From IMG/VR virus record IMGVR_UViG_3300046557_000835: a stretch of 40,157 nucleotides of DNA; one strand, 5' to 3'. The position numbers and the translations under genes were made by a program. Numbering within the stretch: the stretch's first letter is position 1; each line of letters begins with the position of its first letter. Positions 1-40,157 of this stretch are shown one piece after another. Source of the DNA: a virus. Its lineage: Duplodnaviria > Heunggongvirae > Uroviricota > Caudoviricetes. Below the pieces are notes generated by a model, which had not been told where the DNA came from, ran no database searches, and saw nothing but the letters and a program-made list of their open reading frames with translations.

Positions 1-1001
1 AAGCCACCGACCAGAATACCGATGATGTTCAGCGGGATCGTGAAGAAGCAGATCGGCGGAATGAACATCAGCGCGATCGAGATGATCTGGCAAAACACGA
101 ACAGCGGGGTCGACATGGTGGCGTTGGTGCCACCGAATAGTTCATGGATCTTGTTCAGACCGGTGATCAGGTGCACGCCGCCACCGAAACGGGTTGCGAA
201 TTGATCAGCCAGTTGTTCGGATGCGGTGGTGTCATAAATGCTGATGCCGAGTTCCGAACGCGACAGCTCAGCTACTTCGGTCACGATCGCGGTTTCCAGG
301 ATCGAACGTTTGTCGATTTTGGCCAGCGCTTTGACGTCGACGTCTTTCAGCTTCAGGTCGTCCACGGTACGGGCGATGATGACTTCACGCTTGTCGACTT
401 GGTAGTTGCCTTCCAGTTCTTTCACCATCGCCGCCAACGCTTGGTTGGTGGAGACGGTGCGCGAGAAGGTCTCACAGTAGGTGAAGAAGTGACCGATTTC
501 ATGCAGCACGACTGCTGTCATTTCTTCGGAGGTAAGACGGTTGCTACCAGGCGACCAACCTTCCGGCGAACGACCACCGCGTTTGAGCATGATGTCCGGC
601 AGATAGATCGTGAACGGCAGTTCCGAAAACAGGCCCGAAAGCTTGCCGGTCATGATATTCACGCCAGCCTTGACACCACCCGAACCACCGACGAAGCGCT
701 TGGTGAAGTTCAGCTGTGCGGCGAAGAACTCGCGCCAGTCATTGCGAACCAGCACACTGTTGTGGTATTCGTCGAAAATCCGCACGCATGGCCATTCGTC
801 GCCGAACGAGATCGAGACGTTGGCGTTGAAACGGTTACGGATGATGGCTTCGATGAGTTGTTCGTTCTTACGCTTTTGTTCATCGTAGGCACCAGGGCCT
901 TGATTGAACATGATATCACGGAACGCCAGCTCCAGTTCTTTGAAGGTCTGTGTGTCCTGATAGTGAATCGCCTCGGTGGAGAGCAGGGGCATGCGTTGCA
1001 T
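1..1001 (-). CDS. Zincin-like (HExxH) metalloprotease, probable virion protein; runs off the left edge (partial)
   Basis: Manual translation from ATG at 1001 (SD AAGGA) gives MQRMPLLSTEAIHYQ..., then TSEEMTAVVLHEIGHFF (HEIGH at 489-503), SEQLADQFATRFGG, and a hydrophobic stretch near position 1-110. It is missing from the ORF track because there is no stop in the window. Confidence 0.75.
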   Translation of the reverse strand, partial: MQRMPLLSTEAIHYQDTQTFKELELAFRDIMFNQGPGAYDEQKRKNEQLIEAIIRNRFNANVSISFGDEWPCVRIFDEYHNSVLVRNDWREFFAAQLNFTKRFVGGSGGVKAGVNIMTGKLSGLFSELPFTIYLPDIMLKRGGRSPEGWSPGSNRLTSEEMTAVVLHEIGHFFTYCETFSRTVSTNQALAAMVKELEGNYQVDKREVIIARTVDDLKLKDVDVKALAKIDKRSILETAIVTEVAELSRSELGISIYDTTASEQLADQFATRFGGGVHLITGLNKIHELFGGTNATMSTPLFVFCQIISIALMFIPPICFFTIPLNIIGILVGG

Positions 1002-1149
1002 GGTGGGTATCCTTGTTAACCTAGGGGATAAAAAGTAAAAATAACGGGCGGTGCTATTATCTGGCTCAGCACGAGAAGAACAAATATAAAAGCCTGTTAT
1101 CGGGGAAGTCATACTGATAATCACCCAACATCAATGGATCGTTTAGCGT

Positions 1150-3009
1150 ATGTCAACAAAAAAACTCAAGGACTACAACCCCAAAGACATTATCGGGTAT
1201 GAAGTTCGGCACAGTACCTTCTGTCCGCCGCCAGAACCCGGCATGCCCGATATCCACTTGATCAAACGTGTTGCTCACGTCAAGGAGGGTGACAAGACGG
1301 TGTTGGTACCCCACATCGTTGTCAAAAAGAACTTTGAAAGGAAATTCTGGATCGAAAGACCTGGCGCACAAAACCATCGCGAGAAGCGTGAATTCCAAGA
1401 TATGGAGAACTTGCAAGAGTTCACTTGCACCGAAACCGAACTACAAAACAAGGCGCGTAAAGAAATTGTTGAGCGCACCGAGAAAGCGCGGAAACGTTTC
1501 GAGCTGCCGTTCCCAAGCGAACGCGATATCACGCTGAGGAAGAGCCGTAATCCTTATCTGTACGGCACCGCGATTTCGCCGAGAGAATACACGCGCAACA
1601 TGCGCCTTCTTGCGCGTAGCCCTTATCTGTACGGCACAGACGTGTCGTCCACGACGTTGATTAAGAAAATGTACATGGACATGTTCCCGCAGCTGCGTTC
1701 CCAGTCCAGCGTAGCGGCGACCGACGTTGAAACGAACATGTTCAGCAAAGAACAAGAGATCATCATGCAGACGATCTCATTCAAAGAGCGCGTCTTTACC
1801 GCCGTTAAGCGCGATTTCTTCAAGGGCTACACCAACATTGAAGAAAAGCTCCATGAAGCGGCCCGGTACTACATTGGCGATGTCTTCAAAGCGCGCAACA
1901 TCACGTGGGAAGTAATCCTCGTCGATACGGCAGCCGATGTGGTCAAGGCTGTGATCGCCAAAGCGCACGACTGGCAGCCAGACTTCTTGGCGATCTGGAA
2001 TATCAAGTTCGACATGGTGAAGATGCTGGAAGCGTTAACTGCCAACGGCGATGATCCTGCCCAAGTGTTTTCGCACCCAACCATGCCAGACGCCTACAAG
2101 TTCTTTGAATTCACGGTTGGGCCGAGTTCGAAGACCACTGCATCCGGTGTTCATAAGCCGCTGGGTTTCCACGAACAGTGGCATGTGGCCGCTACGCCCG
2201 CATCGTTTTACTTTATCGACGCAATGTGCGTGTATCGGCAAGTGCGGCAAGGTCAGCAAGAAGAGCCAAGCTATAAGCTCGACGCCATCATGGACAAGTA
2301 TCTGAACCGGGGCAAGCTCAAGTTCACGGAGGCCGACGGATATTCGGACGGCGCTTGGCATGAGTTCATGCAAGAGTTCTACAAAGTCGAGTATGTAGTG
2401 TACAACGTGTTCGACTGCGTGGGTATGGAGATGCTCGACGAGAAGACCGCGGACTTAAACCTGAACTTCCCGCTGTACTCAGGACCGTCGGACTACGCCA
2501 TCTTCCCTTCGCAACCGAAGAAGTTGTGCAACAAGTTCTTCTTCGAATTGCTGAAAGAAGACCGGGTGCTAGCCAGTACCTCAGATACCATGCGTGATGA
2601 GAACGATGACCGCACCGTAATCGGTAAAGGTTGGATTACGATGTTGCCAGCGCATTTGGTGCTGGACACAGGTCTTAAGTGTTTAGAAGAGATGACGAAT
2701 GTGGCGTCGAACATTCGGATTGGTGTGGGTGACTTGGACATCGCTGGTACCTACCCGAACGAAGGTATCTGCATGAACATCTCGAAGTACACCACGCATC
2801 GAGAGTTGCTGTACATCGAAGGGGTTCCGGATCACATCCGTCGACGGATTGGTTTTAATCTGGCGGGTGGCCACGTGAATGCATTGGAAATCTGTCATGA
2901 CCTCTACAAGGCACCAACACTCGACCAGATGTACCAATCGTATCTGCGACACCAACAGTTGCAACAATCCCCACCTGTGCTGATTGAAAACCAGCGCACT
3001 GCCGCTTAA
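1150..3009 (+). CDS. Split family-B DNA polymerase, exonuclease/N-terminal subunit (phiKZ gp82-like, RNase H fold)
   Basis: ExoI ATDVETN, ExoII IWNIKFDM, ExoIII YNVFDC, plus polymerase motif A-like GDLDIAGTYPN near the C-terminus. Confidence 0.85.
   Translation: MSTKKLKDYNPKDIIGYEVRHSTFCPPPEPGMPDIHLIKRVAHVKEGDKTVLVPHIVVKKNFERKFWIERPGAQNHREKREFQDMENLQEFTCTETELQNKARKEIVERTEKARKRFELPFPSERDITLRKSRNPYLYGTAISPREYTRNMRLLARSPYLYGTDVSSTTLIKKMYMDMFPQLRSQSSVAATDVETNMFSKEQEIIMQTISFKERVFTAVKRDFFKGYTNIEEKLHEAARYYIGDVFKARNITWEVILVDTAADVVKAVIAKAHDWQPDFLAIWNIKFDMVKMLEALTANGDDPAQVFSHPTMPDAYKFFEFTVGPSSKTTASGVHKPLGFHEQWHVAATPASFYFIDAMCVYRQVRQGQQEEPSYKLDAIMDKYLNRGKLKFTEADGYSDGAWHEFMQEFYKVEYVVYNVFDCVGMEMLDEKTADLNLNFPLYSGPSDYAIFPSQPKKLCNKFFFELLKEDRVLASTSDTMRDENDDRTVIGKGWITMLPAHLVLDTGLKCLEEMTNVASNIRIGVGDLDIAGTYPNEGICMNISKYTTHRELLYIEGVPDHIRRRIGFNLAGGHVNALEICHDLYKAPTLDQMYQSYLRHQQLQQSPPVLIENQRTAA
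1552..1637 (+). repeat. 17 bp direct repeat CCTTATCTGTACGGCAC, 69 bp apart, inside the polymerase exonuclease gene
   Basis: Copies at 1552-1568 and 1621-1637 encode RNPYLYGTAIS and RSPYLYGTDVS. Confidence 0.85.
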
Positions 3010-3013
3010 TACG

Positions 3014-3067
3014 CGGCATACTACCCCTACCGGCCTCACGGCTAGTAGGGGTAGTTGACTTATGCCG
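3014..3067. terminator. Hairpin at a convergent gene junction, flanked by CGGCATA...TATGCCG
   Basis: CTACCCCTAC (3021-3030) pairs with GTAGGGGTAG (3045-3054); flanks 3014-3020 and 3061-3067 are complementary. No clear U-tract. Confidence 0.55.
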
Positions 3068-3077
3068 TCGGAACGAC

Positions 3078-4010
3078 TTAGACGTGGAAGAAGTTCAACA
3101 CGCGCTGGCGGGCATCTTCTTTGACGCCGTGCACGCGGAAGGCTTTGTCCATGTTGGTTTGACGCAGCGCTTGGTTACGCAGGGCCGGATCGGCCAGGGC
3201 GGTCAGGGCCGACAGCAGGTAGCGGAAGTGCGCCATCTTGTTGCCCGGCAGGGTGGCATGCGGGGTGTAGCGATGCATGTTCTCGAAGCTGAACACGCCG
3301 TTCAGGTTTTCGCGGATCAGGCGCATCGTCAGGCCGAAGGTGGCTTCGAAGTCTTCAGCGCGGGTGTTGATCGCTTGTACCAGGGTGTGGTACAGGTGCG
3401 CTTGCGCTTGACCACCTTGGTCCGGCGACAGGCGCCCCGCGGACGACATCTTGGCGATGTAGTCTTTCAGTTCTTCGATGGTCAGGCGAGCGCTGGACGA
3501 GGCCGACAGCGGCAGTTGGTACGGATCGACCGGGATGGCCGGCGGCTGCACTTGACCGGTTGGGATCTCGACCGGTTCTTTTCGTGCGCCAGCCTGGAGC
3601 AGCAGGTCTTGAACCGCGGCGATGTTTGCTTGGGCGGCTTCCACATCGATTGCCGGTTTGAAGCCTTCGCTGGTGTTACTGCCGACAGCTTCTTTCACGT
3701 CAGCGTCGAATTGTTTGGCTTCTGTCTTGACCAGGTTACCATCCGCGACAGCCGCTTCCAGGATCTCGTCGGCAGCAGCATCGGTGGCGCTCAGGGCAGC
3801 AGTGTTGTAGTTCTCGACGTTCTGCGGGGTCAGGGTGATGGTCGAAGCCTCGTCCGAGGTACCGGTGCCTTCGATCACGATCTCGTTGGTCATGTCGACG
3901 GGTTGTTCCGGCGTATCGGTCGCCTTGATGTCTTCGTAGCTCACGGATTCATCCTTTGCTTGAGTTGGGGTGGAAGTTTGGAATTGCGAACGGGGGCGGT
4001 TCTTGGCCAT
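3078..4010 (-). CDS. Hypothetical protein with acidic low-complexity N-terminus and helical C-terminal domain
   Basis: 310 aa ORF with SD AGGAG upstream and codon usage like its neighbours; no motif recognised. Confidence 0.75.
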   Translation of the reverse strand: MAKNRPRSQFQTSTPTQAKDESVSYEDIKATDTPEQPVDMTNEIVIEGTGTSDEASTITLTPQNVENYNTAALSATDAAADEILEAAVADGNLVKTEAKQFDADVKEAVGSNTSEGFKPAIDVEAAQANIAAVQDLLLQAGARKEPVEIPTGQVQPPAIPVDPYQLPLSASSSARLTIEELKDYIAKMSSAGRLSPDQGGQAQAHLYHTLVQAINTRAEDFEATFGLTMRLIRENLNGVFSFENMHRYTPHATLPGNKMAHFRYLLSALTALADPALRNQALRQTNMDKAFRVHGVKEDARQRVLNFFHV

Positions 4011-4040
4011 GGTGGGCTCCTAAAAGGTTAAAAGATTCGC

Positions 4041-5372
4041 TCAAAGAATACGCGTTTTGAAGTCGTATTTCTTCAGCAGCAGTGCTTTACCGTGGTTTGC
4101 CTTCATGAACATCAGCATGATCGTTGAGCCGAAGTCCGAGATGGCGGAGGAAGAACCCGTCGGGTTTTCTTCCAAACGCGGACCGACGCACGCGGCGCAG
4201 TAGTCGGTATGCGGGAGGATACAATACATAGGAGAACGCGCCAGCACGTCTTTGCCTGCGTATTGCTTAATAACGTCTTCAGTCAAGCGCACGGTTGCGC
4301 CATCGACAATCACACTGAAGTTTAAGTACTTTTGCATCATGTCCGGGGTGAGCTTGATTTTCTTACCCAGCTTGGTACCGCAATCACCCGGCTTGATGTT
4401 GATGTTGCTCGATGCCCGTTGCAACCACTTCACCGATTCACCACCCTTCATGGTTTCGGCACCACGGTTGAACGAACCCGCCCGCAGGTTGTTGATCATG
4501 GCGGGCATTTTGTCCACGTCCCAGCCTTCAGCTAGCGACTTCGGCACCAGCTCCATGTTGTTACCGTCGCCCAGACCCGCCTCAGCACCCACCATCAAGA
4601 ATTTCTTGGCGCGGGTCACGTCGACTTTCGAGCCGATCAGGAAGTTCAGCGCATCGTCGCCCTTGAGCCATTCTTGGTCGAACGCTTTCAATTCCGCAGC
4701 AATCGCCGCGATGGTCGCGGGGTCGAAGTTGGTGTCCGACGGATCGATTCCATACTTCTTAAAGAGCGATGCTTTAAATTCAGCCAAGCCTGGCGGCGGC
4801 AGCAGCGTCTTGGCCGTACCACCCGTCACCCACAGGTTTGCAAAACCAGTGATGTAGGTCATGGCGTTGGTGAACTTGAGGTATTCGGAGACGTAGATCA
4901 GCTTCGGATTGATCGAGGTTGCCGTGTTGGTGGGTTGTCCATCGGCTGGATCATCGACCAGTAACGGCAGGATGATGTTTTCGAGTGCCTCCGGTTTCAT
5001 CCGACCAAGGATGAAGGGGATCTTGTTACCGAACGGGTACACCAACAAAATGCAGTTGGCCAGGATGTTGCCATAGCTGGTCTCGGCTTCGGTGGTTAGG
5101 TTTTCAATTGCCCCCGCTGGCAGCTTGACTTTCTCAGCTTTGTCGAATGGCGGTTGCCCCACTGTCGCGTCTTCCAGCGGCAGCAGTTCGTTGGGGTTCT
5201 CCGGGTTGACGAAGAACACACCAGTCAAAGTCTGCACAATCCGATACGGATACGGGTCAGCCTTGTAGGCATCCGGATTTTCTTGGGTCACAGCAAAGGC
5301 GCTGATCACCCAGTTCTTGTGGCGATGCATCCCAGCCTTCATTGCGGCTAGGAAGAATTCTAAACGTTTCAT
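4041..5372 (-). CDS. Virion RNA polymerase beta' subunit fragment (phiKZ gp80-like)
   Basis: beta' bridge-helix and Zn-site motifs RAGSFNRGAET, GDCGT, RSPMYC..DYCAACVG, and trigger-loop-like DFGSTIMLMFMKANH. Confidence 0.82.
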   Translation of the reverse strand: MKRLEFFLAAMKAGMHRHKNWVISAFAVTQENPDAYKADPYPYRIVQTLTGVFFVNPENPNELLPLEDATVGQPPFDKAEKVKLPAGAIENLTTEAETSYGNILANCILLVYPFGNKIPFILGRMKPEALENIILPLLVDDPADGQPTNTATSINPKLIYVSEYLKFTNAMTYITGFANLWVTGGTAKTLLPPPGLAEFKASLFKKYGIDPSDTNFDPATIAAIAAELKAFDQEWLKGDDALNFLIGSKVDVTRAKKFLMVGAEAGLGDGNNMELVPKSLAEGWDVDKMPAMINNLRAGSFNRGAETMKGGESVKWLQRASSNINIKPGDCGTKLGKKIKLTPDMMQKYLNFSVIVDGATVRLTEDVIKQYAGKDVLARSPMYCILPHTDYCAACVGPRLEENPTGSSSAISDFGSTIMLMFMKANHGKALLLKKYDFKTRIL

Positions 5373-6220
5373 TTCGAGTATCCCATCGTGAGCTTACGCA
5401 CTTCGACCATGACATCCGAGATGAGTTTCAAGTCAGGGATGAATTGCTCTAAGCACGCCTTCACCGTTTCACCCGGATTACCGTAGCCGTCGCTGGAGAT
5501 CAAGGCCGCAGCAAACAGTTCACGGGCAATCTGAATCCCCGGCATCGACAGAATCGGTTGCATCCCATCAATGAGTTTGGCGTACAGCTCAAACGTCATA
5601 CCTGGCCGGACACTACCTTGCAACATGTTCGGCACATGCACGATCGAACCCCCGACCGAAGTCAGGTAAATGTCGAACTTGCGGAATGCGTGAACCCGTT
5701 CACGGGTCTGATGCAGCTCATCGTCATCATGGTCGTGTAATTCAGCTTGGTTGCTGTCTTTCAAACGACGGAAGAAGGTTTCCGACACTTCTTCGACCGC
5801 CATCATCAGTTCATCCGTGGCCCAGGTCGTGACTTGGCCCAACATGGTGGCCAGCTTTTCGATCGGTCGAGCTTCTTCGTCCGCGATCTTAAAGAGCTGT
5901 TCGGGGTTTTCGACATTGTCGATATCCAGCAAACCATTGACGATATCGGCCAGCTGCTTGACACTCAAGTCTTCACGGACTTTGATTGCGTGCAAATCCA
6001 GCAGATAAATAAGGTTGTTGCGGTAGACAGCGAGCACCTCGACCAAGGCAGCGCCGGAATCCATCTCTTCTTTGGTAGAGAGGATTTCTTCAATCACGTG
6101 CTCGTACTCCATGTCTGCACGTTGTAACACACGGTCGGCCACCATCACGCAATTCTTCTCTTCCACTGTGGTCTCAGTGTCGAGGAAATCACTTAACAAG
6201 TCTAACATAGTTGGGATCAC
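5369..6220 (-). CDS. Hypothetical protein, translationally coupled to the vRNAP fragment
   Basis: 283 aa ORF whose stop overlaps the downstream ATG by 4 nt. Confidence 0.7.
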   Translation of the reverse strand: MIPTMLDLLSDFLDTETTVEEKNCVMVADRVLQRADMEYEHVIEEILSTKEEMDSGAALVEVLAVYRNNLIYLLDLHAIKVREDLSVKQLADIVNGLLDIDNVENPEQLFKIADEEARPIEKLATMLGQVTTWATDELMMAVEEVSETFFRRLKDSNQAELHDHDDDELHQTRERVHAFRKFDIYLTSVGGSIVHVPNMLQGSVRPGMTFELYAKLIDGMQPILSMPGIQIARELFAAALISSDGYGNPGETVKACLEQFIPDLKLISDVMVEVRKLTMGYSK

Positions 6221-6457
6221 CCAAAAGGTGGAAAAAAAGAAGGGGTCATCCGCGGATTACTCGTTGGACGTTGTCAAATGATTGGGAACAAACTCCCCAT
6301 TCTCTGGAGTTGCTTGATTGTCTATGCGGCAAATCTATTGTTATAAAAAAATATCTACCGTTCGCCATCGTCTGACAGTTGCCTTGAGTCAAGGCTTTTT
6401 CAGAGATTTGGCGGGTCTCGCACGCAGTTTAACAAAAGAAGTATTCGGAGCTAGGAA

Positions 6458-7132
6458 ATGACCAAGAAAAGTTTAGCACGCCAACAGCGTGACGAAGTCG
6501 CCAAGAACGCCCAACAGAGCGGCGTGAAGAGTCTGTATGCTGTCCTGGAAGACATGCACGAACAACAGCGCGGCATGTTCGGCCAGTATGCCAAAATGAT
6601 CCAACTGATCTCGCACGATCACGTGCGCCCGTTCCTCGACCAACCGGAGCGCGTAAACATCCTTCTCAAGGGCATGAGTGCTGACATCGACGAGCTGCTC
6701 AGCAAGACCGAACTGCTGTACCAAGGTCATCGCGGCAAGGCCGGCTTCCCCGACCCGACCGATGAAGACGAACACTTCAACATCATCCAGATGCAGCAGC
6801 AGTACATGATTTACCTGAACGTGCACCAGCAGAACCTGATGCCGGTGATGTTCGAACTGGACGAACACCTGAACCGCGCCCTGGCCGTGCTGCGTCAGCG
6901 CCAAGCGGATGCCATCTCGAATGCAACCGCCCAGAACACCGCGCCGGTCGAAAACGACCCATCGTTCGCCAACGCACCAGTCGTCGAGCAACAACCGAAC
7001 ACTGTCCAAGTCAACGGCATGACCGTGCGTGCCGACGGCCAAGGTTGGACCCAAGAAAACGTGAACCAGTCGGCAGCGGCGCCGACCAGCAGCCCGTACG
7101 AAGCGCCGGCCATCGACACCAACCTACACTAA
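6458..7132 (+). CDS. Hypothetical protein (coiled-coil N-terminus, disordered tail)
   Basis: 224 aa ORF, SD AGGA, first gene of a plus-strand cassette. Confidence 0.75.
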   Translation: MTKKSLARQQRDEVAKNAQQSGVKSLYAVLEDMHEQQRGMFGQYAKMIQLISHDHVRPFLDQPERVNILLKGMSADIDELLSKTELLYQGHRGKAGFPDPTDEDEHFNIIQMQQQYMIYLNVHQQNLMPVMFELDEHLNRALAVLRQRQADAISNATAQNTAPVENDPSFANAPVVEQQPNTVQVNGMTVRADGQGWTQENVNQSAAAPTSSPYEAPAIDTNLH

Positions 7133-7144
7133 TCGGAGATCACG

Positions 7145-8791
7145 ATGCAACCTAATGATCCCAACACCGACCTGATCCCAGAGGTTATGGCTGACTCGGC
7201 TCCAGTCATGGTTGACGTGCCGACCATCGAAACCGATGGCGGTGCACCGGCGGTGCCGGTGGCCGAAGACGGCATCGATGAAATCGATCTGTCGTCGGTC
7301 GTGCCTGTGCCTGCGCTGAACGAAGGCGATGATTCGCAACAGCCGGTTGCCGAAGACGCGACCCAAAGCAGCTTCCAATGGCCGGCGCCGACTCCCATCA
7401 ACAATGCCACCATCTCGTCCGAGTACGCCAAAGACATCGGCGACCAGTGGGATGACTTGGCCACCACCATCGCCCTGCCGGCCGACACCGCGGCGCGGAC
7501 GATGAACTACGGGGAAACCAACCCGCACGCGGATGCGCAGGTCGATAGCGAAGCCGGTGAGAAGTGGGCAGAAACCATTTCGGTCGGTCTGAACAACGGC
7601 TCGTTCCACGACAACCTGTTGCCCGCTGCGCGCCGTGAAGGTGCCAACTACCAGCAGAAGATCACCCCGGAAGGTGGCCGTTCGTTAGCGATCGCCGCAC
7701 CGCGGTTTGCCGACGATGAAGGTCCGCTGATGACCGGTGAGCGCGCTATGCTGCGTGTGAATGCCCTGATGGGTCGGGGCGCCATCATCCAAGTGCCACT
7801 GTGGCATTCGGGTTTCTGGATCACGCTCAAGTCCCCGGGTGAAATCGAGCTGCTGGACGCGCTGCAACACATCAGCGACAACAAGATCGAATTCGGCCGT
7901 TCGACCAACGGCTTGGCATTCGCCAACCACGTGGTGGTCAGCAACAGCGCGATCGTCGACCTGGCAATGCGCAACCTGTACGAAACCACGGTGGCGGGCT
8001 TTAACACCACCGAGAAGATTCGCGGCGCGATCAACTGCCTGGACATCCCGATGTTGGCATGGGGTCTGGCGTGCGCTGTGTATCCGAAAGGCTTCCAGTT
8101 CGAACGTGCGCTGCTCGACAAGCAAGGCGTGGCCACCACGGTAGTGCAACAACTGCTGAACGTCGGTACCTGCCAGTACACCGACCGCAACAGCCTAAAC
8201 GACTGGCAAGTCGCCCACATGTCGCAACGTGCTACCGGGTCGATGAAAGAATCGGCGCTGGCAATGTACCGTGACCACTTCACCCGCGGCAAGTCGAAGC
8301 TGGTGATGCTCGATGCTGAGATCGGCATCGAACTCAAAGTCCCGTCGGTTGACCAGTTCCTGAATGCCGGTCAACGTTGGGTCGATGAACTGGTGGTCTC
8401 GGTGTCGCAAGCGTTCGCGCAAGACATGAGCGACAAGCAGCGCAACGACATGATCTACGACCGCGCCAAGGCCACCTCGATGCGCCAGTACGTGCACTGG
8501 ATCAATGCCATCGAGATCCCACGCCTGGGTAAACGTATCGTTGACCTGCCGACCCTGGAGCTGACCATCAGTCACATGTCGGGCGACAACACGGTGCGCA
8601 ACAAGTTCTACGAAGTCGTGCAATCGTTCATCAACGACTCGATCATCTCGCTGATCGGCGTGCCGCAAGTGCACCCGGAAGAAGCGAGCCAAGTCGTGCC
8701 ACGCTTCGAGAACATCATCCCCATCGACCCGATCGCTGTTTTTTTCAGCCTCCTTTACCAAAAGATCCAACAAATCCGTCGGCGTCCGTAG
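7145..8791 (+). CDS. Conserved-type jumbo phage protein; possible tail/baseplate assembly chaperone (G-like product)
   Basis: 548 aa ORF, SD GGAG, acidic N-terminus. It ends shortly after an AVFF slippery site; function is inferred from that architecture only. Confidence 0.7.
   Translation: MQPNDPNTDLIPEVMADSAPVMVDVPTIETDGGAPAVPVAEDGIDEIDLSSVVPVPALNEGDDSQQPVAEDATQSSFQWPAPTPINNATISSEYAKDIGDQWDDLATTIALPADTAARTMNYGETNPHADAQVDSEAGEKWAETISVGLNNGSFHDNLLPAARREGANYQQKITPEGGRSLAIAAPRFADDEGPLMTGERAMLRVNALMGRGAIIQVPLWHSGFWITLKSPGEIELLDALQHISDNKIEFGRSTNGLAFANHVVVSNSAIVDLAMRNLYETTVAGFNTTEKIRGAINCLDIPMLAWGLACAVYPKGFQFERALLDKQGVATTVVQQLLNVGTCQYTDRNSLNDWQVAHMSQRATGSMKESALAMYRDHFTRGKSKLVMLDAEIGIELKVPSVDQFLNAGQRWVDELVVSVSQAFAQDMSDKQRNDMIYDRAKATSMRQYVHWINAIEIPRLGKRIVDLPTLELTISHMSGDNTVRNKFYEVVQSFINDSIISLIGVPQVHPEEASQVVPRFENIIPIDPIAVFFSLLYQKIQQIRRRP
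8740..8746 (+). other. Predicted -1 ribosomal frameshift heptamer T-TTT-TTC
   Basis: Seven Ts at 8739-8745, in the correct X-XXY-YYZ register for the 7145 ORF. A -1 shift enters the frame of the 8854-9246 ORF, which is open across the site. Confidence 0.6.
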
Positions 8792-9246
8792 ACCAGATCA
8801 ACCACGTCAGTCACCCGAAGTTCGGGGCAGAGTTCCAAGAGAACCCAACTGGCGTGGTCGAACTGTTTCTCGACGTGCTCTACCCGCTGTTCGCCCACAA
8901 AGGCAAACTCAGCGCAGTGGAAGCGACGCAGTTGCTCCACAAGGCGTATTTGATTCGTTACAACTTGGCCACCGAAGAAGAGTTGAAACTCAACCCTGCG
9001 GCGTTGGTCAAGATGCGTCCGGCCGAAGACCCGTTTCTAGGAACGATGTTAGAAGACCATTTCGAACACTTCATCGAGTTAGAAATTTACCAGTACATGC
9101 AGTGGGGGGATTACATTAACCAACCACGGCATCAGCTGGAAATGATTCGACGGGTGGCCGAGAAACGACGCAAGAAGAAAAATATCCATGAGGCTAATAC
9201 TGCGAAGGATTTGGCCAAGCTGGCCGCCGAGATGAAACCAGGTTAA
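8740..9246 (+). CDS. T-like segment, probably expressed as a ~700 aa frameshift fusion (ORF track calls 8854-9246)
   Basis: The frame is open from the slippery site (FFQPPLPKDP...HPKFGAEF...) with no start codon until a GTG at 8854 that has only a weak SD. The C-terminus has WGDYINQPRHQLEMI followed by a basic tail. Confidence 0.6.
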   Translation, partial: FFQPPLPKDPTNPSASVDQINHVSHPKFGAEFQENPTGVVELFLDVLYPLFAHKGKLSAVEATQLLHKAYLIRYNLATEEELKLNPAALVKMRPAEDPFLGTMLEDHFEHFIELEIYQYMQWGDYINQPRHQLEMIRRVAEKRRKKKNIHEANTAKDLAKLAAEMKPG

Positions 9247-9255
9247 GGAACAATC

Positions 9256-9702
9256 ATGGGAATCGAATACATTGAGCGCGGGGATATCTTTACCAGCGCA
9301 GCACAAGTGTTGGTATGCCCCACCAATGCTGGTGGTGTGATGGGTAATGGATTGGCCTATGCGTTCCGTATGAAGGTTCCCAGATTGTTCTACCAATATC
9401 GGGCGCATTGCAAAGCGCACAACCCCGATGACATGGCGCCGTTCGTGTTTGACGCGTATGAATACGTGGTCTATTGTCTGCACACTAAGAAGAAGTGGTG
9501 GCTGAATTCATCGAAGGAAATCATCCGCGATGGTCTGCTGAAACTGATTCAATGGTGTACTGACAAAGGGATCGAATCGGTGGCAATGCCTGCACTTGGC
9601 TGTGGTAAAGGAGGACTTGATTTTAACAAAGAGGTCAAGCCCCTCATCGAAGAACTCCTGAAAGAGTCGGACATGGATGTGATCGTCTATTGTTCGTGGT
9701 AG
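9256..9702 (+). CDS. Macrodomain ADP-ribose glycohydrolase, DarG/TARG1-like
   Basis: GDIF, PTNAGGVMGNGLA, HTKKKW (TK.HW-like) and AMPALGCGKGGL motifs. Confidence 0.88.
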   Translation: MGIEYIERGDIFTSAAQVLVCPTNAGGVMGNGLAYAFRMKVPRLFYQYRAHCKAHNPDDMAPFVFDAYEYVVYCLHTKKKWWLNSSKEIIRDGLLKLIQWCTDKGIESVAMPALGCGKGGLDFNKEVKPLIEELLKESDMDVIVYCSW

Positions 9703-9721
9703 TAAGAAGCAAAAAAAGAAA

Positions 9722-9768
9722 GCATAGAGCCCCTCCTACCCCGAAGGGTAGGAGGGGTTCATATGCCG
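9722..9768. terminator. Hairpin at a convergent junction, followed by TATGCCG
   Basis: GAGCCCCTCCTACCC-cgaa-GGGTAGGAGGGGTTC; UUCG loop and U-tract (A-run at 9711-9717) on the minus strand. Confidence 0.75.
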
Positions 9769-10206
9769 TTAGTGGGCGGTTTCGTCTTTGAAGCGGGGTA
9801 CATCACCTTTGGCAATGAAGTTGTACACGTCGATCGCCGCTTGGGCGATGCTGCCGAGGTTGTCACCATAACTGACTTTCATCAGCGACGGTACGTCGGG
9901 GTCCTTGTCGAACACGTAGTAATTCAACACCAACGGCAGCTCGGTGTCTTTGATCATTCGGATCGATGTCCACACCGTACGGGTGCCATTCCCGGTGGGT
10001 GGCACATTGATATCGGTACGACCTTCCTCACCCTTGACTAGATCACCCATCAGGAAGAAATAGTCCACCTTATCACGTGGTTGTTCCGGGTCTTTCACTG
10101 GGTCGCAGTAACGAATCCCTTTGCCCTCGGGACCGTAGATTTTGACTTGGTCATCGATATACATACGCAACTGATCGAGCATACCGATGAAAACGAGATG
10201 ATCCAT
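9769..10206 (-). CDS. Hypothetical protein
   Basis: 145 aa ORF whose ATG directly follows the upstream TAA. Confidence 0.65.
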   Translation of the reverse strand: MDHLVFIGMLDQLRMYIDDQVKIYGPEGKGIRYCDPVKDPEQPRDKVDYFFLMGDLVKGEEGRTDINVPPTGNGTRTVWTSIRMIKDTELPLVLNYYVFDKDPDVPSLMKVSYGDNLGSIAQAAIDVYNFIAKGDVPRFKDETAH

Positions 10207-10590
10207 TTAACTTCCCTTGTCGTTAATCGAGAGTTTGCGCACCCAACCAAAGCTCAAGACGTAACGAACGCCTTGCTTGACTTCAGTAACGGAGTGCCAA
10301 GCGATATCAGGTCGGAATAAATTGATACGGCGGGTACGGAAGAGACTCTCTTTACACACCAACTCACCGCCTTCTTTGGCGGACCAGATCTCGATGTTGA
10401 GACGATAGTGCGCCTTGCCTTCAGAGACAGGGTCGGTATGAGACGGGATACTTGAACCCACGCGATAACGAAGCAGGTGCATGTCCATCCGCAGTAACTT
10501 ACTGTTAATGAACGTCATGACGTCATACCCGGTCTTTTGCCGACCGTAATTCCAACGAAAATACCGGTGATACCATTTCAATAGTTTCAT
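10207..10590 (-). CDS. 2OG-Fe(II) oxygenase (prolyl-hydroxylase-like double-stranded beta helix)
   Basis: IPSHTDP (HxD), GGEL, WHSVTEV (distal H) and RYVLS (2OG-binding R). Confidence 0.85.
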   Translation of the reverse strand: MKLLKWYHRYFRWNYGRQKTGYDVMTFINSKLLRMDMHLLRYRVGSSIPSHTDPVSEGKAHYRLNIEIWSAKEGGELVCKESLFRTRRINLFRPDIAWHSVTEVKQGVRYVLSFGWVRKLSINDKGS

Positions 10591-10633
10591 AGAGACTCCA
10601 TACTACCGCCACCCCGAAGGGTAGCGGCAGCAA

Positions 10634-12181
10634 TCAGATCATGGTACCGTAATACCGTGGTTCGTACTTCAAGGCCCGTGTGCGCAGCAACTCTTTCTTG
10701 CGTTCGTGGTACTCGATGTGTTTGATAAAGTCGTCGCCGCAACCATAGACAAAATGCATCTTTCGTCCCAAGCTCGGATCTTTCCGGTTCAGGTCACGCA
10801 AACGACCAAAGCCCTGGATGTTGGACGGGGAAGCATTGACTGCCACCGTCATGACGACTGTTGTGAGTTGCGGAATATCTTTACCCGTACCCGCTGATTT
10901 CAAGGTCGAAACACTGATGTCAGATTCCAGCAGATTACTCAGCGGATCGTCTTCCACAAAGCGTCCCACCTTCAAATGCGGGAACTCTTTCTGGATGTAC
11001 TCAGCGAACCGGGTACACATGTCGATTGTCGCAAAATAAACTAAGCAACGATCGCCGGGACGATAATCCAACTCGTACGTGTAACGCATGCTCTCACGCC
11101 ACATCTGGAAGTACGCGGCGGTTTTCTCTCGCGACTTCAGCATGCTCTTTTCAAATTCCACATGCGAGTAGCCCATGCTGCCTTGGCATTTAATCTCACG
11201 TGGATTGCGCATGCTGTAATGGAGCGAATAAGCATGTACGTATTTGTTAAAGCCCCCTTTGTCAAACCGCTGTGCCGTCGGATAAGCGAGTTTGATCATG
11301 CTATTCAAGAACGGCTCATCGTGGAACAGTGTGGCTGACAACGCCACCGAGTTCTTCACGTGGGTATAGAGGTCGAGCTTGAACACGAAGTGGAAGTTCT
11401 CGTGCGCCTCGTCAATGATTCGTAATCCTGCTTTGATTTTAGCAAAAAAATCTTGCGGTAGAATCGTGAACCCTTCTTCGGTTTCGAGATGGTCTTCGTG
11501 TTTCTCGTAGTCCTTGATGTAATTCCCGTACGTGGTGGAACTGATGATGATGGCGTCGTAGGGGATGTTCCCTTCGTCCGCCATGAACATCAGCGCCTTG
11601 AGCGACTTGCTGCCCTGGATCACCGCGATGCGTTTCTTGGCGATGATACAGTTTTGCTGGAACGCTTCCAACCACTGCCCAATGTACTTCGGTTCGAGCA
11701 CGATACACATGCGCTCACCTTGTTTGGCCGCAGCCATCATGGCCGTGAGTGTTTTGCCAGCACCAGCCTGAAGAATTACAACTTTGTTATTGGGTCGCGA
11801 AGTATCGATGATGTATTCAATAGCTTCTTCCTGTATCTCCGTGGGAACAAAATGATCGCGAATCACTAATTCCATCGGGTCGGCTTCGTACGAATCAATC
11901 GTATTCCACTCAATCATACCTTCACCATCCAACTGATGGCGGTACAACAACTTCTTGAAGTCCTCCAGATGGTTGATATGGTAACGGTGTTCGCTACGCG
12001 ACGCTGTGGCTGCCGCGTAACAACGATCGGGCACGGTAATTTTCGGGCGACCATAGCCGGCAAACTCTTTCTTGTACACGATGAGTGGACGAGAGAATTC
12101 GCGGCAGGCCGCCCGAACGCGTGCATCGGCACGGGTGATCACGAAGTGATGTGATCCGACCGTGATGGTCGCAGATGTCAT
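10634..12181 (-). CDS. SF2 helicase (phiKZ gp75-like)
   Basis: Walker A AGAGKT, Walker B IIDEAHE, motif III LSAT, motif VI QGFGRLR. Confidence 0.92.
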   Translation of the reverse strand: MTSATITVGSHHFVITRADARVRAACREFSRPLIVYKKEFAGYGRPKITVPDRCYAAATASRSEHRYHINHLEDFKKLLYRHQLDGEGMIEWNTIDSYEADPMELVIRDHFVPTEIQEEAIEYIIDTSRPNNKVVILQAGAGKTLTAMMAAAKQGERMCIVLEPKYIGQWLEAFQQNCIIAKKRIAVIQGSKSLKALMFMADEGNIPYDAIIISSTTYGNYIKDYEKHEDHLETEEGFTILPQDFFAKIKAGLRIIDEAHENFHFVFKLDLYTHVKNSVALSATLFHDEPFLNSMIKLAYPTAQRFDKGGFNKYVHAYSLHYSMRNPREIKCQGSMGYSHVEFEKSMLKSREKTAAYFQMWRESMRYTYELDYRPGDRCLVYFATIDMCTRFAEYIQKEFPHLKVGRFVEDDPLSNLLESDISVSTLKSAGTGKDIPQLTTVVMTVAVNASPSNIQGFGRLRDLNRKDPSLGRKMHFVYGCGDDFIKHIEYHERKKELLRTRALKYEPRYYGTMI

Positions 12182-14313
12182 GCTAGTTGTGGATTGCCAT
12201 AGACTTGTGTTGGAGTATAGATGCCATCGAACAGGTGGTCCAAGCGGTTCGTGTGGATGAAGCTGGCTGGATCGATGAGCGCTTCGTACTGCTTTTCAAA
12301 CGCCATCAACACCGACAAACTACGGCCCTTCATGGTCATGGACAGCACTGACGGTTGTGACGTCGTCCATGGCTTGGGCAAGCCGTAATCGTTGTGCTCT
12401 GCCGAGATGATGGTGGTCGCATACAGAATGACCTCCAAGCACGACAAGTTTACGTTCAGCTTCATGTTAACGAAGTTGAACAGGTCCAGAATCATCTTGT
12501 CCGCAGTTTCAATGCGCGCCCGTTTGCGCATCTCCGCCACACGTGACTCCAGACGACGCGCGACTTGGTCGACGTGATCGGAGTTGTTGAAGTGCTTGGC
12601 GGGCATCACGAGGATCGGATCGTCCCAGTTCCAGTCGGTCATGTCGATCTCGTAACGATCTTCATTGCGCTGGCCGGCACGTTGCTGTCCATCGGCACCC
12701 GAGACTGTCCGGTAACCATGCTCACGGATGTAATTTAACATCTCGTACGACAAGCTGGCTTCCCGACTGCCCACCACACCCACCGGCACGGCCACCGTGA
12801 AGTGGCTGCTGATCACCTGGTTCTTGCTACCCGGTGTCGGGGTCATGGGTGTGTCCAGTCCTTCGGCGATCTTGATGTTGAGGGTGGTCAGTTCGCTGTA
12901 GTGCTCTTCCGGATGCTCTTCGATGTCTTCGACGTTCTTGATGTCGTGCAGGCTTTCGACCTGGCTGCGCAGCAAGATGATACTTACGTCTTTGTCTTCG
13001 ATCTCCTTACTAAGGACATACGACGAATTGTTCAGGCCACCGGCGATGTATTTATCGTACGGTGGATCGATCACGATCCGTTCCAACGCACTGGATTTCT
13101 CCAAGTGTTTGGCCGACAGCAGGGCTTGGGTTGCTTGCTCTGCCATGGTGGTTGCGCACCATTGACCGATGTTGGCATCGGGTGGCACGTTAAACGCCAA
13201 TTCGCCGAAACAGGTCGAACACACGCCGACCGGGTCGGGGTGGGCACAATGCAGCGTGGTGCGCAGACGCACCGTTTGACCCAGCAAATGCACCGAGTCA
13301 CGCCGAATTGGTTCGAGCTGACCAGTCCTCTCATTAAGATAGTACTTGCCGTCGAGCAGAATCAAGTCGCTGGCCCGCACCTCCTCACCGTTTTCATCCT
13401 TCTTACTACCATGCATCTTCCATTCCAGATACTGGGTCGAACCGCAATCGCAGTCTTGGTGGATGTTGCGCACGTTCTGCGACACGAACTGCAGCTTGCG
13501 CGAGAAGTACTCGGACATGCGCAGCGATTCGGCCGCATAGTACGATGCGCGGGCAGCAGAACGCGTTTCAATTGCCGAATCGGCAATCGGGTTGATACCT
13601 TCGACGTAACCGGTACGGATCGTGTGCTGGAAGATCCGCGAGTTCATGTCGGTAGGCCGGCCACGAGGGCCGATGTTTTGGTGCACCTGGGTTTGCTTGA
13701 GCAGCTTCGAGCGGTACTCGCGCACCAGCGGGTTGTGCATCAAGCGCTTGGACTTTTTGAACACCCGGTCGATGATCGCGTACACCTCGTGGATGTGGAT
13801 CTCACCGCGCTGAACAGCCTGGTTGGCGGCGTAGATCTCCGGGTCATCCATCGCTTCATGGAAGTGCAGGATGTCGATCGTGCCCACGTAGCGATCCGCG
13901 TACTTGATGAAGTGGCAGTAGTGGAAATTCATCATCTCCGCCATCTGTTTCCACAAGGTCACGCGGTTGATCTTCTCCGGCGTATCGCGGTAGGCATCGT
14001 AAGTCGCCATCATGCAATTGCCGAACAGATCGAGGTCAGCGTTGATCGACAAGCGGCCTGGGATACCGGTGCTACCATCCCAGCGCAGAATACCACGGAT
14101 GTGATGTTCTGCCAACAACGGTGTGTTGGGATAGCGGCGATGGAAGTCCCAAGCGTAACTGCTGTAACAGGTTTCAACGTGGTTGGTCGGAATCTCCTCC
14201 ATGTCATCCATCACCAGAATAAACGGTCCGGTGATCCAGTTCCACAGATCTGCTGCTGGAATCTGCAGCAGGGTTCGAGCAGCAATGCGTTGCAATGGTT
14301 CAGTCGTGGTCAT
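12178..14313 (-). CDS. Non-virion RNAP beta' C-terminal subunit (phiKZ gp74-like)
   Basis: QNIGPRG, DCDCGS, LRTTLHC...VCSTCFG and AEQATQALLSAKH. ATG at 14313 with SD GAGGA is preferred over the TTG at 14340. Confidence 0.88.
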   Translation of the reverse strand: MTTTEPLQRIAARTLLQIPAADLWNWITGPFILVMDDMEEIPTNHVETCYSSYAWDFHRRYPNTPLLAEHHIRGILRWDGSTGIPGRLSINADLDLFGNCMMATYDAYRDTPEKINRVTLWKQMAEMMNFHYCHFIKYADRYVGTIDILHFHEAMDDPEIYAANQAVQRGEIHIHEVYAIIDRVFKKSKRLMHNPLVREYRSKLLKQTQVHQNIGPRGRPTDMNSRIFQHTIRTGYVEGINPIADSAIETRSAARASYYAAESLRMSEYFSRKLQFVSQNVRNIHQDCDCGSTQYLEWKMHGSKKDENGEEVRASDLILLDGKYYLNERTGQLEPIRRDSVHLLGQTVRLRTTLHCAHPDPVGVCSTCFGELAFNVPPDANIGQWCATTMAEQATQALLSAKHLEKSSALERIVIDPPYDKYIAGGLNNSSYVLSKEIEDKDVSIILLRSQVESLHDIKNVEDIEEHPEEHYSELTTLNIKIAEGLDTPMTPTPGSKNQVISSHFTVAVPVGVVGSREASLSYEMLNYIREHGYRTVSGADGQQRAGQRNEDRYEIDMTDWNWDDPILVMPAKHFNNSDHVDQVARRLESRVAEMRKRARIETADKMILDLFNFVNMKLNVNLSCLEVILYATTIISAEHNDYGLPKPWTTSQPSVLSMTMKGRSLSVLMAFEKQYEALIDPASFIHTNRLDHLFDGIYTPTQVYGNPQLA

Positions 14314-14364
14314 TCTTTCTTTCCTCAAAGACCGCCCCAAGGTGGCGGGGCGGCTTCATGGTGG

Positions 14365-16620
14365 TTACGCGGCGCGACGCAGTTCGTGCAGGTTCGGCAT
14401 GGCGCGGTGAGCCGGGTGGGTCGGACGATACGCATCCCAGGTCATTTCCATACCCGAGCATGCCCAGACGTGGTTGACCGTTTGCAGCGAACGCGAACCA
14501 TCGAGTGGGATGACATTGCGATCCACTGCCCGGGCGATCCGGGTCGGCGACTCCGCCTCGAAGATGCTCCAGCACATGGCTTTGTGGGTTTCCACGCTGT
14601 TGTTCCGGTCGAGAATTTCTGCGGCCGTCAACGTGCCCGAGTAGGAGATCACGATGCGAATTTCCGATTCACCGTACGCTTTGGTCGGCTGATTACGGAT
14701 ACGCTCTGAATACTTGTCTGCATTCGACAGCGTAGCGAGCACACCAGCGTGCTGACGACGAGTCGAGGCCACGGCCGACCAACTATCGGCGATCTTCTCT
14801 AGCATGATGATCGACAGCGGGGCGATCCGGATTGGTTCTTCGGTGGTCACGATGTTACCCGACGCGCCACGGTACGTAACCGGGGTGAAGGTCGACGGGT
14901 ACAGACGTTGGATGTCCGCCACCATGTTCTTCAGCATCAGTTCATGGTCCGAACGCATGTACAGCACCACGTGACCCTTCGACAGGATGTATGACAGGTG
15001 CGACAGCGGGCTGGAGCCATATTCGCCGTTGCGGAAGATCGCAGCTTGCTTCGGTACCGTAATAGCGTAGAAGCCCAGCAGGTATTCCCACGCACGCGAC
15101 AGATCTTGCGGGCGCTCGTTCTGCACACGGATCAGTTGCTGCATCATTTGACCACGACGCTGACGGTCTTGTACGCCGAGGATACGCACGACTTCTTTGT
15201 ACATATCGCGTGCGGCACCATTGATGATGTGTTCATACAAACGACCAGGAATCATGCGGTTATTCACCGCTGCTTGGTCGAAGATCATCTCAGCGCGGTT
15301 GCCATCGGCATCCACCGGCATGTCTTCATCTTCCCAGATGGAGACCACCACCCCTTTACCACCGAACAAGTCCGTGAACTTGTTACCCATGTTCGGGATG
15401 ATCTTGTTCTTGATAGTGAACTCGATCCGGTAATCGTCGATCCGGGTTTTCTTGTGGACCTTGACGACGGTGTTGTTGTCTTGATTCGGGGTGAGGACCG
15501 AGATCGCTTCGATGATCAGGTTGTGCAGCTGCGGTTGCAGATCGGGTGCCCGACCCATTTGACGCTGGATGTCATTCCACCAACGCAAAATCCCGGCCAG
15601 GAATTCCCGGCGACCCGCGTCGTACTTCAGTGGTTGCACTTCCATGACCGCTGGGGTGCCGGCGATGCCCGTGTTGGTGTCGTGGTGCACCTTGATGTCG
15701 ATCACTTCGCCGTCGGCGACGATCTTTTCATCGAACATGAAGTCAACACGGCGGCACGCATTCACGCTCATCTCGGCGATTGCCAGGTCTGGGCGGTACG
15801 TGCGCAGCGCCATCAAGATCCCATCGGGGTTGATCTTTTCGCCGATGTCTGGGTGGATCTTATAGTCCGATGGGTCGTTCGGGTTCCCGTACAGATTCAA
15901 CGGGAATTGGTGCTGACCGAACTCCACTGTACGACGCTCGAAGGTGTTGAACCCGAACTTCTTCAGCGCGCCACGGGAAATCACAATCCCGTCTTCAGCC
16001 ACATCACGCAGGCCCATCATGGCGACGTTGATGGTCACGCTAAAGCCGTAATCGCTGCCTTTGTCCGGATCGTCCATATCGGTGATAACGCCTGGCGAAT
16101 CACGGAACACATGGTCCTTCTCGATGGTTTGACCGATGTGAACCCCCATCCCTTTGTCGACATAGCTAAAGCCGAGGTAGGGGTGAAATGTACTGTAGTC
16201 CGTCAAGCTTACCATGCCGTACTCATAGTCGGCGCTAGCGTCAAACGAACGGAACACCAACACCGTTTGCGGCGGGCTGGTCTTGAACGAAGTCTCCCCT
16301 TCTTTACGTTCATAACGGTGGTAAATGCCGATGATCTGGCCTTTTGCTGGCATGCGCTGCGAGAACGTGGTGTCGACCAGCAGGGTGTCCATGCCTGTCT
16401 GGATAATCCGTTCTGTTACACCGTCAACCACGACGATCTGTCCCAAGTTGTTACCATACATCTGCTTACGCGAAGCGGAGATCGCGGCGTTGAACGCGTT
16501 GACCGCCATGATGCTTTCGCCTTGCGGAAAATGCTCATTGGGAACAGGCAGTGACGGTTTGATTTCCCGGTAGGTGGTCGGGTAACCTAAGTCGACACGT
16601 GCTGGATCATTGTGACTCAT
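14365..16620 (-). CDS. Non-virion RNAP beta C-terminal subunit (phiKZ gp71-73-like), uninterrupted
   Basis: RKQMYGNN, VAEDGIVIS, GNKFTDLFGGKGVV, NRMIPGRLYE and KAYGESE. ATG at 16620 has SD AAGGA. Confidence 0.9.
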   Translation of the reverse strand: MSHNDPARVDLGYPTTYREIKPSLPVPNEHFPQGESIMAVNAFNAAISASRKQMYGNNLGQIVVVDGVTERIIQTGMDTLLVDTTFSQRMPAKGQIIGIYHRYERKEGETSFKTSPPQTVLVFRSFDASADYEYGMVSLTDYSTFHPYLGFSYVDKGMGVHIGQTIEKDHVFRDSPGVITDMDDPDKGSDYGFSVTINVAMMGLRDVAEDGIVISRGALKKFGFNTFERRTVEFGQHQFPLNLYGNPNDPSDYKIHPDIGEKINPDGILMALRTYRPDLAIAEMSVNACRRVDFMFDEKIVADGEVIDIKVHHDTNTGIAGTPAVMEVQPLKYDAGRREFLAGILRWWNDIQRQMGRAPDLQPQLHNLIIEAISVLTPNQDNNTVVKVHKKTRIDDYRIEFTIKNKIIPNMGNKFTDLFGGKGVVVSIWEDEDMPVDADGNRAEMIFDQAAVNNRMIPGRLYEHIINGAARDMYKEVVRILGVQDRQRRGQMMQQLIRVQNERPQDLSRAWEYLLGFYAITVPKQAAIFRNGEYGSSPLSHLSYILSKGHVVLYMRSDHELMLKNMVADIQRLYPSTFTPVTYRGASGNIVTTEEPIRIAPLSIIMLEKIADSWSAVASTRRQHAGVLATLSNADKYSERIRNQPTKAYGESEIRIVISYSGTLTAAEILDRNNSVETHKAMCWSIFEAESPTRIARAVDRNVIPLDGSRSLQTVNHVWACSGMEMTWDAYRPTHPAHRAMPNLHELRRAA

Positions 16621-16687
16621 ACACATCCTTTTTGTAAATAAGACGAACGACTTTTTGTTATTACTTATGGAGTCCTTGACTCTATTT

Positions 16688-16697
16688 TAGTGATATA
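16688..16697 (-). promoter_or_regulatory. Early-type promoter motif TATATCACTA
   Basis: Identical 10-mer also at 21952 and 32343, each upstream of a minus-strand gene; resembles the phiKZ early consensus TATATTAC. Confidence 0.65.
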
Positions 16698-16732
16698 GTC
16701 TTACAATTTTCTAACGCTTGTTGAGGTGATAA

Positions 16733-17068
16733 ATGGCGCTCACTAATCTGATGGTTGATCCTGGACCAGATATTTTTTACGATCCCGAGTTTCGCAATGT
16801 CCTCGAAGACCACATGAGCTACCTGCGAGAAAACTATTGTCAGGTGGTGGTGCTCCAGCCCGATGAAGCTTACCAATGGCGTGGCGACTTCTTTGGTTTG
16901 CTCAGCCAAAAAGGTGTACCACGGCAGTACCACTGGTTGGTGATGCGCTTGAACCAGTATACTTCCCCGAATCAGTTCACGGAAGATATCCAAGTCATGC
17001 TGTTCCCCGACTACACTGTTGTGGAAAAGATTGCACAATCCCACAACAGTTTATCGCGCATCAGCTAA
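16733..17068 (+). CDS. Small hypothetical protein, weak LysM/T4 gp53-like pattern
   Basis: 111 aa, SD GAGGTG. YHWLVMRLNQYTSP resembles the W..I...N...P pattern; function is low confidence. Confidence 0.6.
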   Translation: MALTNLMVDPGPDIFYDPEFRNVLEDHMSYLRENYCQVVVLQPDEAYQWRGDFFGLLSQKGVPRQYHWLVMRLNQYTSPNQFTEDIQVMLFPDYTVVEKIAQSHNSLSRIS

Positions 17069-17115
17069 TAGGGCCTGCTGATCTTTTTTAACAGAAACAG
17101 TAGAAAAAATTAAAC

Positions 17116-17169
17116 CATAAGACGAAAAACCAACCTACCCCTCAGCTGGGGTAGGTTGGCCTTATGCCG
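17116..17169. terminator. Hairpin at a convergent junction, followed by TATGCCG
   Basis: CCAACCTACCCC-tcagct-GGGGTAGGTTGG (17130-17159), flanked by CATAAG...CTTATG. Confidence 0.7.
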
Positions 17170-17178
17170 TTTTACGGA

Positions 17179-18507
17179 TTAATAACGGCGCTGCGGCCCC
17201 GGGGGCGGAGCATAGCCACCTTGTTGCGGGTAGCCTTGCGGTGCCGGCTGGTAATAACCACCTTGCTGCTGCGGATACCCTTGCTGCGGGTATTGCTGCT
17301 GCGGACGGGCACCGAGGGCGGCCATCATGTCGCTGACACCCATACCACCATGGCCACCCTGCCGCGATGGTGCTGGAGCGGGTACCGGATACGCCGAACC
17401 ATACGGCTGCGCGTGTTGCGGCGGAGTATACGGGGTCGGTTGTTGCACTTGCCACGGCGGGGGTGGCGGTGCCGGCGTACCGTACGGCGGCTGCACTTGA
17501 CCTTTGGCTTGCTCACGCAGGTCGACCGGTGCCGGTTCATCGATCACACCGGTGGCTTGGGTCGGCACCGAACGGATCTGCAGCCACAGCACGTCCAGGT
17601 TGTCGAAGGCTTCTGCCCACTCGACCGGGATGCGCATTTCACGGATCGAACGGTCCACCGCCGGATCGACACCGACGAATAGGTCCATGATGGCATTCAG
17701 GTGCGCTGCGATCGGCAACACACCACGCATCATGGCGTCCAGACCCGGGGAGATACGCGAGTTGCTACCCACGTCGTAGTGGTGCGGCACGTCCAGCTCC
17801 GGCAACAGGTACTTCATCAGGCCGATGAAGACTTCACGGTCCTTGACCCGCACAGCAGCATCGAAGACTTTGCCGTCCGGCTTGGTCGGCTTTTTGGTCT
17901 TCGGCGCTGCTTTGTAGGCGTCGTCGGCGGCGATGACGTTCTTCAGTTCGTCGAAGATCGGGAAGTTGAAGCGTGCCACCCGGTTGAAGCTCTTCTTCTC
18001 GCCGTTGACGTCGAGCACTGCGGCCGGTTGCAGATACACCGACAGGAACACGCGTTGGATCTGGTTGGCTTTGGATGCCATGTCAGCCAGTTTGTCCCAG
18101 CCTTCGGCGCTGCCGCCATCGGCTTCTGCCACCATACCAAGGTACATCTGCTGTTCCGGCGACAGACGCTTGGTCACGGCCGGGCTTGCAGCGATGTCGA
18201 GCAGAATGCCACCCAGGCCACCGATCACGATGTTCAGGCGGTTGATCAGCCAGTGGCGATAACGCGACATCAGGTCGGTGTCCTTGGCGCCGCCGTCTTT
18301 CAGCAGGTGGAAGATTTCGTACTCACCGACTTTCTTGTCACGCAGACGCTCGGTCAGCGGCAGGCACACTACCTTCTGGTCTTTGCCGGTCACCGGGATG
18401 TACTCGTCGTCGTCGATCTTCATGCGAACGAACCCTTCGCTGGTCACTTCCATACCGGTCGTGACCAACAGTTTTTCGTAAGTATCGAACATGTCGATTG
18501 TACTCAT
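17179..18507 (-). CDS. phiKZ gp70-position protein with a P/Q/Y/G-rich disordered tail
   Basis: ATG at 18507 with SD AAGGA; lies between the PicA-position gene and nvRNAP beta. Confidence 0.7.
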   Translation of the reverse strand: MSTIDMFDTYEKLLVTTGMEVTSEGFVRMKIDDDEYIPVTGKDQKVVCLPLTERLRDKKVGEYEIFHLLKDGGAKDTDLMSRYRHWLINRLNIVIGGLGGILLDIAASPAVTKRLSPEQQMYLGMVAEADGGSAEGWDKLADMASKANQIQRVFLSVYLQPAAVLDVNGEKKSFNRVARFNFPIFDELKNVIAADDAYKAAPKTKKPTKPDGKVFDAAVRVKDREVFIGLMKYLLPELDVPHHYDVGSNSRISPGLDAMMRGVLPIAAHLNAIMDLFVGVDPAVDRSIREMRIPVEWAEAFDNLDVLWLQIRSVPTQATGVIDEPAPVDLREQAKGQVQPPYGTPAPPPPPWQVQQPTPYTPPQHAQPYGSAYPVPAPAPSRQGGHGGMGVSDMMAALGARPQQQYPQQGYPQQQGGYYQPAPQGYPQQGGYAPPPGPQRRY

Positions 18508-18558
18508 GCTAATTTCCTTTTTGTAGCGTAGCCCCACCCGTAGGTGAGGCTACTGTTT

Positions 18559-20211
18559 TTAATAACGATTACCCGATGGTGGTGTGCTACCCAGTTCGGT
18601 CACCAGCGGACGAACTGCCGGCATGACTTCTTGCTGCAGCTGCTTGAACGAGGTGGCAATGTGATCCAGCGTATCGGGACGCGTGGTCAACACCGGAGAC
18701 ATTGCCGACGACATGAACGCCGGGAAGACGTACACGTAGTGCGGGCTACCGCCGACCGAAATCTTGATCGTGATCTCACCGAACAAGTCAGCATTGACAT
18801 CGATATCGTAACGCATCTGGTTATCAATCGACATCGGCGCCACAAACTGCTGGTAGAACAACCGGTCCAGCGCTTGCAGCTGCGGGGTCAGGTTCACCCC
18901 TTTGACGAACGGCAGTGCGTTGGTGGCTTTGCAGAATACTTCACCGAAGCTGTTGGTCGCGATGATGTCCACTTTACGCATGGCCATGTCCATCATCATC
19001 GGCGACAGCATGTTCGCCAGCTGCGCAGCCCACTGGGTCGGCAGATCCTGACCATGCCATTCCGAGGTCGAGTTACCGATCGCCATGTTCTGGCCACGCA
19101 CGTTGGCCATCGAACCGTAGTCACGCATGTTGATGAAACAGATGCCATCGGCTTCTGCATTCGGATCGACATGCAACAGATCACGGAACGTGAACGTGGC
19201 CGAGACAATGCCATCCCCGAAATTGGCGATCGCCTTCAGGAACGGGTCGTTGCGCGACGATGCATCCCGCAGTTCCCGCATGGCGTTGTTGTACGGATCG
19301 ACGAAGCCAGATTGGCCGGTACGCACCGCCAGATCCCGCCCGTTGGCCAAGCCCGAGATGATGCGGGCCATGTAGTCGTTCGGGTTGGTGTGGTGTACAT
19401 CCGACAGCTCCGGCGTGCCGGTCTGCACGTAACGCGTGTCGTTGGTGGTCACGCCGGTACGGTTGACTTGCGGATCATGCATGCGCGCCAGCGCCGCCGA
19501 GACTTCGTATGGGCGCAGACGGATGACTTCCGCATTGTCGACGGTTTCGAACTGGGTGTCGATCAACACCTGGTTCACCGACACCATTTCGGTCGACATC
19601 TGTTCACCGAAACCGTAGTTGCGGTAGACATTGCGGACTTCCATGATGGAGTTCACCGTCATTTCCATCTGCTGGTCAACCGCGAAGTCGCTGTTGTTTT
19701 GGCCGGCACGACCGTGTTTCTGGTGCAGACCCAGGTGGTTCGTGTAACCATTGATGACGTAACGATTCGGTTCCACGGCGCCGTGGCGCATCACGCTGAT
19801 CACCATGATGAAACGCGCGGTCTGGTAACCCAGGCCGTGTTCGAGGCGCACCCGGGCCTTGGCTTCGGCCGCCGCAGCTGGACGGATGAACGATGACGAG
19901 ACGTTCGACAGATCGAGCGGGTTGATCATGTAGCTGCTATCTGGCGCAGCCGCACCCGACGCCACCTTGGCCTGGTAGTCGCGGTAGGCATGGCTCACCG
20001 TTTCGTACACCTGATTGATGTTGTCTTGGTTGACTTCGGTCACCCAGGGGCGACGATACTGGTCTTGGTAGGTACCGGTCGGCACGAACACCAGACTCTC
20101 GACCGTGATCTGGGACGAGTGGTGCGGGAATCGCGGCGGTTCACGGTACTCGCCAGCCTGGTTGTACTGATCGTACGAGTTGAAGGGCTGGTTGGTGTAA
20201 GGGTCTTGCAT
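18559..20211 (-). CDS. Probable nuclear import factor PicA/Imp1 (phiKZ gp69 position)
   Basis: 550 aa gene immediately downstream of the gp68-position gene. Identity rests on synteny and size; no motif was verified. Confidence 0.55.
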   Translation of the reverse strand: MQDPYTNQPFNSYDQYNQAGEYREPPRFPHHSSQITVESLVFVPTGTYQDQYRRPWVTEVNQDNINQVYETVSHAYRDYQAKVASGAAAPDSSYMINPLDLSNVSSSFIRPAAAAEAKARVRLEHGLGYQTARFIMVISVMRHGAVEPNRYVINGYTNHLGLHQKHGRAGQNNSDFAVDQQMEMTVNSIMEVRNVYRNYGFGEQMSTEMVSVNQVLIDTQFETVDNAEVIRLRPYEVSAALARMHDPQVNRTGVTTNDTRYVQTGTPELSDVHHTNPNDYMARIISGLANGRDLAVRTGQSGFVDPYNNAMRELRDASSRNDPFLKAIANFGDGIVSATFTFRDLLHVDPNAEADGICFINMRDYGSMANVRGQNMAIGNSTSEWHGQDLPTQWAAQLANMLSPMMMDMAMRKVDIIATNSFGEVFCKATNALPFVKGVNLTPQLQALDRLFYQQFVAPMSIDNQMRYDIDVNADLFGEITIKISVGGSPHYVYVFPAFMSSAMSPVLTTRPDTLDHIATSFKQLQQEVMPAVRPLVTELGSTPPSGNRY

Positions 20212-20213
20212 GA

Positions 20214-21905
20214 TTAAAAGCTCCTGGTAGCAATGCTGATTGCGAGTTCAGCAAAACGGTTACGGAAATTTGGTTTGACGGTGTAGCGACGGCCGCCTTC
20301 GTGGTCACCCAACATTTTAACCCAAGGTGTCGGGATGTTGAGCAGCCACTGGTAATGCACCAAACTGTTGGAAATCGAATCGATCAGGGCGCTGGCGGGA
20401 TTGACCAGCTTGATCGTTTTGGGGTTATCGTTACGCAGTTTACCTGCGGGCCGTTGGGCGTAAGGCCAGTGTTGGTCTAACGCCTTCTTGTTCTCATCGG
20501 TCAGAGCGATGGGGGCTGGGCTACCGCCGGTCGAATTGCCATCCCGGTCGGTCATCGGTGACGCTGTCATCAGGGCCGCGATGTCGTAGAAGTCACGGTA
20601 GCACAGCAACGCTGCGCCAACTGCCATCATGTTCAGGTCTTCGATGAGGTTCATCTCATCGATACCACGTGGCGGGAAGATAGCATCCCAACGATCTTGG
20701 AAACGCGGATCGATTTCCCACGCACCATCGCGTTGCCGGCATTCAGCACCCAGCACATTTTGCAGGATCGTGAACTGGAATTGCTTCGGCGGGTTGCGGC
20801 GCAGCGGTTCAACTGCTTTCATGCCGAGGTCGAGCCAGCTTTCCGGCTGCATTTCCGGATGCATGCGCTCGATGAACATCTCGGGAGACCTGGCACTGGC
20901 TTCCAGCAGCGTCAAGTCACCAGCAGCAAACGGCTCCCGGATCTTGATCAGTTCCGACACCGATGCCCGATTTTCTTGGTCATTGCCCGACACACCGTTG
21001 TCCGGAATCTTCGGCTTGACCCGTTCGTTGTACGCCCGGTCAGCACCTTCGAGATGCTGCTCGATGAACGAGTATACCCGACCCACGAGCGAGAAGTTCG
21101 GATCACGGCCCGAGATATCGACCCATGCCAAACGCCGTACCAGCAGAATTGCCATGGTTTGGATTTGCGCGTCTTCCTTGGGGACGCTACCTTCCATGGC
21201 CGAGTTCTTGAACTTGTCCGGCGTCAGGTAAATGTTGATGTAGTTTTCCAAGCGCTTCCAGCCGTCGGTTTCCACCAAGGCAGTCTTGGTCGCGAGGCGC
21301 AGCGCATAGATCTCCTTGTAATGGTTGTTGACAGTGGAATCGATGTTGCCCAGGAAGCGACCCCAAATCGGCGTCAGCATCCGCGACAGCATCACCAGAA
21401 CGATCAGACCCCAGTAATCCTTTTCCAGATAGGTGGCTTCGGCAGGGCGATTGCGCAGACCGAAGTTCTCACCACGTTGGGCCGACTCTTCGTGGGTCTT
21501 GTAGACCCGGATGTTGGCGGGGAACACAATGCTCGGCGTACCATGCACCCAGTTTGCCACATTGTCCGGCGGGCAGATCATGAAAATGCGCTTGACGAGA
21601 GGTGGAATTCGTTTGCGCAGATCCTGGATGTCATTGTGCCCGTGCGGTTGCAGGATGTGGTGGATTTGGCTGTAGATGTCGAACAGCTCGTTTTGCTTCT
21701 GGACTGGCAGTTGATAGAAATACTGGTTGAGTTGTTCGAAGGGATCGACGTACGGATTCTCTTCGCCCAACGGGTCTTTGTTGCGGTTGGCGTTTTTGTT
21801 ACCACGCTCCAAAATCTTTACATCCCACGTCAGTTCCTGGCCGGCGTGTTCAATCACAACGTTCGAATTTTTGTCGGAAGCTGCAGACACTTTCCTAAAT
21901 CTCAC
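20214..21905 (-). CDS. Probable nvRNAP promoter-specificity subunit (phiKZ gp68 position)
   Basis: 563 aa, GTG start with SD AGGAG; assigned by synteny in the ChmC-gp68-gp69-gp70-beta-beta' block. Confidence 0.6.
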   Translation of the reverse strand: MRFRKVSAASDKNSNVVIEHAGQELTWDVKILERGNKNANRNKDPLGEENPYVDPFEQLNQYFYQLPVQKQNELFDIYSQIHHILQPHGHNDIQDLRKRIPPLVKRIFMICPPDNVANWVHGTPSIVFPANIRVYKTHEESAQRGENFGLRNRPAEATYLEKDYWGLIVLVMLSRMLTPIWGRFLGNIDSTVNNHYKEIYALRLATKTALVETDGWKRLENYINIYLTPDKFKNSAMEGSVPKEDAQIQTMAILLVRRLAWVDISGRDPNFSLVGRVYSFIEQHLEGADRAYNERVKPKIPDNGVSGNDQENRASVSELIKIREPFAAGDLTLLEASARSPEMFIERMHPEMQPESWLDLGMKAVEPLRRNPPKQFQFTILQNVLGAECRQRDGAWEIDPRFQDRWDAIFPPRGIDEMNLIEDLNMMAVGAALLCYRDFYDIAALMTASPMTDRDGNSTGGSPAPIALTDENKKALDQHWPYAQRPAGKLRNDNPKTIKLVNPASALIDSISNSLVHYQWLLNIPTPWVKMLGDHEGGRRYTVKPNFRNRFAELAISIATRSF

Positions 21906-21951
21906 GTTCTCTCCTTTTTGTTGATTAGGTACTACGTTTTACTGCTCATCG

Positions 21952-21961
21952 TAGTGATATA
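21952..21961 (-). promoter_or_regulatory. Early-type promoter motif TATATCACTA
   Basis: Second identical copy, 47 nt upstream of the gp68-position start. Confidence 0.65.
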
Positions 21962-22069
21962 TGCCCGAAATATTTTAACACCGCATTATCGTCGTTTCGA
22001 AGGCATAGACCACGCGGCCCGAAAGCCGCGCGGTGCTATTTAGTCTACTTCACCCGATGGGTTGGCTGA

Positions 22070-22879
22070 TTAATACGGGATGTCGTCTTCCATATCGTCT
22101 TCAGCCTGGATCGGCGCACGGTTGCCACCGCCATTGCTGTTGCCGCCGCCGCCACCGTTGTTGCGGTTCTGGTTGTTACCGTAGCTGTTGCCGCCACCGC
22201 CGGACTTGTTGCCGTAACCACCACCGCTACCGGAACCTTGTGCGGGCGGGACGTACGGCGGTTGGTACAGGTCTGGGACTTGGTGCTGGCGGGTGGTCGA
22301 GGCCATCACGCGGGTGAACAGTTCAGCCAGGATCTTCTGGTAGGCGCGGGCGTTCGACAGCGACATCTCACCGTCGCTCCACTTCTGGCCGTCTTCGTTG
22401 GCGAACAGGATTTCCGGGTTGCGCGGCAGGAAGCCGAACTCGATGTTGGTACGGTTGTACTGCACCAGCGAGATCGACACGGTGCCGTCAGCGTCCTTGT
22501 TGATGAACAGCTTGTTGCCGTCGCGCGGGGTGTCCATGCGCTCGCGCTGCTTGGTGTCCTTGTTGAACTTGTAGTACACTTGCTCGACTGCGGCACGCTT
22601 GATCGGACCTTTGGCGCGCAGCACGTCACCGAACAGGTGGACGAACTTCTCGTAGTCCAGCAGGCTCATGCGCATGCGGATCACGTCGCCGTCCTTGGCC
22701 TTCTCTTTGTCGGCCGGGTCGCCCGTACGCACGGTGAAGCTGACTTTGCCGTCGATACCGACGTCGACGAGGAACATGGCCGATTTGCCAGGAGCCGTCG
22801 AAGGCGCCCACAGGGTCAGCTGGAAGAGGTCGAAGGGAGCCTTCGGGCGTTTGTCTTTTTCCTGGTTGTTGTATGCCAT
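22070..22879 (-). CDS. Probable ChmC-like nucleic-acid-binding protein with a G/N-rich disordered tail
   Basis: 269 aa with a beta-rich N-terminal domain, G/N low-complexity C-terminus ending EDDIPY, located directly upstream of the gp68-position gene. Confidence 0.65.
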   Translation of the reverse strand: MAYNNQEKDKRPKAPFDLFQLTLWAPSTAPGKSAMFLVDVGIDGKVSFTVRTGDPADKEKAKDGDVIRMRMSLLDYEKFVHLFGDVLRAKGPIKRAAVEQVYYKFNKDTKQRERMDTPRDGNKLFINKDADGTVSISLVQYNRTNIEFGFLPRNPEILFANEDGQKWSDGEMSLSNARAYQKILAELFTRVMASTTRQHQVPDLYQPPYVPPAQGSGSGGGYGNKSGGGGNSYGNNQNRNNGGGGGNSNGGGNRAPIQAEDDMEDDIPY

Positions 22880-22945
22880 TTTGTTTTCCCAAATTGAAAT
22901 GGTTGCGGTCTACATCCAATAATGGTACTGGATATTTTTCCACTG

Positions 22946-23812
22946 TTAGATGAGGAATCCGAAGATTTTCTTCATCTTGAGTACGTGGGCGGGGTTCGGT
23001 AATTCCTTGATCCCGTCCACAATTCGGTCACGCGACGTGGATGAGTGCCAGTGGCGTTTTGTTGCTACATCAATAATAGCTTCCCGTAACTTCTTATCCA
23101 GTGGATGGAAGGTTTCGGTATCGCCAAAGACCTGCAAGAGTTCCTCGGTAAAAGGTATCATCGCGAGGTCACGACCTTGGTAGTATTTCGAATACCAAAG
23201 TGTTCGGTTCTTGATCTTGCCGGTATGAGACTCCAGCAACACCAATTCCCCAAAGTTCTTGTACGACAGCAGATCATACGCAATGTGCGTGATGACCAGT
23301 GTTTTCACCGCTTCACCAGGCAACTGATCATCAAACAACTTGAACCGATCACGTCGCTCTGCCAACATGACTTTCATGACGTCACCCAGCTTGTCGCTGT
23401 ATTGCTTCTGCTTGTCGGTGCTGTCTTTGCGCAGTTCCGCTTCCGGGTACTTGCGCTCCAACTTATTCATGTTATTAAAGTAATACGTTACTGGTACAGG
23501 ATAACCAGCATACTCGCGCAACATGTCCGGAATGACATGCATTTCTTCGTCCAGAATCTGGGCGATTTCCACGGCCGAGATCTGCGCTGCGATGTCTTTC
23601 GACATAGCGCCCACGATGTTCCGGTAGAGCGTGCGCATGTTGATCCACACACCTTTAAATTGGCGTATGGGCATAGTGGTAGGTCGTGGCAAGTCGGGAT
23701 GTATCCCGACTGCCGATTCGATAGCGAGGCTCGTGGCCACTGAGAGTTGGAAATATCCTAGTGCGCGGGAATCCGCAGTGTTTGAATACCGTACTTCATA
23801 TTCGGCTGACAT
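22946..23812 (-). CDS. Conserved-type protein, possible PIN/FEN-like nuclease fold
   Basis: 288 aa; WINMRTLYRN and LLQVFGD loosely resemble 5'-3' nuclease motifs; TAATG overlap with the upstream gene. Confidence 0.6.
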   Translation of the reverse strand: MSAEYEVRYSNTADSRALGYFQLSVATSLAIESAVGIHPDLPRPTTMPIRQFKGVWINMRTLYRNIVGAMSKDIAAQISAVEIAQILDEEMHVIPDMLREYAGYPVPVTYYFNNMNKLERKYPEAELRKDSTDKQKQYSDKLGDVMKVMLAERRDRFKLFDDQLPGEAVKTLVITHIAYDLLSYKNFGELVLLESHTGKIKNRTLWYSKYYQGRDLAMIPFTEELLQVFGDTETFHPLDKKLREAIIDVATKRHWHSSTSRDRIVDGIKELPNPAHVLKMKKIFGFLI

Positions 23813-25137
23813 TAGTAAGTCTCCTCTTTAATGGCTGCTTTCCAAGGAAATAACTCTTCGAGGATTTCTTGGGCTGCGTCGATGACTTCTCCGGAGGCGC
23901 CATCACTCGCAATGCGGTTCAAAATCAACCCAGCAATGTTTTCAGGCGTGATGTTGATCGGGATGTATTTGGCATCGACTTCGGCCAATGGGGCGAGGGC
24001 TTTCTCTTTGTCACGCACTGGTTCTTTCTTCCAGTGCATGAGTGGTGCCAGCCGGATCAAGGCTTCCATACCAGAAAAGACCGGGTGGTTACTCTCCGCC
24101 AGAATGCGGACATGGGAACCGTCCGGCAGTTTCGCCGTTTCTTGTCCCACATAAGTAAAGGTGTCTTCGAGTGTTTTGCCGGTGCAGTTCAGGGTAACGA
24201 ACTTCATCGCGTTGACGTTCTCGACGAAGCGAATGTCCCACGTCCCGTCCGGTTGCCACTTAAAGCGCATGTGGCCTTTGGGCGTCTCGTAACCGTGCCC
24301 CAAACGGTCAAACGATCCTTGCGCATAGATACCGTGGCCGTCTTGCATGAAGCTCTTGTGGGTGTGATCGTGCCCAATCGAGATGTTGTGCTTGACGAGT
24401 TTCAGGTACTCTTGTTCATCGTGGGTAATCGAGCTATCCACAAAATCGATCTGGAACCGGAACAAACCGTGCATGATCGCGATATCTACTTGTTCGATCC
24501 CGCGTGAACGCAACAGGTCTTTGACTTCTTGTAACGCTGGTCCCGAACCACCAGGTGGCTCATCGGGGATATATAGCACATGGACATCCAGATCCGCTAT
24601 GTATTCGATATCGATTTTCTCGATGTACTTCAGATCTGCACCAACCAGACCGATCTCGTTTTCCATCGGGAAGTAGTTGGATTGGCCGCGGTCATGCAGC
24701 GGCGTACCTTCCAACACACGTAGCTTGATGCTGTGTTTCTTACACAGACGCAGCAATGCGTTCACCCAATGCTTGATCGCATCAATGTCTTCATCGTTGA
24801 ACATCAGAATGTTGTCAAACACGTCGCCAGCGATAAAGATCACGTCCAAGCTGGCGGTGTCAGGGTTATCAGGAAACGCAGCAAACAGGTTTTCAACGAT
24901 CCTGGCAGCTGGGTTACGGTTATGACCGAGATGGATGTCGCTGATGACAGCGTAGTAAAAACCACCCGTCTTGAAACGGGACAAGACGAGTGGGCTGGAT
25001 GCAGCAACTGGGAATTCAGCCAAGATCGTCGAACTCGGTACTGTCTCGGGCGAGGTTAGTGGCATTGGTAGAAGTGGTTTGTTCGGCCGTCGCTGCAACC
25101 GGCAACAGTGGGCGGTTATAGCGGGTGAAAATTTCAT
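23812..25137 (-). CDS. Mre11/SbcD-like metallophosphoesterase nuclease (true start probably near 25023-25065)
   Basis: ISDIHLG, IAGDVFD, EGTPLHD, IMHG and IGHDH calcineurin-like motifs. Confidence 0.88.
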   Translation of the reverse strand: MKFSPAITAHCCRLQRRPNKPLLPMPLTSPETVPSSTILAEFPVAASSPLVLSRFKTGGFYYAVISDIHLGHNRNPAARIVENLFAAFPDNPDTASLDVIFIAGDVFDNILMFNDEDIDAIKHWVNALLRLCKKHSIKLRVLEGTPLHDRGQSNYFPMENEIGLVGADLKYIEKIDIEYIADLDVHVLYIPDEPPGGSGPALQEVKDLLRSRGIEQVDIAIMHGLFRFQIDFVDSSITHDEQEYLKLVKHNISIGHDHTHKSFMQDGHGIYAQGSFDRLGHGYETPKGHMRFKWQPDGTWDIRFVENVNAMKFVTLNCTGKTLEDTFTYVGQETAKLPDGSHVRILAESNHPVFSGMEALIRLAPLMHWKKEPVRDKEKALAPLAEVDAKYIPINITPENIAGLILNRIASDGASGEVIDAAQEILEELFPWKAAIKEETY

Positions 25138-25606
25138 TCCAGCGGCGGATGTGGTCAGCGCTCATCGTTTTCTCGTTGAACATGAAGGAACGGCGATCCA
25201 TCTCTTGCAAGATGAAATGCTCCAGCACGTTCGGTCCGCGATTCGCGTACAGGCGGGCGGTTTGCACCATGTCGGTCACGGTTTGCATCCGGGCTGATGG
25301 ACCCGTGCCGTCAAGCGGCTTGATCGCGTCTTGGCTGGCCAAAGGCGGAACATGGAACAACACGCGATGTTCTTGATCGCACACCGTGACTTCGTTGAAC
25401 GGGCCGTGGGCCAAGTTCATCCACATTTCCGGTGTGGCCTTATGGTGCGGGTTCTCATCGCTAGCGAACATCGGCAAGAACACATTTACAAACAAGACTT
25501 CCGATACCACGGCTTGGTTCGAGGCATCGGTAGTGAACTGGGCTTCGACATCCAGAATCAAATCGTTCAAACGCTCGGTGAGCGGGTCCATCGGTTGCTG
25601 GGACAT
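25016..25606 (-). CDS. Hypothetical protein
   Basis: 196 aa ORF with SD AAGGA, in the operon. Confidence 0.7.
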   Translation of the reverse strand: MSQQPMDPLTERLNDLILDVEAQFTTDASNQAVVSEVLFVNVFLPMFASDENPHHKATPEMWMNLAHGPFNEVTVCDQEHRVLFHVPPLASQDAIKPLDGTGPSARMQTVTDMVQTARLYANRGPNVLEHFILQEMDRRSFMFNEKTMSADHIRRWNEIFTRYNRPLLPVAATAEQTTSTNATNLARDSTEFDDLG

Positions 25607-25619
25607 TCAATGTTTCCTT

Positions 25620-26042
25620 TTAGAGATAAGCGGCACTTCCTGTATTATTAAGCTTCGTAATTTTTTCAAATTTGCCGTTGATGAGCGTGAGCAAATTCGC
25701 CACATCGTAGCGTTCGCCGCCTTGCGTGACTTGCACCGCAAAGCTGACATTAACGCGGTCCGAGAGGTTGGTGTCCGAATCGTCCCACACTTGAACGGTG
25801 GCGCTGTCATACAGGTTTTCCAGATAACGCTCCAGCACCGAGCGCAAGCGCTCACGGAATTGCAGGATGTTGTTACCGCATTCTTGCAGCAGAATCGCGC
25901 AGTTGGCGATCTGACCTTCGTAGATGTAATCTTGGTGCGCATCGGACGCGAAGAAGTGAGCGATCACGCGGTCCGTCTTCTCCACGATCGAATGCACATA
26001 GCCTTTGGCGGAGAGGGTACCAATGGGTTTCACGGGGTTCAT
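25620..26042 (-). CDS. Hypothetical protein
   Basis: ATG at 26042 with SD AGGAG (MNPVKPIGTLS...), shorter than the ORF-track call. Confidence 0.7.
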   Translation of the reverse strand: MNPVKPIGTLSAKGYVHSIVEKTDRVIAHFFASDAHQDYIYEGQIANCAILLQECGNNILQFRERLRSVLERYLENLYDSATVQVWDDSDTNLSDRVNVSFAVQVTQGGERYDVANLLTLINGKFEKITKLNNTGSAAYL

Positions 26043-26126
26043 ACAGACTCCTGGCAAGGACAAAAGAAAAAAGATACATACCATCACAGCTGCCCACCGC
26101 CCCGAAAAGGGGCAGTGGGCGCCGTT

Positions 26127-26753
26127 TTATAGCATCTCGCCAGATTTGGAAGTTGGATCACTCATGGAGTGGGCCAATGCGTAGCGCACTGCCTTCCACG
26201 TATTCGTGACCGCAACCTGTTCTGGCAGAATCAGTTCACGATCACCTTCCATGAGTTCTTCGATGTAGATCTCCGCTTTCCAACCATGCGGTGTATCTTC
26301 ATCCCCAGGCACCATCTGCACCATGCCGTTCATCACGCGGCGGTAGTTATAGTTGTCGTCCCCGTACTGGTTCGGGAACGGGTTTGTATAACCATAGCCT
26401 TCGCAGCGTCCTTGGTCGTACATCTTGGCCAAACTTGGTTCAGCCATGATGTACCGCTGCATCACCGGGGCGGCTTGCTGGATGTCGTAGATCGACGTCA
26501 GCTGGACGATACGGTCCTCCTGGAAGTAGCTCTTCACACGCGAGATCCCGACGCGGGCACGGTGAATCGCTTCGTCACTGTAAAAGGATTGATACGCATC
26601 GACCACACCCTGGGCGAACTGGTGACCAGTGCGCTGGATGTAACCACCGATAACTTGGGCTTGCTCACGTACATATTGCAACATGGACGGATGAGGCTCA
26701 CCTGCGGTGAAGAGGTTGAGCTCTGCCTCACCACCGTAAAACGCGGTTGCCAT
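26127..26753 (-). CDS. Hypothetical protein
   Basis: 208 aa ORF; ATG abuts the upstream TAA. Confidence 0.72.
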   Translation of the reverse strand: MATAFYGGEAELNLFTAGEPHPSMLQYVREQAQVIGGYIQRTGHQFAQGVVDAYQSFYSDEAIHRARVGISRVKSYFQEDRIVQLTSIYDIQQAAPVMQRYIMAEPSLAKMYDQGRCEGYGYTNPFPNQYGDDNYNYRRVMNGMVQMVPGDEDTPHGWKAEIYIEELMEGDRELILPEQVAVTNTWKAVRYALAHSMSDPTSKSGEML

Positions 26754-26993
26754 TTACGACTCCTTCTTGTCTTCGTCCGGATGGATTTTACAGATGACCC
26801 CGCAACCACCATAGACATCGGTGAGCTTGAACCCTGGAGGGGGTGAATCGCTTTTCACCAACCCGTCTTCAGTCACGAGCGGGTCAAAGACGTGCTCGGT
26901 ACGGATATCTGCGCCGAGCTGGAATTCTTCCGGCTTCAGAATACCGTCAAACGGATCGCCGTTTCGATCGCTTTCGTATGCCATTGCTACCAT
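26754..26993 (-). CDS. Small acidic hypothetical protein
   Basis: ATG at 26993 with SD AAGGAG. Confidence 0.6.
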   Translation of the reverse strand: MVAMAYESDRNGDPFDGILKPEEFQLGADIRTEHVFDPLVTEDGLVKSDSPPPGFKLTDVYGGCGVICKIHPDEDKKES

Positions 26994-27023
26994 AATGCTC
27001 TCCTTTTTGTAAAACTGCAACCG

Positions 27024-27257
27024 CTACGCCGCCGCCATGTACAACGTCTTCATCCGTTCCAGAATTACTGGGTCAGGCGGTAAGTTCGGTGCCGCCTCGA
27101 TGAAGTTTGCTGCAGTAGATGTCCACGGTTTGGTCTTCGAGAAGTTACCCGACAACTGACGCGGGGTTGACGTACTCATCGCGCTGCGGTACGGCGCCAT
27201 GGCTTCGAAACGCTCGGCCATGTAATCGTCGATCAACAGCGTGCCGTTCATCTCATC
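27024..27257 (-). CDS. nvRNAP beta' N-terminal subunit, exon 2
   Basis: Begins GAT GAG ATG AAC (DEMN), restoring NADFDG-DEMN on joining to exon 1. Confidence 0.88.
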   Translation of the reverse strand, partial: DEMNGTLLIDDYMAERFEAMAPYRSAMSTSTPRQLSGNFSKTKPWTSTAANFIEAAPNLPPDPVILERMKTLYMAAA

Positions 27258-28775
27258 TGCGAGCCCTTACGGACTCATTGTATTAACTGAACGGATAAAT
27301 TTTCAGTTAACTTTTATCGTTTCTATCGTTGTTGTATTCAAACCACATCCGGGCTGGACCCCTTGACATGATCTAACATTTTACTGACGTTCTGCTCTTC
27401 GTAATACACTACTGTCCAATCCCCTAAACGACGAAGATTGTTTTTACCTAAAGCGTAAAACACAACTGGCCTGGTAAGTTTGCTGTGTGCAATAAACTCC
27501 GCAGCACTTTCGTACAGGTAAAGTTGCTCACGGCTATGATGCCATGCCGCTACTTGCTTCTTACCATGCCCGCGCGCTTTCTCGATGTCGGCTTCCGTAA
27601 TGTCTTGGAAGTCGTGATCGAGGTAAGCTACTTGGTATTGCTTTTTGAAAATCCTTACCACATCGCGATACGGGATCGCTTGGTGGATATGACTAGGATA
27701 CGTATCGAAGTGTTTACCGGCAGCGATGAATGATTCAAACTCCAACACTTCACCGGTATCGATATTGCGGAACTTCACACCTCTGATAGGTACTTTGCCG
27801 TCATCTACTTTACGTTCTTTGATCTTTTCTTTTTGAAGTTCCTTCGGAATACTACCCGAGTACTTCTTAAACGAAAAGCGCCAGCCTTCGACAGGTTTCT
27901 CGTCTTTAATCGAATCCCAAACCATCAAGTGCGGTACACCGGTCTTCTCTTCTGCATCCCACACACTCATGAAACCTTGAGTTAGTCGAGTATTTGCATC
28001 GCGATTAATTCGCTCACCTACAACGCAGAAGCGATGATTGTCTTTCTTCATCACTTTTAGGTGGATGTTATTCTGCAAAGGAGTAACCCATTCGACATTA
28101 TCTGCTCGATTATTGGCAGGATTCAAGTCTCGGTGATTAACGTAATTTTTTTCTCCCACGGGCTCACCATGAAAGGCGAAAGCAATCAGACGATGAACGC
28201 CGGCGGTAATCTGTTTCTTCAAACCAAATTCAATAACTTCTAAATTAACGGTAACGTATTTATCGCCATTAGCGTAGGTGTTTCTTTTGACCATGTCTTG
28301 GTCGTAGATGCCGCCTTCCGAATCTGCCAGAAACCCGAGTGTTCCTGGAATAGGTTTTATCTCCATGGGTTTCCTTTCTGTGTTTATTACAATACGAAAA
28401 CGATAGAAACTACTGGTTCGCTACACCAGCACCATTGATGTCCAGTCAATGATTACCGACACTTTCATGCCGGGCTAGACCATATCTTCATTCTTTCGAA
28501 TGCTTTCCGTTTCGGCCCCCGCTTGGGATAGACGATTGAACAGTCGTCTACTTGTAAGCCTACTCTACTCCCTTGTCCTATTGCTAGGCGGTTTCGATGG
28601 TCGTTGATCGCACTTCTGCTCTAGAAGCTTTGAGGCGGATTACCCAATTCTTTTCGTTGTTACCATACCCGAGATCATTACATCGGCCGCTGATACATTT
28701 CTGGATCAGGTTGGTAGAAAAGACTCTAAGGGACTTCCCGCGGTTAGGAAAGTTTAACGACAGCGATGAGTATTT
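27258..28775 (-). mobile_element. Group I intron (IA-like, 1518 nt) in the RNAP active-site codons
   Basis: P1: exon CGACGGU pairs with GCUGUCG with the U-G wobble at the splice site. P10: CUCAUC pairs with exon 2 GAUGAG. P/Q: CGCGGGAA and AAUCCGC. P3: CUUUCC/GGAAAG. R: UCAACGACCA (28595-28609). S: AAGAUAUGGUCU (28475-28489). P8 and P9 have GAAA loops. Confidence 0.92.
27338..28366 (-). CDS. Intron-encoded HNH homing endonuclease with NUMOD-type DNA-binding repeats
   Basis: VHRLIAFAF...VNHRDLNPANNRADNVEW (HNH); repeated F.S...A motifs (FMSVWDAE, FESFIAAG, YESAAEF); visibly more AT-rich than the flanks. Confidence 0.92.
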   Translation of the reverse strand: MEIKPIPGTLGFLADSEGGIYDQDMVKRNTYANGDKYVTVNLEVIEFGLKKQITAGVHRLIAFAFHGEPVGEKNYVNHRDLNPANNRADNVEWVTPLQNNIHLKVMKKDNHRFCVVGERINRDANTRLTQGFMSVWDAEEKTGVPHLMVWDSIKDEKPVEGWRFSFKKYSGSIPKELQKEKIKERKVDDGKVPIRGVKFRNIDTGEVLEFESFIAAGKHFDTYPSHIHQAIPYRDVVRIFKKQYQVAYLDHDFQDITEADIEKARGHGKKQVAAWHHSREQLYLYESAAEFIAHSKLTRPVVFYALGKNNLRRLGDWTVVYYEEQNVSKMLDHVKGSSPDVV

Positions 28776-30113
28776 ACCGTCGAAATCAGCATTGAACCCT
28801 CTGACTGTTAAGATGCTGAGTGATACTGTTTGGTCGGCGGCATCAGTCTTGACCTTGCTGATGTAGAACAACTGCATCGAGCCCAAGCCGAGACTCGGGT
28901 TACGCTGGAAGATCGTGGGCAGACCCTTGACACCGGAGTCTGGTGCCACTTCCCATTTCGATTCATTGATCAGTTCGATGAACAACTCGTTAATCAATGG
29001 GTTGAATTCCGTCGCATAACGGTTCAAGAACCGCCACACTTCGTTGGGCAACCAACCACGTTCTTTGAGCTTCTTCGCTAGGTGTAAACGCAGTAAGCCC
29101 ATGGCTACGCCCCACGGGATGTGGAGTTCGCGGTGGTAGTGGTCCGCCGTCAGCGAAGTAATCACTGCACGGAACGACCAGTCGCAGCGGGTTGCCGCTA
29201 GGTGTTTACGTGAAATGCCCTCCTTCGATGAGAACGACTTCTTGTTGAACTCTTGGTAATACGTGGCCAGATTTGCGATAGCCCGCACCACCCGGTTTTG
29301 GCGCATGGTTGAACTGTAGTTGTTCAGTGGGTCGTCGAGACCGATCAACGATTCGATCGCATCAATCGCAATCGGTACGTTCGAGTCGACATACACCGCC
29401 ATGTCCGTATCCTCGACCACCAACAAGGTTTTGTTAGGTAGGGCGAGTCGTTCCGAGAAGATCTTCTCACGGTTCATCTGCAACAACTTCAGAATGTGAT
29501 GGACCTCGTTCGGATTGTCTTGCTTCTTCTTCCGGAAGTCACTGATGGTCAGCAGCTTCTCAATGATCCCTGGGCCGATGATCTCACCCGTCTTGTCATC
29601 AACGGTGTGGAAGAAGTTTTGAACGAACTTGTTGTAACCCCGCTCGCGTTCCAGCCCCATCGTTTGCAACTGCGCAAAGATCTTGGGGGGTTTGTCCGGC
29701 ACCGGATACTTGGTGTCGCACAACCAGTGGATGACGTTAAACCGCCCTTTCTTGAAGTGGTTCGACAGAATCGTCCAGATGGTTGGGTTGATCAGCTTCG
29801 CGACATCTTTCGGCTGCTTCAACCACACGAGGGATTCCAGCTTTTGCTCCCGGACGTTCATCACGGGTTTGTTGCAGTTGTTGCACACCACCCCGAGGAA
29901 TCGGCGACCTTGCAAACCTTCGCCGGTTGGGCAATGGCAGCGCGGGGTGTTGGTTAGAACGTCATTGGGCTGGTACCGCGTGAAGATCTTCTCTTTGAAC
30001 GCTTTGAGCGCGCTGTCCGAGCATTCCTGGAAATCGTTGATAATGATCGGGTCAGTACGCGACTGGGAAGCCCACAAGTCGTCGTGACTTACAATACGCA
30101 GGTAAGTACCGAT
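28776..30113 (-). CDS. nvRNAP beta' N-terminal (catalytic) subunit, exon 1 (phiKZ gp55-like); probable ATC start
   Basis: Zn-finger CHC...CNNC, KEGISRKHL, FRAVITS, FQRNPSL and RGFNADFDG. No in-frame ATG; GAGGAG lies 6 nt before ATC at 30113. Confidence 0.88.
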
Positions 30114-30172
30114 GATACACTCCTCTGGCAGGAAATAAATAACTATTATTGCTTTTTGTTCTCCCCGTAAAG

Positions 30173-30206
30173 AAAAAAAAGTGGAACCCGCGAGGGTTCC
30201 ACTTTT
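30173..30206 (-). terminator. Intrinsic terminator after chimallin
   Basis: AAAAGTGGAACCC-loop-GGGTTCCACTTTT followed by a U-run on the minus strand. Confidence 0.85.
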
Positions 30207-30232
30207 CCTCTTAACGAGTTACTGCGACCAGA

Positions 30233-32257
30233 TTAGTACGTGCGGGTGTGCGCCATGCTGCGGTAGCCAGCCTGCGCGCCGCCGCCGTAGGCCGGGCCGT
30301 TCTGGAACATCGTCGGCACGAAGCCGGCGTTGAGCGCACCTGCTTGCGCCAGACCGTACGGCGTACGCATTGCCATGCGGTTGTCCTGCTGGGCGATTTC
30401 GATACGCGGACGCAAACCGGTTTGCTCGATCGACTGGTCTGCCGCACGGATGAAGTCCGGGTGGAAGGTCTTGTGGATCGAGATGCCGGTGTAGGTCACG
30501 TTGTGTACGACCTGCTCGATGATCTTGGCACGGGCGGCCAGTTGAGCATCGTTGCTGCCACCGAAGGTAGCGGCCCAGCGGCGGCCGATTTCCGGATCTT
30601 CGTGACCCTTGGCGTTCATGACGAACAGCAGGTCCACGTTGCGCAGGTCTTGCGGACGACCGTCGCCGTCGATGTAGAAACCATTCAGCACGCGCTCGGC
30701 GCGCGGCAGGACGATCAGGCGGCTCGACTGCGGGGTGAAGAACAGCTGGCTGAAACGGTTGTCCGTCAGGGCGTCCATCGCCGACACGATCGCCTGGTAG
30801 GCTTCCGGCACATCGCTAGCTTCAGCGAAGATACGGGTGAACCAGGTTTCCGCACCAGCGATACCGCAGTCGATCGACAGCGCCGGCGCCGGCTGGATGA
30901 TTGCGTTGACCAGCGCGTAGTAATTCTCGATGCCGAACTCGTTCTGGTTGTTGGTCGGGAACGGTGCCACGACCATCTGGCCGTCGACCATGGTTTTCAG
31001 GCCGTAGTCGAAGTTCAGGGCGCCCAGGTCACGCGGACGGAAGTTGTCGTGACGGGTCGGCGACGCGCCGTTCATTTGCAGGTGACGCGGCAGGAAGTTG
31101 CGCAGCCACGGACGCTCTTGCGAGTTCAGCACCGCGAAGATCGTCGACAGCTGCAGCAGGACATTGCCGAGGTCCGGGGTCAGGCGCATGTCGAAACCGG
31201 TCATGGTCACTTCAGCGCTGTATTCCTGGGTGGCTTCGTTGCCTTGCTGCGCCGGCATGCCCATGTAACGGTTGGCACGTGCCGGGACCGGATCGATATT
31301 CAGGGTGATCGAGGCCAGGGTGGTGCCCAGGTCCATCACGCCTGCGGTGTTTTCGGTCTGGTCGGCGCGGTTGGTCTGACGCGGCTGCTCCGAACGGAAG
31401 GCTGCGACGACTTCGCCACGGATCGGATTGCCGGCCGGGTCGAATGCTTCCACCGGGGGGTTGACCTGGTCTTGGTTGAAGTGCACCGAGTTGACCAGGA
31501 TGCCGTCGCCGGCGACGCTCGACAGGCTGTCGTAACGGAAACCCGGGGTCTTGGTTTCCAGTTCGGTCCAGCAGGCGCGCAGTGCGTTCAGGAACAGGGT
31601 GGCGACAGCGACCGGATCGTTGATCTTGAAGCTGGTCGGCACCGTGGTCCAGTCGGCGTTGATCAGGTTGCTCTGCGGGACGATCTGCGCGACGCGGAAA
31701 CGGATGACCTTGGCCAGGGCTTCGTCGGCCAGGGTTGCCGGGGTACGCGGAGCGGTGATCTGCTCTTGTGCGTACTGACCGTACAGTTCGTTGGTGCGGG
31801 TCGGTGCGGTCATCGACATGTCGGACGCGATCAGCAGGGTGTGGTAGGCGACGCGGTTGTCCGAGCCTTCGACGATGACCATGATCAGGCCGATCGCGTT
31901 GCTGTTGTTCTCGGCGCCGATGATCGAACCGCGGGTTGCCGGGACGATGCGGACGTTGATACCGTTCAGGTCGGTGGTCTTCTGGGTCTCGTAGTAATCT
32001 TGCAGTTTCTTCGCCAGTTCGGCGACATCGCGGCCACCGTTCTGCGGCATGCCGCCGATGCGACCACGGCTCAGCAGAGCGCTGATGCCACCCGGACGGG
32101 CGCCGCCGACGGGAGCGCCACCTTGCGGCGGCTGCTGATAGTTGGCTTGACCCTGGCCGGCTTGACCGGCGGCTTGGGTGTAGGCTTGTGCCATCTGGTC
32201 ATTCTGTTGGCCACCGGTGTTGGTGTTCGGGGCCGGGTTCTGGGTACCAGTTTTCAT
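30233..32257 (-). CDS. chmA: Chimallin, phage nuclear shell protein
   Basis: 674 aa with a Q/G-rich N-terminal tail. Segments GNPIRGEVV, RDLGALNF, DGDGRPQDLRNVDLL and VTYTG...FIRAAD match chimallin as I recall it, and it sits directly upstream of the nvRNAP beta' N gene. Confidence 0.88.
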   Translation of the reverse strand: MKTGTQNPAPNTNTGGQQNDQMAQAYTQAAGQAGQGQANYQQPPQGGAPVGGARPGGISALLSRGRIGGMPQNGGRDVAELAKKLQDYYETQKTTDLNGINVRIVPATRGSIIGAENNSNAIGLIMVIVEGSDNRVAYHTLLIASDMSMTAPTRTNELYGQYAQEQITAPRTPATLADEALAKVIRFRVAQIVPQSNLINADWTTVPTSFKINDPVAVATLFLNALRACWTELETKTPGFRYDSLSSVAGDGILVNSVHFNQDQVNPPVEAFDPAGNPIRGEVVAAFRSEQPRQTNRADQTENTAGVMDLGTTLASITLNIDPVPARANRYMGMPAQQGNEATQEYSAEVTMTGFDMRLTPDLGNVLLQLSTIFAVLNSQERPWLRNFLPRHLQMNGASPTRHDNFRPRDLGALNFDYGLKTMVDGQMVVAPFPTNNQNEFGIENYYALVNAIIQPAPALSIDCGIAGAETWFTRIFAEASDVPEAYQAIVSAMDALTDNRFSQLFFTPQSSRLIVLPRAERVLNGFYIDGDGRPQDLRNVDLLFVMNAKGHEDPEIGRRWAATFGGSNDAQLAARAKIIEQVVHNVTYTGISIHKTFHPDFIRAADQSIEQTGLRPRIEIAQQDNRMAMRTPYGLAQAGALNAGFVPTMFQNGPAYGGGAQAGYRSMAHTRTY

Positions 32258-32342
32258 GCTGTTTCCTTTTTGTCGTAAAGATTTTGTTAATTTGTTTGCG
32301 CAAACAAACTTGTAACCGCGGCTATCTCTAGCTAGGTCAGTT

Positions 32343-32352
32343 TAGTGATATA
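32343..32352 (-). promoter_or_regulatory. Early-type promoter motif TATATCACTA upstream of chimallin
   Basis: Third identical copy, 86 nt upstream of the chimallin ATG. Confidence 0.65.
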
Positions 32353-32619
32353 GTGCTAAAAAGATTTAGCACCAGATCCGTTTTGCTAAATGGCAATTAT
32401 TGACGAAGACAGAGCATACCACAATCAACGTGTGAAGCTGTCATCGCTTCCACTATAACATGGGGGTGAGAGTGTATTTTTTTACTTTTGCATCTTCTTC
32501 CCTTCCTGTAATCTCTCGCTAACCAACACCTCTAACAGATAGTTAGTATGGGTATTTTTCTAGCTAAGAGATGGGTGACTGCAATCGTATGTCAACCCTT
32601 CTTCCCTCTTCTGTGGTGA

Positions 32620-33723
32620 ATGTCATCCATGTACAGTCTCGTTGATGTCGACCCTAAAAAAGAGTACGGCGTCGTAAAGCTTCCTGAATGGAAAGCCGTA
32701 CAAGATGGACTCAAGAGAAACCTGGTTGCCATGTTGTTTCACTACCGACATGCCAGTTACAGTGTGGCGCCCGATCACCTGTTAGTGCAACTGCTTCAGT
32801 CCATCAATGTCCCGTTGTCGCTCAACAGCGAACGGTATTACAGTAACATCAGTATCAATGCCTTGCCGGTGGCGAATAGTTTCCAATTCACCACCCCGTT
32901 TGGCAGTGGCAAGATCTTCCGTGGGGTGTTCTTTAACAAGACCGTCCAAGAAGTCATCATCGGTTTTGATGAAGCCTTCAACATGGAGAAAGTCGAAGCG
33001 CGTTGGGAAGACGCTACCCCAGTGCGTGTGCTACGCCATCCGTTTACCAACCTGAATCTGCAAGTGCCGAATGGGCGGTTTGTTAGCCAAGAAGCAGGAC
33101 TCGCTGTGGTGGCCGTGAACGTGAGTTTGCTGGCGGTGCAGTACCGGGCGTTTCGCAATGCGGAGCAGCGTAAACAAGTCGCCAATCCCGATTATACCCA
33201 GCGCAACATCCAACAGTTCATGCATATGTACGTGCTACCGAATATGCTGGAGAGTTATCTGGACTATGCTTTGTTCAACCGGGTCAACGCGTTGTGGTTA
33301 GACCGACCACTGAACAACGCACCGGCCCGTGAAGCGGTCCATATGCCGACGTACCATCGTCAAGTTGACAACGTGTATGTTCGGCTGATGGAAATCCTCA
33401 AGGGTTCTAGTTATAGCGCCCCTGCCCTATTGGCTGCCGTACCTGCAGCGACCCAGCCGGACATGCGTGCAGTGATGTTTGTGCCCGACGTTGCACCGAC
33501 CCGACAAATTCTATGGTCGGTGATATTAGCACGCCTTCCCATGTTGTTATTCTTGATCCAAGTTTCCAAGAAAGTGGAGCGGGTTCAAAACCAAACCGGG
33601 TTGGCTGACATCATGATCACCCTGACCCGGTTGAAGAAACAACGTGTGTTGGATTCCACACTCCCCAAAGAGCTGCACCAATCCGCAATGGCCATGATCG
33701 ATGAGATCTTGGTATCATTGTAA
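32620..33723 (+). CDS. Hypothetical protein, probably a virion structural protein
   Basis: 367 aa ORF in the plus-strand cassette between chimallin and the DNA polymerase, co-oriented with a head protein. Confidence 0.65.
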   Translation: MSSMYSLVDVDPKKEYGVVKLPEWKAVQDGLKRNLVAMLFHYRHASYSVAPDHLLVQLLQSINVPLSLNSERYYSNISINALPVANSFQFTTPFGSGKIFRGVFFNKTVQEVIIGFDEAFNMEKVEARWEDATPVRVLRHPFTNLNLQVPNGRFVSQEAGLAVVAVNVSLLAVQYRAFRNAEQRKQVANPDYTQRNIQQFMHMYVLPNMLESYLDYALFNRVNALWLDRPLNNAPAREAVHMPTYHRQVDNVYVRLMEILKGSSYSAPALLAAVPAATQPDMRAVMFVPDVAPTRQILWSVILARLPMLLFLIQVSKKVERVQNQTGLADIMITLTRLKKQRVLDSTLPKELHQSAMAMIDEILVSL

Positions 33724-33744
33724 CTTTTAATAGAAGGTAAAACC

Positions 33745-35052
33745 ATGAAACGTCATTTGGAAAAACCGACACCGCAACCGGTTCCGGTCCCGACCCTTTC
33801 CGTCGAAGAGGAAGCCATCCTCCAGGACGAACACAACGAAGCCTCGATCGCGGTCGATGCGGCAACTGCTGAAGCCGACCGTATCACCGAAGTGGCTGAA
33901 GTAGCGCAAGACGCTGTGTTGGTGGTCGACGAGACCCCGGAAGTCGGTCAAGTCGAACAAGACCTGGTCGGTGCCGTGGGTGACATGGCCGTGGCTGGTA
34001 CCGATGCCGACCCGGAAGAAGTCATCAGTCTGCCGGTGACCGACGGTCAAGACGTGAGTGTTGAGGGTATCGTCAGCACGCTGAAGTCGATCTGGGACGC
34101 GATCGTGACCGCGATCAAGAACATGTGGGTCGGCCTGAAGCACTGGCTGACTACCTACTTCTCGACCCTGGAGCAGAACAAGAAACACGCCGAGAAACTG
34201 ATCGAGCGGCTGAACGGCATGAAAGGTTACGTGCCGAACATCAAGAACGACAAGATCGAGATCAAGGACATCTTCAACTACGCCAACATCATCGCCGGCC
34301 TGAACCTGAGCGAACTGTTCGGCGGCATCGCCGGTCGCGATAAACGCTTCGAAGACTTCGTCGTCGGCGCCACCGACACCCAAGGTAGCCTCATGGTAAA
34401 CCTCGGCCACGCCATCGCGGAAGGTTACGACAAGTTCGACGGTATCAACGTGTCCGAACTCGGCGACATGGTCGACTTCATGAGCCGCAAGATGGGCGAG
34501 TACTGCAAGAAGCTCGGCCTGTCGAAGGGTGACGGCAAGGACAAAGACAAGTACACGTTCAACGTGGCCCAGATGAAGGTCGAAGCGGAAGGTTTCTCCG
34601 ATACCATCGAGAACCAAGCCAACTCGTTCGAGACCAAACTCGCCTACCTGTGCAAGATCCGCTTCAAAGTCGACCAGCATACCAGCTTCGCTGCCGCCGG
34701 CGTGGTGTCGTACAGGAACGATACGACCCCGGACATGGTGAAGGCTGACGTTCAGCATAAGCTCAACTTCATCAACCAGCTGATCGCCCACAAAGACGCC
34801 CACTTCAAGCAACTCGAAGAGGCGGTTCAGAAGGTCGAGCAAGCGTGCAGCAAGATGCTGGAACGTGTCAAGGAAGACAACAAAGAAGGCATGACCACCG
34901 CCAAGCGTCTGATGCCACTCACCAGTGCGTACGCCAACTGGGCAACCCAACCGGCCGCCAAGCTGCTGGACGTGGCGGCACGTCACAACAAGTTCTGGTT
35001 GTCGCTGTCGGAAATGGTTACCAACAATTTCCAAGAACCGGCTGCTGCCTAA
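33745..35052 (+). CDS. Internal head protein with an acidic propeptide
   Basis: Acidic N-terminal ~100 aa, then SVE-GIVSTLKSIWDAI (S/A/G-x-E head-protease site followed by an amphipathic helix), typical of phiKZ-like inner head proteins. Confidence 0.75.
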   Translation: MKRHLEKPTPQPVPVPTLSVEEEAILQDEHNEASIAVDAATAEADRITEVAEVAQDAVLVVDETPEVGQVEQDLVGAVGDMAVAGTDADPEEVISLPVTDGQDVSVEGIVSTLKSIWDAIVTAIKNMWVGLKHWLTTYFSTLEQNKKHAEKLIERLNGMKGYVPNIKNDKIEIKDIFNYANIIAGLNLSELFGGIAGRDKRFEDFVVGATDTQGSLMVNLGHAIAEGYDKFDGINVSELGDMVDFMSRKMGEYCKKLGLSKGDGKDKDKYTFNVAQMKVEAEGFSDTIENQANSFETKLAYLCKIRFKVDQHTSFAAAGVVSYRNDTTPDMVKADVQHKLNFINQLIAHKDAHFKQLEEAVQKVEQACSKMLERVKEDNKEGMTTAKRLMPLTSAYANWATQPAAKLLDVAARHNKFWLSLSEMVTNNFQEPAAA

Positions 35053-35070
35053 CTCATCTCACGATGACAT

Positions 35071-35107
35071 CCTCTCTCCTACCCACGGGTAGGAGAGAGG
35101 TATGCCG
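35071..35107. terminator. Hairpin at a convergent junction, followed by TATGCCG
   Basis: CCTCTCTCCTACC-cacg-GGTAGGAGAGAGG, then TATGCCG abutting the polymerase stop codon. Confidence 0.65.
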
Positions 35108-37252
35108 TTAATAATAGTCCATGGCCAATTGGCTCAAGTCATCGTGGTTAAAGTAGAATCCAATCGTTTCCAATACCAAGTAAAACATGGCAGTTGCTTT
35201 TTGCACGATCTTACGTACATCCACCGCATTCATGATCTCATCCGGAATACCCTTGGACGAAACAATGGGGAGTGGTAACTGCAAGGACGTGATCTTATCC
35301 CGGTTGTTTTCTTCCAACCAGTTCCGCATCGCCGCCGCGATGGTTTGGTCCGGCATCTTTTCCAGCCAGTTGTTGGTCTTGGTCTTGCTGTCCAACTCCA
35401 GACTCACGTAAATCGCTTTGTACGGAGGCGGGGCGATCTTGCCATACTTCTGCCCGAACACGTCGTTCCACATGCCGTACTGTTTGTAAGTGGAGGTTTC
35501 AGCGCCGTTTTTGTAAGCGGCCGGGTCTTTGACCGTGCTGAGTTTGAGGAATTTGAATTCTCCTTTGCGGATCGACTCCACGATACTGCGCTCCAGGTCA
35601 GCCACTTCCTTCACATACTTCAGGGCACTAATTTTACCCGTGGTCATGATGTCGTCCATGATGGCGAGCATCATGTTCTCGTTTTGCTTGACCAGCGCTT
35701 TCGGAGCGTTCGAGGATTTCAAGTGCACGCCCTTGATTTCCTTCTTCAGCTTCTTCATGATATTGCCTTCTTGGCAGCTGATCTGGGCGTAGTAATGCTT
35801 ACCCAGCTGCGTCAAGGCAAAGACGTCGAACTTGAATTCGTTCTTCATCTCAATCGTAAAGGCGTGGTCGCGGCCGATACCCACGTTGGCCGACATCTTG
35901 GCCAGGATGTGCACAATCGACTGCGAGGCCAAGAAGATCATAGTCGCGCAGATCGCGTCGTAGGTCGCGTCAAACTTGACTTGCTTGCAATACCAGATGA
36001 TCCAGTCTTGGGTGGTGAAGATGGTCGAGTCGGTATCGGACACCAACACCACACGGCGCAGGCTGCTCGGCAACATCGCAATCGACGCTGGCAGATTGTC
36101 GGTGGCCCAGAAGGTGCGGATCAAGTCGGCGTAATGCCAGAGCGTGATCGCGATCCGTTCGGTTTGCGCTGCCACCAACCCATAGCCGTGTGGGTCGTTG
36201 GTCTGGATATCTTTCAGCGACTTGCCTTTGGTGACTTCAGGCTGGAGTTGCTTGGCTAGGTTGAGGAAGTCTTCTGGCCATTTTTTGATGACGCTGGCGG
36301 GATCGGCCACAGGTACATCCACCCGTTGAATAAGGCGTCCCATAAAAGCGCGTACAAAATCATCATTGAACTCCTTCAATTGGTACATGTCGCCAGTGTA
36401 CACATACGCTGCGCGTTGTACCGGGGTTAATCGGTTGATGAGATCACGAATCCGGTTGTAACCGGGCTTCGAGTTCCAATACAATTTGGCCGAACGGTAA
36501 ACGACTTCGAAGGTTTCTTCTGCGGTGGGATAATGCAGTTGATACTTTTCCATCACTTGCTCGACTGCTTTCAAGTCGGTGTGCGAGATGATGGAAATAA
36601 TGTTGTAACGGGTGACGTCATACGACCAGTAATGGCGGTTGCTGGCCAAGAACCGTTCGTTGTTGGCGTTACCGTACGCTGAGGTTTGGCGGCACGACGA
36701 GGTCAGCGACGAGTGGCCGGTCTTGTTGGTGATCGGGTTGTGTTCACTCACCATGGCACCGGATACAGCGTTGTTCGCCAGCTTCTCAGTGGTCTGCGAG
36801 CCCTTAAAGAACTTGTAGTTAAAGCTCTCTTCCCCTTCGTCCTGTTCAGCGACGAACATGGCCTTCTTGGCCTTGCCCCGACTTTTCACGTTGTCGTCTT
36901 GGAACTTCGACAATGGCGACAAACGCACCCTCGGGTTGTGATAGGTGGTAAAGGTTGGGGCAAAGATTTGTTCTTGTTGTAAGATCTCACCGATGTACTG
37001 CGACATCGACATGACGCCCTCTTCTCGGTCACCGGTATCGAAATCTCGTTCCAGAAATACCGCGTTTGGTTCTTGCAGCGGGAAGTCACCACCTTCCGAG
37101 AGTTGTTGCTTAACGAATTGACGCGCTTGATCGTAAGGAATACCTGCCATGATCGCCAAGTGATTGGCGTGTTGGTGGACAGCATCGCGGAGCGGATTGA
37201 TATCCCGCTGGTATTCTTCTGCTTTGGAAATGAATGGGCTATCGCGTGACAT
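35108..37252 (-). CDS. Split family-B DNA polymerase, catalytic subunit (phiKZ gp50-like)
   Basis: Motif B KLANNAVSG and motif C VSDTDST; lacks motif A and the exonuclease motifs. Confidence 0.9.
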   Translation of the reverse strand: MSRDSPFISKAEEYQRDINPLRDAVHQHANHLAIMAGIPYDQARQFVKQQLSEGGDFPLQEPNAVFLERDFDTGDREEGVMSMSQYIGEILQQEQIFAPTFTTYHNPRVRLSPLSKFQDDNVKSRGKAKKAMFVAEQDEGEESFNYKFFKGSQTTEKLANNAVSGAMVSEHNPITNKTGHSSLTSSCRQTSAYGNANNERFLASNRHYWSYDVTRYNIISIISHTDLKAVEQVMEKYQLHYPTAEETFEVVYRSAKLYWNSKPGYNRIRDLINRLTPVQRAAYVYTGDMYQLKEFNDDFVRAFMGRLIQRVDVPVADPASVIKKWPEDFLNLAKQLQPEVTKGKSLKDIQTNDPHGYGLVAAQTERIAITLWHYADLIRTFWATDNLPASIAMLPSSLRRVVLVSDTDSTIFTTQDWIIWYCKQVKFDATYDAICATMIFLASQSIVHILAKMSANVGIGRDHAFTIEMKNEFKFDVFALTQLGKHYYAQISCQEGNIMKKLKKEIKGVHLKSSNAPKALVKQNENMMLAIMDDIMTTGKISALKYVKEVADLERSIVESIRKGEFKFLKLSTVKDPAAYKNGAETSTYKQYGMWNDVFGQKYGKIAPPPYKAIYVSLELDSKTKTNNWLEKMPDQTIAAAMRNWLEENNRDKITSLQLPLPIVSSKGIPDEIMNAVDVRKIVQKATAMFYLVLETIGFYFNHDDLSQLAMDYY

Positions 37253-37325
37253 GTTAACATCCTGGTTTGGCTACGTGCTACATCATGAGAACATGTAATA
37301 AAAAAGACCAAAAAAAAGACGTCAT

Positions 37326-37360
37326 AAAAAGCCGCCAAGGCACCCGAAGGCACCTTGGCG
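37326..37360 (-). terminator. Intrinsic terminator with a cUUCGg loop
   Basis: CGCCAAGGUGCC-UUCG-GGUGCCUUGGCG then GCUUUUU; the G-U pairs work only on the minus strand. Confidence 0.85.
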
Positions 37361-37725
37361 ATAAATCCCTGCTTAGGGTATCACGACTTCAAAACAAAAC
37401 CAGTTCTTCATGCTGAACAAGCATGAAAAAAGAATGAGCGGTGTTATCGATCTCAGGGATGTGAAGTGACAAGCAACTACGCCACGTCCATCGGATCAAT
37501 GCACAAAAAGGATTAAAGGCAGATCGACAATTTAGCAAACGCACCAGCTTTCGCCACTTCGCGCCACCTTACGCTACACATCCTTGTTTCACAATAACAC
37601 CGCTCACCACACCACTCCGTCGCAAACAGAGTGTGAGTCGGTCGCTGGGCCAGGTCCCTGCAACCGCCTTCGAGGATGTGTGAAGCCCTCTACTGCACTT
37701 TATACGGATCGCGGATAAAAAACGA
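37361..37725 (-). ncRNA. Candidate structured non-coding RNA
   Basis: No credible ORF. A 13 bp perfect long-range helix (37435-37447 with 37594-37606), a nested helix, two local hairpins, and a terminator at the 3' end. Confidence 0.5.
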
Positions 37726-38145
37726 TTATACCGGCACTGTAGCAATCGATTGGAAGTCGATTGCGCTGATTTTAAATCCGTTGGCGGCCAAGCATTCCAG
37801 CAGCTTGGCTTGGCTGGTACTCGACTCGTTGTCGATGGTAATGCTAAAGCGACCGAGGTTCACCAGTTCCACGGTGCTGAGGTTAACCCACTCCAGCGCG
37901 ATGATCTGGGTCTTACCCGACGGCAGCTTGATTTTCAGATACCGGTACTTGGTCGGATCTTTCTTCTGGGTAGTATCCGGCAACGACGGCGCGATCAACG
38001 CGTGGCGAGCGTAAATATCCTCCCCCAGCGCGATGGCGGTCTCCGCGCTGAGGTTGTCCATGATCAGGACGTTCTTGAAAGCGGTACCCAGTACCGCTAC
38101 GGGATACACACTAAACGAGTAGGTGCCACCGACTTCTACGTTCAT
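37726..38145 (-). CDS. Hypothetical protein
   Basis: 139 aa ORF with SD GGAG. Confidence 0.7.
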   Translation of the reverse strand: MNVEVGGTYSFSVYPVAVLGTAFKNVLIMDNLSAETAIALGEDIYARHALIAPSLPDTTQKKDPTKYRYLKIKLPSGKTQIIALEWVNLSTVELVNLGRFSITIDNESSTSQAKLLECLAANGFKISAIDFQSIATVPV

Positions 38146-38163
38146 GTAAAGACTCCATCTGAG

Positions 38164-38517
38164 TTAGTTCTTACAGCGGTGAACGCACAGATCCCAGCCT
38201 TGAATGCTGTAAGGAATGTACATCAACCGACCGTCACTATAGAGACCACGATCTTGCAACAATTGCCACAAATGCACCAGTAAATGGTAGGCAATCTTGT
38301 CAACAGCGTCATGGTCCACATTCAGATGATTGGCAAACAAAAGTTCATCGTACGATAAAATCTTGCGATCGTACATGTCTAACGGGGTACACTCGTCCAA
38401 GATATAGAACAGTTGACGGAAAACTTGTAGCTTGTCTTCGGGCGAGATCGAATAACCCAAGGCGTGCTCAAATCCAGTCACCATCTCCATCGTGTCGAGA
38501 ATGGTTACATCGTACAT
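38164..38517 (-). CDS. Small paralog-family protein
   Basis: 117 aa; C-terminal LWQLLQDRGLYSDGRLMY. Confidence 0.7.
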   Translation of the reverse strand: MYDVTILDTMEMVTGFEHALGYSISPEDKLQVFRQLFYILDECTPLDMYDRKILSYDELLFANHLNVDHDAVDKIAYHLLVHLWQLLQDRGLYSDGRLMYIPYSIQGWDLCVHRCKN

Positions 38518-39164
38518 ATCTCCACCTGAGGGTCATCATCGAGTGCCACGATGGCACAATCGCCCTCCCAACCGATGTAGTGGTATGGGAAGGTGCCATT
38601 TTTATAGAGCCCATATTCCACCAACCGTTGATAAAGTTGTTTACCAAACGACATCGCCAACCGTGCGATATGTTGCCGGGCACTGGAAATCGCCGCGGGC
38701 ACCACACTTTCGCAGATATTGGAACGGATTTGGATGTCGGCCATTTGTACCACATCGACCCAGAGTGTGCCCAAAGTCAAGCTTGGGTCCTGTTCGATAT
38801 CCCGCTTCGCCTTGATGCTCTCCAAGGCCGCGCAGACCACCATGCTGATGTCTGGATGCCATGGCGCTGCGCGTTCTGATACATGTTGCGCCAGATAGAC
38901 ACTCTTGTGCAGACTGCCATCTGGGGCGATGGTGTAGACTTCGGGGAACACCACCTCGGATTCCATGGGAACCGGGGTCGTCATGATTTCGTTGGTGATG
39001 ATGCGGTCCCATTCAAAAATAAAGCCTTCGACCAAGTCGTCGACTTTGAGGATGTACAGATCCGGATACGCTGGCGCCGGTGCAGGTGGCGGCGCGACAT
39101 ACCCAGGTGGGGTGTAACTAGGCATGTCGCTAGTCACGAGTCTGTCGTAAGGTGTAAGTTTCAT
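38505..39164 (-). CDS. Paralog-family protein with a proline-rich N-terminus and an insertion
   Basis: 219 aa; C-terminal LYQRLVEYGLYKNGTFPY. Confidence 0.7.
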   Translation of the reverse strand: MKLTPYDRLVTSDMPSYTPPGYVAPPPAPAPAYPDLYILKVDDLVEGFIFEWDRIITNEIMTTPVPMESEVVFPEVYTIAPDGSLHKSVYLAQHVSERAAPWHPDISMVVCAALESIKAKRDIEQDPSLTLGTLWVDVVQMADIQIRSNICESVVPAAISSARQHIARLAMSFGKQLYQRLVEYGLYKNGTFPYHYIGWEGDCAIVALDDDPQVEICTM

Positions 39165-39543
39165 TGTCGAGTGGCCGGTTGGTGACTTTGTAGCGTTCTG
39201 TGCCTTTCCTTAACATACCAAGCTCCACCAACTTGGCGTGCATGCTAAGACCCAGTTCCATAATACATGCATGCAAATATTGATTTAACTCGATACGCTG
39301 GCGCAGAGCATCTTCAAAAGTCGTGTGTACAAACTCGACATTCGAATACAACCAATCGTGCCGCACCATTTCATCTACTAGGTGTTTCAGATGGATGAGC
39401 GGTTCGATGTGTTCGAATATCTCCAGTATTTTCCACTTTACCTGGTCGCAGTCAATAGTGGGCAGATCTTCGCGGGCCATCTTACGCTGAAACGTAATCA
39501 CGGCTTCCTCGAAATTAACGATGTAGTGATTACCAACAGCCAC
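39130..39543 (-). CDS. Small paralog-family protein
   Basis: GTG at 39543 behind SD AGGAGG (the ORF track over-extends it to 39798); C-terminal MHAKLVELGMLRKGTERY. Confidence 0.65.
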   Translation of the reverse strand: MAVGNHYIVNFEEAVITFQRKMAREDLPTIDCDQVKWKILEIFEHIEPLIHLKHLVDEMVRHDWLYSNVEFVHTTFEDALRQRIELNQYLHACIMELGLSMHAKLVELGMLRKGTERYKVTNRPLDNETYTLRQTRD

Positions 39544-39551
39544 GTGGCCTC

Positions 39552-39944
39552 CTAAACGTGTTCTAGTAAAACGTACTCGAACGCCGACCCCAACTGAATG
39601 GAATCGGGTTTGAGCTTGCAGGCGGCGAGAATAGCGCGATGGTAGCGGACGAATTCCCAAGTCGTGCGGTGCACCATGTAAATCGCGATCACCAAGTATT
39701 GTTCCCTGGCAGGTCCCTCGGGGTCGCGAAGCATGGCTTGGTATTGCGCCGACGCATGGTACTTGTCCATGATATCGTCCAACAGGATCTGATCGCATTC
39801 ATCGCCGCCATCGGGGTGGGTGAAGTGGTACTTCAACAAGTCCGCGATCAACCCCTTAAACCCGTGCGGGTAAAAGTCAAACATGTGTTCGACAGTCGGG
39901 AATTGATCGAGGACTCCCACGGCATCAATGAGAATTTGATTCAT
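39552..39944 (-). CDS. Small hypothetical protein, possibly a distant member of the same family
   Basis: 130 aa ORF, tightly packed in the operon. Confidence 0.65.
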   Translation of the reverse strand: MNQILIDAVGVLDQFPTVEHMFDFYPHGFKGLIADLLKYHFTHPDGGDECDQILLDDIMDKYHASAQYQAMLRDPEGPAREQYLVIAIYMVHRTTWEFVRYHRAILAACKLKPDSIQLGSAFEYVLLEHV

Positions 39945-39950
39945 GGTTGG

Positions 39951-40157
39951 TCACATGTAAACCAGCAGTGTGGTATTGTCCTGGTCGAGTACATACCGCG
40001 CTGCTGCGAGTTCGTGAAACGAGATCGAAGGGAAATAACCGATCACGGTAGACATCAAGGCGTCGAGCACATGGTGGCTAAAGTGTTCGGCGTACTCTTC
40101 GTCGACGTGGTTCTTCTTTAAATAAGCGACCGCCAGATGCACGGCTGAGGTGGCTTC
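39951..40157 (-). CDS. Hypothetical protein, 3' part only (starts beyond the window)
   Basis: The frame is open to the right edge and ends DQDNTTLLVYM. Confidence 0.55.
   Translation of the reverse strand, partial: EATSAVHLAVAYLKKNHVDEEYAEHFSHHVLDALMSTVIGYFPSISFHELAAARYVLDQDNTTLLVYM

What the first reader, a model, noticed from the sequence alone, without database searches (positions are those of the whole stretch)
8738..9246. Predicted -1 programmed frameshift fusing two late genes (lambda G/GT-like architecture in a jumbo phage)
Seen: the 548 aa ORF reads GTT TTT TTC (V-F-F) 14 codons before its stop, giving a correctly phased slippery heptamer T-TTT-TTC at 8740-8746. The -1 frame is that of the next ORF. 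It stays open from the site for 36 protein-like codons (QPPLPKDP...HVSHPKFGAEF) with no start codon before a GTG that has only a weak SD. Established: tail assembly chaperones of long-tailed phages (lambda G/GT, P2 E/E') are made as a short product plus a -1 fusion, and P2 uses a U-run. Inference: this locus makes a 548 aa protein and a ~700 aa fusion, which would identify an unannotated tail or baseplate chaperone pair away from any tape-measure gene. The QWGDYINQP...basic tail also resembles T-segments.
Basis: partly seen in the sequence, partly recalled or inferred. Interest (0 to 1): 0.8.

Follow-up and report, generated by a model that had tools for sequence, protein, structure and literature searches.

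The report
Conserved -1 frameshift in jumbo-phage gene
A core gene of nucleus-forming giant phages (the phiKZ gp77 family) ends at a run of T's where some ribosomes most likely slip back one base, so one gene gives a 548-residue and a 700-residue protein, a layout kept in every relative examined but missing from public annotations.

Summary
GTT TTT TTC (8738-8746) gives a phased heptamer T_TTT_TTC, 14 codons before the stop of a 548-aa ORF. The -1 frame is that of the next ORF and is open from the site.

Comparative evidence supports a real recoding site:
- All 39 homologous loci (16 lineages at 50% identity or less, GC 27-60%, phiKZ included) carry a phased heptamer at the same Phe-Phe.
- GC-rich genomes keep the T-run although they use TTC for Phe elsewhere.
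- No locus has a -1 stop between the site and the downstream domain.
- The conserved motif HVxxPxFG lies upstream of the first canonical start in most loci and is never wholly downstream of one; in the window it is upstream of the GTG at 8854.
- That GTG lacks the ribosome-binding site its neighbours have.

No in-frame fusion was found among 120 homologs.

ORF1 is the phiKZ gp77 homolog. Several weak but convergent lines make it a distant relative of the T4 gp26/gp51 baseplate-hub assembly chaperones. It is not a lambda G/GT family member. The added domain is helical and of unknown function.

Ribosomal slippage is favoured over transcriptional slippage but is not proven, and no stimulatory RNA was found. 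I found no paper describing the site. This scan has noted the same site before in other genomes.

The parts
7145..8791 (+). ORF1, 548 aa: phiKZ gp77 homolog (phrog_4585). Residues 1-76 are disordered; the alpha/beta core (about residues 90-548) folds well. This is the 0-frame product.
8740..8746 (+). Slippery heptamer T_TTT_TTC over codons Phe533-Phe534, the proposed -1 shift site.
   Evidence: conserved in phase in 39 of 39 loci
8747..8788 (+). 0-frame tail of 14 codons (SLLYQKIQQIRRRP). It is the last helix of the short product (model helix 529-545), is conserved as LLxQKxxxI, and is absent from the fusion.
8746..8791 (+). Dual-coding overlap: the first 15 codons of the -1 frame lie inside the 3' end of ORF1. 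No -1 stop occurs here in any locus.
8746..9246 (+). -1 frame extension, 166 codons plus stop: a Pro-rich linker, the conserved motif, then a helical domain (phrog_12109) with a long basic C-terminal helix.
8803..8826 (+). HVSHPKFG motif. It holds two of the five most conserved positions of the whole ORF2 family (H20, F26) and lies upstream of the first canonical start codon.
8854..8856 (+). GTG that gene callers take as the ORF2 start. Its ribosome-binding site is weak and the position is not conserved in relatives.

Best explanation
Programmed -1 ribosomal frameshifting. Most ribosomes that translate ORF1 read through Phe533-Phe534 and stop 14 codons later, giving the 548-aa protein with its C-terminal amphipathic helix. 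A minority slip back one base on U_UUU_UUC, with tRNA-Phe re-pairing in the A site and the P-site tRNA re-pairing on UUU. They then read QPPLPK... and make a 700-aa protein in which the last helix is replaced by a Pro-rich linker, the HVxHPxFG motif and a roughly 130-residue helical domain. ORF2 is therefore not a separate gene but the alternative C-terminus of a gp77-family protein. By distant likeness to T4 gp26/gp51, both isoforms probably act as non-virion assembly factors for the baseplate hub or tail, in a ratio set by slip efficiency. Shown: the site, its phase, its conservation, and the start-less conserved -1 ORF. Inferred: that the ribosome rather than the polymerase slips, the efficiency, and the assembly role.
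For: (1) The heptamer is conserved in phase. 39 loci in 16 lineages at 50% identity or less carry T_TTT_TTT (24), T_TTT_TTC (9), G_TTT_TTT (4) or G_GTT_TTT (2) at the same Phe-Phe, 11-19 codons before the stop.
(2) Codon choice runs against the genomic bias. In GC-rich relatives the rest of ORF1 uses TTC (L023 0 of 15 and L027 0 of 14 TTT; window 2 of 15), yet the site is TTT TTT/C preceded by a T. T4 gene 26 encodes the homologous-looking Phe-Phe as TTC TTT, so the amino acids alone do not require a T-run.
(3) No locus has a -1 stop between the site and the ORF2 domain. For the overlap alone the chance is about 1e-12 over the 16 lineage representatives. In ten loci the -1 frame opens only 3-6 codons before the site (phiKZ: 6).
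(4) The -1 segment upstream of any canonical start is under protein-level selection: H20 and F26 of HVxxPxFG are at least 90% conserved. In the window's clade no start precedes that His. In phiKZ the first start comes 85 codons after the site, and the motif lies in an annotated 219-nt 'intergenic gap'.
(5) Called ORF2 starts differ in nearly every relative, and the window's GTG lacks the RBS its neighbours have.
(6) The short-run variants are still heptamers of classes known to work. G_GU at X_XX is used in T7 gene 10 with bacterial ribosomes, and G_UU in equine arteritis virus (PMC5009743). T5 and T6 runs are poor substrates for polymerase slippage.
(7) RNA contigs of four phiKZ studies run unbroken from gp77 through the run and the 'gap' to the end of the -1 ORF, with no indel at the run.
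(8) None of 120 homologs is an in-frame fusion, which fits a need for both isoforms.
Against: There is no protein-level evidence for the fusion. No conserved stimulatory element was found: downstream MFE z-scores are unremarkable. The only recurrent features are a 4-bp hairpin 3 nt after the site in some lineages and a weak pairing of the U-run with a downstream CAAAAG tract. A homopolymer run is also what transcriptional slippage would use, and phase conservation is partly forced by the Phe-Phe codons. The RNA data are assembled contigs, which hide minority species. Some relatives (RP12) do have an ATG at the ORF1 stop, so independent initiation may add to, or in places replace, frameshifting. 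The assembly-chaperone role rests on weak remote homology.
Confidence: 0.68

Rival explanations
1. Transcriptional slippage. The phage RNA polymerase stutters on the A-run of the template and adds one U to a fraction of transcripts. Standard translation of the U8 mRNA then gives the same 700-aa fusion.
For: The site is a homopolymer (T7 in 33 of 39 loci). No ribosomal stimulator was found. Chimalliviruses transcribe with their own unusual multisubunit polymerases, whose slippage rates are unknown (established knowledge). The protein outcome and all comparative signatures apart from run length are the same as for ribosomal slippage.
Against: Six loci have runs of only T6 or T5 that still form phased heptamers. 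From my own recall, known bacterial cases need about 8-9 identical bases. Consensus RNA contigs from four phiKZ studies show U7 only, which excludes high-level editing but not low-level editing.
Confidence: 0.17
2. Two separate genes. ORF2 is translated on its own, from the GTG at 8854, from a near-cognate codon, or by reinitiation after ORF1's stop. The T-run is conserved for another reason.
For: Public records annotate two genes. RP12 has ATG overlapping the ORF1 stop and FLC9 has a start after a 75-nt gap. An ATC at 8797 precedes the motif.
Against: This does not explain the T-run kept against codon bias, or the lack of -1 stops from the run onward. Start positions are inconsistent, and most lie inside or after the conserved motif. 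The GTG and the ATC have poor SD pairing (-2.9 and -1.7 kcal/mol). RP12's ATG is absent in its closest relative, L039. phiKZ would lose 85 conserved codons.
Confidence: 0.09
3. Artefact or decay: a homopolymer sequencing error splitting one true 700-aa gene, or a recent pseudogenising indel.
For: T-runs are error-prone in some sequencing chemistries, and the two frames meet exactly at the run.
Against: The same split occurs in 39 independent assemblies and isolate genomes, including phiKZ. The 0-frame tail after the run is itself conserved and is modelled as a helix. No in-frame fusion occurs among 120 homologs. RNA contigs confirm T7 in phiKZ.
Confidence: 0.02

Closest known systems
Phage lambda G/GT (and P2 E/E+E', Mu gp41/42) tail assembly chaperone -1 frameshift
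   Same: A -1 slip near the 3' end of a morphogenesis-factor gene gives a short product and a C-terminally extended one from a start-less downstream ORF. Neither is expected in the virion. From my own recall, P2 uses a U-run heptamer. The isoform ratio is thought to be the point (PMC5009743).
   Different: No sequence or fold relationship was found. ORF1 is 548 aa, against about 140 aa for gpG. The locus is not next to a tape-measure gene: its neighbours are a gp78-like gene, a macrodomain gene, and virion RNAP subunits on the other strand. The partner bound by the added domain is unknown.
Phage T7 gene 10A/10B -1 frameshift (G_GUU_UUC)
   Same: Phe-codon U-rich heptamer close to the stop of a structural or assembly gene. 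The -1 extension is made at low level and there is no nearby classical stimulator. The G_GTT_TTT variant in loci L017 and L018 is of the same heptamer class.
   Different: T7 10B is a minor capsid protein with a 53-residue extension (my own recall). Here the extension is a conserved 166-residue domain on an unrelated protein family.
T4 gp26 and gp51 baseplate hub assembly chaperones (Pfam PF12322, phrog_150)
   Same: Best remote match for ORF1. Viral model hits annotated baseplate hub assembly protein have target TM about 0.5. phrog_150 is hit by 6 of 26 members, PF12322 by 2 of 26, and the ESM Atlas points the same way. Both families end in a Phe-Phe-x-Leu motif, and phiKZ gp77 has a CxxC upstream of it as gp26 does. 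T4 gene 26 also yields two products, by internal initiation (26'). The T4 proteins are listed as chaperones (PMC3004832).
   Different: ORF1 is more than twice as long. The window's protein itself matches no Pfam model. My profile-profile test was not significant. T4 has no slippery run at the Phe-Phe (TTC TTT) and no ORF2-like domain.

Membership tests
Programmed -1 ribosomal frameshift site (tandem slippage, X_XXY_YYZ) | Heptamer in the correct phase of the upstream ORF | tested here: met
   T_TTT_TTC at 8740-8746; a phased heptamer in 39 of 39 loci
Programmed -1 ribosomal frameshift site (tandem slippage, X_XXY_YYZ) | -1 ORF open from the site, coding, and without its own conserved start | tested here: met
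Programmed -1 ribosomal frameshift site (tandem slippage, X_XXY_YYZ) | Conservation of site and phase across diverged orthologs, against codon bias | tested here: met
Programmed -1 ribosomal frameshift site (tandem slippage, X_XXY_YYZ) | Stimulatory element (downstream hairpin or pseudoknot, or upstream SD-like sequence) | tested here: inconclusive
   No conserved stable structure and no upstream SD-like sequence seen in the window. Some known phage sites, such as T7 gene 10, also lack a nearby stimulator.
Programmed -1 ribosomal frameshift site (tandem slippage, X_XXY_YYZ) | Trans-frame protein detected | not testable with these tools
   Needs mass spectrometry, western blot or a reporter
Lambda G/GT-type tail assembly chaperone | Gene pair immediately upstream of the tape-measure gene | tested here: not met
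   The neighbours are a gp78-like ORF and a macrodomain gene. In phiKZ they are gp78 and small ORFs next to a helicase.
Lambda G/GT-type tail assembly chaperone | Sequence or fold homology to gpG-family chaperones | tested here: inconclusive
   No Pfam or PHROG chaperone hit. No PDB fold match. The absence of a match does not exclude the family.
Lambda G/GT-type tail assembly chaperone | Short product plus -1 extended product from a site near the 3' end | tested here: met
   (sequence level only)
T4 gp26/gp51 hub assembly chaperone family (PF12322) | Match to PF12322 above the gathering score | tested here: not met
   The window protein has no hit. 2 of 26 family members hit sub-threshold, best E 0.008.
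T4 gp26/gp51 hub assembly chaperone family (PF12322) | Shared fold with family members | tested here: inconclusive
   BFVD hits to annotated hub assembly proteins at E 1e-4 to 1e-2, target TM about 0.5, rmsd 7-9 A. Atlas shape TM 0.45 to a cluster in which 14% carry PF12322. Atlas features 0.89 to a cluster in which 71% carry PF12322. hhalign against a shallow gp26 profile was not significant.
T4 gp26/gp51 hub assembly chaperone family (PF12322) | Required for baseplate hub assembly and absent from the virion | not testable with these tools
   The phiKZ record carries no structural note on gp77, while its neighbours gp79 and gp80 are marked structural head proteins. This is suggestive only.
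Transcriptional slippage site | Long homopolymer run (about 8-9 or more in known bacterial cases, from my own recall) | tested here: not met
   T7 in most loci, T8 in one (L021), T6 in four and T5 in two
Transcriptional slippage site | Length heterogeneity of the run in RNA but not in DNA | tested here: inconclusive
   RNA contigs of four studies show T7 only, but contigs drop minority variants

The most novel reading that the evidence does not exclude
The gp77 family is the jumbo-phage counterpart of the T4 gp26/gp51 hub chaperones and works by the lambda G/GT logic. Many copies of the short form and a few of the frameshifted form would coat a tail or hub component, and the added helical domain would recruit the next building block. 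Ratio control by frameshifting would then be a shared principle linking two chaperone classes so far treated as unrelated. It would also give T4 gp26/gp51, whose function has been unknown for decades, a testable mechanism.
Probability: 0.25. Interest if true: 0.8.

Novelty: new member of a known kind. Interest (0 to 1): 0.62.

Why it matters
The site corrects the annotation of a gene carried by every phiKZ-like relative sampled here. In those phages a conserved 150-190-codon coding region is currently either left as an 'intergenic gap', as in phiKZ itself, or called as a small orphan gene with an arbitrary start. It adds a recoding event to a model phage family that is under intense study for its nucleus-like compartment. 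It also gives a first functional handle on gp77: a likely baseplate or tail assembly factor made in two isoforms. Finally, it offers a natural U-run frameshift site without an obvious stimulator, kept from 27% to 60% GC, for studying what sets slip efficiency in bacteria.

Tried and rejected
- DNA-level search of the region against isolate phages found nothing; only protein-level searches worked.
- hhalign of the ORF1 profile against single T4 gp26 or gp51 sequences, and against a 23-member gp26 profile, was not significant.
- The one long homolog (P0080, 671 aa) is not an in-frame fusion. Its extra length is N-terminal.
- The search for a downstream stimulator by single-sequence folding with shuffles and by RNAalifold in the window's clade found nothing convincing.
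- I considered a T4 gp26-gp25 frameshift analogue, because gene 25 is in the -1 frame of gene 26. I rejected it because the T4 Phe-Phe is TTC TTT.
- RNA-seq could be laid only as assembled contigs, so low-level U8 transcripts remain untested.
- My frame walk failed for locus L045, which I left out.
- I did not run a complex prediction, because the report does not claim that separate proteins bind.

Full report
**The observation**

The window reads GTT TTT TTC at 8738-8746 in the frame of the ORF 7145-8791 (548 aa). T_TTT_TTC at 8740-8746 is therefore a correctly phased X_XXY_YYZ heptamer, and 14 sense codons follow it before TAG. The next listed ORF (GTG 8854 to 9246) lies in the -1 frame.

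Read from 8746, that frame gives 166 codons without a stop. It holds no ATG, GTG or TTG before 8854.

The GTG has poor ribosome-binding potential: -2.9 kcal/mol at 11 nt spacing. Four neighbouring genes all start at ATG with -5.8 to -10.7 kcal/mol at 5-6 nt.

**Identity of the genes**

ORF1 is the homolog of phiKZ gp77 (PHIKZ077) and belongs to phrog_4585. tblastn finds it in 206 isolate genomes of phiKZ-like phages. Synteny with phiKZ is kept: gp80- and gp79-like genes lie on the other strand, and a gp78-like gene lies just upstream.

ORF2 belongs to phrog_12109. That profile begins about residue 10 of the -1 frame product, which is upstream of the GTG.

**Comparative test**

I collected 39 homologous loci:
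- metagenomic viral contigs at 24-84% identity;
- phiKZ and Burkholderia phage FLC9;
- Ralstonia phage RP12, which is among the viral contigs as L014/L040 and was also read from its annotated record.

They fall into 16 lineages at 50% identity or less, and the loci span 27-60% GC.

Every locus has a phased heptamer at the same Phe-Phe, 11-19 codons before the ORF1 stop. The counts are T_TTT_TTT 24, T_TTT_TTC 9, G_TTT_TTT 4 and G_GTT_TTT 2.

The T-run is kept against codon bias. In GC-rich members the rest of ORF1 uses TTC almost only: L023 has 0 of 15 TTT, L027 0 of 14, and the window 2 of 15. The two rarer heptamer classes have known working precedents: G_GU at X_XX in T7 gene 10 with bacterial ribosomes, and G_UU in equine arteritis virus (PMC5009743).

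No locus has a stop in the -1 frame between the site and the ORF2 domain. I judged this against each locus's own -1 stop density inside ORF1. For the overlap alone, the chance is about 1e-12 over the 16 lineage representatives. In ten loci the -1 frame opens only 3-6 codons before the run.

**ORF2 lacks a start of its own**

The alignment of the -1 products shows a variable Pro/Asp/Ser-rich linker, then the motif HVxxPxFG, then a helical domain. H20 and F26 of the motif are at least 90% conserved, which places them among the five best-conserved positions of the family.

In most loci the first canonical start lies inside or after this motif. In the window's own clade none precedes the His.

In phiKZ the first start comes 85 codons after the site. 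The record annotates only an 80-aa gp76.4 after a 219-nt 'gap', and that gap encodes the motif.

Gene callers place the start differently in nearly every close relative. Annotated ORF2 orthologs range from 74 to 182 aa. RP12's ATG at the ORF1 stop is absent in its closest relative, L039.

Among 120 ORF1 homologs none is an in-frame fusion. The single long one has an N-terminal extension. The 0-frame tail after the run is itself conserved (LLxQKxxxI) and is modelled as the last helix. Both endings therefore appear to be under selection.

**RNA evidence**

A phiKZ-type locus from the viral contig collection (L056) is held by RNA runs of several studies. Contigs from four of them run unbroken from gp77 through the T-run and the 'gap' to the end of the -1 ORF, with no indel at the run.

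Contigs from three of the four studies end at about 3509-3529, roughly where I place the stop of the -1 ORF. The Nanopore run among them (X1) has a poly(A) loose end at 3529.

The region therefore looks like one transcription unit whose majority RNA is unedited. Because these are contigs, a minority U8 species cannot be excluded.

**Mechanism**

I favour ribosomal -1 slippage, for three reasons:
- the phase is invariant;
- runs of only five or six T's still form recognised heptamers;
- the consensus RNA is U7.

I could not find a stimulator. Downstream folding energies are unremarkable. Covariation analysis in the window's clade shows only a weak pairing of the U-run with a CAAAAG tract.

Transcriptional slippage by the phage polymerase remains a live rival and would give the same protein. 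Independent or reinitiated translation of ORF2 does not explain the T-run or the stop-free overlap. A sequencing artefact is excluded by recurrence across assemblies.

**Function**

The ORF1 model is confident (pLDDT 78; core mostly above 85) but has no match among solved structures. Beyond its orthologs among predicted viral structures, it matches about 250-aa proteins annotated as T4-like baseplate hub assembly protein, hub subunit or hub assembly chaperone. These hits have E 1e-4 to 1e-2 and target TM about 0.5.

T4 gp26 and gp51 are paralogs in PF12322 and phrog_150. The supporting lines are:
- phrog_150 is hit by 6 of 26 ORF1-family members, best E 4e-4;
- PF12322 is the only Pfam family hit by more than one member, 2 of 26, best E 0.008;
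- the ESM Atlas gives PF12322 clusters as the leading named leads by features (0.89) and by shape (TM 0.45).

My own profile-profile test against a shallow gp26 alignment was not significant, and NCBIfam gave nothing. I therefore rate the relationship as probable, not established.

The T4 tail review lists gp26 and gp51 as hub assembly chaperones and says of gp51 that it is required for assembly but absent from the final particle (PMC3004832). In the phiKZ record gp77 carries no structural note, while its neighbours gp79 and gp80 do.

ORF2 folds as a helical domain ending in a long basic helix. It matches only its own orthologs, so what it binds is unknown. The frameshift swaps the last helix of the short form for a linker plus this domain. 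It is a replacement of the C-terminus, not a simple extension.

**Comparison with known systems**

The expression logic is that of lambda G/GT, P2 E/E+E' and T7 10A/10B. The protein is not a member of the G/GT family: it is four times larger, no homology was found, and it is not next to a tape-measure gene.

T4 gene 26 has no slippery run at its Phe-Phe (TTC TTT). It makes its second product by internal initiation (26').

**Novelty**

Full-text searches found no paper describing the site. All the annotated records I examined show either two genes or a gap.

This scan has met the same site before on other genomes and reached the same reading. I used those notes as leads. The T7 precedent I confirmed. 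The gp26/gp51 link I could support only partly.

I class the finding as a new member of a known kind: a programmed -1 frameshift in a phage assembly gene, in a family and a virus group where none is on record.

Noticed in passing
window 9256-9702: A macrodomain gene (PF01661) follows ORF2 directly in the window and in all six close relatives looked up. It has a strong RBS (AAGGAA, 5 nt spacing). Its conserved linkage to the gp77/ORF2 unit in this clade is unexplained.
   Followed up: partly
L002 about 3987-4010 (phiKZ); L056 3000-3022: In phiKZ the T-run is directly preceded by a perfect hairpin (TTGACA-TGC-TGTCAA), which together with the run looks like an intrinsic terminator inside the gene. 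RNA contigs read through it. The hairpin is not conserved in other lineages.
   Followed up: partly
L056 3509-3529: RNA contigs from three phiKZ studies end roughly where I place the stop of the -1 ORF, and the Nanopore run among them carries a poly(A) loose end at 3529. This suggests a transcript 3' end that closes the gp77/ORF2 unit.
   Followed up: no
proteins P0076, P0099, P0119: gp77 homologs at 36-40% identity are recorded under bacterial assemblies (Caballeronia arationis, Paraburkholderia adhaesiva, Paraburkholderia sp.) on contigs of 74-493 kb. These may be jumbo-phage contigs carried in bacterial genome assemblies.
   Followed up: no
L048 7803-7860 (T4), L002 3923-3940 (phiKZ): T4 gp26 ends ...CPECGK...GLKEFFELL and phiKZ gp77 has CPVCES about 25 residues before TFFTL. 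A shared C-terminal CxxC plus Phe-Phe-x-Leu pattern would support homology. The window's protein lacks the CxxC.
   Followed up: partly
L045 (IMGVR_UViG_3300011972_000001): Walking the ORF1 frame from the tblastn match start hit an early stop at 1744. Either the match begins in another frame or this copy is interrupted. I left it out of all counts.
   Followed up: no
window 8747-8800 and relatives (alignment A5): In the window's clade, nucleotide identity is near-complete for about 50 nt after the run, synonymous positions of both frames included. Dual coding would produce this, but a sequence-level signal could hide there too.
   Followed up: partly

Follow-up and report, generated by a model that had tools for sequence, protein, structure and literature searches.

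We describe a group I intron in the nvRNAP beta' gene of an uncultured jumbo phage, the last base of which is predicted to be an A. A terminal G (omega-G) is near-universal in group I introns and is treated as essential for the second splicing step. The intron lies in a 40,157-nt stretch of phage DNA, referred to here as the window. We think it likely that this is a mobile intron of IA-like build in a nucleus-forming jumbo phage, that it belongs to a clade of A-ending introns, and that its first splicing step would be canonical and its second would take place with the terminal A in the omega-G pocket.

The split beta' gene and its intron

The intron splits beta' between the G and the D of NADFDG↓DEMN (the arrow marks the splice junction here and below). 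On the minus strand, exon 1 ends ...AAU GCU GAU UUC GAC GGU at 28776, and exon 2 opens GAU GAG AUG AAC at 27257 and runs for 77 codons to a stop at 27024. Joining 28776 to 27257 gives a protein of 511 residues that aligns without gaps through N[AC]DFDGD with the products of intronless genes (Burkholderia phage FLC9, Ralstonia phage FLC4-3B and the uncultured L006 and L008). The unspliced reading frame continues past GGU for 63 unrelated residues and then stops. The initial annotation had rightly expected a truncated subunit from unspliced mRNA, but had placed 64 codons in the intron.

The split gene encodes a phiKZ gp55-like N-terminal beta' subunit: it is homologous to chimallivirus beta' fragments and the region of the Mg-binding motif NADFDGD lies at its end. 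A tblastn search with exon 1 matched 300 jumbo-phage records, the best at 41.6% (Burkholderia phage FLC9), and the PF00623 match is weak (residues 387-434). DFDGD is invariant among the beta' homologues compared. A chimallin gene lies directly upstream of the beta' gene. The true start codon of beta' may be upstream of 30077. In public jumbo-phage records the beta' gene is annotated as a truncated CDS and a small ORF. The phage was assembled in several samples as contigs of about 273 kb; it is uncultured, and a megablast search with the region gave no match among 50,697 phage records. The features of the region, all on the minus strand, are as follows.

28776..30077 (-): exon 1 of nvRNAP beta' (phiKZ gp55-like), from the ORF list, tblastn and PF00623; ends ...NADFDG
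27258..28775 (-): 1518-nt group I intron from A28775 to A27258, delimited by Rfam, protein alignment, P1/P10 and same-site introns
27024..27257 (-): exon 2, DEMNGTLL... to the stop; its first 6 bases are the P10 strand
28456..28820 (-): catalytic core, P1 to P9; Rfam RF00028 (Intron_gpI), 56.8 bits, E 2.9e-13, full model 1-253
28776..28782 (-): P1 exon strand CGACGGU, paired with 28764-28758; U28776 is the -1 base
28758..28770 (-): internal guide, with the P10 strand CUCAUC (28770-28765) followed by the P1 strand GCUGUCG (28764-28758)
28598..28604 (-): P7 5' strand A[C]GACCA, from the Rfam alignment; C28603 is bulged and G28602 is the guanosine-binding G
28477..28482 (-): P7 3' strand UGGUCU; C28478 pairs with G28602
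28474..28475 (-): J7/9 dinucleotide GC, the P9.0 5' strand, paired with G27260 C27259
28456..28473 (-): P9 hairpin with a GAAA loop; three pairs have compensatory changes within the A-ending clade
28412..28453 (-): two P9-extension hairpins (28453-28431 and 28430-28412); their consensus fold includes compensatory changes
28399..28410 (-): 5' strand of the long-range, ORF-looping helix (GUUUCUAUCGUU), complementary to 27330-27319
27338..28366 (-): HNH homing-endonuclease ORF, 342 aa; PF13392 (HNH_3), E 8.1e-9, residues 56-100; dN/dS 0.09-0.13
27319..27330 (-): 3' strand of the ORF-looping helix (AACGAUAGAAAC), kept in all relatives
27283..27311 (-): hairpin followed by a conserved ACAAU; every relative has a hairpin of other sequence here
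27261..27276 (-): terminal hairpin GAGUCC-GUAA-GGGCUC
27258..27260 (-): P9.0 3' strand G27260 C27259 and, at the omega position, A27258, the same in contigs of two runs and in three sister introns

The core scores 56.8 bits against a gathering score of 50 for RF00028, in agreement with the group I assignment made from the sequence alone. As had also been recognized, the guide (28770-28758) pairs without a break with the ligated exons CGACGGU↓GAUGAG, forming a P1 of 7 bp and an abutting P10 of 6 bp that fix both splice sites. A U28776·G28764 wobble closes P1 at the 5' splice site, as in other group I introns, and the same layout, with the P10 strand abutting the P1 strand, is found in L092, L095, L003, L004 and L007. 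In P7, the guanosine-binding pair G28602-C28478 is retained next to a bulged base, as first described, except that the bulge is C28603 and not an A. The ORF-looping helix is 12 bp long, and in the sister intron L093 it has changed compensatingly on both strands. The ORF carries the HNH motif and has homologues in same-site introns of Erwinia phage pEa_SNUABM_54 and Serratia phage Totoro; the insertion site is empty in related genomes, and homologous ORFs occupy same-site introns of distant phages. Altogether, this is most likely a mobile, IA-like intron that is extended by P7.1/P7.2 and carries its HNH ORF on a loop from the P9 region.

Three lines of evidence place the 3' junction after A27258, namely the gapless protein alignment, P1/P10 and P9.0, and the last intron base is on these grounds predicted to be A27258, as the initial annotation had read it. 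P9.0 puts A27258 directly after the paired dinucleotide. It covaries over nine members of the family (GC/GC, UU/AA, UA/UA, AA/UU and AU/AU), which fixes the omega position independently of the protein argument; in L092 it is reduced to a single standard pair (GC vs AC). The hairpin noted before the end of the intron is present, but it is specific to this phage and absent from L092, L093 and L095. It was also claimed that only this junction restores the motif. This does not hold, since a shifted U...C junction, with exon 1 ending in GG and GG+A encoding Gly, likewise gives DFDGD. We rejected it because it breaks the rules for both U(-1) and omega and because its last base varies among relatives (C, C, A, C).

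A-ending introns and their G-ending relatives

A search with the HNH protein identified the three closest sister introns, whose HNH proteins are 80, 68 and 60% identical to that of the window. All three share the junction and end in A:

L092, JGI 3300062335: tail ...CCGACA↓GAUGAG
L093/L094, two unrelated SRA runs: tail ...GCUUAAA↓GACGAA
L095, JGI 3300060283: tail ...GUCGGCA↓GAUGAA

The HNH proteins of the four A-ending introns group together with 100/100 support, and the next relatives, L096, L097 and L098 (HNH 45-48% identical), end in G. Given this monophyly, one G-to-A change in the ancestor of the clade would be the simplest history.

The introns and their host gene show clear signs of selection. 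Synonymous sites are saturated within the A-ending clade (dS 1.1 to infinity), with dN/dS at 0.11 in beta' and at 0.05-0.13 in the HNH ORF. In the ribozyme core, 21 base pairs have compensatory double changes among just four sequences, and P9.0 has changed in step from GC/GC to UU/AA. Because an unspliceable polymerase gene would not stay under such selection, we infer that the A-ending introns splice correctly. The terminal A would then be a conserved and evidently functional trait of a small clade of mobile introns.

The stretch that encodes DFDGD is a hotspot for introns, and 57 of 92 scored loci, which include some duplicate or re-fetched contigs, are uninterrupted. The alignment with introns at the same site in related phages that the initial annotation had proposed sets the three A-ending sisters beside 13 introns ending in G. 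The sites and terminal bases of the introns outside the clade are as follows.

DFDG↓D: 13 introns, all ending in G (pEa_SNUABM_54, Totoro, L007, L020, L046, L047, L096, L097, L098, L021, L051, L072 and L080)
NAD↓FDGD: several introns, ending in G
N↓ADFDGD: several introns, ending in G
DFDGD↓x: several introns, ending in G

The G-ending introns at DFDG↓D are otherwise much like that of the window. In pEa_SNUABM_54, Totoro, L007, L020, L046, L047, L096 and L097, the intron is inserted as GGU↓...↓GAY, the core is homologous, and J8/7 and P7 are near-identical. They also share the guide layout with P10 abutting P1, the P9.0 pairing, and a homologous HNH ORF looped out by a GAUAGAA helix and followed by a hairpin and then ACAAU. 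They end in G whereas the clade of the window ends in A, and we found no change in P7, J6/7 or J8/7 of the A-ending clade that would compensate; its P7 is in fact identical to that of the G-ending L007. An A-for-U difference before UCAAC in the A-ending clade was considered, but it is a covariation within P6. The first base of J7/9 is A in all four A-ending introns. Of the eight G-ending introns scored, seven have C or G there. It had been suggested that a long P10 compensates for the terminal A. This finds no backing, as P10 is 4-6 bp long in the A-ending clade (the L093 contig is without its 5' end, which places its P1 and P10 outside the comparison) and 3-8 bp in the G-ending same-site relatives, so that the ranges overlap.

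Further searches targeted additional members of the clade. An exact pattern for the 3' tail had no matches in viral contigs, and a single-protein HNH scan had none in metagenome contigs. When viral and metagenome contigs were scanned with an HNH alignment, the matches were distant HNH domains together with L180 (48%) and L181 (35%), and no further A-ending introns. The contig of another HNH homologue, P0136 (49%), stops 20 nt past the ORF, short of the terminal base of the intron.

Proposed splicing with a terminal A

The first step should be ordinary because the guanosine-binding pair is unchanged: a free guanosine held in the G28602-C28478 site of P7 would attack after U28776, the base of the U·G wobble in P1. 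In the second step, the 3'-OH of U28776 would attack the bond between A27258 and G27257, with A27258 as the leaving-group nucleotide. The scissile bond would be positioned by the 6 bp of P10, contiguous with P1, and by P9.0 (G28475 C28474 with C27259 G27260). A27258 would fill the omega-G pocket more weakly than G; P9.0 and P10 would hold it there, and intramolecular tethering would offset the lost contacts. We infer this mode of accommodation from the predicted pairings. In the Tetrahymena ribozyme, a change of the terminal G to A reportedly impairs exon ligation severely unless the binding pair is changed too, and for this reason it is mechanistically awkward to combine a terminal A with a G-C site that has not changed.

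This awkwardness lends some weight to an explanation that we regard as possible, though doubtful, in which the ribozyme alone cannot carry out the second step with a terminal A. Ligation would then need a protein, for example the HNH ORF product in the role of a maturase, an RNA-binding protein of the phage nucleus or a host helicase, or would be deliberately slow and so time the production of nvRNAP. The G-binding pair has stayed the same although its partner base is not G, and laboratory ribozymes with a terminal A are said to ligate poorly. All the A-ending introns found have an intact HNH ORF under purifying selection, and the ORF-less same-site introns L007 and L020 end in G. However, this link may be due to chance with only four A-ending introns, and the ORF-bearing L096, L097, L003, L004 and L046 end in G as well. 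No candidate protein was identified, and the L1917 intron of Coxiella burnetii, to which we return below, reportedly self-splices in vitro. In these phages transcription takes place apart from translation, which would leave time for a slow step (PMC12908238).

The terminal A might also be adaptive and not merely tolerated, which we consider rather improbable. It may suppress hydrolysis at the 3' splice site, circularization or reverse splicing, or tie ligation to a factor of the phage or intron, such that the catalytic subunit of nvRNAP would be timed or licensed in the phage nucleus.

Our preferred reading, a second step that uses A27258 itself, could be avoided if the intron used another 5' or 3' splice site with a terminal G, the subunit being slightly altered or made as two polypeptides. 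There are nearby G residues at 27264, 27260, 27257 and 27252, and a splice after G27257 would place an overlapping stop/start, AUGA, ahead of the AUG of exon 2. These G junctions nonetheless either frameshift into a stop or wreck the Mg-binding Asp triad (DFDG-LA-D, DFDG-MN, or DFDGMR followed by a stop), in a motif, DFDGD, that never varies in homologues. In addition, P10 and P9.0 support none of them, and none of those G residues is kept in L092, L093 and L095, the tails of which differ. We therefore judge such a site very unlikely.

Finally, a one-base G-to-A change in a metagenome assembly would be enough to yield A27258, whether by a mistake in sequencing or assembly or by a lethal mutation that arose recently in a dead genome, but this is scarcely conceivable given that the same base was obtained from two libraries at a depth of 10-14, that the same A occurs in three diverged sister introns from unrelated samples, and that the host gene, the HNH ORF and the ribozyme helices are under purifying selection across saturated synonymous divergence. 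Between 26800 and 29200, contigs from two rhizosphere metagenome runs, with word depths of about 10 and 14, match the window exactly, and a JGI contig of 273 kb has the same sequence. A search of sequencing runs for this DNA listed no RNA run. The runs and JGI assemblies that contain the phage of the window probably come from one sampling campaign, and thus rule out a sequencing slip without representing independent populations. Together with the three sisters they exclude the error that had been named as a possible refutation of the terminal A. The entry P0122 resembled a strain variant of P0001 and was set aside; the two differ only in the translation of a TTG start, and it gives no independent support.

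Comparison with known introns lacking omega-G

The A-ending clade offers a natural counter-example to the omega-G rule in an essential gene, in which the A would have been kept through saturating divergence and the guanosine pocket is unchanged. The close G-ending sister introns at the same site provide built-in controls, and the introns make up a small, easily synthesized system for the study of 3' splice-site recognition without omega-G. There is also a practical consequence, as pipelines for finding or annotating introns will put these junctions in the wrong place if they insist on a terminal G.

A terminal A has been accommodated by design in the Tetrahymena ribozyme, where it reportedly serves in exon ligation in the G264A:C311U, G414A variant. 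In that variant the binding pair had been converted to A-U so as to take the A, whereas the phage intron keeps G-C.

HNH-bearing group I introns are known from other polymerase genes of jumbo phages. The phiPA3 gp210 gene has a group I intron whose HNH nicking endonuclease can be used in the competition between co-infecting phages (Birkholz et al. 2024, PMC11620839). Like the intron of the window, the phiPA3 gp210 and phiKZ gp72 introns are HNH group I introns inserted at conserved catalytic residues of a multisubunit RNAP gene. The phiPA3 intron differs in its location, which is behind two conserved Asp in the beta subunit of the virion RNAP and not in the DFDGD of nvRNAP beta'. In the literature searched (e.g. 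phiPA3 gp210, PMC11620839), no unusual terminal base is reported for introns in jumbo-phage RNAP genes, and the earlier guess that terminal-A introns had already been described in these genes finds no support there.

Two other group I introns have been documented without omega-G. The ND5-717 intron of hexacoral mitochondria ends in A, and its exons are perfectly ligated in vivo (Chi et al. 2019, PMC6545197). Its lineage is unrelated to that of the phage intron, from which it also differs in being organellar and strictly vertically inherited, in carrying whole genes in P8 with no homing endonuclease, and in its low-efficiency splicing or back-splicing (PMC6545197). The Cbu.L1917 intron in the 23S rRNA of Coxiella burnetii "lacks the canonical omegaG", in the words of the title of its description (Raghavan et al. 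2007, J Bacteriol 189:6572). Judging from these two accepted group I introns, omega-G would be near-universal and yet not strictly defining.

With one genome taken per species, we looked for an A directly preceding 23S position 1918 and found matches in nine species (L260-L268), which include Patescibacteria, Chloroflexota, Bipolaricaulota, a Puniceicoccales MAG and an archaeal MAG. In eight of the nine, the upstream exon end CCGUAACUAU was located 284-825 nt before the match, which indicates that an A-ending insertion follows U1917. In the ninth species (L262) that exon end was not found, and Coxiella itself was not among the matches of the 23S pattern scan. Rfam recognized two of four of these loci as group I introns, and the one alignment inspected (L264) has a canonical P7 with a bulged A and a G-C pair. 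P10 is 7 bp long in these introns and abuts P1. They resemble the phage clade in being group I introns without a terminal G, with a canonical G-C pair in P7 where inspected and with P10 abutting P1, and differ from it in their rRNA host gene, in belonging to another subgroup and in their unrelated sequences. Since A-ending group I introns are documented elsewhere, in ND5-717 and in Coxiella L1917, the phage clade is less novel than it would otherwise be: it is a well-supported example of a rare documented exception and not one without precedent.

Neighborhood of the 3' splice site

Immediately 5' of the 3' splice site, the window's phage alone has an inserted hairpin, GAGUCC-GUAA-GGGCUC (window 27276-27261). 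In the three sister introns that also end in A and occupy the same site, ACAAU (or ACAGA, ACAGU) is followed directly by a tail of 6-8 nt. All four A-ending introns carry A at the first base of J7/9, directly 3' of P7 (window 28476). Of the eight G-ending introns scored at this site, seven have C or G there, and the exception, the intron of Erwinia phage pEa_SNUABM_54, has A. The J7/9 A could be tied to accommodation of the terminal A, or else reflect shared ancestry.

Neighboring and paired introns

The window's intron is absent from the closest relative phage (L009/L010, run X3), whose beta' is 96% identical. That phage instead carries an unrelated intron, which ends in G, contains a 197-aa HNH ORF and is inserted at NAD|FDGD, 9 nt upstream of the window's site:

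4793-6003, region of L009/L010 holding the 1209-nt group I intron (compare window 27254-28784)

Around both sites, the two phages differ by synonymous changes in Asp codons (GAC and GAU swapped), which may be a sign of immunity of the target to the endonuclease. In several uncultured jumbo phages the beta' motif is interrupted by two introns simultaneously, separated by a mini-exon of just 9 or 12 nt coding for FDG or DFDG:

L098 649-660, mini-exon
L051 5064-5072, mini-exon
L021 5125-5136, mini-exon
L072 6759-6770, mini-exon
L080 5141-5149, mini-exon

The beta' gene, its annotation and its neighbor

The introns are not annotated in the public records of Erwinia phage pEa_SNUABM_54 (L003, MW879341.1), Serratia phage Totoro (L004, ON287372.1) and Pseudomonas phage PS119XW (L005, MN103543.1), where the beta' gene is entered as a truncated CDS and exon 2 sometimes as a separate small ORF. 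Directly upstream of beta' in the window lies:

30233-32257, minus strand, homologue of chimallin, the phage-nucleus shell protein (PF25677 in matching contigs)

Its presence confirms that the window's phage is a nucleus-forming chimallivirus.

A-ending insertions in 23S rRNA genes

Among nine species whose 23S rRNA gene has an A before position 1918 (L260-L268), the upstream exon end was looked for and not found in one, a member of Puniceicoccales (L262). The other eight, comprising CPR bacteria, Chloroflexota, Bipolaricaulota and an archaeal MAG, are interrupted after U1917 by an insertion whose last base is A and which has a 7-bp P10, the guide pairing with the start of exon 2. Two of the four loci run through Rfam (L264 and L268) gave group I intron scores. 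Omega-G, the usual last base of group I introns, may be commonly missing from the L1917 intron family.

Follow-up and report, generated by a model that had tools for sequence, protein, structure and literature searches.

In the movement, selection and timing of mRNAs in nucleus-forming phages, only proteins have been implicated so far. Phages of the phiKZ type make short noncoding RNAs (ncRNAs), and ChmC binds these as well as mRNA start regions (PMC11077065); short ncRNA candidates have been described for phiKZ, 201phi2-1 and PhiPA3 (PMC8545117, PMC11512511, 10.1101/2023.10.13.562163, PMC11077065). In other systems, RNAIII and RsaE use unpaired UCCC loops to bind Shine-Dalgarno (SD) sequences (PMC2790875), and the OLE RNA has an anti-SD mimic to which bS21 binds (PMC12054373). 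The phage locus described here almost certainly contains a genuine structured RNA gene and, judged by sequence comparison, represents a pseudoknotted ncRNA family that is not yet catalogued and belongs to a single sub-lineage of chimalliviruses.

The window, that is, the whole 40,157-nucleotide stretch of the virus record IMGVR_UViG_3300046557_000835, belongs to Chimalliviridae (nucleus-forming jumbo phages), as indicated by PHROG and Pfam matches for chmA, nvRNAP, a gp49-like SH3DP and a gp50-like polymerase. SH3DP was matched by PHIKZ049 using tblastn, and PF20287 was found on its homologues. Among cultured phages, Burkholderia phage FLC9 has the most similar polymerase (46% identity). Between the SH3DP and polymerase genes lies a gap of 473 nt (37253-37725), the largest of the window, with a runner-up of 362 nt; it had been listed in the initial annotation as one of the two largest non-coding gaps. 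On the minus strand, this gap holds a promoter-like motif, then a predicted RNA of about 375 nt, and finally a phiKZ-type terminator (Table 1). Its G+C content is 52%, and it is not A+T-rich.

Table 1. Positions of the predicted RNA, its structural parts and neighbouring genes in the window
Feature	Position	Strand	Basis or remark
Nuclear shell protein gene (chmA)	30233-32257		PHROG/Pfam
nvRNAP subunit gene	28584-30077		PHROG/Pfam
Divergent family B DNA polymerase gene (phiKZ gp50-like)	35108..37252	minus	PF20286, phrog_2927
SH3DP gene (phiKZ gp49-like)	37726..38145	minus	phrog_3235; last gene of upstream operon
Promoter-like motif	37695..37722	minus	T-tract, 11 nt, TAT, 4 nt, TG; 16 homologues
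Predicted ncRNA, ~375 nt	37320..37698	minus	Folding, covariation; both ends predicted
Conserved structured core of the ncRNA	37698-37435	minus	
P1 hairpin	37672..37690	minus	Loop 37685-37676 = 5' strand of pseudoknot
P2 hairpin	37639..37666	minus	Conserved UGG in loop; self vs cross pairing p<2e-5
P3 hairpin	37613..37633	minus	UUGCG loop conserved in close clade
PK1, 3' strand	37607..37612	minus	Partner 37683-37678
Rod domain	37435..37606	minus	Closed by P4
P4	37606-37594 / 37447-37435	minus	11/12 pairs compensated, 98.7% of cells paired
P5	37586-37577 / 37463-37454	minus	p=0.001
P5a	37561..37574	minus	Short hairpin at three-way junction; purine-rich loop conserved in close clade
P6 (distal)	37491..37528	minus	Near-symmetric GAUC/GAUC helix, bulged UU and bulged C
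Terminal pyrimidine loop	37505..37518	minus	UCCUU core, anti-Shine-Dalgarno-like
Variable 3' hairpin	37407..37427	minus	Insertion only in this phage and two nearest relatives
Intrinsic terminator	37320..37361	minus	cUUCGg hairpin, U-tract, phiKZ-family TTAT tail; covaries
Second T-tract promoter-like motif	37279..37305	minus	Ahead of polymerase gene; kept in relatives

Several other features of the gene setting were recorded. An HNH endonuclease gene (27338-28366, minus strand), possibly an intron-borne or free homing endonuclease, lies immediately 3' of the nvRNAP subunit gene across a gap of 217 nt. An early-type promoter 8-mer occurs at 32352 (minus strand) in the chmA leader, with further minus-strand copies at 21961, before the ORF 20214-21905, and at 16697, upstream of the RNA polymerase subunit gene 14365-16626. 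The same leader (32290-32352, minus strand) contains a 20-nt palindrome (32309-32290) that is essentially invariant in five relatives (L005-L009) and sits just ahead of an A-rich SD; it is a candidate operator or RNA hairpin controlling the shell gene.

The promoter-like motif lies just past the SH3DP stop, with its T-tract, TAT and TG unchanged or nearly so in 16 homologues, and transcription would start near 37698-37696. The motif differs from the early-type 8-mer before chmA (32352), and a sigma-70 promoter gave no match. The TTAT tail of the terminator is a motif described for phiKZ (10.1101/2023.10.13.562163). Minus-strand folding gave a minimum free energy (MFE) of -131 kcal/mol (z -4.26), equalled by none of 100 shuffles, and the plus strand folded with z -3.2; equally good folding of shuffled controls, which the initial annotation had listed as grounds for refutation, was thus not seen on the minus strand. 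The longest inverted repeat measures 13 bp, compared with at most 11 bp in 150 mononucleotide shuffles. All sequence elements named in that annotation were found where it had placed them, namely this perfect repeat (now P4), a nested helix (37586-37574 / 37466-37454), its 9-bp alternative pairing with 37681-37673, the hairpins 37633-37613 and 37427-37407, three copies of a 6-mer (37567, 37557 and 37485), a GAAA 8-mer (37554-37547) and the cUUCGg terminator (37361-37332). Four of these occur only in this phage or its nearest relatives, namely the 9-bp alternative pairing, the GAAA loop, the hairpin 37427-37407 and one of the three 6-mer copies (the third).

Loci of relatives were gathered via the polymerase. 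Each of the 15 independent relatives whose polymerase identity is 51-84% has kept the long gap, which spans 426-521 nt in 14 of them; in L104 it contains an inserted gene and measures 816 nt. Alignments display conserved blocks over about 265 nt, then a variable 3' stretch, and then a covarying terminator. Among 13 aligned sequences, compensatory change altering both sides was observed in 40 of the 62 proposed pairs, and 84.7% of cells pair, a level approached by none of 500 shuffles and by no slid register. The conserved helices hold 92 G-U against 11 A-C combinations, an excess that indicates an RNA on the minus strand and is partly biased since the structure was chosen on that strand. A type I toxin mRNA was rejected, as no ORF is common to 16 homologues and the alignment has many non-triplet indels. 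A covariance-model search found one copy per genome in five relatives. The proposal of a novel structured phage ncRNA is therefore upheld by a fold that is conserved and covarying in relatives, by strand asymmetry, and by the lack of both a conserved ORF and an Rfam match. Comparison among relatives establishes the predicted fold, its strand, the pseudoknot and the unpaired UCCUU loop.

Overall, the predicted fold comprises a 5' domain of three hairpins closed by a pseudoknot, followed by an extended rod that branches at a three-way junction and has an unpaired UCCUU loop at its tip. In the pseudoknot (PK1), the partner of the P1 loop is the 6-nt linker that separates P3 from the long stem. 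In 13 close homologues, loop and linker match better when both come from one genome than when they come from different genomes (p=0.002), and clear double changes occur in L102-L105. Forming P1 costs merely 0.6 kcal/mol relative to the MFE. Within the rod, a conserved CA/UG step sits between P4 and P5, the P6 region is the most conserved sequence block, and P5a is less certain because its pairing probability varies among homologues. The pair probability of P6 is at least 0.66 in 10 of 13 homologues and 0.24 in this phage, whose own MFE structure contains a local alternative to the P5a/P6 consensus, favoured by 2.5 kcal/mol. The consensus fold rests on comparison, and the loop core is unpaired either way. 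The terminal loop (37515-37505) has an unpaired probability of 0.73-0.96, and among relatives it is a pyrimidine loop of 6-18 nt. Two further interactions were rejected, namely kissing of the P5a loop with the terminal loop (no covariation, p=0.64) and a closing helix joining the 5' and 3' ends (p=0.16).

The initial annotation had interpreted the region as having mutually exclusive pairings, with the nested P5 helix competing against an upstream near-duplicate, and had proposed a pseudoknot or a switch. A pseudoknot does exist, but it is a different one, formed by the P1 loop and the linker between P3 and the long stem; a conformational switch is highly improbable. The 9-bp complementarity is genuinely present in this genome, where the near-isoenergetic alternative to P5a/P6 may also permit some local flexibility. 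However, among relatives the alternative helix pairs no better within than between genomes (p=0.46), and it has an ensemble probability of about 0, costs 10 kcal/mol and would disrupt the covarying P1, PK1, P4 and P5. It arises because the P1 loop and the P5 3' strand happen to resemble each other in this phage. A riboswitch or attenuator was likewise rejected, since the alternative helix is not conserved and the terminator covaries separately, about 75 nt beyond the core.

The terminal loop is the complement of the A-rich SD motif used by these phages. In the window, the starts that match it best, at -11.8 to -13 kcal/mol, belong to the RNA polymerase subunit (14365-16626), the ORFs 20214-21905 and 26127-26753, the HNH gene and chmA, and the DNA polymerase start gives -6.6. 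The loops complement the SD hexamers that are commonest in their own genomes: in FLC9, these favour C two bases before the AGG core and the loop has a matching G; in the close relative G001, A is favoured at that position and the loop has U. Across 14 genomes, own-genome starts pair better than foreign ones (p=0.009), with a mean effect of -0.17 kcal/mol that is uncorrected for kinship and composition. No covariation of the loop with the genome's own polymerase start was found in this clade (p=0.57-0.75), whereas in distant phages the corresponding match gave p=0.0003 for loops hand-picked by eye and p=0.025 for unbiased loops; as a loop partner, the own polymerase site ranks 13 of 340 in FLC9 and 235 of 277 in G001. 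Searches of FLC9 and G001 for long antisense targets or second copies returned chance-level short words only, the longest being 18 nt. Since the exposed tip mirrors the phage ribosome-binding sites, the RNA probably acts on translation.

By blastn, the gap had no match among 50,697 phage records, and the FLC9 gap matched itself alone. Covariance models R1 and R2 recover L109 (E 3e-8) and, only just, L110 (E 0.03); more distant elements lie beyond them and were tied in by position, P1 signature, pseudoknot and loop, not by model score. Many phages with 40-47% polymerase identity have a structured gap of 400-550 nt, with z down to -7. The P1 signature is common to several of these distant elements and to L106 and L109, the FLC9 gap matches the P1-signature/pseudoknot pattern by eye, and the loop-to-linker pseudoknot covaries in 15 more distant elements (p=0.004, with the loop automatically mis-assigned in some rows). 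The candidate element of FLC9 lies on the minus strand of record LC667451.1, at about 3244-2790. As a DNA pattern, the P1 signature occurs on 28 viral contigs, 6 times at the SH3DP-polymerase gap and 22 times apparently by chance. The feature found most widely is a large hairpin loop whose core is of UCCUU type, present in 25 of 54 gaps compared with 3.8 expected from shuffles and 6 on the reverse strand, according to a descriptor that was written post hoc and misses the shorter stem of this window. In these sequences, the predicted unpaired UCCUU loop is kept more deeply than any other feature. The position of elements sharing only the loop suggests that they are homologous to the RNA of this window, and related elements apparently extend down to about 40% polymerase identity, FLC9 included. 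In the polymerase tree, the elements fall, with one exception, into one clade (support 0.96), which excludes phiKZ, PhiPA3, 201phi2-1, Noxifer, RAY and Xoo-sp14. At the SH3DP-polymerase position the element is absent from phiKZ, PhiPA3, 201phi2-1 and RAY, the gaps of model phages consisting of terminators and promoters only, and it would therefore not be essential to the nucleus lifestyle.

The SH3DP-polymerase gap is also an insertion hot spot (L104, L022, L023, L025, L033, L040, L043 and L091), the extra genes of many relatives being placed after the structured element and before the polymerase; L025 apparently has a gene immediately after SH3DP and no such element. The cultured Ralstonia phage RP31 (L002:3004-3440) has a looser version of the unit (terminator, promoter, structured RNA with a UUCCUU loop, terminator) one gene further upstream, ahead of a second SH3DP-like paralogue. 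Two pyrimidine loops, not one, were observed in L040:1860-1940 and L011:2730-2815.

The complementarity between loop and SD, together with the lack of a dedicated polymerase-site match in this clade, favours a trans-acting RNA that would engage phage ribosome-binding sites and be encoded by a stand-alone, single-copy ncRNA gene of a Chimalliviridae sub-lineage, an interpretation adopted here tentatively. Such an RNA would be made from its own promoter; in this clade, transcripts of the upstream operon, which lacks a terminator after SH3DP, might also supply it as their 3' end. Its pseudoknotted 5' domain could stabilise the RNA or bind protein, and its rod would hold the loop outward, so that the loop may, in the manner of C-rich-loop sRNAs, pair in trans with the A-rich SD sites that the phage's own mRNAs typically carry, and thereby damp or time translation of a set of phage mRNAs, or hold mRNAs for hand-over. 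However, the effect seen across genomes is small, comes from related genomes and can partly be produced by base composition, and no single target covaries in this clade. In addition, a simple seed needs less than a 375-nt pseudoknotted scaffold, the element is absent from model phages at this position, and U/C-rich loops are also frequent protein sites. A protein-binding scaffold or decoy is doubtful and yet ranks close behind the trans-acting RNA; in it, the loop and the GAUC/GAUC bulge would serve as sites for a phage protein such as ChmC, for host readers of the 16S 3' tail (bS21 and others) or for a host defence RNase cutting UCCUU/UUCCU. Sequence conservation is indeed concentrated in bulges and loops, MazF-mt3 and -mt6 recognise exactly these pentamers (PMC5408214), and unannotated phage RNAs are bound by ChmC (PMC11077065). 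The contact of OLE with bS21 is made through an SD/anti-SD mimic (PMC12054373), but that mimic is a duplex and the loop here is single-stranded. The loop flanks slightly track the phage SD consensus, which a fixed protein site need not do, and no partner gene is linked to the RNA except the universal SH3DP and polymerase genes.

The constant location of the RNA upstream of the polymerase gene and the unusually good loop-polymerase site match in distant phages, FLC9 among them, would suit a cis-acting or dedicated polymerase regulator, whose loop would sequester the polymerase ribosome-binding site on read-through. This is rather unlikely, given that the match is absent in this clade, that a strong terminator and a second promoter-like motif intervene, that whole genes are inserted between RNA and polymerase in several relatives, and that the structured gap of RP31 is one gene further upstream. 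With its size and irregular shape, the rod of about 170 nt might instead mimic an open promoter, as a 6S-like decoy of host or phage RNA polymerase, and P5 may faintly resemble the central region of E. coli 6S RNA. This decoy is very unlikely; RF00013 has no match at the locus in five relatives even at E 10, there is no central bubble at the junction, whose 5' side is occupied by a hairpin and whose 3' side has just 0-3 unpaired bases, and the 5' pseudoknot and the loop would be left unexplained. A replication origin, which the initial annotation had raised as an alternative, or a cruciform site would be consistent with the adjoining polymerase gene, the conserved GATC words and the single copy per genome. 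Nevertheless, the G-U excess (itself partly biased by the minus-strand choice), the covarying pseudoknot, the promoter-terminator framing and the G+C content all speak against a DNA-level role, which is unlikely in the extreme. A more far-reaching possibility, and a rather improbable one, would be a phage ribonucleoprotein adaptor that reads the phage's own SD dialect through a mimic of the rRNA tail and sorts phage mRNAs, either for nuclear export with ChmC or for ordered hand-over to host ribosomes; if true, nucleus-forming phages, whose transcription and translation are uncoupled, would have in this adaptor an RNA part of that system. Because a structured, conserved RNA that displays an anti-SD loop is apparently present in cultured FLC9, and in a looser form in RP31, an RNA-based layer can be tested directly. 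Even if it has no role in translation, it adds an uncatalogued, pseudoknotted RNA family.

With regard to known families, Rfam 15 matched neither this gap nor those at 17 homologous loci, with E values up to 5-10; the initial annotation had recognised no tRNA, tmRNA or small ribozyme. Among the papers searched, none describes such an RNA. tmRNA (RF00023) was rejected on the lack of a match at the locus, unsupported end pairing (p=0.16) and the absence of a conserved ORF; weak partial matches to the tmRNA model (up to 20 bits) cluster at G001:C1:191030-192313 and G002:C1:162667-163138, which are probably tRNA arrays. 6S RNA (RF00013) was rejected since it has no match at the locus and a three-way junction replaces the bubble, and large bacterial SRP RNA (RF01854) has no match there either. 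SRP RNA has a helix 8 GNRA tetraloop, SRP54 loops and an Alu loop-loop pseudoknot, whereas a pyrimidine-rich terminal loop and a loop-to-linker pseudoknot are found here. As in Y RNAs, the bulged-C helix of P6 adjoins a pyrimidine loop, and this helix appears to be 1 bp off the vertebrate Ro60 site, of which PMC4201824 gives the 7-mer. Y RNA/YrlA was rejected, as the bacterial GNCGAA motif (PMC4201824) and a tRNA-like domain are both missing. A Ro60/TROVE gene was found in none of 10 related genome records (several complete, with control genomes positive) and not among the scanned window genes.

The RNA resembles GOLLD, ROOL and OLE in being an ornate, covarying and pseudoknotted orphan RNA, but differs from them in that it is smaller, has no Rfam match or adjoining tRNA genes, and is far less conserved in sequence. 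With the short ncRNA candidates of phiKZ, 201phi2-1 and PhiPA3 it shares the phage family, the organisation as promoter-to-terminator intergenic units and a possible status as ChmC clients; those candidates, in contrast, are quoted at <250 nt and lie at other loci, and between gp49 and gp50 these three phages have only a short terminator/promoter gap (with a small inserted ORF in 201phi2-1). Compared with S. aureus RNAIII and RsaE-type sRNAs, the RNA has no sequence or Rfam likeness, is phage-encoded, possesses a 5' pseudoknot domain, and usually has a single loop that matches A-rich SD sites, being rich in U around a CC core. What it shares with them (PMC2790875) is a structured RNA with its own promoter and terminator, as predicted here, and an unpaired anti-SD pyrimidine loop, and the conserved, unpaired and SD-complementary pyrimidine loop found in this lineage is the feature by which C-rich-loop SD-binding sRNAs are recognised.
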